From assembly GCA_045599345.1 (NCBI GenBank), contig JAZRVV010000019.1:3103-67102 (forward strand): a stretch of 64,000 bases of DNA. The letters run 5' to 3'. Source of the DNA: Acutalibacteraceae bacterium (GTDB taxonomy: Bacteria > Bacillota > Clostridia > Oscillospirales > Acutalibacteraceae). Shown here one piece after another: positions 1 to 64,000 of the stretch. The position numbers and the translations under genes are program-made. Within the stretch, counting starts at the first letter, position 1; each line of letters opens with the position of its first letter. The notes below the pieces were generated by a model. It was not told the DNA's origin. It made no database searches and saw nothing but the letters and a program-made list of their open reading frames with translations.

Positions 1-34
1 CAGCTTCTGGATCCCGAAAAAACAATAACTGGAA

Positions 35-1264
35 GTGATTTTTGTGGAAAAATCGAATAAGGCAGGTCGTACGTTTTTCATCATTATGTTGGTTGCAATT
101 TTGCTGATTGCAGGCATCGCAGCGATTGCCATTGTGCTTGATGGCAAGAGCGTTGACAAAGAAGCAAAAAAGGCAAAGGCCGCTGATGCTTCAGCGTCTT
201 TGATTCAGGGCGAATCAAAGGAGTATAACGTAAAATCAGATGGCAAGATTTTGACATCTGTTGAGATCGCTGAGAAGGTAAAACCATCAGTTATGGCGGT
301 TGTAACCTACAGAGGAAACGAGGTCTATGGTGAGGGCTCAGGCATCTTTATGAGTGAGGATGAGAGCGGCACTTACACTTATGTCTTAACCTGCGCACAT
401 ATCGTAGATATGGGAAAAATCGATATCAAGATTGAACTTGAAGACGAGAAACAATATGACGCAGATGTGGTAGGCTTCGACTCAAGAACTGACATCGCTG
501 TGCTCCGTGTAAAGGCAACCGGCTTTACACTTGCAGAATTCGGCGATTCATCAGTTTTGAAGGTTGGTGAACCAATCTATGCAATAGGTAATCCAGGCGG
601 CACAGCTTTCTTTGGCTCGTTCACTGGAGGATATGTTTCGGCAATTGACAGACCAACCTCAACATCATCTAGTGCATATACAATGGAGTGCATCCAGCAC
701 GATGCAGCAATCAACCCAGGTAACTCTGGCGGTGCTCTTGTAAATAGCTTTGGTCAGGTAATCGGAATGAACTCATCAAAGATTGCTGACGAGGAGTATG
801 AGGGCATGGGATTTGCGATCCCAATCAATGTAATACAGGAAGTTGTCGGAGACATACTTGAGTCTGGTTACGTTCAGGATCGTGCAAAGCTTGGCATCTC
901 ATACGTACAGGTAAGTCAGAATCAGACTTACAGTATGATTTGCAAGGCAAACAAATTGCCAAGCGGTTCAATCATTATTGCCAAGATTGATGAGGATTCA
1001 TCACTCGCTGGCACTGACGTAGTTGAAGGTGATATCATCATCGCCGCAAACGGCAAAGAGATGGAGTCGGCTGATGTATTGCTCGACATTATTGAGAGAG
1101 CAAAACCAGGCGACAAGGTTGAGCTCAAGATTGCGCATGTTAACAAGGATTACACAGTTGAAAAGTTCAGTGTAACCGTAACCCTCTTGGAGGACACAGG
1201 TACAACTGAAGAAGTAACTGAGAAATCAAACGGCGAAGAATTCGAGAATCCATTCGCAGAATAA
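35..1264 (+). CDS. htrA: HtrA/DegP-family trypsin-like serine protease, membrane anchored, with a C-terminal PDZ-like region
   Basis: 409-aa ORF. It has an N-terminal hydrophobic anchor (FFIIMLVAILLIAGIAAIAIV), catalytic-triad contexts TCAHIV / TDIAVL / GNSGGAL, and a PDZ-like tail. The start is uncertain: GTG 35 or the in-frame GTG 44. Confidence 0.85.
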   Translation: MIFVEKSNKAGRTFFIIMLVAILLIAGIAAIAIVLDGKSVDKEAKKAKAADASASLIQGESKEYNVKSDGKILTSVEIAEKVKPSVMAVVTYRGNEVYGEGSGIFMSEDESGTYTYVLTCAHIVDMGKIDIKIELEDEKQYDADVVGFDSRTDIAVLRVKATGFTLAEFGDSSVLKVGEPIYAIGNPGGTAFFGSFTGGYVSAIDRPTSTSSSAYTMECIQHDAAINPGNSGGALVNSFGQVIGMNSSKIADEEYEGMGFAIPINVIQEVVGDILESGYVQDRAKLGISYVQVSQNQTYSMICKANKLPSGSIIIAKIDEDSSLAGTDVVEGDIIIAANGKEMESADVLLDIIERAKPGDKVELKIAHVNKDYTVEKFSVTVTLLEDTGTTEEVTEKSNGEEFENPFAE

Positions 1265-1272
1265 ATTGATGA

Positions 1273-1303
1273 GGGCAATGCATTTTTATGCATTGCCCTT
1301 TTT
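1273..1303 (+). terminator. Rho-independent terminator after htrA
   Basis: 10-bp stem gggcaatgca/tgcattgccc with a 6-nt loop, followed by ttttt. Confidence 0.7.
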
Positions 1304-1375
1304 GTACAATTATGGTATTATATTTAATTGTCAATGTACTTATAGTACATTTTTATTATATAGGAGGTGTATTTT

Positions 1376-2929
1376 TTGAATACTACACTTGCAATTGTTC
1401 TTATAATTGTAGCTGCTGTTGTATGTGGTGTTATCGGCTTTATCGCTGGTGGCGCTCATCGCAAAAAGGTAGCAGAAGCCGCAATCGGCTCAGCGAATCA
1501 AGAAGCTACTAGAATTATAAATCAGGCTATGACAAAAGCCGAACAAGCAAAAAAAGAAGCTATTTTAGAAGCAAAAGACGAAATCCACAAACAGCGTTCA
1601 GAGACTGAAAAGGATTTACGTGAACGCCGCGCTGAGGTTCAGCGCCAAGAGCACAGACTCATTCAAAAGGAAGAAAACATCGACAAGAAGACAGACGCTA
1701 TCGAGAAGAAAGAGGAAATTCTTGCCGACAAGATTCAGAAGGCCGATGAAAAGATGGCCGAAATCGAGACCTTGAAAAAGAGCCAACTTGAAATGCTTGA
1801 AAAGATTTCTGGTTACTCTAAGGAACAGGCCAAGGCATTCCTTCTCCAGCAACTCGAGGAGACACTCGAACACGAAAAGGCAGTTCGAGTTCTTGACTAC
1901 CAGGAGAAGATGAAAGACGAGGCCGACAACATTGCTCGTGAGTACATCACAACAGCTATCCAGCGTTGTGCTGCTGACCACGCAGCAGAGGCAACAGTAT
2001 CAGTTGTTGCTTTACCAAATGACGAGATGAAGGGCCGTATCATCGGCCGTGAAGGTAGAAACATCCGTGCTATTGAAACTATCACAGGCGTTGACCTCAT
2101 CATCGATGACACACCCGAGGCAATCACAGTTTCATGTTTTGATCCAGTTCGTCGTGAGATTGCAAGACTTACTCTTGAAAAGCTCATCGCTGATGGTCGT
2201 ATCCATCCAGCACGCATCGAGGAAACTGTTGAGAAGTGCAAGCGCGAGGTTGAGGCTACAATCAAGCAGACAGGTGAGCGCGCAGTAGTTGATGCTGGCG
2301 TTGGTAATGTTCATCCAGAACTTATCAAACTCCTTGGCCGTCTCAAGTACAGAACAAGTTACGGCCAGAACGTACTCAACCACTCACTTGAGGTTTCATA
2401 CATCTCTGGTCTCCTCGCTGAGGAGCTTGGAGCAGACGTTAAGCTTGCAAAGCGCGCTGGTCTCCTCCACGATATTGGTAAGTCAATCGACCACGAGTAT
2501 GAGGGTACTCACGTTCAACTTGGTGTTGAGTTTGCCAAGAAGTACAAGGAAAACGACAAGGTTCTCCACGCTATCCAGGCTCACCACGGTGACGTAGAGC
2601 CAAAGACAGTAGTTGCTTATATCGTACAGGCAGCTGATGCTATCTCTGCAGCACGCCCAGGCGCTCGCCGCGAGAACATCGAGAACTATATCAAGCGTCT
2701 TGAAAAGCTTGAGGAGATTGCAACATCATTTGATGGTGTTGATACATCCTTTGCTATTCAGGCTGGTCGTGAGGTTCGTATCCTTGTTAAGCCTGAGCAG
2801 GTATCAGATGACAAGATGGTACTCCTTGCTCATGATATCGCAGCAAAGATTGAATCTGAGCTCGAATATCCAGGCCAGATCAAAGTAAATGTAGTACGTG
2901 AATCACGTGCTACTGATTATGCAAAATAA
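1376..2929 (+). CDS. rny: Ribonuclease Y
   Basis: N-terminal TM helix, K/E-rich coiled coil, KH motif [15 protein letters not shown] and HD domain (LLHDIGK ... AHHGD). I moved the start to TTG 1376, which lies 8 nt after AGGAGG (1362-1367). The ORF-track start at 1367 overlaps the RBS. Confidence 0.9.
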
Positions 2930-2984
2930 TTTCTAGGGGCAGTGTTACTGCCCCTTGTTTGCCCTTAGAAAGGAGGCCTAGGCC

Positions 2985-3761
2985 TTGAATATTTTGATGG
3001 TAGGCGACGTAGTCGGCACCAGTGGCCTTGACTTCCTACGTCGCAAGTTGCCTAGTTTAAAGAGGGAACTATCTGTTGACGTCTGCATCGTCAATGGTGA
3101 AAATTCTGCGGACGGCAACGGCATTACAGCCGTGTCCGCTGAGAGTATTTTCACATCTGGAGCAGACGTCGTAACGACGGGCAATCACGCCTTCCGTCGT
3201 CGCGAAGCATATTCTTACTTCGACGACACGGAATGCTTACTTCGCCCGGCGAACTTCTCGCCGTCGGTCCCTGGCCACGGCGTATGCGTCCTTGACAAGG
3301 GACGCGTCAAGGTTGGTGTTATCAACCTGATGGGTACTATGTATTTGGACCCGCTCGACAACCCGTTTTTGAGTGTTGACCAGTTGTTGTCCTCATTGTC
3401 TGATTGCAAAATTGTGGTTGTTGACTTCCATGCGGAGGCAACATCCGAGAAAAAGGCAATGGGCTTTTACCTTGATGGCAGGGTATCAGCTGTCGCTGGC
3501 ACCCACACTCATGTCCAGACAGCGGATGAGAGTATTCTTTCTGGTGGCACAGGTTACATTACCGACCTTGGTATGACTGGACCACTTGAATCAGTTTTAG
3601 GTGTTGTACCGTCAATTGTCATTGACAAGTTTAAGTACAACATGCCAGCACGCTTCGATTGGAAGCAAGGCAGCAGCGAACTTGACGCTTGCCTTTTTGA
3701 AATCGATGACAGTACTGGCAAGTGCTTATCAGTTAAACGTATTAGGATTTTGGAGGATTAG
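2985..3761 (+). CDS. ymdB: YmdB-type metallophosphoesterase (2',3'-cyclic-nucleotide phosphodiesterase family)
   Basis: 258 aa with MNILMVGDVVG, TTGNH, DFHAEATSEK and GTHTHVQTAD motifs. It sits directly after rny, as in other Firmicutes. TTG start 8 nt after AAAGGAGG. Confidence 0.85.
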   Translation: MNILMVGDVVGTSGLDFLRRKLPSLKRELSVDVCIVNGENSADGNGITAVSAESIFTSGADVVTTGNHAFRRREAYSYFDDTECLLRPANFSPSVPGHGVCVLDKGRVKVGVINLMGTMYLDPLDNPFLSVDQLLSSLSDCKIVVVDFHAEATSEKKAMGFYLDGRVSAVAGTHTHVQTADESILSGGTGYITDLGMTGPLESVLGVVPSIVIDKFKYNMPARFDWKQGSSELDACLFEIDDSTGKCLSVKRIRILED

Positions 3762-3763
3762 TT

Positions 3764-5185
3764 TTGAAGAGAATCATTTCCCTTTTACTTTGTCTTTGCC
3801 TTATCCTCTCATTCACGGCGTGTAGCATGAATGGGAAAGGCAAGCTATCGAAAAAGGGCGATGGTGAGGACGAAATCTCAATCAAAATTCCGTTTTCACG
3901 TGAAGAGGGTTTAAACCCATTTGAGGCCAAGAGCCTCATGAACTATTGCATCATGCCTCTTATCTATTCAGGACTTTACACGGTTGATGCAAACTACAAT
4001 CCAATTATGGATATCGCAACTGGTGTGACCTATGAGGGCAAAAAGGCTACGGTCACAATTGATCCAGAGCGAAAGTTTTCTAACAGTAGAAAGATAACAG
4101 CGGATGACGTTGTTTACTCATATAATCTTGCTAAGAAGTCGACCTATTATGGTTCCTTACTCCGTAACGTCACAGGATGCGTCAAGGTGTCCGACACAGA
4201 GGTTTACTTCGGTGCATCCACACCGAATATATACCTCGCAGCGTCGTTGACCTTCCCGATTATTCCTGATGGTTCAGCAAGGGACGCAGTGCCTCACGGC
4301 GCTGGCCCTTACATCTTCACCAAGACATCAGAAGGCGGAACCCTTTCCGCAAACATGTATTATCCAAACGGGGATTACGCAACCAAGACGATTTCACTCA
4401 TCAATGTTACAGATGCATCCAACCTCAATATCGGCCTTGTAATTGGCAATATGAATGCAATGTACGATGACTTGTCGTCTGGCAAGAGCCAGCGTATTGC
4501 TGCAGGCTCAGCTCAGGTTGATTTAAACAATCTCATTTACTTAAAGTTCAATCACAGCAATATTTTTGCAAATCCAAAGCTTCGTCAAGCAGTAGCTGTT
4601 TTGTTAAACAAAGAGGAATTGATGAACGCTGGATTTGAGGGATATGGACAGGCAACTGATGTTCCATTCAACCCACAGTGGTTTAATGCAGAGGGACTTA
4701 AGGGACCAGAGCTTTCCTATGAGGAGGCTCAGGAGTATCTGACCCATGCACTTGGTGCATACAACATAGACATCCTTGTCAATAGCGACAATATGTTTAA
4801 ACTCAAGTGCGCTGAGACGGTTGCGTCCGAGCTTGCTGTCGCAGGTATCAGCGCTTCTGTTCAAGCAGTGCCTCGTGAGATCATGGACGAAGGCATCGAG
4901 GCAGGAAATTACGATTTATACGTTGCTGAGTTTAAGATGAGCAACGATATGAATATAGGCCCGCTCCTCCACGAAGAGGACGACCTTGATACACAAATAG
5001 CATTCTTTACATTCCTATCTGGCAATACATCTGGTGAGGACTTTATGGCCGTGTTCAATGAGAACATGCCATTCATCCCAGTGTGTATTAGATATGGCGT
5101 TGTGTCATATTCAAAGGGAATTCAGGGTGGTATAGCACCACTGCCGAATAACCCTTATGCCAATTTGATGGAATGGTACTTATAG
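3764..5185 (+). CDS. Lipoprotein resembling a family-5 (peptide/nickel type) ABC substrate-binding protein
   Basis: Lipobox signal peptide MKRIISLLLCLCLILSFTAC. The size (473 aa) and overall sequence character fit SBP_bac_5 from memory. No permease or ATPase gene is adjacent. Confidence 0.55.
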   Translation: MKRIISLLLCLCLILSFTACSMNGKGKLSKKGDGEDEISIKIPFSREEGLNPFEAKSLMNYCIMPLIYSGLYTVDANYNPIMDIATGVTYEGKKATVTIDPERKFSNSRKITADDVVYSYNLAKKSTYYGSLLRNVTGCVKVSDTEVYFGASTPNIYLAASLTFPIIPDGSARDAVPHGAGPYIFTKTSEGGTLSANMYYPNGDYATKTISLINVTDASNLNIGLVIGNMNAMYDDLSSGKSQRIAAGSAQVDLNNLIYLKFNHSNIFANPKLRQAVAVLLNKEELMNAGFEGYGQATDVPFNPQWFNAEGLKGPELSYEEAQEYLTHALGAYNIDILVNSDNMFKLKCAETVASELAVAGISASVQAVPREIMDEGIEAGNYDLYVAEFKMSNDMNIGPLLHEEDDLDTQIAFFTFLSGNTSGEDFMAVFNENMPFIPVCIRYGVVSYSKGIQGGIAPLPNNPYANLMEWYL

Positions 5186-5199
5186 AAGGAGAGTGTCAA

Positions 5200-5553
5200 A
5201 TGGTAAATTACGAAAATGCGCTCGGTAAAATTGAAATTTCTGAGGAATACTTCTCACAGCTCCTTGGCAGTGTTGTTCCAACCTGCTTTGGTGTTGCAGG
5301 TATGGCCAACACTGGTTTTTCACAGTACATGAGGTCGTTCCTTCACAAGACAAAGTATTACCTCGATAGAGGCGTTAATGTTGTCCGTGAGGATGATGGT
5401 CTCGTAGTTGAACTTCATATCATCGTAACTTACGGTGTAAATATTTCTGTTGTTGTTGAGAGTATCGTTAACAAGGTGCGCTACACAATAGAGGATGCTA
5501 CAGGTCTTACTGTTAAGACCGTCAACGTATTCGTTGACTCAATGATTTCGTAA
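5200..5553 (+). CDS. Asp23/Gls24-family envelope stress protein
   Basis: About 117 aa, read from ATG 5200 with AAGGAG upstream. It has the Asp23-like sequence (GVAGM ... VELHIIVTYGVNI) and the conserved position before the DAK2 gene and recG. Confidence 0.75.
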   Translation: MVNYENALGKIEISEEYFSQLLGSVVPTCFGVAGMANTGFSQYMRSFLHKTKYYLDRGVNVVREDDGLVVELHIIVTYGVNISVVVESIVNKVRYTIEDATGLTVKTVNVFVDSMIS

Positions 5554-5566
5554 GGGGTGCACTAAA

Positions 5567-7204
5567 GTGATTAATGGTGCGGTTTTCCGCGACGCAATTA
5601 TTTCTGCGTCTAACAACATTTTAAATCACAGGCAAGAGGTTGACTCACTCAACGTCTTTCCTGTTCCAGATGGAGATACAGGTACCAATATGAGTATGAC
5701 CATGGACTCTGCGTCCAGGGAGCTCCAGTTACTTCCTGATGATGTAACTGTTGAAAAGGTAGCAAAGACTACGTCTTCTGCTATGCTCCGTGGCGCACGT
5801 GGTAACTCGGGCGTTATCCTCTCCCTTATCTTCCGTGGCATTGCCAAGGGCCTTAAGGGCAAGGAGACAATGGAACCTCGCGACTTACTTGTCGCTCTCT
5901 CATATGGTGTAGAATCAGCATACAAGGCTGTAATGAAGCCAACAGAAGGAACTATCCTCACTGTTGTCAGACTTGCTGCACGTGATGGTGCAGCATATGG
6001 CACTGACAACAAGGAGGCGGATATCGCTGAGGTTTGGCAGGCAGTATGCGACGGCGCTGAGGCAGCGCTACAAACAACACCAGATTTGCTTCCAGTCCTT
6101 AAAAAGGCTGGAGTAGTTGACTCTGGTGGACAGGGTCTCCTCTATGCTTTCCAAGGCATCCTCTCTGTTTTCAAGGGAGAGGGAATAATTCCTAATGAAG
6201 CAAACGGCGATGCTGCTGCTAAAAAGGACGAGATGTCCGACGAGGAGATCGCCGAGAAATATGACTACAAACTTGAGTACGTTATCCGTCGCAATGAAAA
6301 GAAGGATAAAGACGGACTTAAGGCTTACCTTAAATCAATTGGTGGCAATGTATCAGTTCGTGAGAAGGACGGCATCATGACAGTTGAACTCGCAACTGAT
6401 GTGCCGGGTCCTGCCATGGTTGAGACAATGAAGTTTGGCGCACTCATCGGCTGCAAGATTGAGAACCTCTCAATAAAGCGCGAGGAGGAGAAGAAGGCTG
6501 AAATTAATGCCAAGTCAAACGACAAACTTGAGCCAGTTGAACCAGTTAACGACTATGGCTTTGTTGCGGTAGCAGCAGGCGAAGGACTCTCAGAAATGTT
6601 CCATGAACTTGGCGCTGACGTAGTTGTAAGCGGTGGCCAAACAATGAACCCATCAACAGAGGATATTCTCAATGCTGTTGAGGCAACGCCAGCTAAAACA
6701 GTATTCGTTCTTCCAAATAACAAGAACATCATCATGGCTGCGGAGCAGGCTGCTCCTCTCTCAACCCGCAAGGTTATCGTTTTACCAACAAGAACCGTAC
6801 CACAGGGTATGACAGCAATGATGAACTTTGACCCGGATGCATCTGTTGATGACAACCACCTTACAATGGCAAAGGCCATTGAAAACGTTGGCACAGCTCA
6901 AGTTACTTTTGCAGCACGTGACAGCCTCGTAGACGGCAAGTCTGTAAAGCAGGGCCAGATCCTTGGTATGGAAAACGGCTCTATCACAACAATTGAAGAT
7001 GATGTTGTTACTGCAGCATTCAAGGTTACTAAAAACCTCTGCAGCAAGAACACTGACATAATCACAATATTCTATGGTGAGGATGCGACTGAGGAAGATG
7101 CAAATCAACTTCTTGAGAAACTTCAAAACAAGTTCTCAAACGTTGATATTTCAATCCTTCCAGGTGGACAACCAGTTTACTACTTCATTATCTCTGTAGA
7201 ATAA
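5567..7204 (+). CDS. DAK2 domain-containing protein (YloV-like)
   Basis: 545 aa with the PDGDTGTNMSMT DAK2 motif and a C-terminal YloV-type domain. Synteny is asp23 - this gene - recG. Confidence 0.85.
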   Translation: MINGAVFRDAIISASNNILNHRQEVDSLNVFPVPDGDTGTNMSMTMDSASRELQLLPDDVTVEKVAKTTSSAMLRGARGNSGVILSLIFRGIAKGLKGKETMEPRDLLVALSYGVESAYKAVMKPTEGTILTVVRLAARDGAAYGTDNKEADIAEVWQAVCDGAEAALQTTPDLLPVLKKAGVVDSGGQGLLYAFQGILSVFKGEGIIPNEANGDAAAKKDEMSDEEIAEKYDYKLEYVIRRNEKKDKDGLKAYLKSIGGNVSVREKDGIMTVELATDVPGPAMVETMKFGALIGCKIENLSIKREEEKKAEINAKSNDKLEPVEPVNDYGFVAVAAGEGLSEMFHELGADVVVSGGQTMNPSTEDILNAVEATPAKTVFVLPNNKNIIMAAEQAAPLSTRKVIVLPTRTVPQGMTAMMNFDPDASVDDNHLTMAKAIENVGTAQVTFAARDSLVDGKSVKQGQILGMENGSITTIEDDVVTAAFKVTKNLCSKNTDIITIFYGEDATEEDANQLLEKLQNKFSNVDISILPGGQPVYYFIISVE

Positions 7205-7217
7205 GACGAGGTGCAAA

Positions 7218-9236
7218 ATGCTCCTAGACACTCAGATAAAATTTTTAAAAGGCGTTGGTGAAAAGCGCGCCGAGCAGTTTAACTCGCTCGGCGTGAATAC
7301 CATCAACGCTCTTTTTCATTATTATCCGAGAACGTACGAGGATTGGAGCTCACCTGTACCTATAAGAGGCTCTGAAAACCTTGATTGCTGTTGCATAAAA
7401 GCAACTGTTGCTGGAGACGTTCGTCGCCACAAGGCAAAGAGCAATGGAATGATGGTATTTGAAGTTGATGTCTTTGATGACACAGATTCACTTCACATCG
7501 TTATCTTTAACAACAAGTACGCCGCAATGAAACTCCAAAAGGGAGAGGAACTCCTCTTCTTTGGTTCGGTTACTAGAAATAACGGTGTACTTCAGATGCG
7601 CTCTCCTAGTATCGAAAAGACAGGCACAAAGGAGAGGATTAAGCCGATATATAGTCGCCGTGGCGGTTTGACATCAAACTATATCGAGAAGTGCGTTGAC
7701 ACAGCACTAAAACAGTTTGGCATTGGTATTGAGGATCCAATGCCACAGGATATCATTGAAAAATATGACTTGATGCCACTTGATGAGGCTATTCGTGAAA
7801 TACATTTTCCAAGCAATATGGAGATGATGACAAAGGCTCGTCATCGCTTCCTCTTTGAGGAACTGTTCTATCTCCAAATTGGGCTTAAGACAAAAGCGAT
7901 AGAGAACAAACAAAAGACAGATATTATTGCATCAGTGGATTGCACTGATGACTTTATCAGTCGCTTGCCATTTACGCCAACTGCCGCACAGCAAAAGTGC
8001 ATCAAAGCTGGTGTTGCCGACATGGCAAGTGGCATTGCCATGAACCGCCTTTTGCAGGGTGATGTTGGCTCTGGCAAGACGTTGGTTGCAGCAGCGCTGA
8101 TGTACAACATCTATGCCAATGGCTATCAGAGTGTGATGATGGCACCAACAGAAATTTTAGCAAGACAACATGCTCAGACGCTGAAGAAATTCTTTGAGGG
8201 AACTGCTGTAAAGGTTGTGGCCTTGACAGGAAGCACGCCAGCGGCTGAAAAGAGGGAAATTCTCGCTGGTCTTGCCAGTGGTGAGATTGCGATTGCCGTT
8301 GGCACGCATGCACTGATATCGGACAACGTAGAGTTCCAAAATTTAGGTTTTGTAATCACCGATGAGCAGCATCGCTTTGGCGTGCGCCAGCGAGCAAAGC
8401 TTAAGGAAAAGGGACAGGGAGTACACGTACTCGTTATGTCTGCGACACCTATTCCACGCACGCTTTTGTGGGCGATGTATGGGGATTTGGATGTCTCGAT
8501 TATTGACGAACTGCCAAAGGGCAGAGTGCCAATCGAGACGTACAAGATAAACTCATCGATTAGAAAGCGTGCTTTCGCGTATATCAAAAAGCACCTCGAT
8601 GAGGGCAGACAGGGATACATCGTATGCCCACTTGTTGAGGACGGCGAGATAGAAGGCGTCCTCTCAGCTAAGCAGTACTACGACCTCATCAAAGATGATG
8701 ACTTTCGGGATTACAGTGTTGGACTCCTTCATGGTCAAATGAAGGCAGGGGAAAAAGAATCCGTAATGGAGCGCTTCCAAAAGGGCGAGATTCAGCTTCT
8801 TGTTTCAACAGTTGTAATTGAGGTTGGTGTTGATGTTCCAAATGCGGTTATTATGCTCATTGAAAATGCAGAACGCTTTGGACTCTCACAACTTCACCAG
8901 TTGCGCGGACGCGTCGGTCGTGGACAGTGGAAGTCTACGTGCATCCTGTGCTCCGACAACACGTCGAAGCTGACAGAAGCAAGACTTGGGGTATTAACCT
9001 CAACAACCGACGGATTTGAAATCGCGCAACGTGATCTTGACCTGCGCGGCGCCGGCGAATTTTACGGCACTCGTCAGCACGGACAGGAAGTCTCCTATGT
9101 CAACGACATGATTGGCCATCCGGCTATCCTCGAGCGGGCTACCGCCGCCGCTGACAGCGTTTTAGCAAGAGGCGTTGCACCAGAGCTTATGATGGAAGTT
9201 GATAACCTTTTTGAGAGGATAGAAACATCCAGTTGA
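7218..9236 (+). CDS. recG: ATP-dependent DNA helicase RecG
   Basis: 672 aa with an N-terminal wedge/OB region, Walker A GDVGSGKT, TDEQHRFG and QLHQLRGRVGRG. Confidence 0.92.
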   Translation: MLLDTQIKFLKGVGEKRAEQFNSLGVNTINALFHYYPRTYEDWSSPVPIRGSENLDCCCIKATVAGDVRRHKAKSNGMMVFEVDVFDDTDSLHIVIFNNKYAAMKLQKGEELLFFGSVTRNNGVLQMRSPSIEKTGTKERIKPIYSRRGGLTSNYIEKCVDTALKQFGIGIEDPMPQDIIEKYDLMPLDEAIREIHFPSNMEMMTKARHRFLFEELFYLQIGLKTKAIENKQKTDIIASVDCTDDFISRLPFTPTAAQQKCIKAGVADMASGIAMNRLLQGDVGSGKTLVAAALMYNIYANGYQSVMMAPTEILARQHAQTLKKFFEGTAVKVVALTGSTPAAEKREILAGLASGEIAIAVGTHALISDNVEFQNLGFVITDEQHRFGVRQRAKLKEKGQGVHVLVMSATPIPRTLLWAMYGDLDVSIIDELPKGRVPIETYKINSSIRKRAFAYIKKHLDEGRQGYIVCPLVEDGEIEGVLSAKQYYDLIKDDDFRDYSVGLLHGQMKAGEKESVMERFQKGEIQLLVSTVVIEVGVDVPNAVIMLIENAERFGLSQLHQLRGRVGRGQWKSTCILCSDNTSKLTEARLGVLTSTTDGFEIAQRDLDLRGAGEFYGTRQHGQEVSYVNDMIGHPAILERATAAADSVLARGVAPELMMEVDNLFERIETSS

Positions 9237-9238
9237 TA

Positions 9239-9266
9239 TTGACATATACCATTAAAAGAGTATAAT
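9239..9266 (+). promoter_or_regulatory. Sigma-A-type promoter for the M23/LysM/G5 gene
   Basis: TTGACA (9239-9244), 16-nt spacer, TATAAT (9261-9266). The palindrome TTACAAaTTGTAA follows immediately at 9269-9281. Confidence 0.5.
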
Positions 9267-9304
9267 TATTACAAATTGTAACAATTAATTTCGGAGGCAA
9301 TATT

Positions 9305-11011
9305 TTGGAAAACGAAATTGTAGAGGAAGTAATAGAAGAAAACATTGTTGAATACAATAGTTTTGCTGAGACAGTTGGCGAGATGGTTGGAGCATTCTTC
9401 CATTCTCTCTGGCTTCTTATTGCTATGCTTACAACCGACCTTTTCAACTTGATTTCGACATTCTTCAAGTTCCTTGGTCGTTCAATAAAGAATGCAATCG
9501 GCGGCAGCCTCTCAAACCTTCGCGCTGAATGGGCTGAGTTTAAACTTGAGTGCGTCGAGCAAAAACAGGGACTCCGTGGTCTTCGCCTTGTGTTCAAGGA
9601 CCACCCAACAATGATTTCTAACATTGTTAATACAGTCCTTCCTGTTTGTGGCTTTATCGTTCTTGTTGCCACAATCACTCACTGGAACTCAACCACATAT
9701 GCAATTGAGGTTGATTCAAGTGGCAAGAGCGTAGGCGTTGTTGCTGATGAGCAGGTATATGTAAATGCACAGGATCTTGTGAAGGAACGTTTCAGCACAG
9801 ACCTTGGTGCCGATGACAATGTGTCATCACTTTCAACCTCATACAAGATTGTTGAGGCAAAACCAACTGAAATCACTGACTCACAGACAGTAAGTGATAA
9901 CATAGTAGAGAGTACAAACTCTGATTCAACATACGCCTGTGGCGTATACATCGACGGCGAGTTTATCTGCGCACTCAAAACCGAGACAGATGCAATGCAG
10001 GTATTTAACAACATCATCGATGGATATGAGAAGGAAAATGCAAATGATGTTGTAGGCTTTACTCAGGACGTCAAGTTTGTACAGGGTATTTACGCAAACA
10101 ATGAGGAAACAATCTGGGACTCTCAGCAGCTTGCTGATACACTTACCAAGTCAAGATACAAGGAGCGCCATTACATAGTACAGGCAGGCGATACACTCTC
10201 AAACATCGCTTACTCAAATGGCATCAGCGTATCAGAGCTCATCGCACTTAACCCAGAGCATGAAAAGGAAATTCACGTAGGTGACGACCTCCTTGTTGCA
10301 GGTGATGTTAACTACGTTAACCTCAAGGTAGTTAAGACTGTTGTCAAGAATGAGGAGATTCCATTCAAGACAGTTAAAACTGAAAACAGCAGCATCTATA
10401 AGGGCACAACCAAGACAACACAAAAGGGTGTTAATGGTATCGACCAGGTTACATACATGGTAACTTACGTAGATGGTGTCCAGACAGGAATCAAGGAAGT
10501 TAACCGTACAACAATTAGACAGCCAGTAGATCAAAAGATCTCTGTTGGTACCAAGGCAATTGTTAAACAGACCAATCGCAATACAGGTTACTCATACACA
10601 CCAAGCACATATGTCAAGTCCTATGGTAGGCTTGTATGGCCAGCTCCTGGCATATACAAAGTTTCATCACCATTTGGACCAAGATGGGGCTCATTCCATG
10701 GTGGTATTGACCTTTCAACTGGTCGTGCAGGCTCAACAATTGTTGCGGCTGCAAGTGGTACAGTAACAATCGCTTCAAACGGCAATGCAGGTTATGGTAC
10801 TTACGTTATGATTAACCACAACAACGGTATGGAGACTCTCTATGCTCATATGGTTTACGGTTCAATCTGTGTAAGCACAGGCCAGTATGTATCAGCAGGT
10901 CAGCCAATTGGTATCTTGGGTTCAACTGGTAACTCAACAGGACCTCACCTTCATTTCGAGGTTCGTATCAATGGTTCAAAAGTAAACCCAGCTCCATACA
11001 TTGGCGCTTAA
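9305..11011 (+). CDS. Membrane-anchored LysM + G5 + M23 peptidoglycan endopeptidase
   Basis: TM segment near the N-terminus. LysM (YIVQAGDTLSNIAYSNGISVSELIALNP), G5 (IPFKTVKTENSSIYKGTTKTTQKGVNG ... ISVGTK) and M23 (GIDLSTGRAGS ... GPHLHFEVR). TTG start 7 nt after GGAGG. Confidence 0.85.
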   Translation: MENEIVEEVIEENIVEYNSFAETVGEMVGAFFHSLWLLIAMLTTDLFNLISTFFKFLGRSIKNAIGGSLSNLRAEWAEFKLECVEQKQGLRGLRLVFKDHPTMISNIVNTVLPVCGFIVLVATITHWNSTTYAIEVDSSGKSVGVVADEQVYVNAQDLVKERFSTDLGADDNVSSLSTSYKIVEAKPTEITDSQTVSDNIVESTNSDSTYACGVYIDGEFICALKTETDAMQVFNNIIDGYEKENANDVVGFTQDVKFVQGIYANNEETIWDSQQLADTLTKSRYKERHYIVQAGDTLSNIAYSNGISVSELIALNPEHEKEIHVGDDLLVAGDVNYVNLKVVKTVVKNEEIPFKTVKTENSSIYKGTTKTTQKGVNGIDQVTYMVTYVDGVQTGIKEVNRTTIRQPVDQKISVGTKAIVKQTNRNTGYSYTPSTYVKSYGRLVWPAPGIYKVSSPFGPRWGSFHGGIDLSTGRAGSTIVAAASGTVTIASNGNAGYGTYVMINHNNGMETLYAHMVYGSICVSTGQYVSAGQPIGILGSTGNSTGPHLHFEVRINGSKVNPAPYIGA

Positions 11012-11027
11012 TATTTGGAGGAACGCT

Positions 11028-11297
11028 ATGCGTGCAGTAATTACAGTAGTAGGAAAAGATCAGGTTGGCATCTGCGCAAAGACATCAACTCTTTGCGCTG
11101 AGCACAACGTTAATATAAGTGCAGTATCACAGAATATTTTTGATGATTTATTCTGCATGGTTATGCTTGTTGAGACTGACGGTCTTGATATCCCATTCGG
11201 CGACTTTGCCGATATCCTTGCAAGCGAAGGCAAGACCATGGGTCTTGACATCCACGTAATGCACGAAGATATCTTTAATGCTATGCACAAGGTATAA
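11028..11297 (+). CDS. ACT domain protein (UPF0237 family)
   Basis: About 89 aa from ATG 11028, with GGAGGA upstream. Starts with [15 protein letters not shown], typical of ACT. Paired with the UPF0210 gene downstream. Confidence 0.75.
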
Positions 11298-11308
11298 GGA
11301 GAAAAACG

Positions 11309-12664
11309 ATGCTTGAAATTAATGACGTCTTTGAAACCGTCAGAATGATCGAGAATGAAAATCTCGATATTCGTACGATTACAATGGGCATCTCACTCCT
11401 TGACTGTTGTGACAGCGATATTGATAAAGCTTGTGACAAAGTTTATGAGAAGATTGTCCGCAAGGCAGAGAACCTTGTAAAAACAGGTGAGGACATTGAG
11501 CGCGAGTATGGTATCCCAATTATCAACAAGCGCGTATCTGTCACACCAATTTCAATGGTTCTTGCAGCCTCAGGCGGTGACCCGCTCAAGTACGCTAAAA
11601 CTTTGGAGCGTGCAGTTGACACAATTGGTGTTAACTTCCTTGGCGGTTACTCCGCACTTGTTCAAAAGGGTTTTGCTGCAGGCGATGAGGCACTCATCCG
11701 CAGCATTCCAGAGGCACTTGATATAACAGACCATATTTGCTCCTCAGTTAATATCGGTTCAACCAAGACCGGTATCAACATGGATGCAGTAAAACTTATG
11801 GGTGAAATAGTAAAGCAGTCTGCTGAGATTACAGCATACAAGGACTGCATTGGTCCTGCAAAGCTCGTTGTATTCTGCAACGCGCCAGAGGACAACCCAT
11901 TTATGGCTGGCGCGTTCCATGGCGCAGGCGAGCCCGACTGCGTAATCAATGTCGGCGTTTCAGGTCCTGGCGTTGTACGTTCTGCTATCAGCAGAATTCC
12001 AGACGCCAACATCACAGAAATCGCCGAGATGGTTAAACGCACAGCGTTTAAGATTACACGAGTTGGTCAACTCGTAGCAAACGAGGCATCTCGCCGTCTT
12101 GACGTGCCTTTTGGCATTGTCGATTTATCTCTCGCTCCAACTCCTGCTGTCGGCGACTCCGTTGCCTACATCTTGGAGGAGATGGGCCTCGAGCAATGCG
12201 GCGCGCACGGCACAACGGCCTGCCTCGCACTCCTCAATGACGCAGTTAAAAAGGGTGGCGTTATGGCATCCTCTCACGTTGGTGGACTTTCAGGCGCATT
12301 TATTCCAGTATCAGAGGATGCTGGTATGATAAACGCAGCACGCAGTGGCTGCCTCAAGATTGAAAAGCTTGAAGCTATGACAGCTGTATGCTCTGTTGGT
12401 CTTGATATGATAGTTATCCCAGGCGATACAACACCAGCAGTTATCTCTGCAATCATCGCTGATGAGGCCGCTATTGGTATGGTCAACTCCAAGACAACTG
12501 CTGTTCGTGTAATCCCAGCAGTTGGCAAGAACGTTGGCGACGAGCTTGAGTTCGGTGGTCTTTTGGGTTCAGGCCCTGTAATGCCAATAAATACCAAGAG
12601 CCCAGAGAAGTTTATCTCTCGTGGTGGCAGAATTCCTGCACCATTGCAGAGCCTTAAGAATTAG
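11309..12664 (+). CDS. UPF0210/PFL-like family protein
   Basis: 451 aa. Its sequence character and fixed pairing with the small ACT protein match the UPF0210 family as I remember it. Confidence 0.75.
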
Positions 12665-12704
12665 TGTATAATTAGAGCGAACTTTGAGAAAAGGAGTCTT
12701 AAAT

Positions 12705-12890
12705 ATGGAAATTACAAAAGACACACTTATCGGCGATCTTCTTGATGCAAAACCAGACGCAGCACCTTTCCTTCTCGAGATGGGAATGCATTGTCTCGGA
12801 TGTCCTTCAGCTCGTGGAGAGTCAATTGAGGATGCATGTGCAGTTCACGGCGTAAACGTTGATGAACTTCTTGCTAAGATAAACGCATAA
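12705..12890 (+). CDS. DUF1858-like small redox-disulfide domain protein
   Basis: 61 aa from ATG 12705 after AAAGGAG. Contains the motif GMHCLGCP. Confidence 0.6.
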
Positions 12891-12896
12891 GGATAA

Positions 12897-12930
12897 GGGG
12901 TGAAGGACAAACGGTGCCTTCACCTTTTTT
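12897..12930 (+). terminator. Rho-independent terminator
   Basis: Stem ggtgaagg/ccttcacc with a 10-nt loop, then tttttt. It lies inside the 5' extension of the ORF-track trmK ORF. Confidence 0.7.
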
Positions 12931-12938
12931 ATGATATT

Positions 12939-13589
12939 ATGAAACTTGATTTAAGACTTACTATGGTGGCGTCCCTCATAAGACCAGGGAAGCCAATTGC
13001 TGACATAGGCACAGACCATGCCTATGTCCCTGTTTATTTAATAAAGAATGATATTATTCCATCTGCCTATGCCTGTGATGTTAAGATAGGACCACTTGAT
13101 AACGCAAAGAAGACAATTGAGGAGTTTGAACTTGAGGACAAAATCACCCCAATTCTCTCCGATGGCCTTATTAGTGTTCCGCATGACGTAAGCGATTTTG
13201 TAATCGCCGGTATGGGCGGTGAGCTCATTGCTAAAATCCTCTCCGACTCGCCATGGGTCAAGGCGGAGGGCAATCACTTTGTCCTTCAACCACAGACACA
13301 TGCCGAGAGCCTAAGACGCTTCCTTTTTAGCGAAGGGTATGAAATCCTAAAAGAGGATGTAGTAAAGGATAAACGTCACCTCTATCTCGCTATGGAAGTA
13401 GTGTATACTGGCAAAGTATTTGTCCACACTGAAAGTGATTACTATTTAGGTGAGCTCAAGAATTCTAGTAGTATATATAGAAATGATTACATTAAATATA
13501 TGATTTCTCGCCTTGACGTTCAGTACAAGGCAACAAGGAACGAGGATGTAAAAGCCTTAATTGATAACTTTAAGGAGGCCCTTTCATGA
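12939..13589 (+). CDS. trmK: tRNA (adenine22-N1)-methyltransferase TrmK
   Basis: ADIGTDHAYVP motif and length fit TrmK, and Nif3 follows. I moved the start to ATG 12939, downstream of the terminator hairpin. Confidence 0.75.
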   Translation: MKLDLRLTMVASLIRPGKPIADIGTDHAYVPVYLIKNDIIPSAYACDVKIGPLDNAKKTIEEFELEDKITPILSDGLISVPHDVSDFVIAGMGGELIAKILSDSPWVKAEGNHFVLQPQTHAESLRRFLFSEGYEILKEDVVKDKRHLYLAMEVVYTGKVFVHTESDYYLGELKNSSSIYRNDYIKYMISRLDVQYKATRNEDVKALIDNFKEALS

Positions 13590-14344
13590 GTACAGTACGC
13601 GATATATATGGCTTTATAGACGAGATTGCTCCATTCTCCACACAGGAGGACTGGGATAACTCTGGCCTTTTAGTGGGCAATGAGAATGCAGAGGTTAAGA
13701 AAATTGCACTCTGCCTGGATGCAACTAATGAGACATTAGAAAAAGCAATGGACTTTGGTGCAGACCTTCTCATCACACATCATCCAATCATTTGGGAGCC
13801 ACTCAAGTTTGTACCATCAGATACCCTTGTAAGCAAGGCAATAAGACAGGGCATTAATGTAATCTCATGCCACACAAACTGGGACCTTGCAGAGGCAGGT
13901 GTCAGCTGTGTGCTAGCGTCCCTTATTGGGCTCAATGATATTGAGAAACTTGAACCAGAGGGTGAACTCTCAATGGTACGTGTTGGCACACTTCCTATGC
14001 CAATGGCAGCAAGGGACCTTGCAGGACTTGTCTCCGATGCACTTGATGCAGTCGTTGCAGTAACATCTCCTGACAAGGAGATAAGCACTGTTGCTGTATG
14101 CGGTGGAGCGGGCGCTTGCTTCCTTTCGGATTTAAAGCGCCACGGTGTTGACGCATTCGTGACAGGTGAGGCCAAGCATAACGAGTATTTGGATGCAAGG
14201 GAACTTGATGTATCACTCCTCTGTGCTGGTCACTATGAGACAGAGACAGTAAGTATGCCAGTTCTTAAAAACCTTTTAAAGGAAGAATTTAATGACATCG
14301 AGTACCTCTATATTGAGGATGCTCCAGTAGAATATATAGGCTAG
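13586..14344 (+). CDS. Nif3-like dinuclear metal centre protein
   Basis: 252 aa with the DLLITHHP motif. It overlaps the trmK stop by 4 nt. Confidence 0.85.
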   Translation: MSTVRDIYGFIDEIAPFSTQEDWDNSGLLVGNENAEVKKIALCLDATNETLEKAMDFGADLLITHHPIIWEPLKFVPSDTLVSKAIRQGINVISCHTNWDLAEAGVSCVLASLIGLNDIEKLEPEGELSMVRVGTLPMPMAARDLAGLVSDALDAVVAVTSPDKEISTVAVCGGAGACFLSDLKRHGVDAFVTGEAKHNEYLDARELDVSLLCAGHYETETVSMPVLKNLLKEEFNDIEYLYIEDAPVEYIG

Positions 14345-14352
14345 GTGATAAA

Positions 14353-16071
14353 ATGTCACTTGATGGCATCTTTTTGCACACGATAAAGTGCGAACTTCAA
14401 AACAGAATACTGGGTGCCAAAGTGGACAAGGTATACGAGCCAACAAGAGAGGATTTAATCCTCTCTTTGCGCACTCGTGACCGAGACAACGTCAAGCTCT
14501 TGCTCTGTGCAAGGGCTAATTCTCCGCGCGTTTCAATAACCACCGAGCAGTACGAGAATCCAGCGTCTCCACCAATGCTTTGCATGCTTCTTCGCAAGCG
14601 CCTTGGTGGTGCTACTCTCACTGATATCCATCAAGAGAGCTGTGATAGAATTCTCTACCTTGATTTCCTTGCAACCAATGAAATGGGTGAGAAGGAAAAG
14701 CTTACTCTTGTCGTTGAGATTATGGCGCAATACAGCAATGTAATTTTGATTGATGAGGATAAAAAAATAATCGACGCTCTAAAACGCGTTGACTATTCAA
14801 AGTCATCGAGAAGGCTTATCCTGCCAGGAGTACAGTATGAACTTCCGCCACAGCAGGACAAGGTTAACATTTTTGAAAATCAAGATATCAAGTCACTTAT
14901 CATTGCAAAGGGTGGCACTGACAAAGCATATATGTCAACTTTGATGGGACTCTCTCCAGTAGTTGCAAGGGAACTTGAGACCAAGACAGTTGATGAATCA
15001 ATAGACATATTGCTTAGCTATAAAAACGGTTCAAATAAGTATTACCTCTTAAAGGATGAGAATGGCAAACCGTTTGAGTTCTCATATATGCCTATTTTGC
15101 AGTATGGCACGACGGTTGAAGCGGTTGAATATGACAGCGCCTTTTCTCTTTTGGAGGACTACTATGCCAAAAGAGATAGCATTGAGCGCATGTCACATCG
15201 CACATACGATTTGCGCCGTGTGATGATCAATGCTCGCGAGCGTATCGCACGCAAGCTTGACATCCAGCGCGCAGAACTCGATAAATGTGCGGACCGTGAA
15301 ACATTGCGCATCTCTGCTGAACTTATAAATGCAAACCTTTATAAGCTCCAAAAAGGCGCCCCGTACTTTGATCTTGAAAACTACTATGATGAAAACAAAA
15401 TCATGAGAGTCAAAGTAAATCCAGCACTCACACCTGCTCAAAACTCGCAGAAGTATTTCAAAGAATACAAGAAAACATACACTGCTGAGAAGAAGCTCAA
15501 AGAACAGATAGAGTCTGGCCTTTTGGAACTTGAATATATTGAAACAGTCCTTGACGCTCTGACTCGTGTTGAAAACGAAAAGGATATTTTGAGCATCAGA
15601 GCAGAACTCATTGAACAGGGATATATCAAGAATAAGTATGATGCCAAAGGCAAACTCTCAAAGGCAAAGCCACAGCAGAAGGTGTCATCGCTCCCACCGA
15701 TTGAGTACAGGACAACAGATGGTTTTAGGGTGCTTGTTGGTCGAAACAACCTCCAAAATGACAAGCTGTCGATGAAGAGTGCAAACAAACTCGATATGTG
15801 GATGCATACCAAGGATTTCCCTGGCTCACACGTCATAATTGAAAATCAAAATGGTGTGGTATCTGACCAGGCGATAGAGGAGGCAGCAGTCATCGCAGCT
15901 TACCATAGCTCAGCTGGCGAGAGTGGAGCAAAAAAAATACCAGTTGATTATACTTTGGTTAAAAACCTCAAGAAACCAACTGGTGCCAAACCAGGCAAAG
16001 TTATTTTCCATGAAAACTGGACAATCTATGTCACACCTGACGAAGAACTAGTATCAAAACTCAAACAATAA
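14353..16071 (+). CDS. rqcH: RqcH / FbpA NFACT-family ribosome quality-control protein
   Basis: 572 aa with an NFACT-N start (MSLDGIFLH), a central coiled coil, and the NFACT-R motif DMWMHTKDFPGSHVII. Confidence 0.85.
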   Translation: MSLDGIFLHTIKCELQNRILGAKVDKVYEPTREDLILSLRTRDRDNVKLLLCARANSPRVSITTEQYENPASPPMLCMLLRKRLGGATLTDIHQESCDRILYLDFLATNEMGEKEKLTLVVEIMAQYSNVILIDEDKKIIDALKRVDYSKSSRRLILPGVQYELPPQQDKVNIFENQDIKSLIIAKGGTDKAYMSTLMGLSPVVARELETKTVDESIDILLSYKNGSNKYYLLKDENGKPFEFSYMPILQYGTTVEAVEYDSAFSLLEDYYAKRDSIERMSHRTYDLRRVMINARERIARKLDIQRAELDKCADRETLRISAELINANLYKLQKGAPYFDLENYYDENKIMRVKVNPALTPAQNSQKYFKEYKKTYTAEKKLKEQIESGLLELEYIETVLDALTRVENEKDILSIRAELIEQGYIKNKYDAKGKLSKAKPQQKVSSLPPIEYRTTDGFRVLVGRNNLQNDKLSMKSANKLDMWMHTKDFPGSHVIIENQNGVVSDQAIEEAAVIAAYHSSAGESGAKKIPVDYTLVKNLKKPTGAKPGKVIFHENWTIYVTPDEELVSKLKQ

Positions 16072-16076
16072 ATAAA

Positions 16077-16115
16077 GCCTCGACAGCATTGCTACTGTCG
16101 AGGCCTTCGCTTTTT
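16077..16115 (+). terminator. Rho-independent terminator after rqcH
   Basis: 10-bp stem gcctcgacag/ctgtcgaggc, followed by cttcgcttttt. Confidence 0.7.
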
Positions 16116-16256
16116 AAAAATTTTTCGGGAAGCAAAAAGCGATGTGTAATAGGATGTCCTAATGTCCTATTGAGGGAATAATACACAATAAACCTTAAAA
16201 TAACCTTAAACGGACAAAAACAAATAAATTGTCTAAAAATAATAGTCTCTCACCTG

Positions 16257-17129
16257 TTAGTGAGAGACTATTTCAAGTCCTGATTTAACTGGCTTAATAA
16301 TAAATGTGTCTGGCCATTTTTCCTTGAGCTTTGAAGCACAAGAGCGAGCCTTAATCTCGCTGTCAAAGAGTGCGTAGACCGATGGACCAGAGCCACTCAT
16401 GCAACAGGCTTTGCAACCGTGGTTGCGCATGATTGATTTGATATCAACTCTGTCTGGTACTTCAACGAACTGTTCAAAGACGTTCTTGATACTCTGATAG
16501 AAGTACTCATCATCGCCCTTTTCAATGGCGTGGATGATACCCTTTCTATCGCAGTGACGTATGTTTTCGGCCGTGTCAAAAGCGTCATATGCCGCCTTTG
16601 TTGACACGTCCTGATTAGGCTTTACAAGTACGATGTACTGATCCTTAATCGGTGTCAGAGGTGCCAATACTTGACCGATGTCAAGTGCCACCATTGTGCC
16701 ACCTTTGAGGCAGAATGGTACATCTGCGCCTACCTTTACACCTATGGCGCAAAGCTCGTCAACACTCAGATGTAACTCTAGTATCTCGTTTAATGCGGCA
16801 ATTACTGCTGCAGCGTCCGCGCTGCCACCAGCAAGACCCGCTGCGAACGGGATATTTTTTTCTATGTGAATTTTGATGCCTGGATTTGGGACCTTGGCAT
16901 ACTTAAAGAATGCCATTGCAGCCTTGTATGCGATGTTGTGCTCATCGCAAGGAAGGGCATCATTACTACAGGAGAGTTCAATTTCATTTTTGTTGCCAGT
17001 CAAATCAACAGTGACATAGTCATAGAGGCCAATTGATTGCATAATCATAAAGAGGCTGTGGTAGCCGTCGTCTGTCTGGCCCAAAATGTCAAGCATGAGG
17101 TTGATTTTGGCGTTTGCTCTTATAACCAT
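16257..17129 (-). CDS. ispE: 4-diphosphocytidyl-2-C-methyl-D-erythritol kinase
   Basis: 290 aa with the GHMP kinase motif PFAAGLAGGSADAAA and the N-terminal KINL pattern. Confidence 0.9.
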   Translation of the reverse strand: MVIRANAKINLMLDILGQTDDGYHSLFMIMQSIGLYDYVTVDLTGNKNEIELSCSNDALPCDEHNIAYKAAMAFFKYAKVPNPGIKIHIEKNIPFAAGLAGGSADAAAVIAALNEILELHLSVDELCAIGVKVGADVPFCLKGGTMVALDIGQVLAPLTPIKDQYIVLVKPNQDVSTKAAYDAFDTAENIRHCDRKGIIHAIEKGDDEYFYQSIKNVFEQFVEVPDRVDIKSIMRNHGCKACCMSGSGPSVYALFDSEIKARSCASKLKEKWPDTFIIKPVKSGLEIVSH

Positions 17130-17316
17130 ATGAACACTCCTTTCTTTGAGATGGACTATAATACTACATTATTTTACCATAATCAAGTATTGTCATTTTG
17201 AACAAATTGTTAACGGCCTACTCGTGCAATATTGTTAATGCATCCGTAGATATTTTATTTTAATTTTGGTATATTATTACTGGTTAAATTTGCATTTTCA
17301 ATTGGAGTTGATTTTG

Positions 17317-17913
17317 ATGAAAGGAAATAGAGCACTCAGATTGCTTGCAACAGTCGTTACTATCGTTATTCTCATATGCTCATTGTCTTTATTTGCCTTC
17401 GCAGAATCAACTTTTTCTATTCCAGATGGCACCAAGACAGTTTCACCTGGCATGGTTCCAGATGATGCAACAACGGTTAACATCCCAAATTCCGTTGTCG
17501 CAATTGAGTCCGGTGCTTTCGTAAACTGTAAGGGACTTAACACAGTCAACATTGACAATGTTAGTGGTTCAGTGCTTTATGACGCTTCTGCATTCTATGG
17601 TGGAACAATATCTGTTCGTTACCTTATGGCAAATGTTCCTACATCAACTGTTACAACAACAGAGCCTGCGAAAGTAGTGCCAGAGACAACAACTGAACCA
17701 GAGACAGAGGTTATTGTTGATGCAACACCATTTGCTGCAGCAAAGCAGGAACTCTCAGATGTTGATGTTTGGGATCAGCTTGTTGACAACGCTGGTCCAC
17801 TAGAGTCACCACAGGACACATCAACTGTTCTTTCAAGAGTAATTGCATATGGTGTAACCGGTATTGTATGTATCGGTGCAGTTGCCCTTTGCGTAATTAA
17901 ATTTAAGAAGTAA
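17317..17913 (+). CDS. Secreted protein with one BspA-type LRR segment, a T/E/P-rich linker and a C-terminal TM anchor
   Basis: Signal peptide from ATG 17317. LRR-like IPNSVVAIESGAFVNCKGLNTVNI. C-terminal GIVCIGAVALCVIKFKK. Confidence 0.5.
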   Translation: MKGNRALRLLATVVTIVILICSLSLFAFAESTFSIPDGTKTVSPGMVPDDATTVNIPNSVVAIESGAFVNCKGLNTVNIDNVSGSVLYDASAFYGGTISVRYLMANVPTSTVTTTEPAKVVPETTTEPETEVIVDATPFAAAKQELSDVDVWDQLVDNAGPLESPQDTSTVLSRVIAYGVTGIVCIGAVALCVIKFKK

Positions 17914-17917
17914 TTTA

Positions 17918-17945
17918 AAACTCCGCACAAACTGCGGAGTTTTTA
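17918..17945 (+). terminator. Rho-independent terminator
   Basis: Stem actccgca/tgcggagt followed by tttt. Confidence 0.7.
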
Positions 17946-17968
17946 TAATAAAAGAGGGAGGGATAAGC

Positions 17969-19255
17969 ATGGACAAAGAAGTCAAGGATTCTTATGAACA
18001 GACAGCTAAAGTGGAAGTTCGCAAGTTCTATGTTCACATCATTGTCTGCTTAAAGTGGATAGGCCTCGCACTTTTTGAAGGCGCTGTTCTTGGCCTTATT
18101 GCTACTGCTTTTGCTTATTCCTTAAAGTATGCAACAAACCTTCGCATAGCGCATCCACAGCTCATCGCTGGTTTGCCGTTTGCGGGCCTTTTTATTGTAT
18201 TCCTCTATGACAAGTTTGGTTCCGATGTAATGAAGGGCACCAACTCTGTGCTTGCGTCAATTAATTCTGATGAGAAAATGCATTTTGTTATGATGCCACT
18301 CATCTTTGTTTCATCGATTATCTCGCACCTTTTTGGTGCATCTGTCGGCCGTGAAGGCGCTGCGCTTCAAATGGGCGCTTCAATGGGCCACACTTTTGCA
18401 AAGGCGCTAAAACTCAATGAGAATGATCAAAAGATTATGATCATGACTGGCATGAGCGCCGCCTTTGCAGCACTTTTTGGCACGCCACTCGCGGCCGCAA
18501 TATTTGCAATGGAAGTAATCAGCGTCGGCGTAATGTATTACGCAGCGCTTGTTCCTTGCCTTGTGTCAGCACTCACTGCATTTAATCTTGCAAAGCTTTT
18601 AGGTGTTGAGTACGCTCAGTATAAACTCATAACTATCCCAGAGTTCACGCCATACACTGTTGGCATGACGGCCCTTATGGGACTCCTCTTTGCAGTAATA
18701 GCAATAATAATTTGCGTTGCATTTGCTCTCTCTGAGAGGGTGTTCAATCGCAAGTTCCAAAATCCATATATCAAGATAGCAGTTGCTGGCGCAGCCGTTG
18801 CATTGCTTTCCTTCATTTTTAGAGATGGCGCATACAACGGTATCGGCACAGACGTTATCGCAAATGCACTTACTGGCAAAGTTGTCTGGTACGCTTTCAT
18901 CCTAAAGCTCATCTTTACATCCCTATCTCTCTCAGGCGGATACAGGGGTGGCGAGATCGTACCGGTTCTTTACATTGGCGCAACCTTTGGTTGCCTTATC
19001 GGTGGGCTTCTTGGAATGCCACCAGCTTTCTGCGCCGCACTTGGCATGGTCGCAGTATTCTGTGGCGTTACAAACAGCCCAATCTCATCCATCCTCATAG
19101 GAGTTGAGATGTTCGGCGGACAGGGACTTTGGTTCTTCTGCCTCGCAATTGCACTCAGTTATATGCTCTCTGGATACTTCGGTATTTACAAGAGTCAACT
19201 TATTATATATTCGAAATACAGATCAGTATATGTCAGAAAAACAGCAAAACGTTAA
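17969..19255 (+). CDS. ClC-family voltage-gated chloride channel/antiporter
   Basis: 428 aa, polytopic, with GREGAALQMG and GTPLAAAIFAME motifs. Confidence 0.85.
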   Translation: MDKEVKDSYEQTAKVEVRKFYVHIIVCLKWIGLALFEGAVLGLIATAFAYSLKYATNLRIAHPQLIAGLPFAGLFIVFLYDKFGSDVMKGTNSVLASINSDEKMHFVMMPLIFVSSIISHLFGASVGREGAALQMGASMGHTFAKALKLNENDQKIMIMTGMSAAFAALFGTPLAAAIFAMEVISVGVMYYAALVPCLVSALTAFNLAKLLGVEYAQYKLITIPEFTPYTVGMTALMGLLFAVIAIIICVAFALSERVFNRKFQNPYIKIAVAGAAVALLSFIFRDGAYNGIGTDVIANALTGKVVWYAFILKLIFTSLSLSGGYRGGEIVPVLYIGATFGCLIGGLLGMPPAFCAALGMVAVFCGVTNSPISSILIGVEMFGGQGLWFFCLAIALSYMLSGYFGIYKSQLIIYSKYRSVYVRKTAKR

Positions 19256-19265
19256 GGAGAAAAAT

Positions 19266-19862
19266 ATGTCATATGTAATTACAATTGGTCGTCAACATGG
19301 ATGTGGCGGACGCGTAATCGGCAAGGATCTCGCAGACCGCTTAGGCATCGAATACTACGACAAAAACATAATCCATCAGCTCATCGCAGATGACTGTGGT
19401 ATTGATGAGGAATTAGTATCTGAACTTATGGAAAAGAAGGGTTCAAGCCTCCTCTATGAGATGGCAAGTTTTGGAAAAACTAATCCACTTGATGAGCAGG
19501 TATTCCTCTCAAAAACCAAGATAATCAAGGAACTTGCTGACCATCACTCATGTGTAATAGTAGGTAAGTGCGCAGATTACATTCTTCGTGACTATGATAA
19601 CGTTCTTAACGTTTTCCTCTATGCAGACGTTCAGGACAGAATAGACAGAATTGTCAGCGTATACAAGGACTTCCCAGCAATCACTGAGAAGGAAATCAAC
19701 AAGATGGACAGACAGCGTTCAAACTACTATCACTTCTACACCACACGCAAGTGGGGAGACCGTAAAAACTACGATATTATGATTAACACAAGTGTCGGCC
19801 TTAACAATGTTACTTCAATGCTTGAGACTATCGCTCGTGGCAGATTTGGAGGACAGAACTAA
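19266..19862 (+). CDS. Cytidylate kinase-like family protein
   Basis: Starts at ATG 19266 after AAGGAGAAAAAT. P-loop-like ITIGRQHGCGG. The ORF-track 5' extension overlaps the ClC gene. Confidence 0.7.
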   Translation: MSYVITIGRQHGCGGRVIGKDLADRLGIEYYDKNIIHQLIADDCGIDEELVSELMEKKGSSLLYEMASFGKTNPLDEQVFLSKTKIIKELADHHSCVIVGKCADYILRDYDNVLNVFLYADVQDRIDRIVSVYKDFPAITEKEINKMDRQRSNYYHFYTTRKWGDRKNYDIMINTSVGLNNVTSMLETIARGRFGGQN

Positions 19863-21259
19863 TGGCAGAAATCCGTGAAGAGAACAAGATGGGCACCATG
19901 CCCGTTGGTAAGCTTCTTGTATCTATGGCGGTGCCAATGATACTCTCCATGATTGTACAGGCACTGTACAACATCGTTGATAGTATCTTTGTTTCCCGTC
20001 TTTCTCAAGACGCTTTGTCGGCTGTATCTCTTGCCTTCTCACTCCAGAACTTGATGATTGCAGTTGGCGCAGGCACAGGCGTTGGTATCAACGCCTTCCT
20101 CTCCAAGAGCCTTGGTGAGAAGGATTTCAAAACAGCCAACAAGGTTGCAAATCACGCAATCTACTTCTGGGCTATTTCATATGCAATCTTCCTCACAATT
20201 GGCCTTACACTGACATCAGTGTATTTTAGGGCTCAGACAAATGACCCTGCAATTTTGCAGTACGGCGTTGACTATATGAAACCAGTTCTCTGTTACTCAT
20301 TCGGCCTCTTTGGCCAGATGTTCACAGAGAGACTTCTCACTTCCACTGGCCGTACAATTTATTCGATGATAATCCAGATGACTGGCGCTATCATCAATAT
20401 CATTCTTGACCCAATTATGATTTTTGGCCTCCTTGGTTGCCCAGCAATGGGCGTACGTGGCGCCGCCATTGCCACTTGCATTGGCCAGTGCTGTGCATGT
20501 GTTCTCGGCATCATCTTGAACTTTACGAAGAATGCCGATATTGAGCTTAGCGCCAAGTACCTAAAGCCAGAGTCATTTATCTTTAGGCGTGTATACCAAG
20601 TTGGTATTCCATCAATTATCATGGGATCAATTGGTTCAGTAATGACCTTTGCACTCAACAAGATTTTGATTGGCTTTACCAAGGTTGCTGTTGCCGTATT
20701 TGGCTCATACTTCAAGCTCCAGAGCTTTATCTTTATGCCAATATTTGGTCTCAACAATGGTATCATCCCAATCCTTGCATACAACCTGGGTGCACGTAAC
20801 CGTGAGCGTCTCTTAAAGACAATCAAACTCGGCCTCATCTTTGCTTTAACGACAATGACAATCGGCCTCATTCTTTTCGAGACAATCCCTGACACACTCC
20901 TTGGACTTTTCAAGTCCAACAATCCAGCCGAAAACGCAGCGCTTATCGAACTGGGTGTTCCAGCACTTAGAATAATTGCTGTTCACTTCCCAGTTGCCGC
21001 TATCTGTATCGTTATCGGCTCCACATTCCAAGCCTTTGGCAAGGCAACTTTCTCCATGGTCGTTTCAATCATGCGTCAGCTCGCAGTGCTCGTTCCTGCC
21101 GCATACTTGCTCTCCCTTACGGGAGTCCTCTCAAACGTATGGTTTGCCTTCCCAATTGCCGAAGTCATGTCCCTTGCGGTCTCGCTCTTCTTCTTCAAGG
21201 CCCGCATCCTCAAGATGATGGACTTCGACTCTGCCGAAGCGCCGGCGCTTCCAAAATAA
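19862..21259 (+). CDS. MATE family efflux transporter
   Basis: 465 aa, 12-TM pattern, typical MATE N-terminus (PMILSMIVQALYNIVDSIFV). Confidence 0.9.
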   Translation: MAEIREENKMGTMPVGKLLVSMAVPMILSMIVQALYNIVDSIFVSRLSQDALSAVSLAFSLQNLMIAVGAGTGVGINAFLSKSLGEKDFKTANKVANHAIYFWAISYAIFLTIGLTLTSVYFRAQTNDPAILQYGVDYMKPVLCYSFGLFGQMFTERLLTSTGRTIYSMIIQMTGAIINIILDPIMIFGLLGCPAMGVRGAAIATCIGQCCACVLGIILNFTKNADIELSAKYLKPESFIFRRVYQVGIPSIIMGSIGSVMTFALNKILIGFTKVAVAVFGSYFKLQSFIFMPIFGLNNGIIPILAYNLGARNRERLLKTIKLGLIFALTTMTIGLILFETIPDTLLGLFKSNNPAENAALIELGVPALRIIAVHFPVAAICIVIGSTFQAFGKATFSMVVSIMRQLAVLVPAAYLLSLTGVLSNVWFAFPIAEVMSLAVSLFFFKARILKMMDFDSAEAPALPK

Positions 21260-21274
21260 CCACATAAAATTAAC

Positions 21275-21302
21275 GCCCCAACTCATCCGAGTTGGGGCTT
21301 TT
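21275..21302 (+). terminator. Rho-independent terminator after the MATE gene
   Basis: Stem gccccaac/gttggggc followed by tttt. Confidence 0.7.
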
Positions 21303-21372
21303 ATCTTACTCATAGGCAAAGCGTGGCAGGAAGCGAGTAGCAAACTACAATCAACTAGTTGTCATAGTCATA

Positions 21373-21408
21373 TTGACAAATATGCTTACTTTATATATAA
21401 TAGTAAGC
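21373..21408 (+). promoter_or_regulatory. abiE promoter with an embedded inverted repeat (putative AbiEi operator)
   Basis: TTGACA (21373-21378), 17-nt spacer, TATAAT (21396-21401). The inverted repeat gcttact (21384-21390) / agtaagc (21402-21408) brackets the -10 box. Confidence 0.5.
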
Positions 21409-21436
21409 GTAAAAGTCAAGAAGGGAGATAGCTTTT

Positions 21437-22030
21437 ATGTCATCACTAAACGATATTATTGAATATGCAAAATCTCATAATGGTATAGTAACGGCAGATG
21501 CTATAACTAATATGGGATTATCTCGAGGTTTCTTGACATACCTTTGTGAAAAGGGATTACTTGAAAATGTATCTCGTGGAGTTTATATCATTCCTGATGT
21601 GTGGGAAGATGAGATGTTTAATTTTGCTGTTAGATTCAAAAAGGGTGTTTACTCTCATGAAACTGCGTTGTTTTTATTGGGATTAACTGATAGGACACCT
21701 GTATTTTATACAATGACGTTTTCAACAGGATACAATCTAACAAAGGTCAAAGAAGAAGGATTTAAATGTATACAGAATAAGAAAGAATTTTATTCTGATG
21801 GTATTATTCAAACTTGTACACCTTCTGGTAACCAAGTTAATTGTTATTGCATGGAAAAAACTTTATGTGATATTTTGAGGCCCCGAGTTGATATAGATGT
21901 TGCAATTGTTACAGAGGCCTTTAAACAGTATGTTAAATTGAAAGAAAGAAATATTGTTTTATTATCTGACTATGCTAAAAAATATAAAGTCGAAGATAAA
22001 GTAAGATCTTACTTAGAGGTGTTGTTATGA
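21437..22030 (+). CDS. abiEi: Type IV toxin-antitoxin / abortive infection AbiEi-family antitoxin (transcriptional regulator)
   Basis: 197 aa. The N-terminal wHTH-like region plus a C-terminal domain has AbiEi size and character. It overlaps the NTase gene by 4 nt (ATGA). Confidence 0.8.
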   Translation: MSSLNDIIEYAKSHNGIVTADAITNMGLSRGFLTYLCEKGLLENVSRGVYIIPDVWEDEMFNFAVRFKKGVYSHETALFLLGLTDRTPVFYTMTFSTGYNLTKVKEEGFKCIQNKKEFYSDGIIQTCTPSGNQVNCYCMEKTLCDILRPRVDIDVAIVTEAFKQYVKLKERNIVLLSDYAKKYKVEDKVRSYLEVLL

Positions 22031-22866
22031 AAAATGCTATGCAATTAAAAGCCATTATGAAAAACATTTCAAAAGAGAAAAATGTTTCTGCACAATTGGT
22101 TTTGCAAAACTATATGATGGAACGCCTGTTGGAGAGAATATCGTTATCTGAGTTTAAAAATAAATTTGTTATTAAGGGCGGCTTTTTGATAGCGTCAATG
22201 GTTGGACTTGATACAAGAGCAACTATGGATATAGATGCTACAGTAAAGGGATATCCAGTTGAAGAAAGTACAGTTCGCGAAATGTTTAAAAAGATTTGTG
22301 ATATTCAAATAGATGATGATATTACATTTTCTTTCGTGAATATAGAAGAGATTAGAGAGGGCGATAAATATACGGGTTATAGAGTATCCATTACTGCGGA
22401 TTACCCACCTATGTCAGTGCCTCTAAAACTTGATATTACTGCTGGAGATGTTATTACACCTAGAGAAATCAATTATAAATATAAGATGATGCTAGAAGAT
22501 AAATATATCCCTGTTCTTGCCTATAATATCGAAACTATATTGGCAGAAAAGATTGAGACTATTGTTTCTAGAGCGGATCAAAACACACGGCCTCGTGATT
22601 ACTATGATGTGTATATTTTATGGAAACTAAAACGGGATGAGATTGATTTTAAGAAGTTAGATAAGGCTTTGGAAGCAACGTCAAAAAAGAGAGGAACACA
22701 AGGCATATTAGGCGAGTATAGAAGCATTATGGAAGTTGTAAAAAATAGTGAAATAATGCAAAACTACTGGAAGAAATATCAAAATAGTAATTTTTATGCA
22801 AATGATATTGCCTTTGAGGATACGTGTGAAACTGTAGTGGAGATTATGAGTTGTTTAAACATCTAA
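22027..22866 (+). CDS. abiEii: AbiEii/AbiGii-family nucleotidyltransferase toxin
   Basis: 279 aa with NTase signature IKGGFLIASMVGLDTRATMDIDATV (hGG...DxD) and a downstream RPRDYYD motif typical of the family. Confidence 0.85.
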   Translation: MKNAMQLKAIMKNISKEKNVSAQLVLQNYMMERLLERISLSEFKNKFVIKGGFLIASMVGLDTRATMDIDATVKGYPVEESTVREMFKKICDIQIDDDITFSFVNIEEIREGDKYTGYRVSITADYPPMSVPLKLDITAGDVITPREINYKYKMMLEDKYIPVLAYNIETILAEKIETIVSRADQNTRPRDYYDVYILWKLKRDEIDFKKLDKALEATSKKRGTQGILGEYRSIMEVVKNSEIMQNYWKKYQNSNFYANDIAFEDTCETVVEIMSCLNI

Positions 22867-22896
22867 ACCCTTAAGAGCCCAAAATGAATAGTTGCG

Positions 22897-23111
22897 ACCA
22901 GCAAAGTTCCACTTTGCTGGTGATGTCTAGCCCGTAGCGTAGGATAGGTGGCGGGTCAAGGTCTTTAGAGCAGAGCGTACCTTGACGCGCCAACTAGACT
23001 ACGCTACTAAACTGTAAGTTGGGTGGGGCGCTCGGGCCGGCAGGGGGGAGGGTTACTTTTATTTGAAAAATGAAAGTCGTGCAAACTGTAAGGGTTTGCT
23101 TGACTTTCATA
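22897..23111. other. GC-rich, highly structured intergenic element of unknown nature
   Basis: 11-bp hairpin accagcaaagt/actttgctggt (22897-22921). Long imperfect hairpin centred on gtcaaggt/accttgac (22949-22992). Mutually exclusive pairings gtctag/ctagac and gtagcgtag/ctacgctac. G-run 23020-23055. Further hairpin atgaaagtc..gactttcat (23069-23110). Confidence 0.3.
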
Positions 23112-23149
23112 AACAAAAAGAGCCTCAATTCCTGGCAAGGGATTGAGGC
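23112..23149 (-). terminator. Rho-independent terminator of the DUF1846 gene
   Basis: Stem gcctcaat..attgaggc (23122-23149). On the minus strand it is followed by ctttttgttt. Confidence 0.7.
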
Positions 23150-23163
23150 GTTTGTTTGTGAAA

Positions 23164-24651
23164 TTACTTGTGGAAGAGGGTGTTGGACTGGTACTCTGGC
23201 TCGCAAGTGAGGTTGATGCCAAGCTTCTTGTAGATTTCGGCATCAACACTTGAGACGATGACTGTCGTGTGAGCCTCGCAGCCACGAAGGCTTGAAAGAC
23301 AGTCCATAGCGCGGGCAGCATTTTTGTCAGTAGCCGCTGCGATGGAGAGCGCGATGAGCGTCTCGTCAGAGTGGAGGCGTGGATTCTTGCTGCCAAGCGT
23401 GTCGGTTTTGAGAGCCTGGATAGGCTCGAAAACCATAGGAGGAATAAGGTGTACCTCATCCTTGATATCAGCAAGTTCCTTGAGTGCATTGAGAAGCACT
23501 GCTGAGCAGGAACCAAGCAAATCGGTTGTACGACCGGTTACAATGTGACCGTTTGGAAGTTCGATTGCTGCTGCTGGAAGTCCGCCATTGTCGCGAGACT
23601 TGGCACAGGAAACAGCGATTACTTCACGGTCATCCTTGGTAAGTCCTGCCTGCTTTACTATCATCTCAAGCTTCATTACAAGGTCGTTTTCAACAATGCC
23701 CTTCTTTTTATCGCAGAGGGCCTTGTAATACCTGCGGATGATTTCTTGGTTGGCAGCATAGATACATGCATCATCGTCAATGATGCAGTTGCCTGCCATA
23801 TTAACACCCATGTCTGTTGGTGATTTGTATGGTGACTCACCAGAGATTTCCTCAAAGATTGCATTGAGGACTGGGAATACTTCAACATCACGGTTGTAGT
23901 TTACTGTTGTCTTGCCATAGGCCTCAAGGTGGAATGGGTCAATCATGTTGACGTCATCAAGGTCAGCTGTTGCTGCCTCATAGGCCAAGTTTACAGGATG
24001 CTTGAGTGGGAGATTCCAGATTGGGAATGTCTCGAACTTGGCATATCCTGATTTGATGCCACGCTTGTTATCGTGGTAGAGCTGTGAGAGGCATGTTGCC
24101 ATTTTGCCACTACCAGGACCAGGAGCTGTGATGACTACAAGTTCACGAGTTGTATGGATGTATTCGTTCTTGCCAAATCCCTCATCGGATACGATGAGTG
24201 GGATGTTTGATGGATAACCATCAATTGGATAGTGGCGATATACGTCAACGCCAAGGTTCTCAAGACGCTTCTTGAACGCATCGGCAGATGGTTGGTTCTG
24301 ATAGCGTGTAAGCACTACGCTACCAACATAGAGGCCGATGCTCTTGAATGCGTCGATAAGGCGAAGGATTTCAAGGTCATAGGTGATGCCTGTATCGCCG
24401 CGAACCTTGTTCTTTTCAATATCGCCAGCATTGATTGCGATAACTATTTCTGCCTTGTCCTTGAGCTGGAGGAGCATCTGAAGTTTACTGTCTGGTTTGA
24501 AACCAGGGAGAACACGTGAGGCATGATAGTCGTCGAAGAGTTTGCCACCAAACTCTAGGTAGAGTTTGCCACCAAAGCTTTCGATACGCTTCGCAATATG
24601 CTCAGATTGTGTCTGAAGATATTTTTCATTGTCGAATCCTATTTTGCCCAT
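23164..24651 (-). CDS. DUF1846 / UPF0371 family protein
   Basis: 495 aa. The N-terminus MGKIGFDNEKYLQTQSEHI and the length match UPF0371 as I remember it. Its start overlaps the sortase stop by 13 nt. Confidence 0.8.
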   Translation of the reverse strand: MGKIGFDNEKYLQTQSEHIAKRIESFGGKLYLEFGGKLFDDYHASRVLPGFKPDSKLQMLLQLKDKAEIVIAINAGDIEKNKVRGDTGITYDLEILRLIDAFKSIGLYVGSVVLTRYQNQPSADAFKKRLENLGVDVYRHYPIDGYPSNIPLIVSDEGFGKNEYIHTTRELVVITAPGPGSGKMATCLSQLYHDNKRGIKSGYAKFETFPIWNLPLKHPVNLAYEAATADLDDVNMIDPFHLEAYGKTTVNYNRDVEVFPVLNAIFEEISGESPYKSPTDMGVNMAGNCIIDDDACIYAANQEIIRRYYKALCDKKKGIVENDLVMKLEMIVKQAGLTKDDREVIAVSCAKSRDNGGLPAAAIELPNGHIVTGRTTDLLGSCSAVLLNALKELADIKDEVHLIPPMVFEPIQALKTDTLGSKNPRLHSDETLIALSIAAATDKNAARAMDCLSSLRGCEAHTTVIVSSVDAEIYKKLGINLTCEPEYQSNTLFHK

Positions 24652-25370
24652 ACGGTTTTTACCTCTTTTGCTACTATTACAAATCTTTCTGTTTTTGTCC
24701 TACTCGTACATGTTGAAAGAGTGACGAATTTTTCTTTGCCTGTGAACTTCATATTAGGCTTGTTACATTCGGCTCTGTCATAAATTGCTTCAATCCAAGC
24801 TTTTTGAATGTCACTGTTTGTGAATTTGAATTTGTAAACTGGATCTGTTGTCTCAACTGTGAGTGCAGCAACAATTTGGTACTGCTTTTCAGTGTCGCCA
24901 TAGAGAATGTACACGTTTGGATGATTGTTAAAGTAATCGGAATTCTTATACTTTTTAAGCGAGCCAAACATCGAATCGTTTCGCGTGTTGTGACCATAGA
25001 TTACGGTGTTTGGGTCATCCATTGAACAGTACTGGTCTATGAAAATACTACCAAAGTCGGAGTAGACATTGTCATATGTGTGCTTTAGGTAGTACTGGTT
25101 GTCCTCTGGCTGAAGGAGCGGGTAGTCAACCGGTGTGTCCGGTATTTTGATCCATCCAGCAATGTCTTCGTTGGTCTTTTTGAGCTCTACTAAATCAACT
25201 ATGAAGTGGTAGTCTTTGTTCTCTGTGACCTCTTCAACCTTGTTTTGAACACCCTCATAAAGCTGATTGCCACGACGATAGTTTAGGCCGATTTTTATCA
25301 GTTGAGAGAGGGAGAATATAAAGAGGGCAATGAAAATTACTTCAAGTATTGTGTATATGCGCTTTTTCAT
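24639..25370 (-). CDS. srtB: Class B sortase
   Basis: N-terminal TM anchor, DYPLLQ...DNQYYLKH motif, GSIFID, and catalytic TLSTC. Start set at ATG 25370, after GAGGAGGG. Confidence 0.85.
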   Translation of the reverse strand: MKKRIYTILEVIFIALFIFSLSQLIKIGLNYRRGNQLYEGVQNKVEEVTENKDYHFIVDLVELKKTNEDIAGWIKIPDTPVDYPLLQPEDNQYYLKHTYDNVYSDFGSIFIDQYCSMDDPNTVIYGHNTRNDSMFGSLKKYKNSDYFNNHPNVYILYGDTEKQYQIVAALTVETTDPVYKFKFTNSDIQKAWIEAIYDRAECNKPNMKFTGKEKFVTLSTCTSRTKTERFVIVAKEVKTVWAK

Positions 25371-25502
25371 TTTATCCCTCCTCAAAATTACAGATAATTA
25401 TATCATAAATTGGGAAGCCTTACCACTTTTTTTGGTACTTTATTTTTAAGGTTTTTAATATTATAATTAAATATGTATATTTAATAAAACGAGGTTTACA
25501 CT

Positions 25503-26696
25503 ATGCAAGCAAAAAGACTTTCTCGAGTCTTGGCGTTATTGCTCGTACTTTGTATGATGGTCTTTACCTTTACCGCCTGTGGCGATAAAGAGGAGCCAAC
25601 ACTTGAAACTACAAAGTCAGACCTCACTACTGAACCTCAGAGTTCAGACGAGACGACATCGGGTGAAGATGCCAGTGATAACACTGGATCTTATACGTCG
25701 GGCAAGTCTGATGGAGGTAAGTCTACAACCAAGAATTCTGGTGGCAAGTCTACGACCAAGGATTCTAGTGGTGGCACTAAAGCTACAACAAAGAGTGGCG
25801 GAGGTTCAGGCGGTGGCGGTCAGCAACAGCCAAAGACTACAAAACCGAAGCAGACAGCAGCTCCGACACAAGCAAAGTCTAACACTTATTATGCACCACA
25901 GGTTATCTATAACTCTGCACCGGGCACACTTGTTCAGACTTTCTCAGATGGAAGCGCAATTGATTATTCAAATACTGCTAGTGGATATGTAATGGTCAAG
26001 TACGCAGGACCACACTCCAACGTACGTGTCCAGGTTACAGCGCCAGGTGGTTCTAAACCAGTTTATCCTATATTCTCAAGGGACTGGGAAGCACTACCAC
26101 TCACAAATGGTAATGGTACATATTCAATAGCCCTTCTTGCAAATGATGGTGGCACATCCTACACTGTTGCCGGCAAGCTTGACGTAAACGTTGCTTTGTC
26201 GTACTCAACAGTGGCTTTCTATAGACCAAACATCTTCTGCAACTACAGTGGAGGCACTTCGTGCGTTACATACGCCGCTGAGCTTACACGAGGCTGCGAT
26301 ACAGAGATGGCTAAAATTGAGGCAATCTACAACTACGTTGTAAACAATTTTAGATACGACTATGGCAAGGCATCCTCAGTAGCCTCATCGGCGTACGTTC
26401 CAAACCTCAACAGCGTTTGGGCATCAAAATCAGGAATCTGTTTTGACTACGCATCAACGATGGCGGCAATGCTTAGGACACAGGGACTGCCAACCAAGGT
26501 CTGTGTTGGCTATGTAAATGGCAGCACATATCACGCTTGGATTTCTGTATATGTTTCCGGCAGTGGTTGGGTAAACGGAATTATCCAGTTTAACGGCAAC
26601 ACTTGGAAACTTATGGACCCAACATTTGCATCGACCGGTGGCAACAAGTATGACTGGTCCACGAAGGGATCTTATTCAACAATGTATTACTATTGA
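25503..26696 (+). CDS. Lipoprotein with an S/T/G/K-rich linker and a transglutaminase-core (Cys-His-Asp) domain
   Basis: Lipobox FTFTAC. Low-complexity residues roughly 30-120. Triad contexts GICFDYAS, YHAWISVY and LMDPT. Confidence 0.8.
   Translation: MQAKRLSRVLALLLVLCMMVFTFTACGDKEEPTLETTKSDLTTEPQSSDETTSGEDASDNTGSYTSGKSDGGKSTTKNSGGKSTTKDSSGGTKATTKSGGGSGGGGQQQPKTTKPKQTAAPTQAKSNTYYAPQVIYNSAPGTLVQTFSDGSAIDYSNTASGYVMVKYAGPHSNVRVQVTAPGGSKPVYPIFSRDWEALPLTNGNGTYSIALLANDGGTSYTVAGKLDVNVALSYSTVAFYRPNIFCNYSGGTSCVTYAAELTRGCDTEMAKIEAIYNYVVNNFRYDYGKASSVASSAYVPNLNSVWASKSGICFDYASTMAAMLRTQGLPTKVCVGYVNGSTYHAWISVYVSGSGWVNGIIQFNGNTWKLMDPTFASTGGNKYDWSTKGSYSTMYYY
25713..25766 (+). repeat. 27-nt in-frame tandem repeat (x2) inside the transglutaminase lipoprotein linker
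   Basis: ggaggtaagtctacaaccaagaattct / ggtggcaagtctacgaccaaggattct, encoding GGKSTTKNS / GGKSTTKDS. Confidence 0.8.
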
Positions 26697-26713
26697 TATA
26701 AAGGAGAACGAAC

Positions 26714-27757
26714 ATGAGTATAAAACAGCTTGATGGACCTTATCTCTCATCATTTTGTATGGAACTCTCACTCTGCCTTAAAGCAGGTATCTCTCTCAAT
26801 GAGGGACTCTTTATGCTCGCACAGGATGAGACAGATAAGGATTTAAAAGAAATGCTCTCTTCACTCTACGAGAAGATGGACGGCGGTATGAGTCTTGAAG
26901 AGGCTTTGGGTGAGGCAGGATGCTTCCCTAAATATTTAGTAGAAATGATCGAGATTGGTTCTCGTACAGGTAGGCTTGAAGCAGTGCTTCGCGCACTCTC
27001 AGCTTATTACACAAGACAGGTTGAAATTACAAGAAGCATCAAGAGTGCAGTTGTATATCCTCTTGTTTTGATGTTTATGTTGCTTCTCGTTATCGGCGTA
27101 CTTATTACAAAGGTACTCCCAATCTTTAACGATGTATTCCATGAGCTTGGCGCAGAGATGAGCCCAGTTGCAGTAAGCATCATGAACTTTGGTACTGGTA
27201 TTACAAAGTATGCAGCAATTATCCTTGCAGTAGTTGTTGTAATTGCAATCGTTGCAATCTTTATCAGCGCAGTACCAAGTCTTTCACTTAAGTGTGTAAA
27301 CTTCTTTAATAAAATCACATCTAATAGAAAAATCTCTAAGAAGATTGCATCTGCTCGTTTTGCAAACGGCATGGCAATGACACTTGCATCTGGTCTTGAT
27401 ACAGATGAATCACTTGATATGGTAGAGCGCATTACAGACAACCCTGTAATGCTTGGCCGTATTTCAAAGTGCCGTGAACTTATGAAGCAGGGCGAACTTT
27501 TCGTAGATGCTATTGCAAAGTCCGAGATATTTAACTCTATGTACTGCCGTATGCTTTCAATCGGTTTCAAGACCGGTACAGCAGACACAGTAATGGATGA
27601 GATTGCTCACCGCAGCGAAGCTGAGGTTGACGAGAATATCGAGTCAATTATCAACAAGGTTGAGCCAACACTTGTTATCATCATGTCACTTGTAGTTGGT
27701 CTTATCCTTCTTTCAGTAATGCTCCCACTTATGAGCATCATGACCACAATAGGTTAA
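26714..27757 (+). CDS. Type II secretion/type IV pilus platform protein (GspF/PilC/ComGB-like, two T2SSF repeats)
   Basis: 347 aa. It has two internally similar halves (about residues 10-130 and 205-340), each ending in TM helices. The second ends in the family-typical EP..II motif. Confidence 0.85.
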   Translation: MSIKQLDGPYLSSFCMELSLCLKAGISLNEGLFMLAQDETDKDLKEMLSSLYEKMDGGMSLEEALGEAGCFPKYLVEMIEIGSRTGRLEAVLRALSAYYTRQVEITRSIKSAVVYPLVLMFMLLLVIGVLITKVLPIFNDVFHELGAEMSPVAVSIMNFGTGITKYAAIILAVVVVIAIVAIFISAVPSLSLKCVNFFNKITSNRKISKKIASARFANGMAMTLASGLDTDESLDMVERITDNPVMLGRISKCRELMKQGELFVDAIAKSEIFNSMYCRMLSIGFKTGTADTVMDEIAHRSEAEVDENIESIINKVEPTLVIIMSLVVGLILLSVMLPLMSIMTTIG

Positions 27758-27777
27758 ACGTCTAAGGAGTAAGATTT

Positions 27778-28125
27778 ATGGAAACTAAAGTAAGGAAGCG
27801 CTCGGCGTTTGAAATAATACGTGGGCATCTCCTGTCTATAGTGTTCTTCGTAGTCATTTTTGCATTCTTTATTTACGGCGTAAATAGCGCCGAGAAGAAC
27901 TCCGCATCGGAGAGCAAAAATGTGCTAGAAGAAAGCCTCCATAAAGCAGTAGTTTCCTGCTATGCGCTTGAGGGTGCTTACCCATCAAGCGTGCAGTACC
28001 TTGAAGACAACTACGGCTTAACTTATGACAAAGATAAGTATGCAATAGGCTATGTCGCATTTGCCGACAACATCATGCCTGACATGCAAATCATTGAACT
28101 AGGTGAGGAGGTACCCGCAGAATGA
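27778..28125 (+). CDS. Small membrane-anchored protein with a pilin-like N-terminus (non-canonical)
   Basis: 115 aa. Basic leader METKVRKRS, then AFEIIRGHLLSIVFFVVIFAFFIYGV. AAGGAG RBS. The stop overlaps the next start (ATGA). Confidence 0.5.
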   Translation: METKVRKRSAFEIIRGHLLSIVFFVVIFAFFIYGVNSAEKNSASESKNVLEESLHKAVVSCYALEGAYPSSVQYLEDNYGLTYDKDKYAIGYVAFADNIMPDMQIIELGEEVPAE

Positions 28126-28619
28126 AAAAGAGAACTGCTTACACAGTAGATACAATATTTGTGTTGGTTCTCTTTGCAGTATTCGCTATTACAGTACTTT
28201 TCGTACTGATGAGCGGAGCGGGTGTCTATAAGGACACGCAGAGCGTTATGACAGAGAGATATCAAGAACGCACATGTCTCTCATATATAACAGCAAAGGT
28301 CAACCATTACGACGAAAGCGGCAAGGTCTATGTAGCCGATGTAAACGGCGTGCAGGCGCTTGCAGTTGACGAGGAAATGGGTGGAACCACATACACAACA
28401 TATATCTACTGCACCGATGGTTCGGTGAAGGAGATAATGGTAGAAAAGGGAGCATCATTTGAACTTGATGCTGGCCTTGATATCATTGCAGCAAAGAAGC
28501 TGAGTTTTGAGACAAACGATAACCTCATCAAGGTTATCTGTACTGGCGAGACGGGCAAAACCGCTTTCGTCACCCTCCATGTTGCATCAGGATTAGGAGG
28601 TGGCGAGATTGAAGACTAA
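28122..28619 (+). CDS. DUF4860-like small protein with a pilin-like N-terminus
   Basis: 165 aa. MKKRT then AYTVDTIFVLVLFAVFAITVLFVLM, with an acidic residue at +5 of the putative mature end. Confidence 0.55.
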   Translation: MKKRTAYTVDTIFVLVLFAVFAITVLFVLMSGAGVYKDTQSVMTERYQERTCLSYITAKVNHYDESGKVYVADVNGVQALAVDEEMGGTTYTTYIYCTDGSVKEIMVEKGASFELDAGLDIIAAKKLSFETNDNLIKVICTGETGKTAFVTLHVASGLGGGEIED

Positions 28620-29043
28620 CAAAAGGTCTAAGTCATCCCTCTTCCTTATGGAAATAATCATAGTTTTGATGTTCTTCGCACTTTCAGCAGCTATTTGTAT
28701 GAAGGTGTTCTCAAGTGCCAAGATTAAGACTGAACTCTCTCGTGATATGACAAACGCAAGTTTTGCAGCAGAGAGTATCGCCGAGGCTTGGAAGGCAGAT
28801 AAACTTGATGGAACTGACTTTGCCTCAATCTATCCAAACTCAACAGAACACGATGGAATTATCACTGTGTTCTATGACAAGGATTGGACCCTTGAGGAAA
28901 AATATCAGGGCGCTTATCATGCAACTATAGAGGAGCACGCTGACAAGTACTTCGTACAGGCACACGTTGCCGTATACGATGACTCTGGCGCATTGCTCTT
29001 TGATATGGTTACGGCAGTGAGCCCAGACAAGGGGGTAGAGTAA
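28600..29043 (+). CDS. Pseudopilin-like protein (prepilin-type N-terminus lacking Gly-1)
   Basis: A basic leader ends in KSS, followed by LFLMEIIIVLMFFALSAAI (Glu at +5). The likely start is TTG 28609, after GGAGG. It overlaps the upstream gene. Confidence 0.6.
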   Translation: MARLKTNKRSKSSLFLMEIIIVLMFFALSAAICMKVFSSAKIKTELSRDMTNASFAAESIAEAWKADKLDGTDFASIYPNSTEHDGIITVFYDKDWTLEEKYQGAYHATIEEHADKYFVQAHVAVYDDSGALLFDMVTAVSPDKGVE

Positions 29044-29498
29044 TGGAACAGAATGAACGCAAATCATCCGGTATCAATATCGGTAGTGCAAGTATCATAA
29101 TGGTCTTCTCCGTACTTTGCCTCACAATCTTTGCAGTACTTACCTTTATGACATCGAACAACGAGTACAAGCTTGCTGAGAAGTCTGCACGTACAATGCA
29201 GACGTATTATGCAGCAGATGCTGGTGCCGTTGTTATAGAAGGCAAGATACGTGAAGCATTGGCAAACAATCCGGATGCCGCAAGTGCACTTAGTGAAGTA
29301 AAGGGACTTGGCGTTGCAGGTGCTGCAATGGACGACGGTTACCACTTTAGCTATGCACAAGGCATGGATGACGACCAAGAAATTCAAGTTGAGCTCCTCT
29401 ATACAGGTGGCGACCTTAAAATTCTCAAGTGGGAACTTGTTAATGTCGCAGAGTGGAGCGCAGACGGTGAAGTACATCTTTGGGATGGTGAGTTTTAA
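29043..29498 (+). CDS. Small membrane-anchored protein of the filament operon
   Basis: 151 aa. MEQNERKSSG then INIGSASIIMVFSVLCLTIFAVL. Both its start and its stop overlap the neighbouring genes by 1 nt. Confidence 0.5.
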   Translation: MEQNERKSSGINIGSASIIMVFSVLCLTIFAVLTFMTSNNEYKLAEKSARTMQTYYAADAGAVVIEGKIREALANNPDAASALSEVKGLGVAGAAMDDGYHFSYAQGMDDDQEIQVELLYTGGDLKILKWELVNVAEWSADGEVHLWDGEF

Positions 29499-30562
29499 TG
29501 GATTTATTAACACTTCTTCGCGGTGCAGTTGAGCAGCAGGCATCGGACATCTTTGTCCTTGCCAGCCTTCCTCTTTCATACAAACTAAACGGCATTATCG
29601 TGCCACAGGAAGAGGAGCGCATGACTCCGCAGACAACTCGCGCACTTATTGAGGAAATATATGATACAGCAGGACGTCCTATGGATCACCTTTTAGCATC
29701 TGGTGACGATGACTTCTCGCTTGCTATCAGTGGCCTCTCTCGTTTCAGAGTAAGCACATACAAGCAGCGTGGATCACTCGCTGCTGTTATCCGTCTGGTT
29801 TCATTTGATATTCCAGATTACAAGGATTTGGGCATTCCAGATTCTGTTATGTCTATCGCTGAAAAGACAAAGGGCCTTGTACTTGTAACAGGTCCTGCAG
29901 GCGGTGGTAAGTCAACCACACTTGCCTGCATCATCGATAGGATTAACAAGACAAGAAACGGTCATATAATCACACTTGAGGAACCACTTGAGTACCTCCA
30001 CCGCAATGATAAATGCGTAATCTCACAGCGTGAGATTGGCTCTGACTCAGCTGACTACGTAGCTGCACTTCGTGCATGCCTTCGTCAGGCTCCTGATGTT
30101 ATCCTTGTTGGTGAGATGCGTGACTATGAGACTATCAAGACAGCTATGACTGCTGCTGAGACAGGACACCTTGTCATCTCAACACTCCATACCGTTGGCG
30201 CTGCCAATACAATCGATCGTGTTATCGATGTATTCCCACCTAATCAGCAACAGCAGATTAGGGTACAGCTCGCACAGCTTTTGCAGTGCGTAGTATCACA
30301 ACAGTTGATCCCAACTGTTGACGGCGCACTGGTACCAGCGTTTGAGGTTATGAACCTTAATAGCGCAATTCGTAATATGATTCGTGAGTCCAAGGTACAT
30401 CAAATAGACTCAATCATTGCAACATCAGCTGCCGAAGGCATGGTTGCAATGGATTCAAGTATATTTGACCTTTACGACAACGGAATCATTTCCGAAATGA
30501 ACGCTATTAAGTTTGCATCAAACGCTGACCTTCTCAAGAAAAAGATGCAGATGAAAAAGTAA
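29498..30562 (+). CDS. pilT: PilT-family type IV pilus (retraction-type) ATPase
   Basis: 354 aa with Walker A VTGPAGGGKSTT, Walker B DVILVGEMRD, His box ETGHLVISTLHT and the PilT signature AIRNMIRE. Confidence 0.9.
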   Translation: MDLLTLLRGAVEQQASDIFVLASLPLSYKLNGIIVPQEEERMTPQTTRALIEEIYDTAGRPMDHLLASGDDDFSLAISGLSRFRVSTYKQRGSLAAVIRLVSFDIPDYKDLGIPDSVMSIAEKTKGLVLVTGPAGGGKSTTLACIIDRINKTRNGHIITLEEPLEYLHRNDKCVISQREIGSDSADYVAALRACLRQAPDVILVGEMRDYETIKTAMTAAETGHLVISTLHTVGAANTIDRVIDVFPPNQQQQIRVQLAQLLQCVVSQQLIPTVDGALVPAFEVMNLNSAIRNMIRESKVHQIDSIIATSAAEGMVAMDSSIFDLYDNGIISEMNAIKFASNADLLKKKMQMKK

Positions 30563-30573
30563 GACAAAATAAG

Positions 30574-30610
30574 AACTCCTGACTAGCGACCTAGTCAGGA
30601 GTTTTGTTTT
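30574..30610. terminator. Bidirectional rho-independent terminator
   Basis: 13-bp stem aactcctgactag/ctagtcaggagtt, flanked by a/t-rich runs on both sides. Confidence 0.7.
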
Positions 30611-30615
30611 AAGAT

Positions 30616-31407
30616 TTAATTAAGTTCCTTGAGAGAAAATACAACTAGTGGATAATCATCTGCATATTCAGGGTACTTTGAAACTGTCATCTCAAAAGCA
30701 GTGCCCTTTTTGTCCCTAAAGATTAGGACCATTCTATCCTTGCCCTCATCAAGTTGCTTCTTGATGTTGGCATAGTCCATGAATCTAGTAAATGGAACTT
30801 GGAAATCCTCGGATATGTAGTTGGTGCAGACGTCGTTCATCATCTCAAGATGAGAACCAAACTGTTTTGCATATACATCGTAGTCGTCTCCTGTGTTGGA
30901 GTAAACAAGCCTGCTCATGCTGTTTGAGAGGTCGATTACATATACAAGGATGTAGTTGTATACAAGCTGTTCCATAACAGCTTTGTTGAATACTTCGGCT
31001 CTGTTTTCCTCAGTTTTTTTAACGTCGTCATCGACAAGAAAAACGTTGAAGAAAAATACAGTATGACCCGAGCCGTCATCGATTGGAACAAGACGAATTC
31101 TAAACCAGTGGTACTGGTGATCGTCAAAGCCCATCATCAATGCTTCGACACGGAGAGTCTGGTTATTGTCAAAGGCAGTTTTGAGATACTGCGTTGTGAG
31201 CTCGTTCTTGAGTTTGTTCTTAAAAAGTGGATGCATCAATGTATCCGCAATTTCAACAAACTCATCAAAGGTACGCTCAATGTATCCAACACCCTTGCCA
31301 TTGTATGTGATGCAGTAGTTGTCATCAATGTCGATGATTGTGTTGTAGAGAAACTGGGTGCTAACAAAGGTGGCAACTATAGTCTCAATACGCTTTTTAT
31401 CCATCAT
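30616..31407 (-). CDS. Hypothetical cytoplasmic protein, possibly a tandem PAS-like sensor module without an output domain
   Basis: 263 aa from ATG 31407, with an AGGGGG RBS. The ORF-track 5' extension was trimmed because it runs through the tRNA. Segments such as YHWFRIRLVPIDDGSGH resemble PAS cores. No enzymatic motif is seen. Confidence 0.55.
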   Translation of the reverse strand: MMDKKRIETIVATFVSTQFLYNTIIDIDDNYCITYNGKGVGYIERTFDEFVEIADTLMHPLFKNKLKNELTTQYLKTAFDNNQTLRVEALMMGFDDHQYHWFRIRLVPIDDGSGHTVFFFNVFLVDDDVKKTEENRAEVFNKAVMEQLVYNYILVYVIDLSNSMSRLVYSNTGDDYDVYAKQFGSHLEMMNDVCTNYISEDFQVPFTRFMDYANIKKQLDEGKDRMVLIFRDKKGTAFEMTVSKYPEYADDYPLVVFSLKELN

Positions 31408-31427
31408 AGAATATACGCCCCCTAAAG

Positions 31428-31503
31428 TGGAGCTGGAAACGTGACTCGAACACGCGACCTGCTCATTACGAATGAGCTGCTCTACCAACTGAGCTATTCC
31501 AGC
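31428..31503 (-). tRNA. tRNA-Thr (anticodon CGT)
   Basis: The manual cloverleaf is as follows. Acceptor GCTGGAA/TTCCAGC. D arm GCTC-AGTTGGTA-GAGC. Anticodon arm GCTCA-TTCGTAA-TGAGC. Variable loop AGGTC. T arm GCGTG-TTCGAGT-CACGT. Encoded CCA. Confidence 0.95.
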
Positions 31504-31616
31504 ATCTGTCCACTAATATATAATAGCACATTTTTGAATATAAGGAAATATGGCTTTTTCAATACGGTTGTGATACCATAATAAAGTATTAATTAATTTA
31601 AATAGGAGGAATTTTT

Positions 31617-32696
31617 GTGGCAGATATTCAAAAGCAAAACGAGATAAAGGTTAAAACTAAACTTCTTGATGAAAACGGCTATGTTTTAGAGCCAGGTTGG
31701 GCAAGACATAACAGCCTCATTGAGTACAACCGTGATGCAATTAGTGCACACCCTCTTAGAATCAAGGAATGGGACTTCTATGAGGTTTCAAATGACAGAT
31801 ACATGATGCAGTTCACTATTGCTAATATATCAATGGCAGAGGCAGGATGCATTACTGTTACAGATATGAAAACAGGACTTCCTGTTTTCTGTGCAGCAAT
31901 GGCTCACATCTATACAGTAAATCGTTTCCCAATGCCTCGTCAGAGCGACCAGCCATTCGTAGTAGACAGAAACTATGGATATTTCAAGATGCACGAGTCA
32001 TACGACGGCAAGTCTCGTCATCTCTCGGCAAAGGGTATTGCTATTTGGCCAACAGGTCTTCCATTCACACTTGAGATGGACCTCGCTGTACCAGAGGGAC
32101 AGGAGTCAATCTCTATCTCTATTCCATGGAAAAAGAAGGATGCTAAGGGTTCTAAGAAGATGAAAGACCACTTCTTCTTTACAAACAAAGAGAACTGTAT
32201 GCCAGCAACTGGTTTCTTAAAGATCGGACCAAAGAAGCTCAAATTCTCAAAGGAAAACAACAGTTTTGGCGTACTCGACTGGGGCCGTGGAGTTTGGGCC
32301 CACAACATCCGCTGGATTTGGGGCAATGGATCGACCTATATCAACGACAAACTTTTCGGTTTTGAAATCACATTTGGATTTGGTGATGACAGCGATGCTA
32401 CAGAGACTTGCCTCTTCTATGATGGCGTTGCTCACAAGCTTGGTAAGGTAACGGTTGATTACGACCACAAGCATCCAAAATCAAGACCATGGGTATTCCA
32501 TGAGGAGAATGGTCGTTTCGAGCTCACAATGGACCCATTCTTTAACTCACACATCGGTATTGATATCGGTATTGTTGGTGCTCATACAGATCAGTGCACA
32601 GGCCTCTGGAATGGTACTGTAACACTTGACGATGGCACCGTTTTAGAGATTAAGGATATGCAGGCATTCTGTGAGCAAGTTCACAGTAAATGGTAG
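31617..32696 (+). CDS. DUF2804-like protein
   Basis: 359 aa, GTG start after ATAGGAGG. The family assignment is from memory of this sequence type (WDFYEV ... WGRGVW). Confidence 0.6.
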   Translation: MADIQKQNEIKVKTKLLDENGYVLEPGWARHNSLIEYNRDAISAHPLRIKEWDFYEVSNDRYMMQFTIANISMAEAGCITVTDMKTGLPVFCAAMAHIYTVNRFPMPRQSDQPFVVDRNYGYFKMHESYDGKSRHLSAKGIAIWPTGLPFTLEMDLAVPEGQESISISIPWKKKDAKGSKKMKDHFFFTNKENCMPATGFLKIGPKKLKFSKENNSFGVLDWGRGVWAHNIRWIWGNGSTYINDKLFGFEITFGFGDDSDATETCLFYDGVAHKLGKVTVDYDHKHPKSRPWVFHEENGRFELTMDPFFNSHIGIDIGIVGAHTDQCTGLWNGTVTLDDGTVLEIKDMQAFCEQVHSKW

Positions 32697-32762
32697 GAGA
32701 ATTCATTGACTTTAAAATGGGGTTATGGTAACATACATAGGTAATTTTGAGGAGGTCTCACT

Positions 32763-33578
32763 ATGAAGAGAATTATCGCACTTTTACTCGTTCTCGTTAT
32801 GGCGTTAACACTTTGTGCATGTCATAAAAATGAGGACCCAACCCTTGAGCCTGATTACAAGGATGGACAGGGTTCTAGCAGCAACCTTGACCTTTCAGCA
32901 TTTGAGGGTAAACTTTTAAAGCCATACGTTGAACTTATTGCATCTGGTAACTACTATTTCAAGATTTCTTCTGCTGAAGGCGGAGAAGAGGAAATGTTCA
33001 CACAGATTGGTAAAGATAAGATGATTTCTATCAAGAACCAGGGCTACGACTTCATCAAGAAGGGCGACGGCACACTCTACTGTGTAACAGGAAGCCAGTA
33101 TGTTGAACTTAATACCAAGAACCTTTCAGTAGTATCTGCTGAAACAGCACAGCTCGTTGACAGCCTTAAGCTAGTCTTTGATCAGTCAGAGAAACTTGTT
33201 TCTGATATGGTTACAATGACTCCAACAGACAAGGCAAGCTCACTTTCTGTTAAGGATTATAAGCACGAGGAATATGTTGATAAGTGGGGTACTCTCTACA
33301 GCTTCTTCTTTGATAGCAGCAATGTACTTGTTGCCTATGCAAGAATAGAGAGTGAGACAAATTACGCTATTACAATAGTTGAATTTGGTACTCCATCACC
33401 TAATACAATTAGCAACATCTTCCTCAACTATACACAGGTTGATGCTGGTGACGTTTCAACACAGCAGCAGACAACAACTACAACACAGGCGCCTACAACA
33501 ACTACAACACAGGCACCTAAGCAGCAGACACCTGCTCCTGCAGCACAGCAGCCAGCAGCTCCTGCAACAGTAGGCTAA
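32763..33578 (+). CDS. Lipoprotein of unknown function with a T/Q/A/P-rich tail
   Basis: Signal peptide plus lipobox LTLCAC. The C-terminus is low complexity: TTTTTQAPTTTTTQAPKQQTPAPAAQQ. Confidence 0.6.
   Translation: MKRIIALLLVLVMALTLCACHKNEDPTLEPDYKDGQGSSSNLDLSAFEGKLLKPYVELIASGNYYFKISSAEGGEEEMFTQIGKDKMISIKNQGYDFIKKGDGTLYCVTGSQYVELNTKNLSVVSAETAQLVDSLKLVFDQSEKLVSDMVTMTPTDKASSLSVKDYKHEEYVDKWGTLYSFFFDSSNVLVAYARIESETNYAITIVEFGTPSPNTISNIFLNYTQVDAGDVSTQQQTTTTTQAPTTTTTQAPKQQTPAPAAQQPAAPATVG
33471..33518 (+). repeat. 24-nt in-frame tandem repeat (x2, 1 mismatch)
   Basis: acaacaactacaacacaggcgcct / acaacaactacaacacaggcacct, encoding TTTTTQAP twice. Confidence 0.85.
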
Positions 33579-33637
33579 TGGACTTAAATGAGCACCTCTT
33601 TTGAGGTGCTCTAACTATATCTGGAGGTCAAAAACGT

Positions 33638-34069
33638 ATGGATGTCAAGGTAAAATACTTTACAGACAAGATTGAAAAGCTCTGCTACATAGATGGCAAG
33701 TCGGATTGGATCGACTTGCGTGCCGCAGAGGACGTAGTAATGAAGGCGGGCGAGTGGCGCCTCATTCCACTCGGAATTGCCATTGAATTGCCAGAAGGAT
33801 ATGAGGCGCACGTAGTGCCACGCTCATCGACATACAAGAACTTTGGCGTAATTCAGACCAATTCAATGGGTGTCATTGATGCGTCATACTGCGGCGACGA
33901 CGACCAGTGGTTCTGGCCGGCATATGCACTCCGTGACACGGAAATCCATGTCAATGACCGCATCTGCCAGTTCCGTATAATGGAAAACCAGCCACACATC
34001 GATTTTTGTGAGGTAGACCACCTCGATGGGGAAAATCGAGGAGGCTTTGGGTCGACAGGCAAGAGCTAA
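33638..34069 (+). CDS. dut: dUTP diphosphatase
   Basis: 143 aa with the trimeric dUTPase motifs [16 protein letters not shown] and RGGFGSTG. Confidence 0.9.
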
Positions 34070-34076
34070 AAAAGAG

Positions 34077-34105
34077 TTGTCTTTCGCACTTTAATGTGCT
34101 AATAT
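34077..34105 (+). promoter_or_regulatory. Candidate extended -10 promoter upstream of nhaC
   Basis: TTGTCT (34077-34082), 17-nt spacer, tgcTAATAT (-10 at 34100-34105). Confidence 0.4.
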
Positions 34106-34151
34106 ACTAATACAATTAAAAAGTATTAATCATAACTATTTTTTTATGAGT

Positions 34152-34178
34152 AGTCGTGATAGTATCACGACTTTTTTT
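34152..34178 (+). terminator. Intrinsic terminator within the nhaC leader
   Basis: 9-bp stem agtcgtgat/atcacgact with a 3-nt loop, followed by ttttttt. It lies 32 nt upstream of the nhaC ATG. Confidence 0.6.
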
Positions 34179-34209
34179 ATTGGAAAATTTTTGAAAAGGA
34201 GTTTTCGAA

Positions 34210-35856
34210 ATGGAAAACAAAAAGAAGATTTCCGGTACAGCGATAGGCGCAATTGCGTTCGTAATTCTCTTTATCGTTATCTGCTCATTTACCGGAAGCA
34301 TTTTAAGCGCTGGTGGCACACTTTGGGCACTCCTTCCACCAGTATTCGCAATTTGCCTTGCACTTATTACAAAGGAAGCTTATTCATCACTCTTCCTTGG
34401 TACAGTACTTGGCGGTTTGCTTGCTGCACACTTTAACCCAATTGGCACAGTAAACTTCCTTACAGTTGAAGGTGTAACAGAGGCTGTTTCAGGTAACGCT
34501 GGTATCTTTGCATTCCTCGTTATCCTTGGCATCATCGTTGCCCTCCTCAACAAGTCAGGCGGTTCTGCTGCTTTCGGACGTTGGGCACAGACACATATCA
34601 AGTCACGTGCAGGCGCAGCACTCGCAACTTTCGCACTTGGCGTACTCATCTTTATCGATGACTACTTCAACTGCCTCACAGTTGGTTCAGTTATGCGCCC
34701 TGTAACAGATTCTAAGAAGATCTCTCGTGCAAAGCTTGCTTACCTCATCGATGCAACAGCAGCACCTATTTGTATGATAGCTCCTATCTCTTCTTGGGCT
34801 GCTGCAGTTTCAGGTTATGCTCCAGATGGTCAGGGCCTCCAGCTCTTCATCTCAGCTATCCCTTATAACTACTACTCACTTCTCACACTCGTTTTCGTTA
34901 TCGCTCTTTCAATCATGAGCTTTGACTATGGTTCAATGGCTCTTCATGAGAAGAATGCATTTGAAAACGACGACCTCTTCACAACAGGCGCTTTTGAGGG
35001 TGAAAAGGAAGTAGAAGCAAATCCAAAGGGCAAGGTTATCGACCTCGTTCTTCCTATTATTGTACTCATCGCTCTTTCAGTATTCTCACTCATCTATGTT
35101 GGCCAGTGCATGGTTGGCGATGATTGGATCTTTACTCCAGCAGAGCGTATGGCTGATATGGGATTCATCGATGCATTCTCAAACACAGATGCTACAATCG
35201 GTCTTCCTTGGGCTGCTTTTGTTGCACTTGTATTTACAGTAATTTACCTTATTGCAAGAAGAGTTATCACATTCAAAGAGGCTATGGAATGCGTTCCACA
35301 GGGCTTCATTGCAATGGTTCCACCAATCCTTATCTTGACACTTGCAACATCACTTAAGAACATGACAGGTCTCTTGGGTGCTGCTGACTATGTTGGTGGT
35401 CTCGTTGAGGGTTCAGCTGGTCTCTTCCAGTCATTCCTTCCAGCAATCATCTTTGTTATTGCTTGTCTCCTTGCATTCTCAACAGGTACATCATGGGGTA
35501 CATTCGGTATCCTCATCCCAATCGTTACAGCTATCTTCCCAGTAGGTTCAACACTTGGTACAATCTGTATCTCTGCTTGCCTTGCTGGTGCTGTTTGCGG
35601 TGATCACTGCTCACCAATCTCTGATACAACAATCATGTCATCAGCTGGTGCTCAGTCTAACCACTTAAATCACGTATCAACTCAGCTTCCATATGCAATC
35701 ACAGTAGCAGCTATTTCATTTGTAATGTTTATCATTGCTGGTTTCGTTCAGAACGCTGTTATCTGCCTTGCAATTGGTATTGTAGCTACAATTGCTGTAC
35801 TCTTCGCTATCAAGAAGTTTGGCAAGAAAGTATACGTTGCAAAGAAAGCAAAATAA
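34210..35856 (+). CDS. nhaC: NhaC-family Na+/H+ antiporter
   Basis: 548 aa, polytopic. Typical NhaC-family sequence character (IDDYFNCLTVGSVMRPV ... GDHCSPISDTT). Confidence 0.85.
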   Translation: MENKKKISGTAIGAIAFVILFIVICSFTGSILSAGGTLWALLPPVFAICLALITKEAYSSLFLGTVLGGLLAAHFNPIGTVNFLTVEGVTEAVSGNAGIFAFLVILGIIVALLNKSGGSAAFGRWAQTHIKSRAGAALATFALGVLIFIDDYFNCLTVGSVMRPVTDSKKISRAKLAYLIDATAAPICMIAPISSWAAAVSGYAPDGQGLQLFISAIPYNYYSLLTLVFVIALSIMSFDYGSMALHEKNAFENDDLFTTGAFEGEKEVEANPKGKVIDLVLPIIVLIALSVFSLIYVGQCMVGDDWIFTPAERMADMGFIDAFSNTDATIGLPWAAFVALVFTVIYLIARRVITFKEAMECVPQGFIAMVPPILILTLATSLKNMTGLLGAADYVGGLVEGSAGLFQSFLPAIIFVIACLLAFSTGTSWGTFGILIPIVTAIFPVGSTLGTICISACLAGAVCGDHCSPISDTTIMSSAGAQSNHLNHVSTQLPYAITVAAISFVMFIIAGFVQNAVICLAIGIVATIAVLFAIKKFGKKVYVAKKAK

Positions 35857-35869
35857 TTTAGAAAAACAC

Positions 35870-35903
35870 AAGACCCGAGTCGTTTGACTCGGGTCTTATT
35901 TTT
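35870..35903. terminator. Bidirectional rho-independent terminator
   Basis: 12-bp stem aagacccgagtc/gactcgggtctt followed by atttttt. Confidence 0.75.
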
Positions 35904-38119
35904 TATTCAACACCTCTAAAGTAGAGGCCTCTTGTAAACTCAGCCTTAGGCTCGGATGAATTCTTGTATGCGTTTATTATTGCTTGTACTTTGTCCTTGC
36001 TCTCAACTGAGAAGTAGAGAATTTGGAAGTCGACGTTTTTGAGTTCGTCCTGCCTGTCGGCAAGGTAAATAGGGCGGGAGTTTAGGAGTTCACTTGCATT
36101 GCTACCGTTTGGCTTGCAAGTGACTGGAAAACGGATGCCCTTGCGGTCGACAAGGTAAAGGCTGCTGTTGCAGGATTTACAGTTGCGACCGTTCTTTATT
36201 GGGCAGTTTCGTGTGAGCATGAGCGGTATCTGGCCAAATGTGACAATGCCACGTGGCAAGGTGCCACGGAGCTTGTTGATGGCCGATAGCTCAAGCTCGG
36301 TTGAAACGGCCACGGAATGAATGCCAAGGTCCTGGTATTCACGAAGTGTAAAGCTGTTGAATGCGTTGAGCGTTGGGGCACCCATTACGATGAGACCTGC
36401 GCTCTTTGCAATGAGCACAGCATCGAGTGTGCTACAAAAGGCAAAGCGAACGCCTATTTTCTTGGCGTCCTTAAGTTTTGCCCTAATCTCGCGCTGACTT
36501 CCGTATATTGCGCGAGGTAGCTCAACGCCAATAGGAATACCAAGCTTTTTAAGCTTTGAATATTTGTCCTCGGTTGTATATAGTGGGACAATTATTGAAG
36601 TGATTCTTGGCGAGTTGGTGTCTTTTACTATTTCTGCAAAATTATCTGGAATTTGATCGGTTGATGAGAAACGAATAACAAGGTTTGGAAGGGTGGCAGT
36701 GCCATCCTTTTTCCATGTGACACCGTGTGCGCCAAGTTCTAGAAGTTCTGTGTTGATATAGTCCTCTATTGGCATCTTGTACTCATCAAAGAGTGTATCC
36801 TTTTTGTATCCTCCTGCAAGCTTCATCTCAAGAGAATCAAGTGCCAAGCGACGGATGCTGTTAATTTCAGATATTGGTATATTTACATTTTCATCAAGTT
36901 TGATATCGGTGGTCACTACCTTGAAAGGTGTGCCACCAGTCTTGTGAAGTTGATCACGAATCTTTGATGCCTCTGTTGCGTGATTCTGCGCCTTTTGTAC
37001 CTTGTATTCTGAGGTTACAAAGGTGTTGATGCGTCCAGTTGATACACTGGCAAGGAGAGGCTTTTTAAGCTCTGCTGTGAGGGACATGGAGACAGGGATG
37101 ACCTGTGGCTCCTTGTCATAGAGCCTAGCAAGTTCATGGAGAACTGGTCCTGCTGCGACTACGTCTTCTTTCTGCCTTGTGCCAAACATTGCACGACCAC
37201 GGTTGTTGGTGTAGTAACCATCAGTAAAGCCAGAGCGTGAGAATACTGCACGAAGTTGTTCCTTAAGGTGTGCCTCGTTTGCTGTCTGGATACCGCTGTA
37301 ATCCACTTCACCTGGAGTGTTCTTAAACTCTTGACCTTTTTGGTAGCGCCTTACAACAGCGTTGCAGGCTGATACAGCGGCCGCAACATATTCTGGGCGT
37401 TTCATACGACCCTCAATCTTGAATGAGTCTATGCCAAGGTCAATGAGTTCTGGGAGATGGTCGATGAGGGAGAGGTCCTTGAGCGATAAATCAAAGCCTG
37501 TGCCACCGGCCGCTTCAAATGCTAGCCTGCATGGCTGGGCACAGAGGCCTCTGTTGCCTGAGCGACCGCCAAGCATACCAGAGAGGTAGCACTGACCAGA
37601 AACGCACATGCAAAGAGCACCATGTATAAAGAGCTCGAGCTCCATACTGGTGTTTTCTCTGATAGTCTTTATTTCTTCAAACGTGAGCTCCCTTGGGAGA
37701 ACGGCACGTTTGAAGCCAAGCGCCTCAAGCTGCTTAAAGCCTTCGACGTTCATCACACTCATCTGGGTAGAGGCGTGGAGTGGCATGTTTGGTGCCACTT
37801 CACGGATTAGGCGAGCAAGGCCTAAATCCTGAATAATAAGTGCGTCTACACCAATGGCGCAGACGCACGATACGAGCTCTAGTGCAGATGAGATTTCGGC
37901 GTCACTAATTAGGGTGTTGAGTGTCAGGTATACCTTTATACCACGGACGTGGCAGTAGTCGACTGCCTTTTTAAGCTCGTCCTCGGTGAAGTTCTCTGCA
38001 TGACGTCTTGCATTAAAGTCGCCAGCGCCGAGATATACCGCATTTGCACCCGTACGAGCAGCTGCGACAAGGGCGTCGCTACTGCCACATGGAGCCAAAA
38101 TTTCAACTGGTTTTGTCAT
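35903..38119 (-). CDS. U32-family peptidase-like protein (long, two-module form)
   Basis: 738 aa. The N-terminal U32 core (ELFIHGALCMCVSGQCYLS ... GNRGLCAQPCR) is followed by a second U32-like module. It sits directly after zapA, as in many Firmicutes. Confidence 0.85.
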   Translation of the reverse strand: MTKPVEILAPCGSSDALVAAARTGANAVYLGAGDFNARRHAENFTEDELKKAVDYCHVRGIKVYLTLNTLISDAEISSALELVSCVCAIGVDALIIQDLGLARLIREVAPNMPLHASTQMSVMNVEGFKQLEALGFKRAVLPRELTFEEIKTIRENTSMELELFIHGALCMCVSGQCYLSGMLGGRSGNRGLCAQPCRLAFEAAGGTGFDLSLKDLSLIDHLPELIDLGIDSFKIEGRMKRPEYVAAAVSACNAVVRRYQKGQEFKNTPGEVDYSGIQTANEAHLKEQLRAVFSRSGFTDGYYTNNRGRAMFGTRQKEDVVAAGPVLHELARLYDKEPQVIPVSMSLTAELKKPLLASVSTGRINTFVTSEYKVQKAQNHATEASKIRDQLHKTGGTPFKVVTTDIKLDENVNIPISEINSIRRLALDSLEMKLAGGYKKDTLFDEYKMPIEDYINTELLELGAHGVTWKKDGTATLPNLVIRFSSTDQIPDNFAEIVKDTNSPRITSIIVPLYTTEDKYSKLKKLGIPIGVELPRAIYGSQREIRAKLKDAKKIGVRFAFCSTLDAVLIAKSAGLIVMGAPTLNAFNSFTLREYQDLGIHSVAVSTELELSAINKLRGTLPRGIVTFGQIPLMLTRNCPIKNGRNCKSCNSSLYLVDRKGIRFPVTCKPNGSNASELLNSRPIYLADRQDELKNVDFQILYFSVESKDKVQAIINAYKNSSEPKAEFTRGLYFRGVE

Positions 38120-38125
38120 ATGAAA

Positions 38126-38479
38126 TTAGAATGATTTCATTGAGCCACTGCGAAGTGACTGAATTTCCTTGTTGAGGCGTTCAACGTCGCGCTTTGCAAC
38201 TTCTGCTTCCATCTTGTAACGAGCAGAATCCTCAAGGTATTCCTTGATCTGAGCACGAAGGTTGTCAGCTGTGTCAGTTGCCTTCTTTGCTGTGTCAGCA
38301 TAATCAAGAGATGCAAGGATAGCAGCCTGTGTGATTGAAAGGCGGCTGTTGTCGTGAACAATCTTGGAAAGAGTTTCATCAAGATTGTTTGCAAGCTCTA
38401 ATACGTACTTTGGATCGTCTTCTGTTGTGATGTAGTAATCGCTGCCACAGATAGAAACCTTTACTTTGTTCTTTTCCAT
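38126..38479 (-). CDS. zapA: Cell division protein ZapA
   Basis: 117 aa. VSICGSDYYITTEDDPKYV plus a C-terminal coiled coil. Confidence 0.8.
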   Translation of the reverse strand: MEKNKVKVSICGSDYYITTEDDPKYVLELANNLDETLSKIVHDNSRLSITQAAILASLDYADTAKKATDTADNLRAQIKEYLEDSARYKMEAEVAKRDVERLNKEIQSLRSGSMKSF

Positions 38480-38553
38480 ATCTTAAACCTCACTAAAATT
38501 AATCAATATAACTATTAAGAAGAGTATATCATAAGGGGCATCGAATATAAAGA

Positions 38554-40485
38554 TTAAATTTTGGAACCCCTTCTGTAATTTTTGAGTATAACTGGTACAT
38601 TCTCTAAGAGAACGTAACCGCAAGCTGGGAGCCTTACAAGGTCGCCTTGAACGAGTACTCCATCGCTTTGAAGGATTACTTCTGCATCCGTTACTGTCGA
38701 TGGAAGGGTGTAGTTGATAGCGTCGTCTCCACGGTTTACGAGTACAATAATGGAGTAGCTCTTGCCGTATTCGTCAGTCTTGCGGCGCTCGAAACATACT
38801 ACGCCGTCGGCAGCGGAGATTGGCACAAAGTCTGCGTCACGAAATACATATGACTTGTGCTGCCTTACTTCGCCGAGTTCCTTGTAGAAGGCGAGCAAAT
38901 CCTCGTCAATGTCATACCAAGGAAGGCCTTGACGGTTGAATGGATCGCGACCGCCCTCCATACCGACCTCGTCTCCATAATAGATGGATGGGAAGCCAGG
39001 CAAGGTGTACTGCAAAACGGTTGCAACCCTAAGGAGCGCCAGAGCGTGCTCACGCTCTGAGTCATCAAGCTTTAGCTTTGCTTGAGATTCGCGTGGCATG
39101 TTCTCGCAGTTGTATCCAGCAAGTAGTGTCAAGATACGCTCGGTATCGTGAGTGCCAAGTGGGTTCATCAGAGAATCAACTATTTGCTTTGGATAGTTCT
39201 CTGTGATAGTTAAAATCTGTTCAAAGAAGTTCTCGGCGTTGTCGCGTGCGACAAAGTCAATGATAGCGTTCCTAAATGGATAGTTCATTACGCTATCGAG
39301 CTCAGAGCCGAGAAGGTATTTACGGCGTACGCCGTAAGAGGTCTTGTTTGATGCATCCTCCCAAACCTCACCAAGGAGCAAAGCCTCAGGTTTTACGGCT
39401 TTGATCCTTTCCTTTATAGCGGCGATGAATTCATCTGGAAGCTCATCAGCAACGTCAAGCCTCCATCCGTCGGCTCCGAGTAGCAGCCACTTCTCGATGA
39501 CGCCACCTTCGCCTGTGATGAATTCAAGGTAGGAAGGTTCTTCCTCAATAATCTCTGGGAGGATTGGAACTCCCCACCAAGATTTGTAGGAGTCTGGCCA
39601 GCTTTCAAACTTGTACCAGGAGTAATATGGTGATTCCTTTGACTGGTATGCGCCAAGTGATGAGTAGTGATCGTACTTGTTGAAGTAGATGCTGTCATCA
39701 CCGGTGTGGCTGAATACACCATCAAGGATTATTTTTATGCCATTTTTATGAGCCGCTGTGCAGAGGGAAATAAAGTCATCCTCTTTGCCAAGGAGTGGGT
39801 CAATTGCCATATAGTTTGCTGTATTGTACCTGTGGTTTGAGTGCGCTTCAAAAATTGGGTTTAAGTAAATAATGTCTACGCCCAAATCCTTAAGGTATGG
39901 GAGTTTCTCCTCAATACCCTTAAGGTCACCACCAAGGTAGTCGTTATTCCAAAGACCTGTCTCTGGGTCCGCTGTATACTGTGGCATTGAGCGCCAACGG
40001 ACAAGCTTTGCATCCATTGGAATAATCTTTTGTGTACCGGAGCCAAAGAACCTATCTGGGAAAATTTGGTACATGATACCGCCTTTCCATTGGCTCGCAA
40101 CCTCTTGCTCGCCGGAGTAGACGGTGAGCTGCCACGAATCATCTTTGCCGTCAACATAACCGTTGCTATATTGACCCTTAAAGATGTTGTGTATGTAGCC
40201 ACCGGCAGTAAATGTAAAGTGGTACCAGAAAAGACCAACCTCTTTTGGAGTGTAATCAAGTTCCCAGTATACGGAGCCAGCATAGTGCTCATCTGTGCGA
40301 TGTAAAGCATATTCCTCTGTCTTTACAGTAGCATCACAAAGGATAACAAACTTAGCCTCGGTGATATCAAGACCGCCGAAGTTTTCTGGGAGCAAGAGGC
40401 GCAGTTTAACAGTTTGGTCCACTGCTATTGCACCATAGATGCTCTTGTAATGTCTGTCTCTGGAATTGTAGATGTGCTCAGGCAT
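38554..40485 (-). CDS. GH13 alpha-glycosidase (neopullulanase/cyclomaltodextrinase-like)
   Basis: GH13 conserved regions DGVFSH, GADGWRLDVADE, LLGEVWED and LGTHDTER. Start set at ATG 40485, after GGGAGG. Confidence 0.85.
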   Translation of the reverse strand: MPEHIYNSRDRHYKSIYGAIAVDQTVKLRLLLPENFGGLDITEAKFVILCDATVKTEEYALHRTDEHYAGSVYWELDYTPKEVGLFWYHFTFTAGGYIHNIFKGQYSNGYVDGKDDSWQLTVYSGEQEVASQWKGGIMYQIFPDRFFGSGTQKIIPMDAKLVRWRSMPQYTADPETGLWNNDYLGGDLKGIEEKLPYLKDLGVDIIYLNPIFEAHSNHRYNTANYMAIDPLLGKEDDFISLCTAAHKNGIKIILDGVFSHTGDDSIYFNKYDHYSSLGAYQSKESPYYSWYKFESWPDSYKSWWGVPILPEIIEEEPSYLEFITGEGGVIEKWLLLGADGWRLDVADELPDEFIAAIKERIKAVKPEALLLGEVWEDASNKTSYGVRRKYLLGSELDSVMNYPFRNAIIDFVARDNAENFFEQILTITENYPKQIVDSLMNPLGTHDTERILTLLAGYNCENMPRESQAKLKLDDSEREHALALLRVATVLQYTLPGFPSIYYGDEVGMEGGRDPFNRQGLPWYDIDEDLLAFYKELGEVRQHKSYVFRDADFVPISAADGVVCFERRKTDEYGKSYSIIVLVNRGDDAINYTLPSTVTDAEVILQSDGVLVQGDLVRLPACGYVLLENVPVILKNYRRGSKI

Positions 40486-40504
40486 AGGAATGCCTCCCAA
40501 TCAA

Positions 40505-42907
40505 TTATTTAATAGGGGATGCGTGCCAGATGTTCTTTGCGTATTCGTCGATTGCTCGATCGGCTGCAAATACGCCAGCGCTTGCTGTGTTCATAAGCGA
40601 CATACGTGTCCATGACTTCTTGTCCTTGTATGCTTCCATAAGCTCGTGATGAACTCTGTGGTAGTCATCAAAGTCTGCCATGATCATGTATGGATCAACG
40701 TGTATAGCGTTTGCAATTTCAGGGAACTGCAAGCCGTTAACGCCGTCGTTCATAAAGTCTATTACTCGACGGATAAGTTGATTTTGGTTGAAGTAACTGT
40801 ATGAGTCATAGTGGTTCTGTAAATCCTGAACCTCTGGTGTCCTCATGCCAAAGATAAAGATGTTGTCCTCGCCAACAGCATCATGAATCTCTACGTTCGC
40901 GCCGTCAAGAGTACCAATAGTTACGGCGCCATTGATCATGAGCTTCATGTTGCCGGTACCGGATGCCTCTGTACCGGCAAGGGATATCTGCTCCGAGATA
41001 TCTGCTGCTGGCATAAGGTGCTCGGCAAGGGAAACATTGTAGTCCTCAAGGTAAACAATCTTGATCTTGCCCTTGATAACAGGGTCGTTGTTAACAACCT
41101 CTGCAAGGTTGCAGATAAAGCTGATAATCTTTTTCGCCATAAAGTAGCCAGCGGCTGCTTTGGCACCAAAGATGTATGTCCTTGGGACAAAGTCCATATC
41201 AGGATTGTCACGAAGCTCAAGATAGTTCGCAACAATATCAAATGCGTTGAGGAGCTGACGCTTGTACTCGTGGAGCCTCTTGACCTGTACATCGAAAACA
41301 GAGTTTGGATCAATTTCGATGCCTTGAGTCTCCTTGATGTACTTGGCAAATTCAACCTTGTTCTGATATTTGATATCAGCAAACTTGGTCAGTACCTTGT
41401 CGTCATCCTTGTACTTTTTAAGTTTTTCGAGCTCGGCGCCGTCTAAGATGAAGCCGCTGCCGATAAGCTTGGTTATGTAAGCGGTGAGCTCAGGGTTTGC
41501 TTGGCAGAGCCAACGTCTGTGAGCAATACCGTTAGTGACATTTTTAAACTTCTTAGGTGTGAGCCTGTAGAAGTCGTGGAAGATAGTATCCTTCAAAATC
41601 TCGCTGTGGAGTGCGGATACGCCGTTTACGCTGTGGCAAGTTGCAACGCAGAGGTTTGCCATACGAACGATGCCGTTTGAGCAGATGGCCATCTCCTCAA
41701 CCTTATCAGCATCGTGGTAGAGGTCCCAAATGAATGCGCGATAGCGGTTATCTATTTCCTTGATTATCTGATAGATACGAGGGATGAGGGTGATTACAAT
41801 ATCCTCAGGCCAGCATTCAAGCGCCTCTTTCATTACTGTGTGGTTTGTGTATGCAAATGTCTGTGAAACAAGCTTCCAAGCGTCGTCCCAACCGAGTCCG
41901 CAGTCATCCATAAAGATACGCATGAGCTCTGGGATTGCGAGTGTTGGGTGAGTGTCGTTGATGTGGATAGCCATCTTTTCTGGGATGGTATCAATAGACT
42001 TGTTTTGACGAAGGTGACGTCTTACAACATCCTGCATAGATGCAGATACAAGGAAGTACTGCTGACGGAGACGAAGGCTCTTGCCTTCTGGGTGGTTGTC
42101 AGCAGGGTAGAGAACTTTGCAGATTACCTCTGCCATAGCCTGTTGCTCAACTGCACGGATGTAGTCACCTTGGTTAAAGAGACTCATATCAAAGCCTGGT
42201 GCGGCAGCCTTCCAAAGACGAAGTCTTGAGTAAGCCTTGCCGTCCTTGCCAGGTACATACATGTCATAAGGGGTTGCAACGACAGATATGGCGTTGCTTG
42301 TTTTTGTTACAAAGTAACCGTCTTGCCAACTGCTCTCGATGTCGCCGCCGAATTGAACTGTTACCTTGAGGTCATCCTTTGGCGTGAGCCAAATCTCACC
42401 GCCAGGAAGCCAGTAATCAGGGAGCTCTGTCTGCCAACCGTCGATGAGCTTCTGTTTAAAGATACCGCATTCATAGAGAATGCTGTATCCCATTGAAGCG
42501 TATCCGCCGGTTGCAAGAGCATCAAGGTAACATGCGGCAAGGCGACCGAGACCGCCGTTGCCAAGACCTGCGTCTGGTTCACATTCATAAATCTTGTCTA
42601 TGCTAATGCCTAGGTCGGCAAGAGCCTTCTTGGCAACGTCACTAAGACCTAAGTTATAGAGATTATTTTTGAGCGAGCGACCCATCAAAAACTCCATGCA
42701 CATGTAATAAACTGTTTTGGAATCCTTGTCGTTTTTGATTCGCTCTATATATTCGTGTCCGCCCTCTTGAAGCTTCTCCTTTACAACTGTTGAGACAGCC
42801 TTGTAAACCTGGTTGTCATCAGCAAGCTCTGGAGTGACGCCGTAAAGGTGTGAAAGCTTCTTTACGATAGCCTCACGGAATTGTTTTTGTGTCATTGAAT
42901 AATTCAT
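40505..42907 (-). CDS. glgP: Glycogen/maltodextrin phosphorylase
   Basis: 800 aa with the PLP-lysine context TEASGTGNMKLMINGA. Confidence 0.92.
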   Translation of the reverse strand: MNYSMTQKQFREAIVKKLSHLYGVTPELADDNQVYKAVSTVVKEKLQEGGHEYIERIKNDKDSKTVYYMCMEFLMGRSLKNNLYNLGLSDVAKKALADLGISIDKIYECEPDAGLGNGGLGRLAACYLDALATGGYASMGYSILYECGIFKQKLIDGWQTELPDYWLPGGEIWLTPKDDLKVTVQFGGDIESSWQDGYFVTKTSNAISVVATPYDMYVPGKDGKAYSRLRLWKAAAPGFDMSLFNQGDYIRAVEQQAMAEVICKVLYPADNHPEGKSLRLRQQYFLVSASMQDVVRRHLRQNKSIDTIPEKMAIHINDTHPTLAIPELMRIFMDDCGLGWDDAWKLVSQTFAYTNHTVMKEALECWPEDIVITLIPRIYQIIKEIDNRYRAFIWDLYHDADKVEEMAICSNGIVRMANLCVATCHSVNGVSALHSEILKDTIFHDFYRLTPKKFKNVTNGIAHRRWLCQANPELTAYITKLIGSGFILDGAELEKLKKYKDDDKVLTKFADIKYQNKVEFAKYIKETQGIEIDPNSVFDVQVKRLHEYKRQLLNAFDIVANYLELRDNPDMDFVPRTYIFGAKAAAGYFMAKKIISFICNLAEVVNNDPVIKGKIKIVYLEDYNVSLAEHLMPAADISEQISLAGTEASGTGNMKLMINGAVTIGTLDGANVEIHDAVGEDNIFIFGMRTPEVQDLQNHYDSYSYFNQNQLIRRVIDFMNDGVNGLQFPEIANAIHVDPYMIMADFDDYHRVHHELMEAYKDKKSWTRMSLMNTASAGVFAADRAIDEYAKNIWHASPIK

Positions 42908-42964
42908 TAAACTTGGTCCACCTAACGTTGAAAATATAATAAAAAATATACATTACATTATAAT

Positions 42965-42997
42965 ATAAAAGCGCCGTTGGTACAATACCAACGGCGC
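42965..42997 (-). terminator. Rho-independent terminator of the alcohol dehydrogenase gene
   Basis: 12-bp stem gcgccgttggta/taccaacggcgc. The minus strand is followed by ttttat. Confidence 0.7.
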
Positions 42998-43011
42998 AAA
43001 AATGTGCCTAA

Positions 43012-44262
43012 TTATTTAATCATAATTTCGTCACGAACGAACTTCTCGAGTTCAGCCTGTGTGAAGATCTGCTTAACTGGGTATGTTGGAAGTACCTCAG
43101 CGATGCAGTGCTCAGCGATCCAAGGAATATCTTCTTCCTTGATGCAATCGAAGCCTGTAGGGATCTCCATACGAGCGTTCATAGCTTCAACTTCAGCGAT
43201 GAACTTCTTAGCCTTCTCTTCGTCTGTTGCACCTGTGATGCCAACATAGTCAGCGATCTCAGCGAGCTTGTCATAAACGTATGGGCCAAGGAGAGCGTCT
43301 GAGAATACGTGTGGAAGGATTACAGACATTGCAAGACCGTGAGGAACACCGTACTTACCGCCGAGTCTGTGACCGATACCATGAACGTAACCAACGCCGC
43401 CACGTGTGAAGCAGAGACCTGCATAGTAAGAAGCAAGGAGCATGTTGCCACGAGCTTCGAGGTCAGAACCGTTGTTGTAAGCCTTTTCGAGGTTCTCGAA
43501 AATAAGCTTGATAGCCTTAAGGCCATAGTCGTTGAACTTCTTGTCGTTGTACCAAATATTTGTGTAACCTTCAACAGCATGAGTCATAGCATCCATACCT
43601 GTTGTAGATGTAACTTTCTTTGGAAGACCAGCTGTGAGCTCTGGATCAAGAACTGCATAACGAGCACGGATAAATGGATCCATGATTGGGAACTTATCGT
43701 GTGTTGATGCATCAGTAATAACAGCAGCGATAGTTGTTTCCGAACCTGTACCAGCTGTTGTTGGAACTGCATAGAGTGGAGGTGGGATAAGGCCATTCAT
43801 CTTCTTTGCTGGAAGGAATACCTTGAAAGTACCACTCATCTTTGCTACTGGACGCTCAGGTCTTGCTACGCGAGCAATTGTACCCTTAGCGCAGTCCATT
43901 GGTGAGCCGCCGCCTACAGCGATAACTGCCTGGCAGTTATTCTCTTTGTAGAGCTTAAGAGCTGCTTCAACGTTTTCGATTGTTGGGTTAGGCTGTACCT
44001 CATCATAAACAACGTACTTAACGCCTACTTCGTCAAGAGCCTTGAAAAGGCCATCGAGAAGGTTAAGACCCATAAGGCCCTTATCAGTTACTACGAGAAC
44101 CTGATTCTTGCCTTTTTTCTTAACTACTGCTGGAAGCTTTTTGATAGCACCAGGACCATCGATGATTGTTGGATCTGGGAAGAACCAGCCCCAGCAATAC
44201 ATAAGAGCACAGAATACTACTTCAATAGCTCTCCAGTAGATTTTCTTTAAAGTCCACATCAT
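43012..44262 (-). CDS. Iron-containing (group III) alcohol dehydrogenase
   Basis: GGGSPMDCAKG motif and His-rich metal site (HAVEGY ... HGIGH). Start moved to ATG 44262, after GGAGG. Confidence 0.85.
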   Translation of the reverse strand: MMWTLKKIYWRAIEVVFCALMYCWGWFFPDPTIIDGPGAIKKLPAVVKKKGKNQVLVVTDKGLMGLNLLDGLFKALDEVGVKYVVYDEVQPNPTIENVEAALKLYKENNCQAVIAVGGGSPMDCAKGTIARVARPERPVAKMSGTFKVFLPAKKMNGLIPPPLYAVPTTAGTGSETTIAAVITDASTHDKFPIMDPFIRARYAVLDPELTAGLPKKVTSTTGMDAMTHAVEGYTNIWYNDKKFNDYGLKAIKLIFENLEKAYNNGSDLEARGNMLLASYYAGLCFTRGGVGYVHGIGHRLGGKYGVPHGLAMSVILPHVFSDALLGPYVYDKLAEIADYVGITGATDEEKAKKFIAEVEAMNARMEIPTGFDCIKEEDIPWIAEHCIAEVLPTYPVKQIFTQAELEKFVRDEIMIK

Positions 44263-44412
44263 TTTGTTTACCTCCCTAATAATATATGTTAGGACGTCAT
44301 TTATTATACTATAATGAAATGAATATTGATATAGTAAATCTTCCAAATCTCTTGTACATTTTTAGTGAAATGCACAAATTTGGTGTCTTTTAACGGACAA
44401 TCCATATTGGAG

Positions 44413-44493
44413 TTGCAAGATTTGATTTAAAAACTTGCAAAACTATTGACTAAAAGGTATTAAAGTAGTATATTTTTTGCGTAAATTTGCAAG
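44413..44493 (+). promoter_or_regulatory. gdhA promoter flanked by three TTGCAAG elements
   Basis: -35 TTGACT (44446-44451), 17-nt spacer, -10 TATATT (44469-44474). TTGCAAG at 44413-44419, its inverted copy CTTGCAA at 44434-44440, and a third TTGCAAG at 44487-44493. Confidence 0.4.
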
Positions 44494-44509
44494 AAAGGTC
44501 TTGAAAACA

Positions 44510-45856
44510 ATGAATGAGTATATCGAAAGTGTAATCGCAAGAGTAAAAGAGCGCGATGCTGATAAGCCTGAATTCATTCAGACTGTTGAGGAAGTATTCA
44601 GCTCTCTTGAGAAAGTAATAGACCAGCGCCCTGACTATGTTGCTGCCGACATCCTTGGCCGCATGGTTGAGCCAGAGCGTTTCATTAGCTTCCGTGTTGC
44701 ATGGGTTGATGACGCAGGTAAGGTTCAGGTTAACCGTGGCTACCGCGTACAGTTCAACTCTGCTATCGGTCCATACAAGGGTGGTCTTCGTTTCCATCCA
44801 ACAGTAAACCCATCAATCATTTGGTTCCTTGGTTTCGAGCAGACATTTAAGAACTCTCTTACATCCCTCCCTATGGGCGGTGGTAAAGGTGGTTCTGACT
44901 TTGACCCACGCGGCAAGTCAGATGCAGAGGTTATGCGTTTCTGCCAGGCATTCATGACAGAGCTCCAGCGTCACATCGGTCCAAACGTTGACGTACCAGC
45001 TGGTGATATCGGTGTAGGCGGACGTGAAATTGGTTACCTCTTTGGCCAGTACAAGAGGATTAAGGACGCTTATGAAAATGGCGTATTGACAGGCAAGGGC
45101 TTCAGCTACGGTGGTTCTCTCATCCGCCCAGAAGCAACAGGCTATGGCGCTATTTACTATACACAGGAAGTTCTCGCTCACGAAGGCGAGAAGGTAGAAG
45201 GCAAGACATTTGCAGTTTCAGGTTTCGGTAACGTTGCTTGGGGTGCTTGCTCAAAGATTGCTGAACTTGGTGGTAAGGCAGTTACAATCTCTGGTCCTGA
45301 TGGTTATATCTATGATCCAGACGGTATCGTAACAAAGGAAAAGCTCGACTTTATGCTCGAGATGCGTGCATCAGGCCGTGACAAGGTTCAGGATTATGCT
45401 GACAAGTTCGGTTGCCAGTTCTTCCCTGGCCAGAAGCCATGGGGCCAGAAGGTAGACATCTGCCTTCCATGCGCAACTCAGAACGAAATCAACATGGACG
45501 AGGCAAAGAAGATCGTTGACAATGGTACAAAGTACTACATCGAAGTTGCTAACATGCCAACAACAAACGAAGCTCTTGCTTTCATCGTAGAGTCAGGTGC
45601 AATCGTTGCTCCATCAAAGGCAGTTAACGCTGGTGGCGTTGCTACATCTGGTCTTGAGATGTCTCAGAACTCTGAGCGTCTTTCATGGTCAGCTGAAGAA
45701 GTAGATGCAAAGCTTCATACTATTATGAAGAACATCTACAGCGCATCAGTTGTAGCATCTGAGAAGTACGGTCTTGGCTACGACCTCATCGCTGGCGCAA
45801 ACATCGCTGGTTTCGAGAAGGTTGCAGAGGCAATGCTCGCTCAGGGTATCTATTAA
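44510..45856 (+). CDS. gdhA: NADP-specific glutamate dehydrogenase
   Basis: 448 aa from ATG 44510, with LPMGGGKGGSDFDP and the dinucleotide fold GFGNVAWG. Confidence 0.92.
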   Translation: MNEYIESVIARVKERDADKPEFIQTVEEVFSSLEKVIDQRPDYVAADILGRMVEPERFISFRVAWVDDAGKVQVNRGYRVQFNSAIGPYKGGLRFHPTVNPSIIWFLGFEQTFKNSLTSLPMGGGKGGSDFDPRGKSDAEVMRFCQAFMTELQRHIGPNVDVPAGDIGVGGREIGYLFGQYKRIKDAYENGVLTGKGFSYGGSLIRPEATGYGAIYYTQEVLAHEGEKVEGKTFAVSGFGNVAWGACSKIAELGGKAVTISGPDGYIYDPDGIVTKEKLDFMLEMRASGRDKVQDYADKFGCQFFPGQKPWGQKVDICLPCATQNEINMDEAKKIVDNGTKYYIEVANMPTTNEALAFIVESGAIVAPSKAVNAGGVATSGLEMSQNSERLSWSAEEVDAKLHTIMKNIYSASVVASEKYGLGYDLIAGANIAGFEKVAEAMLAQGIY

Positions 45857-45868
45857 TAGGCAAACCAA

Positions 45869-45902
45869 AAGGGGTTCCCAATCGGGAACCCCTTAATTTT
45901 TT
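45869..45902. terminator. Bidirectional rho-independent terminator
   Basis: 11-bp stem aaggggttccc/gggaacccctt followed by aatttttt. Confidence 0.75.
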
Positions 45903-46260
45903 ATTTGCGTATTTTGCAGATACAGTCGAATGTCTCGTCGCTGATGACGTGCTCCATTCGACAGGCGTCCTTCTCTGCAATTTCTGGCGGAACGCCAATG
46001 GAAGTGAGCGTCGCTGTAAGGATTGTGTGACGTTCATATACCTTTTTTGCGACAGCAAGTCCTTTGTCTGTGAGCTTTAAATCAAGTCCCTTAGTGTCCT
46101 CGATATAGCCGTCATTTTTCAAAAGGCCGATGGCGCGTGAAACGGATGGCTTGGAAAAGCCCATGTAGTCACAGATGTTAACGGCGCGAACCGATTTGTT
46201 TTTCATTGACAAAATGTAAATGGTTTCAAGGTACATCTCGCCGGATTCCTGTAGTGACAA
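45901..46260 (-). CDS. DtxR/MntR-family metal-dependent transcriptional regulator (short form)
   Basis: 119 aa with GEMYLETIY and the wHTH segment ICDYMGFSKPSVSRAIGLL. TTG start after AGGAGA. Confidence 0.8.
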   Translation of the reverse strand: MSLQESGEMYLETIYILSMKNKSVRAVNICDYMGFSKPSVSRAIGLLKNDGYIEDTKGLDLKLTDKGLAVAKKVYERHTILTATLTSIGVPPEIAEKDACRMEHVISDETFDCICKIRK

Positions 46261-46385
46261 CTGCGCTCATCTCCTGTCCTTAAAGTATCCTAATTCTATC
46301 ATAAATAATTGACATAAGCAACTGAGGGGATTAAAATGAAAGTACCGGCCAAGAACTTTTGTTTGTTATTCCGGAGGTGTAGAAT

Positions 46386-46595
46386 ATGAAACTTATCGAA
46401 TGCGCAGAACAACTTAGGAACAGTGGCTTTACAGTATATACCTGGAGGCCATCAGAGGGTACAGTAGAACCGGACATCATAGCACGGAAGAATGGCCAAC
46501 TTTACAATGTGTACCTAGGACGCGATGCATTTTTAGAAGGCGCAATTAACGCCTTTGCATTTGCGCATAATGCAAGAGTAGTTTACGTTATCTAA
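46386..46595 (+). CDS. Hypothetical 69-aa protein
   Basis: Good RBS (GGAGG, 8 nt upstream) and genome-like codon usage. I do not recognise a family. Confidence 0.45.
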   Translation: MKLIECAEQLRNSGFTVYTWRPSEGTVEPDIIARKNGQLYNVYLGRDAFLEGAINAFAFAHNARVVYVI

Positions 46596-46609
46596 TCTGG
46601 AGGGGAACT

Positions 46610-47770
46610 ATGTTATACAATGAATATGGGATATCATTGCTCGGCTTTGGCCTTATGCGACTTCCAACTTTGGAGGATGGCCAAATCGACATGGACGAGA
46701 CAGCACGCATAATCGATTATGCAATAGAGAACGGTGTCAATTACTTTGATACAGCACATCCTTATCACAATGGCACATCAGAGTTCGTTATTCGCGAACT
46801 CTTAAAACGTCATCCAAGGGATAAGGTGTTTATTGCCGACAAGTATCCAGGACATCAACTTTTCAAGGAGCATCACCCAGAGCAGATTTTTGAGGAGCAA
46901 CTAGAGAAGTGCGGTGTTGACTATTTTGACTACTATCTTCTCCACAACGTAAACGATGAGAGCGTACACGTATACGAGGATCCAAGGTGGAACCTAATAG
47001 ACTATTTTGTTGAACAAAAGCGTCTTGGCCGTATTAAACATCTTGGCTTCTCGAACCACTCAAGTCCAGAGACTCTGTACAAGTTTTTAAAGGACCATCC
47101 TGGTACATTTGATTTCTGCCAAATTCAGTACAACTATATGGATGAGGAGCTCCAGGACGGAGCCCTCAAATATCAGTATCTTGAGGAATTTGGCGTACCT
47201 ATTTGGGTAATGGAACCGGTACGCGGTGGCAAGCTTGCCGAGCCAAACGAGCAGCTGCGCGCGCTCCGACCGGACGAGTCGGAGGCAGCATGGGCTTTCC
47301 GTTGGCTCATGCGCAAACCGCAGGTAAAGGTTATCCTGTCTGGTATGAGCAACTACGATCAAGTAGTTGATAATATCAAGACGTTTAGCACAGACAAGCC
47401 ACTGACGGACGATGAGATGGAGCTTTTGGCTTCGATAGCAAAGGAGAAGCGCAACTTCATCCCATGCACGGGTTGTCGTTACTGTGTGAGCCACTGCCCA
47501 CAGGGGCTCAATATTCCAAAGCTTTTACAGTTTTACAATGAGGGCAAATACGCTGCCAGCTTAACGCTTGGCATGGCGCTCGAGTTCAAGCCGGAGGAGA
47601 CATTGCCAAGTGCATGTATCGGCTGTGGCTCCTGTGAGCAAATTTGTCCACAACAGATTAAAATTTCTGAGTGCATGAGCGAACTTTGTGATATACTTAA
47701 TGGTATTCCAAAGTGGGCTGACCTCTGTGAGCAGCGCGCAAGAGAAGCTGAACTGTTGAGGAACAAATAA
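46610..47770 (+). CDS. Aldo/keto reductase fused to a C-terminal 2x[4Fe-4S] ferredoxin-like domain
   Basis: AKR N-terminus (GFGLMRLP ... NYFDTAHPY) and two CxxCxxCxxxCP motifs (CTGCRYCVSHCP, CIGCGSCEQICP). Confidence 0.85.
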   Translation: MLYNEYGISLLGFGLMRLPTLEDGQIDMDETARIIDYAIENGVNYFDTAHPYHNGTSEFVIRELLKRHPRDKVFIADKYPGHQLFKEHHPEQIFEEQLEKCGVDYFDYYLLHNVNDESVHVYEDPRWNLIDYFVEQKRLGRIKHLGFSNHSSPETLYKFLKDHPGTFDFCQIQYNYMDEELQDGALKYQYLEEFGVPIWVMEPVRGGKLAEPNEQLRALRPDESEAAWAFRWLMRKPQVKVILSGMSNYDQVVDNIKTFSTDKPLTDDEMELLASIAKEKRNFIPCTGCRYCVSHCPQGLNIPKLLQFYNEGKYAASLTLGMALEFKPEETLPSACIGCGSCEQICPQQIKISECMSELCDILNGIPKWADLCEQRAREAELLRNK

Positions 47771-47771
47771 C

Positions 47772-48923
47772 ATGTACGAGAAACTATCTAGTGAACTTGA
47801 AAATAGAATACTGGCACAGCAAAACCGTACTTTGAACGAACCTCCTCGTCGCGTGGACAATCCACACGATAGGGGGTCCGCTTGGCGTCCGGCATATGTA
47901 AGGGATGCGGACAAGATTCTTCACTGTCCGTTTTATAACCGATATGCCGACAAGACGCAGGTATTTAGTTTTTATAAAAACGATGATATCTCGCGTCGCG
48001 GAGCACACGTACAGTTCGTGTCCCGCAACGCGCGTACAATCGGCCGGGCATTGGGGCTTGATTTGGACCTCATCGAAGCAATTGCACTCGGCCACGACAT
48101 TGGCCATACGCCGTTTGGCCATGCGGGCGAGAAGTATCTCGATGAGCTTTACTATGCACATGCCGGCCGACATTTCGCGCACAATATCCATTCCGTGCGC
48201 GTGCTTGATACCATCTTTCCGCTCAACCTCACGCTCGATACCTTGTCAGGTATCGCAAGCCATGACGGTGAGCTGGAACTGAGGGAATATCGCCCAGATG
48301 TGACTCAGACATTTGAGACTTTTGATATGGCAATTGAAAATTGCTACCTTGATAAGGGCAATATTTTAAAACTTGTTCCAAACACACTTGAGGGCTGTGT
48401 TGTCAGGATATCTGACATAATCTCATACCTTGGCAAGGACAGGCAGGATGCGGAAAAGCTTGCTCGTCACAACGAGTATGAGGACACTGCAATAGGAACC
48501 TTCAACGCAGAAATAATTAACAACCTTATTGTCAACATAATTGAGAACAGTTTTGGCAAAGATTTCATTGCAATGGACGACGAGCACTTTGCTGCGCTGT
48601 CCCTTGCGAAGAAGGAAAATTATGATAAAATCTACCTTACAAACAATCTAGATCCGATTGTAAGGCCAATGATGGAAAAGATATATGAGCGCCTCTTAAA
48701 TGACGTAGTTACGAACAATTTAGAGAGCCCAATATTTACTCATCACATTGAACTTGTTGAAAATAGTTACTACCGTAAAGGCAAATCCCTTTACAGTGAT
48801 GAGACGGAGCCAAATCAACTTGTGGTTGACTATATTGCGTCTATGACAGACGACTATTTCATTGATTTATATACTCGCCTCTTTGGTGAGACACCGATAG
48901 AATTTAAAGGATATTTCGATTGA
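47772..48923 (+). CDS. HD-domain dNTP triphosphohydrolase-like protein
   Basis: 383 aa with the GHDIGHTPFGH motif typical of dGTPase-like HD proteins. Confidence 0.8.
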   Translation: MYEKLSSELENRILAQQNRTLNEPPRRVDNPHDRGSAWRPAYVRDADKILHCPFYNRYADKTQVFSFYKNDDISRRGAHVQFVSRNARTIGRALGLDLDLIEAIALGHDIGHTPFGHAGEKYLDELYYAHAGRHFAHNIHSVRVLDTIFPLNLTLDTLSGIASHDGELELREYRPDVTQTFETFDMAIENCYLDKGNILKLVPNTLEGCVVRISDIISYLGKDRQDAEKLARHNEYEDTAIGTFNAEIINNLIVNIIENSFGKDFIAMDDEHFAALSLAKKENYDKIYLTNNLDPIVRPMMEKIYERLLNDVVTNNLESPIFTHHIELVENSYYRKGKSLYSDETEPNQLVVDYIASMTDDYFIDLYTRLFGETPIEFKGYFD

Positions 48924-48938
48924 TTGTAGGAGGCTATT

Positions 48939-50264
48939 ATGGCAAAAATAGGAATGATTTCTCTTGGCTGCCCTAAAAACCAGGTTGATGCTGAATTGAT
49001 GCTTGCAAAGCTTACATCAGACGGTCACGAAATTTCGGGTGAAATTTCTGGTTGTGACGTTGTTATCATCAACACATGCGGTTTTATTGAGGATGCCAAG
49101 CGCGAGGCAATTGACAATATCCTTGAAATGGCAGACTACAAGGATGCCGGTGAAATCAAGAAGATTGTTGTTACAGGTTGCCTTGCTGAGCGCTATAAAG
49201 CAGAAATACTGGAAGAACTTCCAGAGGTTGATGCTGTTGTTGGCCTTGGCAACAACGGCAACATTTCTGATATTGTGTCTCAGGTTATAAATGCCGAGAC
49301 ACCAATTGTTGCAATAGGCGAGCGTGAGGACCTCCCACTCTGTGGCGAGCGCCTTCTCACAACACCGGATTACTGGGGATATCTCAAGATAGCAGATGGT
49401 TGTTCCAACCACTGCACCTATTGTGCTATCCCATCAATCCGTGGCGAGATGAGGAGCCGCCCGATTGAGGAGTGCGTTGAGGAGGCCAAGGCACTTGCTG
49501 CCGACGGCATCAAGGAACTCATCGTCATCGCTCAGGATACCACTCGCTATGGCGAGGACCTCTACGGCGAGCCAAAACTCCACGAGCTTTTGCCAAAGCT
49601 CTGTGAGATTGACGGGCTCGAGTGGATTAGGATCCTCTACTGCTATCCTGACCGCCTCTCTGATGAACTCATCGATGTCATTGCAAGAGAGGACAAGATT
49701 TGTAAATACATTGATTTGCCACTTCAGCACTGTAATAAAGAAGTGTTAAAACGCATGAATCGTCACGGTGACAGGGAATCATTAACAGAACTCATAAACA
49801 AACTCCGTGACAAGATTCCAGGCGTATGCATCAGGACTACACTCATCACAGGCTTCCCAGGCGAGACAGAGGAACAGTTCACAGAACTCTCCCTGTTTGT
49901 TCACGAGATAGGCTTTGACAACTTGGGTTGCTTTGCTTATTCGCCAGAGGAAGGGACACCAGCAGCATCGTTCGAGGACCAACTCGAAGAGGATGAAAAA
50001 GTTCATCGTGGCGAGTTGATAATGGATGCTCAATATGGTATAGTCTTAAAGAATAATGAGGCATTAGTAGGTAAAACCTTAAAAGTAATCGTTGATGGAT
50101 ACGATCCATACAACGATATTTACGAGGGCAGGACCTATCGCGATGCCCCAGAAATCGACGGTAAAATCAGTTTTGTATGTGACGGCTCATTACAGCCTGG
50201 TACATTTGTAGATGTAACAGTGACTGGATTTAATGAGTACGACCTCTTGGGAGAGTGCCAATGA
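48939..50264 (+). CDS. rimO: Ribosomal protein S12 methylthiotransferase
   Basis: 441 aa with the UPF0004 N-domain (SLGCPKN), the radical SAM motif CSNHCTYC, and a C-terminal TRAM domain. Confidence 0.9.
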   Translation: MAKIGMISLGCPKNQVDAELMLAKLTSDGHEISGEISGCDVVIINTCGFIEDAKREAIDNILEMADYKDAGEIKKIVVTGCLAERYKAEILEELPEVDAVVGLGNNGNISDIVSQVINAETPIVAIGEREDLPLCGERLLTTPDYWGYLKIADGCSNHCTYCAIPSIRGEMRSRPIEECVEEAKALAADGIKELIVIAQDTTRYGEDLYGEPKLHELLPKLCEIDGLEWIRILYCYPDRLSDELIDVIAREDKICKYIDLPLQHCNKEVLKRMNRHGDRESLTELINKLRDKIPGVCIRTTLITGFPGETEEQFTELSLFVHEIGFDNLGCFAYSPEEGTPAASFEDQLEEDEKVHRGELIMDAQYGIVLKNNEALVGKTLKVIVDGYDPYNDIYEGRTYRDAPEIDGKISFVCDGSLQPGTFVDVTVTGFNEYDLLGECQ

Positions 50265-50827
50265 ACACACCTAATAAATTGACAATTTCAAGAATGATAC
50301 TAACACCAATTTTCTTGACTGTATTTCTTGTAAGCTTTAAGTTCCACTATGCGATTGCACTAGTGCTCTTTATAGCGGCTTCTTTGACCGACCTCTTTGA
50401 TGGTAAGATTGCAAGACGAAACAACATAGTTACGAACTTTGGTAAGTTTGCTGACCCACTTGCAGACAAGATGCTGACAACTTCAGCAATCCTTGGTTTC
50501 ATTGCAACTGGATATTGCAATATCTGGATTCTCTTTATCATTCTCTTTAGAGAGTTTGCTATCAGTGCTATGCGACTTGTCGCAGCAAGTGATGGCGTTG
50601 TCATTCCTGCCAACATGTGGGGCAAGGTTAAGACAACAATTCAGATGGTAGCATCTATCGTTATCATGCTTATGCTCTCAATCACATTTGACTTTGGCGT
50701 TTCAATCCTTGAAACACCACTCGTAATTGTTGCAAATATTTTGCTTTGGCTCATGGCTGCTGCCACACTTATTTCTGGTATCGTATACATTATCCAAGGC
50801 ACAAAAGTAATAGATTTCTCAAAATAA
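50261..50827 (+). CDS. pgsA: CDP-diacylglycerol--glycerol-3-phosphate 3-phosphatidyltransferase
   Basis: CDP-alcohol phosphatidyltransferase motif DLFDGKIARRNNIVTNFGKFADPLADK. ATG 50261 overlaps the rimO stop (ATGA). Confidence 0.9.
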   Translation: MNTPNKLTISRMILTPIFLTVFLVSFKFHYAIALVLFIAASLTDLFDGKIARRNNIVTNFGKFADPLADKMLTTSAILGFIATGYCNIWILFIILFREFAISAMRLVAASDGVVIPANMWGKVKTTIQMVASIVIMLMLSITFDFGVSILETPLVIVANILLWLMAAATLISGIVYIIQGTKVIDFSK

Positions 50828-50840
50828 GAGGAGACTTGAA

Positions 50841-52238
50841 ATGAAAGTATTTAATACTTTGACACGCAAGAAAGAGGAAGTTGAAACCCTGGTGCCAGGC
50901 GAGTACAAAATTTACGCTTGTGGCCCTACAGTTTACAACTACATTCATATCGGCAATGCCCGTCCGCTTTGCGTGTTTGATGTACTTCGCAGATACCTTG
51001 AGTATCGTGGATACAAGGTAACGTTCGTTCAGAACTTTACTGATATCGACGATAAAATTATCAAAAAGGCAAACGAAGAAGGCACAGACTATCTCACTGT
51101 TGCAAAGAAGTATATCGAGGAGTATTGGACAGATGCAAAGGGCATGAATATCCGCCCTGCAGACATCCATCCAAAGGCAACAGAAAACATCGATGAGATC
51201 ATCGATATCATCACTACCCTTATCGACAAGGGTAATGCATATGCCGTTGAAAACGGTGACGTATATTTCTCAACCAAGACATTCAGTGGCTATGGCAAAC
51301 TCTCGCACCAGCCACTTGAGGATTTGGAAGCAGGCGCTCGCATCAATATTGGCGAGCTCAAGCACGACCCTATGGACTTTGCCCTTTGGAAATCAGCCAA
51401 GCCAGGCGAGCCATATTGGGAGTCGCCTTGGGGACAGGGTCGACCAGGTTGGCACATTGAGTGCTCAGCAATGAATCGTCGTTTCCTTGGCAACACAATC
51501 GACATTCACTGTGGTGGTCAGGACCTCATCTTCCCTCACCACGAGAACGAGATTGCACAGTCAGAGTGTTGTAACGATGCTCCATTTGCAAACTATTGGA
51601 TGCACAACGGATACATCAACGTTGATAATGTCAAGATGTCCAAATCTCTCGGCAACTTCTTTACAGTACGTGATGTGGCTGAAAAGTATGGCTATGAGCC
51701 AATCCGTTACCTTATGATATCCTCTCATTACAGGAGCCCTATCAACTACAGCACTGACATCATAGAGCAGTGCAAGGCTGCGCTCCAGCGTCTCTACACT
51801 TGTCGTGATGCACTTGATTTTGCTGCGGAGAACGCACACTCACTCACAACTCCAGAGGACTTCGACCTCAAGAAGAAGCTTGATGCACATCGCACAGCTT
51901 TCGTTGAGGCCATGGACGATGACCTCAACACAGCTGATGCTCTCGCATCAATCTATGACCTTGTTCGTGACATAAACATTATTTTAAAGGGCAAGGCATC
52001 ATCAGAGATCATCGAATACGCAACAGAGGAGTTCGATGAGCTCACTGGTGTACTCGGACTTGTATACAACAGGAAGAAAGAGTCACTCGACATCGATGTT
52101 GAGAAGCTCATTGAAGAGCGCAACCAGGCTCGCAAGAACAAGGACTTTGCTCTTGCTGACAAGATTCGTGATGATTTGAAAGCTCAGGGAATCATCCTTG
52201 AGGACACACCACAGGGTGTAAAATGGCATAAGGCATAA
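50841..52238 (+). CDS. cysS: Cysteine--tRNA ligase
   Basis: 465 aa with the class I motifs HIGN (YNYIHIGNARP) and KMSKS. Confidence 0.95.
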   Translation: MKVFNTLTRKKEEVETLVPGEYKIYACGPTVYNYIHIGNARPLCVFDVLRRYLEYRGYKVTFVQNFTDIDDKIIKKANEEGTDYLTVAKKYIEEYWTDAKGMNIRPADIHPKATENIDEIIDIITTLIDKGNAYAVENGDVYFSTKTFSGYGKLSHQPLEDLEAGARINIGELKHDPMDFALWKSAKPGEPYWESPWGQGRPGWHIECSAMNRRFLGNTIDIHCGGQDLIFPHHENEIAQSECCNDAPFANYWMHNGYINVDNVKMSKSLGNFFTVRDVAEKYGYEPIRYLMISSHYRSPINYSTDIIEQCKAALQRLYTCRDALDFAAENAHSLTTPEDFDLKKKLDAHRTAFVEAMDDDLNTADALASIYDLVRDINIILKGKASSEIIEYATEEFDELTGVLGLVYNRKKESLDIDVEKLIEERNQARKNKDFALADKIRDDLKAQGIILEDTPQGVKWHKA

Positions 52239-52253
52239 TATAATTGTATTTAA

Positions 52254-52285
52254 AGAGGCATGCATTGCGCATGCCTCTATTTTTG
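52254..52285 (+). terminator. Rho-independent terminator after cysS
   Basis: 10-bp stem agaggcatgc/gcatgcctct followed by atttttg. Confidence 0.75.
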
Positions 52286-52367
52286 TACAGTTGTAGGTTA
52301 ATTTTGAACATTTTGTGCAAGTTTAATATAAATTTTCAATATTTTTAAAAATTTTTATAAAAAAGTG

Positions 52368-52396
52368 TTGACATTTATTTGTCAATCCGTTATAGT
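52368..52396 (+). promoter_or_regulatory. Near-consensus sigma-A promoter (P1) with no CDS behind it
   Basis: TTGACA (52368-52373), 17-nt spacer, TATAGT (52391-52396). Confidence 0.5.
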
Positions 52397-52402
52397 GATG
52401 AA

Positions 52403-52536
52403 TGTAAGGGGAAGGTCCTTACAAAAATCCCAATTAATTTGGTAGTTTTTTCATTTTAATATCTCCTTTATTTTGAATAATTATCTCCTCAAAAACCAAA
52501 AGGCTCCGTAAGTCCAAACGGAGCCTTTCGGTTTTT
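52403..52536 (+). ncRNA. Candidate small RNA (about 130 nt) bounded by promoter P1 and an intrinsic terminator
   Basis: 5' hairpin gtaagg-ggaaggt-ccttac (52404-52422). AU-rich body with two AUCUCCU motifs (52461-52467 and 52483-52489). 11-bp terminator stem (52499-52528) followed by ttttt (52532-52536). Confidence 0.35.
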
Positions 52537-52646
52537 CTTATGACGATTTTTTCAAAATTCGAGAATGAGAAAACGTGAGAAAAAGAGAGAAAACGCGCGA
52601 AAACGCGAGAACTCGTTTTGTAAATTAAAAAATTGAAAAAATAGTG

Positions 52647-52675
52647 TTGACGAAGGTGAAAACGAGTGTTATTAT
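52647..52675 (+). promoter_or_regulatory. rplM-rpsI promoter (P2), extended -10
   Basis: TTGACG (52647-52652), 17-nt spacer, tgtTATTAT (-10 at 52670-52675). It shares the upstream context agtgTTGAC with P1. Confidence 0.5.
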
Positions 52676-52717
52676 AGTCGAGCACTTTAGTTATAAATAA
52701 TTAATGGAGGAAAAGTT

Positions 52718-53146
52718 ATGTCAACATATATGCCAAAAGCAGGCGACATTACTCGCACATGGTATGTTCTTGACGCAGAGGGCAAGACTCTTGGTGCAGT
52801 TGCAACAGAGGCTGCTACACTTCTTCGCGGCAAGCACAAGCCAACATTTGCTCCTCACGCTGACTGCGGTGACAACGTTATCGTAATCAATGCTGAGAAG
52901 GTTGTTTTAACAGGTAAGAAACTTGATCAGAAGATGTACTATCACCACACAGGCTACATCGGTAACCTCAAGGAAGTTAAGTATTCTGATCTTATGAAGA
53001 CAAAGCCAGAGTTCGTTATTACTAAGGCTGTTAAGGGTATGCTCCCTTCAACAACTCTTGGTAGAAAGGCTCTCACAAGACTTCGTGTATACAAGGGCGC
53101 TGAGCATCCACATGCAGCACAGAACCCTGTTGCACGTGAATTTTAA
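52718..53146 (+). CDS. rplM: 50S ribosomal protein L13
   Basis: 142 aa starting [26 protein letters not shown], followed by rpsI. Confidence 0.97.
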
Positions 53147-53163
53147 TAGGAGGGCTACACATT

Positions 53164-53562
53164 ATGTATAACGATAATCCTTATTTCTATGGTACAGGTC
53201 GTAGAAAGAGCTCTGTAGCTCGTGTACGCGTTTACCCAGGTAATGGTAAAATCACAATCAATGACAGAGATATCGATGATTACTTTGGTCTTGATACATT
53301 AAAGCTCATCGTTCGTCAGCCACTCGAGCTTCTTGGTCTTACTGAGAAGTTTGACATCGTTTGCCGTGTTAACGGTGGTGGTGTTTCAGGTCAGGCTGGT
53401 GCTATCCGTCATGGTCTTTCACGTGCTCTTCTTCAGTATGATGAAAAGCTTCGTCCAGAACTCAAGAAGGCTGGATTCCTTACACGTGATCCACGTATGA
53501 AGGAAAGAAAGAAACCAGGTCTCAAGGGCGCTCGTAGAGCTCCACAGTTCTCAAAGAGATAA
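53164..53562 (+). CDS. rpsI: 30S ribosomal protein S9
   Basis: 132 aa with [12 protein letters not shown] and the C-terminus [17 protein letters not shown]. Confidence 0.97.
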
Positions 53563-53574
53563 CAATCAAAAATT

Positions 53575-53606
53575 ATGCTCCAGGCTTTTGCCTGGAGCAT
53601 TTTTTA
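53575..53606. terminator. Bidirectional rho-independent terminator (rpsI and the convergent ligase gene)
   Basis: 11-bp stem atgctccaggc/gcctggagcat with ttttt on the + side and aattttt on the minus side. Confidence 0.8.
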
Positions 53607-53608
53607 TT

Positions 53609-55459
53609 TTATAAACTTTCTATTATTTGCTTTTTAATGGTTATGCCATCAACCTTACCACTGCCAAGGAGTGGGAAACTATCAAAAACAAAGAATCGAA
53701 CTGGTATCTTGTACTTGGCTAGGTGCTTTGACAATTCTGCTTTTGCAGCATTTTCGTCCCATGTGGCGCCGTCTTTTAAAATGATGGCGGCCACGACAAC
53801 TTCACCTTTGACTTCATGAGGGAGACCAAGGACCTTGACGTCTTTGATTTCTGGTAATTTTGTCATCTCTTCTGCGATTTCTCCAGGGGAGATATTTTCA
53901 CCACCACAGATGATGAGGTCCTTTTTTCTGCCTACAAGTCTTAAGTATCCATCGTCATCAAGTACGCCTATGTCACCTGTCAAGAGCCAACCTTCATCGT
54001 CTACTGGTTGCTTGTCGATAGGGAGGTGGTAGTAACAAACTACCATTGCGTTTGAACGGATACAAATTTCACCCTCTTGGCCTTTTTTCAAGACTTCTCC
54101 TGTGCTTAAATCGCGGATGCTAAGCTCAAGTCCAGGAGCTGGCTTGCCGACAGTTTTAAGTATGTGCTCGGTTGTGTCGTTATAAAGAGTGAGGCTGATT
54201 GCGGCGTTTTCGCTCATGCCATAAATGTTGCCAAAATGGTTATTTGGCAGGAACTTTTTGAGGAGCGCAAACTGAGACTCTGTCGTTGTGGCACCGCCGA
54301 GAACAGATACGCGAAGGGAGGCAAGCTTTTCCGACGCAAATGTTTTAGCGCCAATAATCGCAAGCATCATCGCAGGGACAGAGTTGAATATGGTGCATTT
54401 ATATTTGTCGATAAGTTCGATGATGAGGTCAGGCGATTTGCTTTCTGGAATTATAGAGGTGTATCCAGAAAGCACGGCGAGTGCAACACCGGTGGCGAGA
54501 CCAAAGATATGGAAGAAAGGTAAAAATGCAAGATTGATATCTTGCTTTTTTAGCTCGTATTCTTTGATAAATGACTCGATGCTTGACATTATGCTAAAGC
54601 TGGACGCAAGTATTGCTTTTGGAAGACCAGTTGAACCGGATGAATAGATGATTACACTGGCATCATCTGCAAGGAAGTTGCCTTGATATTTATCCTTTAT
54701 GTTATCAAATTCATCAAACCTCTTCGTAAAATCAACACTACTACTAATATCATATACGAGTGAGATTGTGTCACCTAAGAGGGCATTTTTATAGTCGTCA
54801 AAAGTGGTGATGCCCGGGATTTCTGCATAGCAGAGGTGCGTGACATCGCCAATCTTTGCAAGTGACAAAACTTCGTTTGGCAAAAGTGCTGGGTTGATTA
54901 GCACAGCAATGCCGCCGAGTTTTTGTATTGCAAAGAAAGTGACTACCCAGTTGATTGAATTTGGAGCACAAATTCCAACATGAGTACCTTTCTTAACGCC
55001 AGCAAGGCTGAGGTCATCCGCCACAATCTGTGACATCTTATCTAAATCATCCCAAGTATATGGCCGATTTAGATATATGAAAGCGGTGTTTTTACAGTCG
55101 CTTTCAAGTCGCTTTTTAAGCAGGCTTGAAAAGCTAAGACGATATCCGTCGTCAAGAAAGTCATCCTTCTCAATCTTGATTAATGTATCAAAACCGGTGG
55201 TTTTGAAAACGTCGATTATCTCATCGCTTGCATTGATGATTCTCATTTTATCATCGGTTAGTTTCTTTCTAGCAACGAGTAAAACGCGAAGACCAGCTGA
55301 TGTGATATAGCTAGTCTTTGCGAAATCTATTGTCAAATCAAGTCCCTCATAATCAAGGGATAAGAGTTCTTCGTTTAACTTTGTTGATGTAACTGTGTCA
55401 ATAGTACCTACTATTGATATTGTGACATTGTTGCCATCAACTGTTTTGATTATTTCCAT
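53609..55459 (-). CDS. STAS (anti-sigma-antagonist-like) domain fused to an ANL-superfamily acyl-AMP-forming ligase
   Basis: Residues 1-100 are SpoIIAA-like (VTISIVGTIDTVTSTKLNEEL ... FAKTSYITSAGLRVLLVARKKL ... VFKTTGFDTLIKI). The remainder carries IYSSGSTGLPKA, TGDIGVLDDDGYLRLVGRKKDLII and the C-terminal GKVD. Confidence 0.85.
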   Translation of the reverse strand: MEIIKTVDGNNVTISIVGTIDTVTSTKLNEELLSLDYEGLDLTIDFAKTSYITSAGLRVLLVARKKLTDDKMRIINASDEIIDVFKTTGFDTLIKIEKDDFLDDGYRLSFSSLLKKRLESDCKNTAFIYLNRPYTWDDLDKMSQIVADDLSLAGVKKGTHVGICAPNSINWVVTFFAIQKLGGIAVLINPALLPNEVLSLAKIGDVTHLCYAEIPGITTFDDYKNALLGDTISLVYDISSSVDFTKRFDEFDNIKDKYQGNFLADDASVIIYSSGSTGLPKAILASSFSIMSSIESFIKEYELKKQDINLAFLPFFHIFGLATGVALAVLSGYTSIIPESKSPDLIIELIDKYKCTIFNSVPAMMLAIIGAKTFASEKLASLRVSVLGGATTTESQFALLKKFLPNNHFGNIYGMSENAAISLTLYNDTTEHILKTVGKPAPGLELSIRDLSTGEVLKKGQEGEICIRSNAMVVCYYHLPIDKQPVDDEGWLLTGDIGVLDDDGYLRLVGRKKDLIICGGENISPGEIAEEMTKLPEIKDVKVLGLPHEVKGEVVVAAIILKDGATWDENAAKAELSKHLAKYKIPVRFFVFDSFPLLGSGKVDGITIKKQIIESL

Positions 55460-56576
55460 CGTTTACCTCAACACGTTTTTCTTCTAGTTTACGCTTTCTA
55501 AACCTTGTGTATTCTTCAGCAATGATGTTTGCAACAACAAAGATTATCGTGCCAACAATAAATGTGAAAGGTACAGCGAGCCCATCGAATTCTACAATGG
55601 CAAAAATAGCTTCAATTAAGCCTATGATTACCCAATGGATGCAGTAAGTACGGTTTATGTTCTTGCTGATTGTTGTAATCAGGTTTTTGCCAGCCTTTGG
55701 TATGATTTTTGAAGCATAGTGGTAAAGGCTAGTTGCAAATATCATACCGAGTAAAAATACTAAAATGTTTGGTGTGGTGAACTGATAGTAGTAGAGAATG
55801 TTTGGGTTCATCATTCCGAGTTCTCTTGGAATAGCAATACCCATATAGGTGGCAAGTAAAACGCCAGAGATTGGCAATGCAAGTTTATAATATTTGTCGA
55901 TGTCAGTACAGCGACGAATAATATATTTGCCATAGAGGTATCCAACTACAACTACTATGAACCAGTTGAGAAGTGGGAAAGGTGCAAGATTGAGCTCGTT
56001 TGTTGCTGAGCATGTGCCAATTAACAAACCATAGATTTGAACTAATACTGGATTGACTGGGTCTACAAATCTGATGAAGCTGCCGACAACAGACATGATG
56101 AGTGCGACAATAAATATTGCAAAATCAGAGAACTTCAATTTTTTAAGAAGCCCAAAGAGCATAAGGGCGAGGCCTGCAAATTGCATGATGTCGTCGCATA
56201 TTAAAAGAACGATTGCATAAGTGATTGGAAGGCCAACTATTGTGACACCTAATATTGCAAGGAGGCCCTCTCGAAAGATGTTTAGTATATAACCGAATGC
56301 AAATATTTTAGCGCCACGAACTATGAGCTTGTTTGCATCGCCTTTGAAACTGTAGGATATTCCAAGTCCCATACACATCATAAATGTACTAGCTCCAAAT
56401 ATACTGTCTAGGACGATAACGAATATATAGAACAAACTTGATGTTCCGGCTGCTGATTCGACGGTGAGTTCTTCGAAACAATGGACAAAGACCATTCCAA
56501 GTATACAGATAGCTTTTGCCATATCAAATTCAAACTGTCTTAAAGTATTAACGTCCTTTTTAGCTAATAAATTCAT
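55437..56576 (-). CDS. Polytopic membrane protein, acyltransferase-3/DUF1624-like
   Basis: About 10 predicted TM helices. N-terminal RQFEFDMAKAICILGMVFVHC resembles the R..xD..K/R..a...vv..H start of acyltransferase_3 proteins. Start at ATG 56576 after AAGGGG. The 3' end overlaps the ligase start by 23 nt. Confidence 0.65.
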   Translation of the reverse strand: MNLLAKKDVNTLRQFEFDMAKAICILGMVFVHCFEELTVESAAGTSSLFYIFVIVLDSIFGASTFMMCMGLGISYSFKGDANKLIVRGAKIFAFGYILNIFREGLLAILGVTIVGLPITYAIVLLICDDIMQFAGLALMLFGLLKKLKFSDFAIFIVALIMSVVGSFIRFVDPVNPVLVQIYGLLIGTCSATNELNLAPFPLLNWFIVVVVGYLYGKYIIRRCTDIDKYYKLALPISGVLLATYMGIAIPRELGMMNPNILYYYQFTTPNILVFLLGMIFATSLYHYASKIIPKAGKNLITTISKNINRTYCIHWVIIGLIEAIFAIVEFDGLAVPFTFIVGTIIFVVANIIAEEYTRFRKRKLEEKRVEVNDGNNQNS

Positions 56577-56689
56577 AGACTCACCCCTTATAATTCCAAT
56601 TATAAGCAATTAAATGACAAAATACACACTTTATTTTGTAATATTAATAGTATATAATACTAGCAACTAATTTTAGAGGAGATGAAGGC

Positions 56690-57766
56690 ATGAGTAAGTT
56701 TAAAGCTTTCCTCAAGAAAAAGGACATAGAAATTTCAGGAAAAAGGTACGGCATTGACGCATTAGGCGCAATGGCACAGGGTCTTTTCTGTTCCCTCCTT
56801 ATCGGAACAATTTTTAAGACACTTGGCATGATTCCTGCCCTTTCAGTTTTCACTGATATTGGCGGCTATGCAATGGCAATGTCTGGCCCTGCTATGGCCA
56901 TTGCCATTGGTTATGCTTTAAAGGCTCCACCACTTGTACTTTTCTCACTTGCGGTTGTTGGTAATTCGGCCAACACCATAGGTGGTGCGGGTGGACCACT
57001 TGCCGTTTTGTTCATTGCAATTATTGCAGCTGAATTCGGCAAGTTGGTTTCAAAGGAGACCAAGATAGATATTCTTGTAACACCAACAGTAACAATCCTT
57101 GTTGGCGTTGGCCTCTCAATGCTTATTGCAGCGCCAATAGGCAAGGCCGCTATGTGGGTTGGTGACCTCATTATGTGGGCAACTGATCTCCAGCCATTCC
57201 TTATGGGAATTGTTGTATCGGTACTTGTTGGTATTGCACTTACACTTCCGATTTCATCTGCTGCTATCTGTGCATCATTTGGCCTTGTTGGCCTTGCTGG
57301 TGGCGCTGCTGTTGCAGGCTGCTGCGCACAGATGGTTGGTTTTGCAGTTATGTCATACAAGGAGAACAAGGTTGGTGGCCTTATCTCACAGGGTATCGGC
57401 ACATCAATGCTCCAGATGCCAAACATTGTTAAGAATCCAAAGATTTGGATTGCTCCAACACTTGCATCTGCAATCACAGGCCCTATCGCTACTTGCATAT
57501 TTGGACTTCAGATGAACGGTGCCGCTATCAACTCTGGCATGGGTACATGTGGTCTTTGCGGACCTATCGGTGTAATCACAGGTTGGTTCTCACCATCTGA
57601 TGCAGCAGCTGCAAAGGACCTTGCTGCAATCGCACCAAATGCAAAGGACTGGATTGGCCTTGCACTTGTCTGTGTTGTACTTCCAGCAATACTCTCATTC
57701 ATCTTCTGTGAAGTTGAGAGAAAGATTGGCTGGATCAAAGAAAATGATTTAAAACTTCCAGAATAA
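56690..57766 (+). CDS. PTS EIIC_2-like integral membrane protein
   Basis: 358 aa, glycine-rich and polytopic. The family call is from memory of PF13303-type proteins. No EIIA or EIIB gene is nearby. Confidence 0.6.
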   Translation: MSKFKAFLKKKDIEISGKRYGIDALGAMAQGLFCSLLIGTIFKTLGMIPALSVFTDIGGYAMAMSGPAMAIAIGYALKAPPLVLFSLAVVGNSANTIGGAGGPLAVLFIAIIAAEFGKLVSKETKIDILVTPTVTILVGVGLSMLIAAPIGKAAMWVGDLIMWATDLQPFLMGIVVSVLVGIALTLPISSAAICASFGLVGLAGGAAVAGCCAQMVGFAVMSYKENKVGGLISQGIGTSMLQMPNIVKNPKIWIAPTLASAITGPIATCIFGLQMNGAAINSGMGTCGLCGPIGVITGWFSPSDAAAAKDLAAIAPNAKDWIGLALVCVVLPAILSFIFCEVERKIGWIKENDLKLPE

Positions 57767-57781
57767 TAGAAGGTAGATTTT

Positions 57782-58552
57782 ATGCGTATAGTTGTTAAAG
57801 TGGGCACATCAACACTTGCCCACGCAACAGGACATCTCAATATCAAACGTGTAGAGGAACTTTGCAAAGTTTTGTCAGACGTAAAAAATGCGGGCCATGA
57901 GGTAGTGCTTGTATCATCTGGTGCTATCGGCATGGGTCTTGGCAAGCTCCTTATCAAGAGCAAGCCAGACGACATCCCAACCAAGCAGGCTGCTGCCGCT
58001 GTTGGCCAGTGTGAACTCATGTACACATATGACAAGCTTTTCTCAGAATACAACCACACAGTAGCACAGATACTCCTTACTGGTGCTGATGTTAAGGATC
58101 CTGTTCGTCATGGCAATTTCCAGAATACTGTATACAGGCTCTTGGAGCTTGGCGCTATCCCTGTAATTAACGAGAATGACTCGATAGCAACAGAGGAAAT
58201 CGTAATAGGTGACAACGATACGCTTGGCGCAATAGTTGCAACATCAATAGGCGCTGATTTGCTTATCATTCTCTCTGATATCGACGGCCTCTACACAGGG
58301 GATCCACACAAGGACAAGGATGCAACGCTTATCAAGGTTGTAGAGGAAATAAATGATGATATCTTGAAACTCGGCGGTGGCAGTGGCTCTAGCCTTGGCA
58401 CCGGCGGTATGAAGACAAAGCTCATTGCTGCAGAGATTACAACCGGTGGCGGAGTAGATATGATAATCGCCAACGGAAACAATCCAGCAGCAATCTACAA
58501 CATGGTCGATGGAACTGACTTTGTTGGAACTAAATTTTGCAAGAGGAAGTAA
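57782..58552 (+). CDS. proB: Glutamate 5-kinase (short form, no PUA domain)
   Basis: 256 aa with VVKVGTSTL and NENDS..TEE..GDNDTL motifs. Confidence 0.9.
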   Translation: MRIVVKVGTSTLAHATGHLNIKRVEELCKVLSDVKNAGHEVVLVSSGAIGMGLGKLLIKSKPDDIPTKQAAAAVGQCELMYTYDKLFSEYNHTVAQILLTGADVKDPVRHGNFQNTVYRLLELGAIPVINENDSIATEEIVIGDNDTLGAIVATSIGADLLIILSDIDGLYTGDPHKDKDATLIKVVEEINDDILKLGGGSGSSLGTGGMKTKLIAAEITTGGGVDMIIANGNNPAAIYNMVDGTDFVGTKFCKRK

Positions 58553-58554
58553 AA

Positions 58555-59799
58555 ATGACAACACTTGAACTTTGCAAAGCAGCAAAGGCTGCATCAAAAA
58601 AAGTAGCGACACTCAGCACAGAGGACAAGAATCGTGCTATTCTTGTCTGTGCAGATGAGCTTATAAGCCACACTGATGCAATACTTGCTGCGAATGATAA
58701 AGATATAGAGGCTGCAAAAGGCACAATTTCAGACGTCATGATTGACCGTCTGAAACTTACAGAAGAGCGCATCAAAGGCATGGCCGACGGCATGCGTGAG
58801 GTTGCGGCACTTCCAGACCCGGTCGGCAGGATATATGATACAGTCAACCGCCCAAGTGGCATCAAGGTTGAAAAGATTTCTGTGCCACTTGGCGTGGTGT
58901 CAATCATCTATGAGAGCCGACCAAATGTCACAAGTGACGCCGCAACGCTTTGCTTTAAAAGCGGTAACGCTTGCGTACTCCGCGGAGGCAAGGAAAGCTA
59001 CAACTCATCAAAAGCAATTGTTGATGCTCTCAAAGAGGGCTTTGAGAAGTGCGGCATCAACCCTGATGTTGTAAACTTGGTATCAGACCTTACACGTCAG
59101 AGTGCGACAGATATAATGACAGCAGTAGGCTACGTTGACCTTCTCATTCCACGTGGTGGAGCGGGCCTTATCAAAAATGTTGTAGAGAACTCCAAGGTAC
59201 CTTCTCTTCAAACGGGTACAGGTATCTGCCACATCTATGTGGATGAATCGGCAGACCTCAATATGGCTGCAAACATAATCAAGAATGCCAAGACATCACG
59301 CCCATCAGTATGTAATGCTGAGGAGGTATGTCTTGTAAATGCAAAAATTGCAGAGGAATTCCTTCCACTGCTTAAGAAGACTATTGTTGACGAGATAGAC
59401 ACACCAGTAGAACTCAGGCTTGATGAGCGCGCAATCAAAATCATCGACGGCAAACCAGCCGGTGAAAATGATTTTGATACAGAGTTCCTTGACTACATCC
59501 TTGCAGTCAAGATAGTTGATGATGTTAATGAGGCAATTGATCACATCTCAAAGCATTCAACTGGCCACAGTGAAGCAATCATCACTAAAAATCCAGAGAG
59601 TGAAAAAGCATTTCTCACTTCCATAGACAGCGCTGCTGTCTATGTCAACGCATCCACACGTTTCACCGATGGCGGTGAATTTGGCCTTGGATGCGAGATG
59701 GGTATTTCGACACAGAAACTCCACGCAAGAGGCCCAGTAGGCCTTAGAGAACTCAACACATACAAGTACATCATCCATGGTGATGGACAGATAAGATAA
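58555..59799 (+). CDS. proA: Glutamate-5-semialdehyde dehydrogenase
   Basis: 414 aa from ATG 58555, with the ALDH-fold catalytic context CNAEE and the position between proB and proC. Confidence 0.9.
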   Translation: MTTLELCKAAKAASKKVATLSTEDKNRAILVCADELISHTDAILAANDKDIEAAKGTISDVMIDRLKLTEERIKGMADGMREVAALPDPVGRIYDTVNRPSGIKVEKISVPLGVVSIIYESRPNVTSDAATLCFKSGNACVLRGGKESYNSSKAIVDALKEGFEKCGINPDVVNLVSDLTRQSATDIMTAVGYVDLLIPRGGAGLIKNVVENSKVPSLQTGTGICHIYVDESADLNMAANIIKNAKTSRPSVCNAEEVCLVNAKIAEEFLPLLKKTIVDEIDTPVELRLDERAIKIIDGKPAGENDFDTEFLDYILAVKIVDDVNEAIDHISKHSTGHSEAIITKNPESEKAFLTSIDSAAVYVNASTRFTDGGEFGLGCEMGISTQKLHARGPVGLRELNTYKYIIHGDGQIR

Positions 59800-59810
59800 G
59801 AGGCAGAAGG

Positions 59811-60599
59811 ATGAAATACGACTATGGTTTTATAGGAGCAGGCAATATGGGTGGTGCCCTTTCCAAGGCACTTAAAGGTAAAATTATTGCCATATCCAAT
59901 AGAACACCAGAAAAAGCAGAAAAGCTTGCTAAAGAAATAAATGCCACAGCATCCACAAACGAGGATGTTGCAAGCAATTCACAATACCTCATGCTTGGCG
60001 TAAAACCACAGGTTTTGCCAAGCCTCATTGATGAAATCTGTGAATTCATAAATCAAGAAACAATACTCGTTACAATGGCTGCTGGCGTTAAGATGGCAAC
60101 TCTTGAACAACAACTAAGCAAACAAAATATAAAAATTATTCGCATCATGCCAAACACTCCTGTAGCCATCGGCGAGGGAGTGATACTTGCATCAAAGAAT
60201 GCAAATGTATCAGACGATGAATTCGGCAAATTCATCGATGACTTCACAAATGCTGGCATGATAGTGCCAGTCAATGAGGAACTCATCGATGCAGGCTCGG
60301 TCGTAATGGGCTGTGGCCCTGCATATATCTATATGTACATAGACGCACTTGCCAAGGCAGGCGAGAGCCTTGGCCTTGACTACGACCTCGCAGCAAAGCT
60401 CGCCAAGGCTACGACTATAGGCGCAGCAAAGCTCTCATCAGTATCCGACGAGAGCCTAAACGAGCTGCGCATCAAAGTCTGCAGCCCAGGCGGCAGCACC
60501 ATCGAGGGCGTCAAAGTTCTCGATAGTAAACTTGATGATCTCGTACAAGAGGCCCTCGATGCCGCTTACAAACGCACCAAAGAGCTTGCGGGCGAGTAA
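59811..60599 (+). CDS. proC: Pyrroline-5-carboxylate reductase
   Basis: 262 aa with FIGAGNMGGAL and the C-terminal SPGGSTIEG motif. Confidence 0.9.
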   Translation: MKYDYGFIGAGNMGGALSKALKGKIIAISNRTPEKAEKLAKEINATASTNEDVASNSQYLMLGVKPQVLPSLIDEICEFINQETILVTMAAGVKMATLEQQLSKQNIKIIRIMPNTPVAIGEGVILASKNANVSDDEFGKFIDDFTNAGMIVPVNEELIDAGSVVMGCGPAYIYMYIDALAKAGESLGLDYDLAAKLAKATTIGAAKLSSVSDESLNELRIKVCSPGGSTIEGVKVLDSKLDDLVQEALDAAYKRTKELAGE

Positions 60600-60682
60600 A
60601 GGCATATATCTTGCCATAAGTGGTGCATAGGTGGTGCAAAAGTGTCAAAAAACGCTTAAAATTGATTACAAATTAGTTACAA

Positions 60683-60712
60683 GGGCATTTTTTATAAAAT
60701 GCCCAAACTTTT
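60683..60712 (+). terminator. Terminator-like hairpin after proC
   Basis: 9-bp stem gggcatttt/aaaatgccc followed by aaacttttt. Confidence 0.6.
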
Positions 60713-60733
60713 TGCCATAATTTTTCCAAAACA

Positions 60734-60756
60734 GAAAATTACAATTTGTAATTTTC
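60734..60756. promoter_or_regulatory. Perfect 23-bp palindrome (putative operator)
   Basis: gaaaattacaa-t-ttgtaattttc. Its core TTACAAtTTGTAA is the same as the one at 9269-9281. Confidence 0.35.
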
Positions 60757-60810
60757 TTAATTTTGCACATTTTATTGTGTAATTTGCACAAAATCAAGGC
60801 TTTAAAAAAT

Positions 60811-60839
60811 TTGACATTTCATTATTATACACATATAAT
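60811..60839 (+). promoter_or_regulatory. Consensus sigma-A promoter of the YabE-like gene
   Basis: TTGACA (60811-60816), 17-nt spacer, TATAAT (60834-60839). A 5'-UTR hairpin tcgcaaagt/actttgcga (60845-60871) abuts the SD sequence AAGGAG. Confidence 0.55.
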
Positions 60840-60883
60840 ACCAATCGCAAAGTGAAAATATGACTTTGCGAAGGAGATCTTGG

Positions 60884-62131
60884 ATGGTAAAAAACGATGT
60901 CAAGCAGCGTGCCTTTACATCTGCTCCAAGTCGAATTTTTGCAGTAATATTCCTTGCACTTGTTGTAGTCGGAATTATTATTGCTTCGGCAATGTCCAAT
61001 TACACCGTAAACGTAATTGCAGATGGGCAGACGATCAAAGTCACCACATCCGAGCAAAGTGCCCGAGTAATCCTTGAACAAGCTGGTTTAACTTTAGGGG
61101 AAAAAGACTGGCTTGATACTTCAAGCTTTACTGCTGGCAAAAGCGCAAGACGAGGTAATAAACTTGTCGTTAAACGCGCTATGCCAGTCACTATTGATGA
61201 CAACGGTGATATAACCGAAGTTCTCATCGCAGGTACTGTTGCGGATGCACTTGAAGAAGCGGGACTCACATGTAGACCTGCCGACAAGATGAACTACAAG
61301 GAGACTGATCTCCTCGTAGAAAACATGACAATTAAAATAACGAGAGCGTTTACCGTTGACGTCATCGCCGATGGTAAAAAGCAGGAAGCCGAATTCCTTA
61401 CTGGAACGGTTGCAGATGTGTTATCAAGCCTTGATATAACTCTTGGTGAAGATGATGAGGTTAGCCCATCACTTACAACGGAGCTTAAGGCTGGTAATAC
61501 TGTCAGAGTCTATCGTGTGACTTACGAGGAACGTACTGCAACAGAACCTATCCGCTTTGAGACAATCCATAAAACCTCAGCACAGGTATACAAGGGTGAA
61601 ACCAAGGTAGAACAAGAAGGAATAACTGGCAAGAAAGATGTAGTCTATCGTGATAAACTGATTGATGGCAAGGTTTCGAAGTCTACCAAACTTTCTGAAA
61701 AGGTTATCGAGCCTGCGCAGAACAAGATTGTGGTATCTGGTACCAAAATCCGTGTTCTTGCGACTGGCAGCCAACTTTCGGCTATACCTATGCCTTATGC
61801 GCTCCAGGACAATATACCAGTAAACGTTATCACTACCATTACTGGTAATTCGACTGCGTACTACGCCGCTCCTGGCAAGGGCACGGCCTCCGGCCGCCTT
61901 GCTCAGTCGGGCCACGTCGCCGTCGATCCACGCCAAATTCCATATGGCTCAGAGCTCTATATTGTAACCACAGACGGCAAGTACGTCTATGGATATTGTA
62001 TCGCTGCTGATACAGGTGGATTTGTAGGCAATGGCACCATAGTTGACCTCTACTTCAACACATACGATGAATGTGTTCAGTGGGGTAACAAGCAAGTATG
62101 CATCTATGTCCTTAAATGGGGCAATGGCTAA
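60884..62131 (+). CDS. YabE/RpfB-like cell-wall protein (TM anchor, DUF348 repeats, G5, 3D domain)
   Basis: G5 (YKGETKVEQEGITGKKDVVY ... VVSGTK). 3D/RlpA-like C-terminus (GHVAVDPRQIPYGSELYI ... AADTGGF). Start at ATG 60884 after AAGGAG. Confidence 0.85.
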   Translation: MVKNDVKQRAFTSAPSRIFAVIFLALVVVGIIIASAMSNYTVNVIADGQTIKVTTSEQSARVILEQAGLTLGEKDWLDTSSFTAGKSARRGNKLVVKRAMPVTIDDNGDITEVLIAGTVADALEEAGLTCRPADKMNYKETDLLVENMTIKITRAFTVDVIADGKKQEAEFLTGTVADVLSSLDITLGEDDEVSPSLTTELKAGNTVRVYRVTYEERTATEPIRFETIHKTSAQVYKGETKVEQEGITGKKDVVYRDKLIDGKVSKSTKLSEKVIEPAQNKIVVSGTKIRVLATGSQLSAIPMPYALQDNIPVNVITTITGNSTAYYAAPGKGTASGRLAQSGHVAVDPRQIPYGSELYIVTTDGKYVYGYCIAADTGGFVGNGTIVDLYFNTYDECVQWGNKQVCIYVLKWGNG

Positions 62132-62162
62132 TACCAAAACAAAAAAATAACAAACAAAAACA

Positions 62163-62201
62163 AACGCCTGAGAGCCAAAACTCTCAGGCGTTCATTTTTT
62201 T
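62163..62201 (+). terminator. Rho-independent terminator
   Basis: 12-bp stem aacgcctgagag/ctctcaggcgtt followed by cattttttt. Confidence 0.75.
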
Positions 62202-62204
62202 GCG

Positions 62205-62357
62205 CTATTTAATTTCAAGCCTTCTAGAAGTAGGTTTTACTTCCTCAAGCTTTGGGAGGTTCAAGGTTAGAACACCGTTTTCGTATTTTGCTTCAATCTC
62301 ATCGGATTTAATTCCTGTTAAATCGAAAAACGAAACAAAACGACAAAATCCCTTGTT
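62205..62357 (-). pseudogene. Remnant of the C-terminal part of an Hsp20/alpha-crystallin small heat-shock protein
   Basis: Minus-strand frame with no start codon: NKGFCRFVSFFDLTGIKSDEIEAKYENGVLTLNLPKLEEVKPTSRRLEIK*. The segment I..AKYENGVLTL.LPK matches the conserved Hsp20 C-terminal beta-strands. Confidence 0.5.
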
Positions 62358-62419
62358 TTACTAATTAAATGTAAGTATAATACTAAATGAACACGTTCGT
62401 AAAAATAGGAGGACTTTTT

Positions 62420-63442
62420 ATGAAAAAATCTACACTCGCAAAAGTAGGCGCTGTTGCAGTGCTTGGCGGAACAGCAGCAGTATCAGCCGCAGGTGTCGGT
62501 GGCGTTAAACTCTGGAAGTGGCTTCAGGAGACGGCTCGTGAGACTCCACTCAACCCAGTTAACGGCTATCCATATCCAAACAGCTACTACTATCACGAAG
62601 GCGACTATGATGTTCACTATCAGGTTGACTTCCCAACAGCAGGCACACCAATCAAGGGTAAACTTTTCATGATCCATGGTTTTGCTTGCAACTCAACATT
62701 CTATGATGAGATGGTAGAAATCCTCACAAAAGAGGGATTCGTTTGTGTACGTCCTGACGTACCAAACTGTGGCTTCTCAACACGTGAGACCAAGAACGTT
62801 GCTCCAATCGCTCGTGAGCAGCTCCTCATCCACGTTCTTGAATTCCTTGACAACTCTGGCTCAATGCCAGCTGGCAAGTGGATTTTGATGGGTCACTCAA
62901 TGGGTGGCGGTATCTCAATGAACCTTGCAAACGAGTACAAGGACAAGTTCTCATCAGTACTTCTCTACGCTCCAATGGCAGCAGTTAATGCTCCAAGTTT
63001 CGTAAAGACTATCGTAACACTCGATCCAATGTGCAATCTCATGGACAAAATCTTTGGACCTGTATGCTCACACGATCCAGTAGTCAAGGCAGTTATCATG
63101 CTCATGACTGTTGATGTACGCTACAGTGCTCTCTATGATGTTAAGAAATTTGCTGATGGACTCACAGTACCAAACACAGGAACAGCAATGTGCTACATGA
63201 TGGCAAGAGCAAATCCAACACTCCACGAAGATATGGCCAAGGTTGACCTTCCAATCAAACTCTTCTGGGGCCAGATGGACCTCTTTAACATGAAGTCAGT
63301 AGTTAAGAAATTCCAGGCAGCACTTCAGAATCCTGATGTAACAGTAACCAAGATTGCTGGTCACTGCCTCGTTCAGAACTGTGCACCAGAAGTTTGTGCT
63401 GAATCACTTGCATTCTTAAAGAGAAACGGTATCATCGCATAA
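62420..63442 (+). CDS. Alpha/beta hydrolase with an N-terminal signal/anchor
   Basis: ATG 62420 after ATAGGAGG. HGF oxyanion motif (FMIHGFACN) and nucleophile elbow GHSMGGG. Confidence 0.8.
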   Translation: MKKSTLAKVGAVAVLGGTAAVSAAGVGGVKLWKWLQETARETPLNPVNGYPYPNSYYYHEGDYDVHYQVDFPTAGTPIKGKLFMIHGFACNSTFYDEMVEILTKEGFVCVRPDVPNCGFSTRETKNVAPIAREQLLIHVLEFLDNSGSMPAGKWILMGHSMGGGISMNLANEYKDKFSSVLLYAPMAAVNAPSFVKTIVTLDPMCNLMDKIFGPVCSHDPVVKAVIMLMTVDVRYSALYDVKKFADGLTVPNTGTAMCYMMARANPTLHEDMAKVDLPIKLFWGQMDLFNMKSVVKKFQAALQNPDVTVTKIAGHCLVQNCAPEVCAESLAFLKRNGIIA

Positions 63443-63468
63443 AATATTAAATAGGAGAATTTAATACA

Positions 63469-64000
63469 ATGGGACTTAAGACTATCGAGTTTGTAGAAAA
63501 CAAGCAAACTAAAGGTTGGCCGTATGCCAATAGCGAATACTTTACCCATGGCGATTATAAACTTCACTATAGAATCGATGCCCCAAAGGGCAAAGAAAAA
63601 GGCAAGATGTTCATGATTCACGGCTTTGGCTGTGACACCACATTCTATGATGAAATGGTTGTTGAATACACCAAAAAAGGCATGCGTTGCGTACGCGTTG
63701 ACCTTCCTGATTTTGGCTATTCAACAAGAGAGATGAAAGGTATTAACTACGTTAACCGCGTAGACATGCTCATCGAACTCATGCAGTACCTTGACGAACA
63801 AGAAACCAATCCAGACAAATGGATTGTTGTTGGTCACTCAATGGGCGGTTCTGTAACACTTGACATCGCCGATAGAAAGCCGGCAAACGTTAAAGCATAC
63901 ATGCTCTATGCTCCAATGTTCATGTACAACGTTCCACCAATCATGTCAAAACTCTTCATGATGAAGTGGATGGGTTCAATGATGGACACAGCACTCAAGT
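63469..64000 (+). CDS. Alpha/beta hydrolase, paralogue of the preceding gene (3' end outside the window)
   Basis: ATG 63469 after ATAGGAG. Translation reads MGLKTIEFVENKQTKGWPYANSEYFTHGDYKLHYRIDAPKGKEKGKMFMIHGFGCDTTFYDEM ... VVGHSMGGS. The frame is open to the window end. Confidence 0.75.
   Translation, partial: MGLKTIEFVENKQTKGWPYANSEYFTHGDYKLHYRIDAPKGKEKGKMFMIHGFGCDTTFYDEMVVEYTKKGMRCVRVDLPDFGYSTREMKGINYVNRVDMLIELMQYLDEQETNPDKWIVVGHSMGGSVTLDIADRKPANVKAYMLYAPMFMYNVPPIMSKLFMMKWMGSMMDTALK

Follow-up and report, generated by a model that had tools for sequence, protein, structure and literature searches.

The question raised by this locus is whether a compact operon with a PilT-family ATPase, a PilC-type platform and several small anchored proteins is a displaced piece of a known type IV filament (T4F) system or a machine in its own right. 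The window, a stretch of 64,000 nucleotides from an Acutalibacteraceae bacterium (contig JAZRVV010000019.1), carries at positions 25503–30562 seven tightly coupled genes on the + strand, in the order transglutaminase lipoprotein, platform, four small proteins (S1–S4) and PilT. A preliminary description of this DNA had suggested a distinct, minimal T4F variant with PilT as its only motor, and the layout that it gave, seven coupled genes with gaps of 17 and 20 nt followed by overlaps, is matched by the open reading frame coordinates, the later junctions being overlaps of 4, 20, 1 and 1 nt. The bidirectional terminator that it placed after pilT corresponds to a 13-bp hairpin with T-rich tails on both strands (TTGTTTT on the + strand, CTTATTTTGT on the − strand), while inside the operon only weak consensus hairpins occur.

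25503–26696, + strand: gene 1, predicted transglutaminase-core lipoprotein, 397 aa (PF01841, DUF553)
26714–27757, + strand: gene 2, short PilC/GspF-type platform, 347 aa (PF00482 in two stretches)
27778–28125, + strand: gene 3, S1, 115 aa (outside Pfam families; AlphaFold2 model)
28122–28619, + strand: gene 4, S2, DUF4860 protein, 165 aa (PF16152)
28600–29043, + strand: gene 5, S3, 147 aa, GTG start (putative degenerate type IV pilin N-terminus)
29043–29498, + strand: gene 6, S4, 151 aa (alignments, conserved motifs)
29498–30562, + strand: gene 7, predicted PilT-family ATPase, 354 aa (TIGR01420)
30574–30603, no strand assigned: bidirectional intrinsic-terminator-like hairpin at the operon end, 13-bp stem, T-rich tails on both strands
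24639–25385, − strand: class B sortase, divergent, a recurrent neighbour outside the core (TIGR03064)

Enzyme, platform and motor

The product of gene 1 is, on profile and motif evidence, an extracytoplasmic papain-like (Cys-His-Asp) transglutaminase-core lipoprotein. It matches PF01841 (Transglut_core) at 76.5 bits (cut-off 23), as well as DUF553 at 40 bits. A signal peptide bearing a lipobox (..FTAC) is followed by a linker of low complexity and by a middle domain that is beta-rich and conserved, and the transglutaminase core lies at the C-terminus. The catalytic triad, previously described as intact in the window, is kept in 54 of 55 orthologues, a count in which three apparent absences were checked by eye and found to be misses of the regular expression. 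Of 43 loci whose upstream flank is available, 42 have the gene, and the exception (L006) has a phmmer match for it. Its retention despite shifts of strand (opposite in L047, L049 and L085) and position (3' of pilT in the Acetoanaerobium noterae module) favours the preliminary view that it is co-conserved with the other genes. A second transglutaminase match in the window, at 32751–33575 (E 3.5e-4, 14 bits), was attributed to low-complexity sequence.

The two T2SSF stretches of gene 2 (PF00482, 153.6 bits) bear out the two-repeat PilC/ComGB-type architecture proposed for the platform. Its alignment to the models of GspF, PilC and ComGB starts near position 65 and scores under the equivalog cut-off of each; relative to canonical PilC its first ~65 residues are missing, and it shares 28% identity with residues 68–405 of the canonical A. 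noterae PilC. Gene 7 is, by sequence comparison, a true PilT-family hexameric ATPase belonging to a module-specific clade within PilT. It reaches 411 bits with the PilT/PilU model TIGR01420 (cut-off 319) and falls short of the ComGA model (131 bits, cut-off 300); among solved structures PilT scores 265–321 bits (Aquifex PilT 321), PilU 247 and any PilB or GspE at most 94. A neighbour-joining tree supports the module clade by 193 of 200 bootstraps, and the split between PilT and PilB by 200 of 200, the module proteins sharing 43–51% identity with the canonical A. noterae PilT and 28–30% with PilB, so that profile, structure scores and phylogeny place the ATPase with PilT and not with ComGA or PilB, as the preliminary description had it. 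Across 44 aligned module PilTs (the window protein and 43 unique orthologues), Walker A, Asp box, Walker B and His box are retained in essentially all, with Gln replacing the His-box His in one, and the AIRNxIRE motif appears in variant forms. The reported lack of a PilB/ComGA-type ATPase in the window likewise stands: phmmer searches of its six-frame translation with the module proteins turned up no further T2SSE ATPase or T2SSF platform and no additional sortase gene, and no PilD-like polytopic peptidase is apparent in its open reading frame list as read by eye.

The small proteins S1–S4

S1–S4 are four small, N-terminally anchored proteins that had been called non-canonical and pilin-like. 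The canonical G/FxxxE signal (the slash standing between residues −1 and +1) is indeed absent at the window locus, and among the module's Pfam and NCBIfam matches there is no major pilin bearing such a signal; the proteins are nevertheless less foreign than claimed, as S3 carries LFLME in register, the A. noterae S3 passes the N_methyl and TIGR02532 models, and S2 keeps the acidic +5 residue. S3, to judge from its N-terminus, is a degenerate type IV pilin. The sequence RSKSS/LFLME, followed by a hydrophobic helix, is in register with G/FTLIE of real pilins, and Geobacter PilA-N and PilE1 supply the best PDB profile matches, through their N-termini and again in register (E 0.02–0.6). The motif is found in 64 of 68 unique orthologues, all 64 with E at +5 and with S (28), T (22), G (9), A (2), P (2) or I (1) at −1. 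In A. noterae, S3 reads NG/FTLIE and passes PF07963 (28.4 bits, cut-off 21.2) as well as TIGR02532, with a weak ComGE match in addition (22.6 bits, cut-off 49).

S2 belongs to DUF4860 (PF16152, 101.6 bits) and begins with MKKRT/AYTVD followed by a membrane helix. Its orthologues have an acidic residue at +5 in 73 of 80 cases and Gly at −1 in 13 of 80, that of A. noterae reading KG/VSKVE. The AlphaFold2 model (pLDDT 81) is pilin-like, a 58-residue helix with an eight-strand sheet, for which Foldseek ranks the minor pseudopilins XcpW and EpsJ highest in TM-score (0.38–0.39) and probability (0.90–0.95), at E-values that are not significant. S4 starts with ..SSG INIGSAS and a membrane helix, and lacks the acidic +5 residue; tabulated over orthologues its N-terminal motif is G-x-[NGH]-x-G-[SG]-x-S, and YYAAD and a C-terminal W..LWDG are conserved. 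When the module's small proteins were compared with canonical pilins by hhalign, probabilities were low, as for S4 against a canonical minor pilin without E5 (9%, weak). S2, S3 and S4 descend from prepilins, and in most lineages S2 and S3 have lost Gly at −1 and retained the acidic +5.

S1 stands apart, having neither a prepilin motif nor a match in Pfam and NCBIfam searches. It has an invariant motif, CYAxEGxYP...FAxNxMP, and its AlphaFold2 model (pLDDT 88.5) predicts an N-terminal membrane helix continuous with a long helix, after which come a short helix and a beta-hairpin. The top Foldseek match, Thermus PilA4 (E 0.78, TM 0.44), is below significance, as are the other type IV pilins lower down. 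A role as extruded filament subunit is disfavoured for S1 because its N-terminus is a basic stretch of ~17 residues and it has no class III signal.

Conservation, neighbours and the Acetoanaerobium noterae genome

The anatomy given in the preliminary description and its three refuting checks (origin from a standard locus, placement of the ATPase, co-conservation of the transglutaminase gene) all came out in its favour, and the profile searches matched PF01841, PF00482, PF16152 and, for PilT, TIGR01420. Each of the 31 non-redundant loci with sufficient flank carries all seven genes, a recurrence that exceeds chance by far, and the operon persists intact in many Clostridia of anaerobic and gut origin. 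Carriers bear names from five Clostridia families, and the 31 loci come from assemblies named Oscillospiraceae, Acutalibacteraceae, Ruminococcaceae and Lachnospiraceae and from termite, human-gut and fermenter metagenomes. The S2 family (DUF4860) comprises 2,959 clusters at 50% identity, and the S1 family more than 5,400 at 90%. Recurrent neighbours are class B sortases, VPQTG-type surface proteins and SARP-like regulators. The window sortase scores 179 bits with TIGR03064 (cut-off 153.75), and a sortase lies in the flank of 18 of the 31 full loci in three different arrangements; for five flank sortases tested this class B model was the best in every case, three exceeding its cut-off and two lying below it (L025 at 151.0, L105 at 109.6).

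The only complete carrier genome inspected, that of A. noterae, contains the module and, 757 kb away, a complete canonical type IVa pilus locus (L111) with PilB, PilT, PilC, PilA, minor pilins and PilM/N/O; by tblastn the chromosome has four T2SSE and three T2SSF places. Each of the four S profiles matches its positional counterpart in the module, the S4 profile matching nothing else (E 1.4e-16), and S2, S3 and S4 have Gly at −1 as read from the sequence, which for S3 the profile confirms. As this organism has both the module and a full, separate pilus locus, the module is not a detached piece of a pil or com locus, and the absence of any second ATPase (T2SSE, including PilB) or platform (T2SSF/PilC) gene within ±10 kb of the 31 full loci points the same way, in support of the original proposal. 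The idea of PilT as the only motor fares less evenly. PilT-family motors are known for retraction, and we know of no PilT that is a system's sole assembly motor; the module PilT is the sole ATPase at the locus over those 31 loci and ±10 kb, but the A. noterae genome has PilB elsewhere, so that PilT may or may not be the only motor. Since the module pilins of A. noterae have Gly at −1 and PilB is present, a peptidase and an assembly ATPase could act in trans.

Place among type IV filament systems

A short PilC-type platform and a PilT-clade ATPase, both its own, four small anchored proteins and an extracytoplasmic transglutaminase-fold enzyme make up the module. No published description of it was found, and it is apparently undescribed so far. 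With the single-membrane type IVa pili of Clostridium perfringens, C. difficile, Streptococcus sanguinis and A. noterae (L111) it shares the platform type, an ATPase of the PilT family, and proteins of pilin origin that have a hydrophobic N-terminal helix and an acidic +5; it differs in having no PilB, PilD, PilM/N/O or G/FxxxE major pilin, a platform ~65 residues shorter, a PilT of a separate clade, an obligatory transglutaminase-fold exoenzyme and a Gly at −1 that is mostly lost. The T2SS minor pseudopilin tip (GspH/I/J/K) resembles it in comprising four small pilin-fold proteins, with XcpW and EpsJ as the best structural neighbours of S2, and in one member without acidic +5, S4 being comparable to GspK, which lacks this residue; however, GspE, GspG and a secretin are missing from the module, the structural resemblance falls short of significance and sequence homology was not detected. 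Makarova et al. (2016; PMC4858521) linked transglutaminase-family surface peptidases to type IV pilus loci of archaea, which also join a T4F locus to an extracellular Cys-His-Asp enzyme, a likeness of gene linkage and fold class across domains of life, the archaeal ATPase being FlaI/PilB-like and the pilins different. In Vibrio cholerae MSHA, PilT promotes both extension and retraction (PMC9815625). Together with Tad CpaF this offers a precedent for a single ATPase, or PilT, acting in both filament directions, although those systems retain a dedicated assembly-type ATPase (CpaF, MshE) whereas the module locus encodes a PilT-clade ATPase only.

We tentatively favour, at a little under an even chance, the reading of the operon as a separate, conserved, Clostridia-specific member of the T4F superfamily outside T4aP, Com, T2SS and Tad: a short pseudopilus or stalk machine with an enzyme in the wall zone. 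It is also possible, if rather unlikely, that the operon is an accessory of a canonical pilus or Com machine, a second PilC and PilT with special minor pilins that relies on PilB and PilD from elsewhere and is not self-sufficient, for instance in priming and retracting a specialised filament. Four minor pilins are the usual priming set in T2SS, T4aP and Com systems, and A. noterae encodes PilB as well as another PilT and another PilC outside the module, with S2, S3 and S4 that look cleavable by a standard peptidase, which the module lacks. The canonical A. noterae locus is, however, already equipped with PilT, PilC and minor pilins; the loss of Gly at −1 in S2 and S3 of most lineages would be unexpected if PilD must cleave them; the module PilT forms a separate clade; and the module invariably comes with a platform of its own and with a transglutaminase-fold protein absent from canonical loci.

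A competence-type DNA-uptake pseudopilus, functionally equivalent to ComG of Bacillota, is very unlikely. The resemblance lies in a compact single operon in a single-membrane host, which encodes one small ATPase, a ~340-aa platform and a set of four to five small pilin-like proteins that includes one without E5, and in the weak ComGE match of the A. noterae S3; yet the ATPase fails the ComGA model and passes that of PilT, the platform fails ComGB (127 against 240 bits), ComGC-like and ComC proteins are absent, comEA and comEC were noted neither among flank Pfam annotations nor among recurrent neighbour families, and to our knowledge the Com systems described so far do not include a transglutaminase partner. 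By analogy with FtsEX, which controls NlpC/P60 or CHAP hydrolases, the ATPase and platform might instead form no filament and move anchored, pilin-derived stalks that activate or position the transglutaminase-fold wall enzyme. This we consider unlikely, although it would accommodate the lost peptidase site and retained basic N-terminal anchor of S1–S4, the missing canonical-signal major pilin, the strict co-conservation of the papain-like enzyme and a GH25 lysozyme gene immediately upstream in L001 and L002. Binding of the enzyme to S1–S4 and its action on peptidoglycan are hypothetical, and the acidic +5 is kept (S3, 64 of 68 with the motif; S2, 73 of 80); as this residue serves subunit packing or extraction in known systems, its retention suggests real polymerisation.

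Under the favoured reading of a separate T4F machine, the PilT-clade hexamer would dock on the platform and ATP would drive both the pushing and the pulling of a stalk, with S1–S4 forming a short pseudopilus or tip-complex-like structure in the wall zone of a single-membrane cell. Because Gly at −1 is mostly lost and Glu or Asp at +5 retained, the S subunits probably escape the standard prepilin peptidase, and they may remain membrane-anchored. The transglutaminase-fold enzyme would work alongside this stalk, its likeliest role being that of a peptidase or isopeptidase that remodels or opens the peptide network of peptidoglycan or processes cargo. The recurrence nearby of class B sortases, VPQTG-type surface proteins and SARP-like regulators points to the display or release of cell-surface proteins as the output.

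Layout and conservation of the seven-gene module

Seven genes on the plus strand form a tightly packed operon. The first two junctions are gaps of 17 and 20 nt, the next four are overlaps of 4, 20, 1 and 1 nt, and the hairpins within the unit are weak consensus ones only. The components, by window position, are as follows.

Features of the module in the window
25503-26696, +, gene for a lipoprotein with a transglutaminase core (PF01841) and a lipobox
26714-27757, +, gene for the T2SSF platform protein (PF00482, two repeats)
27778-28125, +, S1, small protein with no prepilin motif
28122-28619, +, S2, small protein of the DUF4860 family (PF16152)
28600-29043, +, S3, small protein, predicted degenerate type IV pilin
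29043-29498, +, S4, small protein with a Gly-rich N-terminus
29498-30562, +, PilT-family ATPase of 354 residues (TIGR01420)
30574-30603, both strands, terminator-like 13-bp hairpin with T-rich tails on both strands, closing the operon

The domain assignments of the preliminary description, made from the sequence alone, were all borne out by profile searches (PF01841, T2SSF, DUF4860 and TIGR01420); S2, for instance, scores 101.6 bits on the DUF4860 model (cut-off 25). The window has no other T2SSE or T2SSF gene. In an Rfam search the operon matched neither a riboswitch nor any other RNA family, the sole match in the window being a tRNA gene downstream (RF00005, 68.8 bits; 31431-31503, -). This gene overlaps the 5' part of the ORF at 30616-31488 (-), so that the true start of that conserved gene must lie further downstream. 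A PHROGs search returned nothing and an exact look-up of the window S1 and S2 sequences gave no record; the nearest named relative, with 95% identity in S2, is an equine-metagenome assembly, Candidatus Limimonas egerieequi.

Related loci, 108 in total, were gathered from a genome scan, a metagenome scan seeded with S1, and contigs encoding distant homologues of DUF4860 or S1, and the seven proteins were assigned by iterative profiles; 90 loci are non-redundant by S1 sequence. The sources are assemblies that carry the names Oscillospiraceae, Acutalibacteraceae, Ruminococcaceae or Lachnospiraceae, together with metagenomes of termite gut, human gut and fermenters; an additional S1 homologue is named Peptococcaceae. 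The gene-neighbourhood survey called for in the preliminary description recovers the complete set in all 31 non-redundant loci that have sufficient flank at either end. Where there is upstream room, the platform gene is found in 43 of 43 loci and the transglutaminase gene in 42 of 43, the sole miss (locus L006) having the gene by phmmer; of the 40 loci with downstream room, all have S2, S3 and S4, and 39 have PilT. Gene order is constant except for the transglutaminase gene, which is inverted relative to the others in L047, L049 and L085 and follows pilT in the cultured carrier Acetoanaerobium noterae DSL2, where a 2.63-Mb PLSDB record holds the order PilC-S1-S2-S3-S4-PilT. The record, NZ_CP154629.1, is named 'plasmid pTPELB2', yet its size together with its housekeeping and pilus loci marks it as evidently the chromosome. 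The profiles of the four small proteins each match solely their own positional counterpart there, S2 again being a DUF4860 protein (93.5 bits) and the last module gene encoding a Transglut_core protein.

The families extend well beyond these loci, the DUF4860 profile matching 2,959 clusters at 50% identity (E up to 1e-3). With the S1 profile, over 5,400 clusters at 90% identity are matched, and no Pfam domain occurs in any of these. Clustering of all other flanking ORFs yielded no family recognised as PilB-, PilD- or PilMNO-like, and the recurrent ABC-F, NifS and NadA neighbours look like simple synteny. An S1-like stretch (positions 4469-4669, 43% identity, E 5e-13) also occurs in GenBank MT836211.1, an 11.9-kb entry from human faeces named 'Bacteriophage sp.', which is probably a bacterial contig filed as phage.

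The ATPase, the platform and the small proteins

PilT is the textbook retraction motor. The preliminary description placed the module ATPase with PilT rather than with ComGA or PilB, and this placement stands. The window protein scores 411.3 bits against the TIGR01420 PilT/PilU model (cut-off 319.1) and, in comparison with solved structures, 265-321 bits with PilT, 247 with PilU and at most 94 with PilB or GspE. It falls below the cut-offs for ComGA (131 against 300 bits), GspE (128 against 630), the TadA type (35 against 373) and also PilB, all by wide margins. The alignment begins at residue 3 of the PilT model and the N-terminal domains of PilB and GspE are missing. The motifs read GPAGGGKST, EEPLEY, DVILVGEMRD, TGHLVISTLHT and AIRNMIRE, and the Walker A, Asp box, Walker B, His box and AIRNLIRE-type motifs are kept, bar single substitutions, in 43 unique aligned module orthologues. 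In a neighbour-joining tree of 351 columns, PilT separates from PilB in 200 of 200 bootstraps; the module PilTs, including that of A. noterae, group together in 193 of 200, a result that is indicative rather than final because the tree holds two canonical PilT comparators only. The platform likewise belongs to a known superfamily, PF00482 matching it in two stretches with 153.6 bits in the two-repeat T2SSF architecture of a polytopic membrane protein, and it fails the named equivalogs (GspF 184 against 424 bits, PilC 166 against 700, ComGB 127 against 240) and does not have the first ~65 residues of canonical PilC.

None of the four small proteins of the window passes N_methyl PF07963 or TIGR02532. 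S3 nevertheless appears, from its N-terminus, to be a degenerate type IV pilin: the sequence RSKSS/LFLME (the slash separating positions -1 and +1) stands in register with RNKKG/FTLIE of Geobacter PilA-N and with PilE1, its top, if weak, PDB profile matches, with Glu at +5 and Ser at -1. The motif is found in 64 of 68 unique orthologues, all 64 with Glu at +5, and residue -1 is Ser in 28, Thr in 22, Gly in 9, Ala in 2, Pro in 2 and Ile in 1. The A. noterae protein reads NG/FTLIE and passes both N_methyl and TIGR02532. S2 begins KKRT/AYTVD with Asp at +5, an acidic residue occupying this position in 73 of 80 orthologues and Gly position -1 in 13 of 80, and in A. noterae it reads KG/VSKVE. The N-terminus of S4 is Gly-rich and conserved, and lacks an acidic residue at +5. 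From these N-terminal features of S3, S2 and S4, three of the four small proteins appear to be pilin-derived, and the cleavage site of the module's pilin-derived proteins is, as read from the alignments, mostly degenerate. S1 has no prepilin motif in any lineage.

The AlphaFold2 models suggest a pilin-like fold for both S1 and S2, a long N-terminal helix lying on a beta-sheet. In S1 (pLDDT 88.5) the long helix is followed by a short helix and a hairpin, and the top Foldseek matches are type IV pilins of full length; in S2 (pLDDT 81) a 58-residue helix precedes an eight-strand sheet, and among its neighbours XcpW and EpsJ, both GspJ-type pseudopilins, rank highest by probability and TM-score. 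None of these matches is significant, the best E-value being at least 0.16 and TM-scores at most 0.44. PDB sequence searches with the S1, S2 and S4 profiles returned noise only, and hhalign comparisons of S1, S3 and S4 with the canonical A. noterae pilins gave low probabilities.

The transglutaminase-fold enzyme and surface-protein neighbours

The first protein of the operon belongs to the transglutaminase superfamily (PF01841, 76.5 bits, cut-off 23), its triad lying in GICFDYA, YHAW and MDPTF; 54 of 55 orthologues retain Cys, His and Asp at these positions. The protein always starts with a lipobox or a signal peptide and thus acts outside the membrane. Cleavage of pilin leaders by this enzyme was considered and rejected, since leaders are cut at the cytoplasmic side of the membrane. 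The link of its gene to the other six, which the preliminary description had taken as part of the system, outlasts changes of both strand and position, the strongest type of genomic evidence for a shared function. A parallel exists in archaeal type IV pilus loci, to which transglutaminase-family surface peptidases are linked that, as its authors suggest, might process or degrade pilins (Makarova et al. 2016, PMC4858521).

A second transglutaminase-domain protein, a polytopic membrane protein of 724 residues (L109:2354-4528, L109 being the A. noterae module region), is encoded 3 kb upstream of the A. noterae module. In loci L001 (6441-7040) and L002 the position of the sortase gene, immediately 5' of the transglutaminase gene, is taken by a gene for a GH25 lysozyme; the GH25-lysozyme locus is the most divergent of the genome scan, from an assembly named 'Ruminiclostridium sp.'.

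Of the 31 full loci, 18 have a class B sortase gene beside the module. Three arrangements occur: the gene is transcribed divergently upstream, which is the situation in the window, follows pilT directly (L025, L061, L094 and L108), or lies upstream on the same strand (L105). The window sortase (TIGR03064, 179.1 bits, cut-off 153.75) overlaps a DUF1846 gene (23164-24651) by 13 nt within the minus-strand region 23164-25385, suggesting that the two form an operon transcribed away from the module. At two loci with the sortase directly after pilT, a surface protein carries DVPQTGD near its C-terminus.

Surface proteins with the DVPQTGD motif
L108:15180-16490, surface protein with a hydrophobic tail and basic residues after the motif
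L025:15001-19989, surface protein of 1,662 residues with VWA and GBS104-like Ig domains, the C-terminus being cut off in the available sequence

Both are encoded next to the module and probably serve as substrates of sortase B. S1-S4 and the transglutaminase protein were rejected as substrates, as a C-terminal sorting signal is found in none of the module proteins. In the window itself, the 215-residue product of 17266-17913 (+) has a signal-like N-terminus and ends in ..SPQDTS.., a hydrophobic stretch and KFKK; this C-terminus resembles a wall-sorting or membrane anchor, and the neighbouring sortase B may use the protein as a substrate. An ORF at positions 1-741 of locus L015 has a similar C-terminus (..VPKTIS.., a hydrophobic stretch, KFKR).

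A BTAD/SARP-like regulator gene occurs near the module in nine to ten diverse loci (L025, L047, L049, L057, L061, L087, L091, L094, L103 and L108), usually directly beside it and often just 5' of the transglutaminase gene, and such genes are present in 4 of the 5 loci with the sortase directly 3' of pilT. Locus L027 has a LytTR response regulator in that place instead.

Relation to known type IV filament systems

The module fails membership of the type IVa pilus (T4aP), Com, type II secretion (T2SS) and Tad systems, while its parts come from known superfamilies. A T4aP is expected to include PilB, PilD, PilM/N/O and a major pilin, a set that the module does not provide at locus level, PilD and PilM/N/O being absent from flanks and window as judged by Pfam annotations of some flanks and by the ORF list. 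The ComGA and ComGB cut-offs are failed and there is no ComGC-like match; the module ATPase fails the GspE and TadA-type cut-offs, and there is no T2SSG or Flp match. A sporulation channel of the SpoIIIAA/AB kind was likewise discarded, the ATPase passing the PilT model and sporulation genes lying near the module in L001 only.

The module could also have been a displaced fragment of a pil or com locus, and it is A. noterae that rules this out. Its chromosome, the one genome surveyed as a whole for these parts, carries, 757 kb from the module, a complete canonical T4aP locus with PilB (559 residues), PilT, PilC (405 residues), PilA with KG/FTLIE, larger minor pilins, and PilN (PF05137) flanked by ORFs in the PilM and PilO positions, so that the module, which brings a platform and a PilT of its own, stands as a separate second system. 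The absence of a second ATPase or platform gene (T2SSE or T2SSF) within 10 kb in the 31 full loci agrees with the suggestion of the preliminary description that the operon may be a system of its own. Additional T2SSE-like (a fourth) and T2SSF-like (a third) places also exist on the A. noterae chromosome. The module is a distinct, widespread and conserved gene set of the type IV filament (T4F) type, composed of a dedicated PilT-clade ATPase, a short platform, pilin-derived proteins and an extracytoplasmic transglutaminase-fold enzyme.

In the proposed mechanism, the ATPase and platform would drive a short pseudopilus-like stalk of S1-S4, beside which the transglutaminase-fold enzyme would remodel the wall or process cargo, the output concerning cell-surface proteins. 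The main rival to such independence is that the module may borrow PilB and PilD encoded elsewhere; in its favour, A. noterae has PilB and its module pilins keep Gly at -1. Against it, the canonical locus of that species already has the full set, a PilT, a PilC and minor pilins included, the Gly needed by PilD has been lost in most module lineages, and the module PilTs form their own clade. A more radical possibility is an actuator: the module may control the wall enzyme without building any free filament, a reading with which the retained N-terminal anchors agree, whereas the retained acidic residue at +5 fits it less well. Returning to the module as an autonomous T4F family of Clostridia, its furthest-reaching form would need neither a PilB-type ATPase nor a prepilin peptidase and would combine a PilT-clade sole motor, unprocessed Gly-less subunits, a wall-active transglutaminase-fold enzyme and a link to sortase B display; this combination is put forward tentatively and is rather unlikely to hold.

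No description of DUF4860, PF16152 or the module gene set was found in the literature searched, mostly outside subscription journals, and a prior description is possible; the systematic surveys of Imam 2011 and Denise 2019 do not describe the module. A widespread machine with PilT as its only dedicated ATPase would test whether the ATPase family fixes the direction of the motor, and the loss of the peptidase site with retention of the acidic +5 residue raises the question of whether pilin-like proteins can function without processing. That a transglutaminase-fold partner is obligatory directs attention to a so far unstudied step in the passage of a filament, or of its cargo, through a thick cell wall. 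For DUF4860, and for three families without a Pfam entry, the module supplies a genomic setting and a probable class of role. As it is common in gut, rumen and termite-gut Clostridia, often adjoining sortase B and adhesin-like genes, it may matter for surface building and attachment in commensals.

Follow-up and report, generated by a model that had tools for sequence, protein, structure and literature searches.

What do two overlapping genes do together when one encodes a polytopic membrane protein and the other an adenylating (ANL) enzyme that begins with a STAS domain? The two lie on the reverse strand of the window, the whole 64-kb stretch of DNA analysed here. A preliminary description had proposed a two-gene envelope acylation module, in which a fatty-acyl-AMP ligase and a Dlt-like carrier logic served a membrane acyltransferase. 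Part of this proposal stands, as the membrane protein is predicted to be an acyltransferase and the pair is co-conserved; the fatty-acyl-AMP ligase and the carrier do not. None of the three outcomes that the preliminary description had named as counting against it turned up. On the evidence below, we lean towards a translationally coupled two-gene operon that acylates a cell-envelope glycan, with a dedicated acyl-CoA ligase feeding an acyltransferase of the AT3 type. The preliminary description knew of no characterised example of the fusion; none was found in the literature searched, nor was any description of a STAS-ligase/AT3 pair.

Gene arrangement and conservation of the pair

The features of the locus are as follows.

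53575..53600, both strands: bidirectional intrinsic terminator, 11-bp stem of which 7 pairs are G-C, T-runs on both strands
53609..55459, (-): STAS-ANL fusion gene, 616 aa plus stop codon (Pfam domains, AF2 model)
53612..53929, (-): ANL C-terminal domain, residues 511-616 (PF13193; hinge GRKKD, GGENISPGE, catalytic K602)
53930..55114, (-): ANL N-terminal (adenylation core) domain, residues 116-510 (PF00501; P-loop SSGSTGLPKA, YGMSE, TGD)
55115..55165, (-): variable linker, residues 99-115 (entropy, pLDDT)
55166..55459, (-): STAS domain, SpoIIAA/RsbV type, residues 1-98 (PF01740, PDB matches, AF2)
55437..55459, (-): 23-nt overlap of the AT3 stop region and the ligase start, translational coupling
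55437..56576, (-): gene for the predicted AT3/TmAT-fold membrane acyltransferase, 379 aa, AT3-only, without an SGNH domain
55466-55469, (-): ligase ribosome-binding site GAGG, within the 3' end of the AT3 gene, just upstream of the overlap
56584-56589, (-): AT3 ribosome-binding site AAGGGG, upstream of the AT3 ATG, read from the sequence
56599-56604, (-): candidate -10 box TATAAT, perfect, upstream of the AT3 ATG, read from the sequence

Both open reading frames are present where the preliminary description had placed them, and the overlap and the terminator that it reported are real; the terminator is common to the fusion/AT3 pair and the convergent rplM-rpsI genes. The AT3 start at ATG 56576 agrees with the N-termini of homologues. 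The divergent promoter found only weak support: TATAAT and AAGGGG are present, but no good -35 element lies upstream of the AT3 gene, and a consensus scan called no promoter in the intergenic region. A TTG at 56609 falls within the putative AT3 promoter.

The STAS-ANL fusion family comprises more than 120 clusters of the same architecture at ≥55% identity and reaches ~36%; its members are annotated only as "AMP-binding protein", and the family is unnamed. The ligase/AT3 pair is kept in many uncultured gut and rumen Clostridia. The context sample was small (12 look-ups, mostly MAG contigs of related Clostridia), and distinct, informative contexts numbered 10. In nine of these ten, the AT3 gene directly adjoins the fusion, either upstream of the ligase (the window, L001, L088, L089, and L092) or downstream of it (L002/3, L085-87, L090, and L091), and the other neighbours differ from context to context. 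The pair is self-contained in other genomes, which bears out the earlier treatment of the two genes as one unit. Junctions of homologous pairs are 4-nt overlaps or 5-12 nt gaps, compared with the 23-nt overlap in the window. Fourteen further ligase/AT3 pairs share a contig, as judged by longest contigs of equal size; several of these contigs measure 3.3-7.5 kb, so that the ligase and AT3 genes are necessarily adjacent.

Two AT3 lineages that are alike only in the TM1 motif R..D.AK.I.IL..VFVH (BLASTP E=9e-4 over 23 aa) occur as partners of ligases sharing ~57% identity. Given two gene orders and two AT3 lineages, the pairing has persisted through exchange of the partner as well as reversal of the order, and adjacency under these circumstances argues strongly for functional coupling of ligase and AT3. 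In L004, no AT3 gene was found within 6 kb of the fusion. Distant AT3 family members (L099 and L100, 34-41% identity) occur without the ligase, indicating that the coupling is clade-specific.

The STAS domain

The N-terminal STAS domain, first recognised from its motifs, was confirmed by a Pfam profile search (PF01740, residues 5-98, 38.5 bits against a cut-off of 22.6); STAS_2 (PF13466) scored 21.1 bits, under its cut-off of 29.2. Among PDB sequences, it comes closest to RsbV (6m36_B, E=7e-8) and 4hyl (E=5e-5), and its closest kin of known structure are anti-sigma antagonists, namely RsbV, a SpoIIAA-like protein, and TM1442. The AF2 model of the domain (pLDDT 87-95) follows the pattern beta-beta-alpha-beta-beta-alpha-beta-alpha-beta (E2-8, E11-20, H25-33, E41-45, E49-52, H54-65, E72-77, H79-88, E95-98), in agreement with the four-stranded sheet and helices expected of a STAS domain, and a Ser begins helix alpha2. 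This Ser-54, in ..ITSAGL.., aligns with the phospho-Ser of RsbV (query itSagl versus mdStgl in 6m36_B). Fold and sequence signature are shared with SpoIIAA/RsbV, although those are single-domain proteins whereas the STAS domain here is fused to an enzyme.

Thr-53 and Ser-54 are invariant in 120 fusion sequences, and helix alpha2 adds the invariant residues Arg-58, Arg-64, and Lys-65. Column entropy over residues 46-75 is 0.54-0.59, comparable with that of the catalytic motifs, and is so across both AT3-partner groups. The linker is the highest-entropy segment (1.65-2.2), its residues 101-103 have pLDDT <50 in the AF2 model, and STAS-less relatives of the ligase start at the linker. The role that we infer for the domain is that of an RsbV/SpoIIAA-type protein-interaction module gating or localising the ligase. 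Its alpha2 face would bind something common to all family members, possibly the body of the ligase itself or a conserved protein acting in trans, for instance an RsbW-like kinase.

A more specific version holds that Ser-54 is phosphorylated by an RsbW/SpoIIAB-like kinase and dephosphorylated by a PP2C phosphatase, the genes for both lying elsewhere, which would switch the ligase, and with it envelope acylation, on or off under stress. This version refines the operon model and does not exclude it; we consider it possible but on balance doubtful. The kinship with anti-sigma antagonists, the position of Ser-54, and the invariance of Thr-53-Ser-54 all favour it, as do several genomic settings. The standalone STAS relatives closest to the fusion occur in partner-switching settings (L095 adjoins a HAMP-PP2C phosphatase). 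In L093/L094, the fusion is immediately preceded by a paralogous ORF consisting of a STAS domain alone, and in L102/L103, an AT3-family member with 31% identity shares its operon with genes for a HAMP-SpoIIE phosphatase and a HATPase_c_2 kinase. This last linkage, however, comes from a single lineage, the L105 proteins being the same as those of L102. Moreover, an invariant Thr occupies the position where RsbV/SpoIIAA have Asp before the phospho-Ser, and 3 of 27 distant representatives have Ile, Ala, or Leu in place of Ser-54. In a further departure from SpoIIAA/RsbV, tblastn with the L102 queries, a search of limited sensitivity, found no RsbW-like kinase or PP2C homologue in the window or at 10 fusion loci, and no HATPase_c or SpoIIE Pfam match was found among the neighbours of the examined fusion loci.

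Alternatively, the STAS domain might hold the ligase on the cytoplasmic face of AT3, so that acyl-CoA or acyl-AMP is channelled into the pore. In the SulP/SLC26 and Mla (MlaFE) systems, membrane proteins associate with STAS domains on the cytoplasmic side, and tight translational coupling, persistent adjacency of the two genes, and a K/R/E-rich C-terminal helix extension of the AT3 protein (residues ~355-379, predicted cytoplasmic) would all fit such docking. Nevertheless, the STAS face is invariant in both ligase subgroups while their AT3 partners share essentially TM1 only; one conserved face for two unrelated AT3 surfaces is improbable, which counts against docking. Furthermore, L004 retains the STAS domain without an adjacent AT3 gene. 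We regard docking as unlikely. Less probable still is a regulated membrane complex in which the STAS domain, phosphorylated at Ser-54 or bound to a kinase-like partner, gates an unusual acyl-CoA into the AT3 pore. If true, it would be the first anti-sigma-antagonist-style signalling on an envelope glycan acylation enzyme instead of a sigma factor, and for the first time an AT3 system would have a ligase of its own to synthesise the donor.

The membrane protein

The 379-aa product had been described as an approximately 10-TM protein resembling acyltransferase-3/DUF1624 proteins, and Pfam profile searches agree: it matches Acyl_transf_3 (PF01757, 43.6 bits, cut-off 31) and HGSNAT_cat, formerly DUF1624 (PF07786, 41.7 bits, cut-off 22). 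The downstream-type AT3 partner scored 82.6 bits in the PF01757/PF07786 profile test. The AF2 model (pLDDT 95.6, pTM 0.92) has ~10 TM helices, and its only credible Foldseek matches are HGSNAT chains (prob 0.99-1.0, TMq 0.47-0.49) and GWT1 (prob 0.97, TMq 0.48). Transporters, the family whose presence had been raised as a challenge to the preliminary reading, came with the next matches at prob ≤0.21 and TM ≤0.2. The modelled structure is the core 10-TM TmAT acyltransferase fold, not a transporter fold.

The DxxRx10H motif of TMH1 is specific to AT3 proteins, and its Arg and His are functionally essential. In the window protein, it reads D18-x-x-K21-x10-H32, with Lys-21 and His-32 invariant (96 sequences), and Lys takes the Arg position in both AT3 partner lineages. 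Lys at this position is also found in Cas1_AcylT and TraX (PMC12423673). FxxxxG of TMH2 corresponds to F65-MMCM-G70, where Gly-70 is invariant and Phe-65 is present in ≥90% of sequences. Arg-87 of the TMH3 RxxR motif is likewise present in ≥90%, its second position being Lys-90 in the window and Arg in several homologues. Further family invariants are Arg-13, Tyr-311, and Trp-315. Tyr-311 (helix 307-327) is a candidate for the TMH9 Tyr (SxxxY) in the window-type family, in which it is invariant; the same column is Leu in the downstream-type partner. Since the N-terminus and C-tail are K/R-rich, both ends are predicted to be cytoplasmic.

Because the HGSNAT/GWT1 fold is accompanied by the conserved acyl-CoA-pore motifs DxxKx10H, FxxxxG, and Arg-87, we read the protein as an acyltransferase. 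It resembles the AT3-only TmAT enzymes (Oac, ExoZ/ExoH, OpgC/MdoC, IcaC, CarE, and WecH), which are also 10-TM proteins matching PF01757 and have in common with it TM1 D-x-x-(R/K)-x10-H, TM2 FxxxxG, the TM3 Arg, a fold matching HGSNAT/GWT1, and an expected acyl-CoA donor delivered from the cytoplasm; their TM1 Arg is Lys in the window protein. Donors of characterised AT3 enzymes are acyl-CoA, including succinyl, isovaleryl, and propionyl, and not carrier-bound acyl groups (PMC9558356, PMC12423673). The characterised AT3 systems reviewed are not described as having a CoA ligase dedicated to them, whereas the window AT3 is paired with a probable one; the words 'ligase' and 'synthetase' each occur 0 times in the AT3 review.

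A membrane protein beside a ligase could also serve vectorial uptake, admitting an exogenous acid that the ligase traps by esterifying it to CoA, to be catabolised or used in lipid synthesis, or the adjacency could be functionally meaningless. The ligase does resemble catabolic FadD/4CL/MenE-type enzymes, and free organic acids abound in the gut and the rumen. We nonetheless find this very unlikely, given the TmAT fold with its conserved catalytic His and acyl-CoA-pore residues, the lack of likeness to a transporter fold, and an adjacency kept in either gene order and with either AT3 lineage as the other neighbours change.

The adenylating enzyme and the proposed pathway

Identification of the ligase as an ANL enzyme proved correct. 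AMP-binding (PF00501, residues 116-477, 233.5 bits) and AMP-binding_C (PF13193, residues 528-602, 42.3 bits) both score above curated cut-offs, and the motifs quoted in the preliminary description are present in the 616-aa product (SSGSTGLPKA at 273-282, GDIGVLDDDGYLRLVGRKKDLI at 495-516, and GSGK at 599-602). The fusion contains core motifs A3, A5, A7, and A8 and the A10 Lys, and Ser-274, Gly-275, Lys-281, Tyr-413, Gly-414, Glu-417, Thr-494, Gly-495, Asp-496, Arg-511, Lys-513, and Lys-602 are invariant in 120 sequences, as are the hinge GRKKD and the GGENISPGE motif. The AF2 model of the fusion has pLDDT 89.1 and pTM 0.78.

The nearest solved relatives of the ANL domain in a PDB sequence search are all CoA ligases, namely 4CL2, FadD13, oxalate-CoA ligase, and MenE, with 24-27% identity and TM 0.84-0.87 to CoA-ligase structures. 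The fusion shares with 4CL, FadD13, MenE, and oxalate-CoA ligase the P-loop, YGxxE, TGD, the GRxKD hinge, and the C-terminal Lys. Unlike these enzymes, it has an N-terminal STAS domain and is genomically paired with a membrane acyltransferase. Unlike named ANL CoA ligases, it also falls in no named curated ANL subfamily, all 25 listed NCBIfam matches being far under their cut-offs (best PRK06187, 310.6 versus 476; MenE TIGR01923, 229 versus 330).

FAALs carry a specific N-domain insertion that precludes the thioester conformation. This insertion (~20 residues) is absent here, because the aligned span is close in length to that of 4CL2 (query 132-603 versus target 51-526, 472 versus 476 residues, small gaps only), and no FAAL appeared among the best 60 sequence matches or the best 50 structural matches. 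The AF2 model superimposes on thioester-state structures with rmsd 2.8-3.9 Å (5bsr with AMP and CoA, 5x8f, 3rg2_D, and 4eat) versus ~11 Å for adenylation-state structures. By sequence and model, the ligase is CoA-ligase-like and is predicted in the thioester-forming state, its C-terminal domain being oriented accordingly, contrary to its earlier designation as a fatty-acyl-AMP ligase. The relatives and the model conformation point indirectly to CoA as the most likely thiol acceptor, although the enzyme could load another thiol or a protein instead.

The Dlt system (DltA-DltC-DltB-DltD) follows a similar logic, in that a gene for a cytoplasmic ATP-dependent ANL enzyme lies by that of a polytopic envelope-polymer acyltransferase. 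Dlt, however, has a carrier and DltD, its membrane protein DltB is an MBOAT and not AT3/TmAT, and DltA is an amino-acid-carrier-protein ligase where the present enzyme is CoA-ligase-like. No PP-binding carrier gene and no DltD/SGNH gene flanks the pair in ~10 contexts. An NRPS in L088 is separated from the pair by an opposite-strand gene and is not conserved. With no carrier gene nearby and AT3 enzymes using acyl-CoA donors, the pair is not Dlt-like. A Dlt-type D-alanylation system was rejected, as neither DltC, a DltB MBOAT, nor DltD occurs in the operon or its conserved neighbours. The STAS domain of E. coli YchM has reportedly been co-crystallised with ACP, and recruitment of ACP by the STAS domain here is possible by analogy with YchM only. 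The preliminary model, in which a fatty-acyl-AMP ligase, a STAS-recruited acyl carrier protein, and a membrane acyltransferase work together, can draw on that precedent and on acyl-ACP synthetase (8hsy, 8jyl) among the PDB relatives, at a lower score (112 bits versus 190 for 4CL2), but the missing insertion and carrier, the GGENISPGE A8 motif and nearest families of CoA-ligase type, and the AT3 partner make it the least probable reading of all.

In the operon that we favour, the cytoplasmic ANL enzyme would activate a free carboxylic acid, probably larger than acetate, with ATP to give an acyl thioester, most likely acyl-CoA. The 10-TM protein would then admit the acyl-CoA to its transmembrane pore from the cytoplasmic side and transfer the acyl group, probably an unusual one, via His-32 of TM1 to an extracytoplasmic glycan, for which teichoic acid, capsule/EPS, or peptidoglycan are candidates. 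Among the related loci, one fusion (L104, 39% identical) lies inside a GT4/GT4/GNAT-GT2 cluster, and in L089, the AT3 gene is overlapped at its start by a gene for a protein with an LtaS-like sulfatase domain, each a single case.

The gene pair in the window

In the ORF listing, a 616-aa ORF for a STAS-ligase fusion lies on the minus strand of the window, and the ORF of a membrane acyltransferase (AT3) precedes it, starting at ATG 56576 (TTG 56609 is an alternative start) and ending at 55437. The pair comprises the following features.

53609-55459, minus strand, STAS-ligase fusion (616 aa): STAS, residues 5-98 (Pfam 38.5 bits, cut-off 22.6); AMP-binding, residues 116-477 (Pfam 233.5 bits); AMP-binding_C, residues 528-602 (Pfam 42.3 bits)
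55437-56576, minus strand, AT3 (379 aa): Acyl_transf_3 (Pfam 43.6 bits, cut-off 31); HGSNAT_cat/DUF1624 (Pfam 41.7 bits, cut-off 22)
53575-53600, bidirectional terminator (11-bp), between the ligase stop and the convergent rplM-rpsI

The two genes overlap by 23 nt, with the ribosome-binding site of the ligase (GAGG) located within the 3' end of the AT3 gene. The ORFs, the domain scores above the Pfam cut-offs, the overlap, and the terminator bear out the two-gene arrangement of the preliminary description, which had also placed the pair between a terminator and a divergent promoter region. Of this bracketing the terminator stands, but the promoter is weak: the AT3 ATG is preceded by a ribosome-binding site (AAGGGG) and an exact TATAAT, the -35 element is not convincing, and a consensus promoter scan called none in the intergenic region 5' of AT3. 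A promoter match at 56527-56500 was discarded because it falls in conserved N-terminal coding sequence. Rfam and tRNA scans disclosed no riboswitch or leader for the operon.

The divergent neighbour of AT3 is an orphan PTS_EIIC_2 permease (window 56690-57766; Pfam PF13303, 301.5 bits) with EIIA and EIIB not adjacent, and ORFs whose sequences resemble the proline-biosynthesis genes proB, proA, and proC come after it. Elsewhere in the window, approximately 480 nt without a large ORF (52239-52717) separate ORFs assigned from their sequences as cysS-like and rplM-like; Rfam at the gathering threshold reported neither an L13 leader nor a T-box there.

Reach of the fusion and its pairing with AT3

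Judged by sequence, the STAS-ANL fusion is a populous, unnamed protein family. Among 5.8 billion proteins searched, at least 120 clusters matched with 54-67% identity and full-length coverage, all containing AMP-binding and AMP-binding_C and each with a precomputed STAS-family match (PF01740 and/or PF13466); their source names are only 'AMP-binding protein' (Clostridia or Bacillota bacterium) or 'fatty-acyl-CoA synthase'. Scanning 1.84 billion representatives exhaustively with HMMER added full-length STAS-containing relatives down to ~36-38% identity; at 50% identity, the extended set falls into ~27 clusters, whose members are 610-661 aa long. The same scan recovered STAS-less relatives at 35-53% identity (protein clusters P0244, P0272, P0281, and others) that start exactly at the linker.

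A profile scan of genome contigs with the full-length alignment settled on generic ANL motifs, and the matches listed were ordinary ligases of ~30% identity only (loci L005-L084), with no fusion among them. A metagenome scan with the STAS-only alignment gave nine loci, five with the fusion (L090-L094, of which L093 and L094 are short contigs) and four with standalone STAS genes. The fusion was not found on plasmids by tblastn. One tblastn piece on a Paraburkholderia megaplasmid (hit H1, NZ_AP023182.1:740823-741230; 29.5% identity, E=2e-7) aligns with query residues 63-197, which run from the last part of STAS across the linker into the beginning of the ANL domain. The record is unannotated, and the piece could be either a distant proteobacterial form of the fusion or an N-terminal extension unrelated to it.

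Gene context was examined around eight fusion proteins and at five metagenome loci, a modest sample from related MAGs. AT3 is positioned directly upstream of the fusion in the window, L001, L088, L089, and L092, and directly downstream in L002/L003, L085-L087, L090, and L091; in L004 it is absent within 6 kb of the fusion and an MBL-fold gene comes next instead. Since all other neighbours vary between contexts, the conserved unit is the fusion/AT3 pair. Its junctions are tight, being 5-12 nt gaps or 4-nt overlaps outside the window. Indirectly, 14 further fusion/AT3 cluster pairs have longest contigs equal in bp, for example, P0054/P0401 (3,316 bp), P0027/P0147 (5,355 bp), P0050/P0402 (158,711 bp), and P0049/P0414 (84,883 bp).

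The AT3 partners belong to two lineages, here called upstream-type and downstream-type after their place relative to the fusion gene. Both score above the PF01757 cut-off, while a BLASTP match between them is limited to 23 residues of TM1 (E=9e-4) and their MAFFT identity is 17-18%; the ligases of the two types are ~57% identical to each other. The pairing has therefore outlasted both an inversion of gene order and a swap of the partner for a distant paralogue, which is strong evidence for functional coupling of the STAS-ligase and AT3. Seen from the AT3 side, the association is lost at greater distance: AT3 relatives at 34-41% identity (Victivallaceae, Bacilli) had no STAS-ligase neighbour.

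Two contexts contain additional genes of interest. The L004 fusion (L004:1725-8726), the sole one without an adjoining AT3, has a RiPP-like cluster on one side (ScmC, radical SAM, a 47-aa peptide, PqqD, and NTP_transf_5) and an overlapping MBL-fold hydrolase gene on the other. In one lineage, an ECF-type sigma factor gene (Sigma70_r2/r4_2) is directly 3' of the ligase-AT3 pair (L002:9257-10427 and L003:3446-4616), and it is overlapped by a 223-aa gene, possibly for an anti-sigma factor.

The ligase, the acyltransferase and the proposed acylation

The NCBIfam matches of the ligase are CoA-ligase families throughout, each under its cut-off, and the PDB entries closest to it in sequence are 4-coumarate-CoA ligases (190 bits), FadD13, oxalate-CoA ligase, 4-chlorobenzoate-CoA ligase, malonyl-CoA synthetase, and MenE. 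Alignment with 4CL2 covers 472 query and 476 target residues and is free of large gaps, indicating that the ligase does not carry the insertion typical of a fatty-acyl-AMP ligase (FAAL). The confident AF2 model (pLDDT 89.1, pTM 0.78; 120-sequence alignment) superimposed at 2.8-3.9 Å on thioester-state structures, namely 5bsr (4CL with AMP and CoA), 5x8f (MenE ternary complex), 3rg2_D (EntE-EntB), and 4eat (benzoate-CoA ligase), whereas its fit to the adenylation-state structures of these enzymes was ~11 Å. The best 50 structural matches included no FAAL, and the FAAL assignment in the preliminary description is not supported. Gly414, which we take to be at the position of the Trp that limits acetyl-CoA synthetase to acetate, and the motif 'GEICIRS', presumably resembling 4CL box II, would suggest an acid larger than acetate.

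The AF2 model of AT3 contains ~10 TM helices (pLDDT 95.6, pTM 0.92; 96 sequences). Its only credible Foldseek matches were human HGSNAT (six chains, prob 0.99-1.0, TMq 0.47-0.49) and GWT1 (prob 0.97); transporters reached no more than prob 0.21 and TM 0.2. Conserved residues of the AT3 family map onto the acyl-CoA-pore motifs of the TmAT superfamily (PMC12423673): D18-x-x-K21-x10-H32 in TM1, F65-x4-G70 in TM2, and R87 in TM3. In the penultimate helix, Y311 and W315 are invariant. The TM1 motif has Lys where Arg is usual, a replacement also described in Cas1_AcylT and TraX (PMC12423673). The N-terminus and C-tail are rich in K/R, which indicates an N-in/C-in topology. Donors of AT3 enzymes are acyl-CoAs, not ACP, with succinyl, propionyl, and isovaleryl examples (PMC9558356), at variance with the carrier envisaged earlier; a ligase partner is nowhere mentioned in this AT3 review.

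The fusion/AT3 pairing, the CoA-ligase-like enzyme, and the acyltransferase fold support the idea of an envelope acylation module put forward in the preliminary description. In the proposed mechanism, the dedicated ligase would form an acyl-CoA, which would supply the AT3 transmembrane acyltransferase, and AT3 would then acylate an extracytoplasmic glycan. The pair would work much as AT3-only glycan acyltransferases such as OpgC, ExoH, IcaC, and CarE do, with a donor-synthesising enzyme of its own. The carrier and the Dlt-like specifics suggested initially were not supported, the resemblance being one of broad logic only.

Weak, single-case hints to the class of glycan acceptor come from two loci. 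In L104, a 39%-identical fusion occurs inside a GT4/GT4/GNAT-GT2 glycan cluster. In L089, a sulfatase-domain gene overlaps the AT3 start by 8 nt and is followed by AT3 and the STAS-ligase; on this one case, the acceptor could be a teichoic-acid-type polymer. The sulfatase-domain protein (L089:2909-4870; 653 aa, PF00884, 93.7 bits) has an LtaS/phosphoglycerol-transferase-like architecture. The L104 fusion (P0250) ends its cluster (L104:1-7003), and the next gene overlaps it by 4 nt; the first 45 residues of that gene product resemble a membrane-protein N-terminus (..IISFFLSFIVIQSH..), and the contig stops there.

Full-text literature searches found no paper on a STAS-ANL fusion or an ANL-AT3 operon, and database annotation is generic ('AMP-binding protein'; 'acyltransferase family/DUF1624 protein'). 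The module is widespread in uncultured Clostridia. AT3 acyltransferases affect biofilm properties and immune recognition as well as resistance to phages and antibiotics, and the usual assumption is that they draw their acyl groups from central metabolites, for example, acetyl- or succinyl-CoA. A dedicated acid-CoA ligase as the conserved AT3 partner would imply that gut and rumen Clostridia put a scavenged or unusual acyl group on a surface polymer, and the gene pair offers a direct handle for finding this modification.

The STAS domain

The solved sequences nearest to the STAS domain are RsbV (6m36_B, E=7e-8), a SpoIIAA-like protein (4hyl, E=5e-5), and TM1442, with S54 aligned with the phospho-Ser position of RsbV. 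Residues 46-75, which extend from the end of beta3 across the Ser loop and alpha2 and include beta4, correspond to the canonical partner-binding face; their column entropy (0.54-0.59) is on par with most catalytic segments, and variability within the fusion peaks in the linker (99-115). Thr-53, Ser-54, Leu-57, Arg-58, Leu-60, Leu-61, Arg-64, and Lys-65 are invariant across 120 sequences from both AT3-partner groups, and S54 is replaced in three of 27 more distant representatives. Because the two AT3 lineages have almost nothing in common, the partner of the invariant face is more likely one that every member has than AT3; it could be the ANL body, a small ligand, or a trans-acting protein that is itself conserved. 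The most likely role of the STAS domain is regulation or interaction via the alpha2 face, with phosphorylation, autoinhibition, or docking as candidate modes. It provides a test case for STAS control of non-sigma outputs and brings a further class of enzyme to the few effectors known as STAS fusions. A weak PDB match of residues 52-114 to a PKS ACP (6h0j, E=0.46), which might have hinted at a carrier role for STAS, was dismissed as insignificant.

The domain may be connected to partner switching, with observations on either side. A standalone STAS relative adjoins a HAMP-PP2C phosphatase in L095, a paralogous 99-aa STAS ORF is found directly 5' of the fusion in L093/L094, and an AT3-family member forms an operon with genes for a phosphatase (HAMP-SpoIIE) and a kinase (HATPase_c_2) in L102/L103, a link between the AT3 family and the enzymes of STAS-directed partner switching that does not depend on the ligase fusion. 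However, the phosphatase N-terminus in L105 is identical, so this array represents a single lineage, and tblastn with the L102 kinase and PP2C as queries, a search of limited sensitivity, found no such gene in the window or at 10 fusion loci.

The standalone STAS ORFs (..LEYISSAGLRVLL..; L093:461-760 and L094:616-915) are ~130-160 nt 5' of the fusion gene and share ~33% identity with the STAS domain of the window and as much as 41% with those of other fusions; they are possibly a paralogous partner or competitor of the fusion. In the array at L102:5001-8171 (also L103 and L105), a 378-aa AT3 (P0212, 31% identical to the window AT3) overlaps the HAMP-SpoIIE (PP2C) gene by 17 nt, and the RsbW-like kinase gene is next with a 4-nt overlap. 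Located 3' of these genes (L102:8387-10537) are five small ORFs beside a radical-SAM gene. Four contain Nif11-like leaders (..SEEELE..AGG / ..VSGG) and Gly/Ala-rich cores, and the fifth (71 aa) has an ..ISGG.. motif without such a core; from these features, the array looks like a RiPP precursor cluster.
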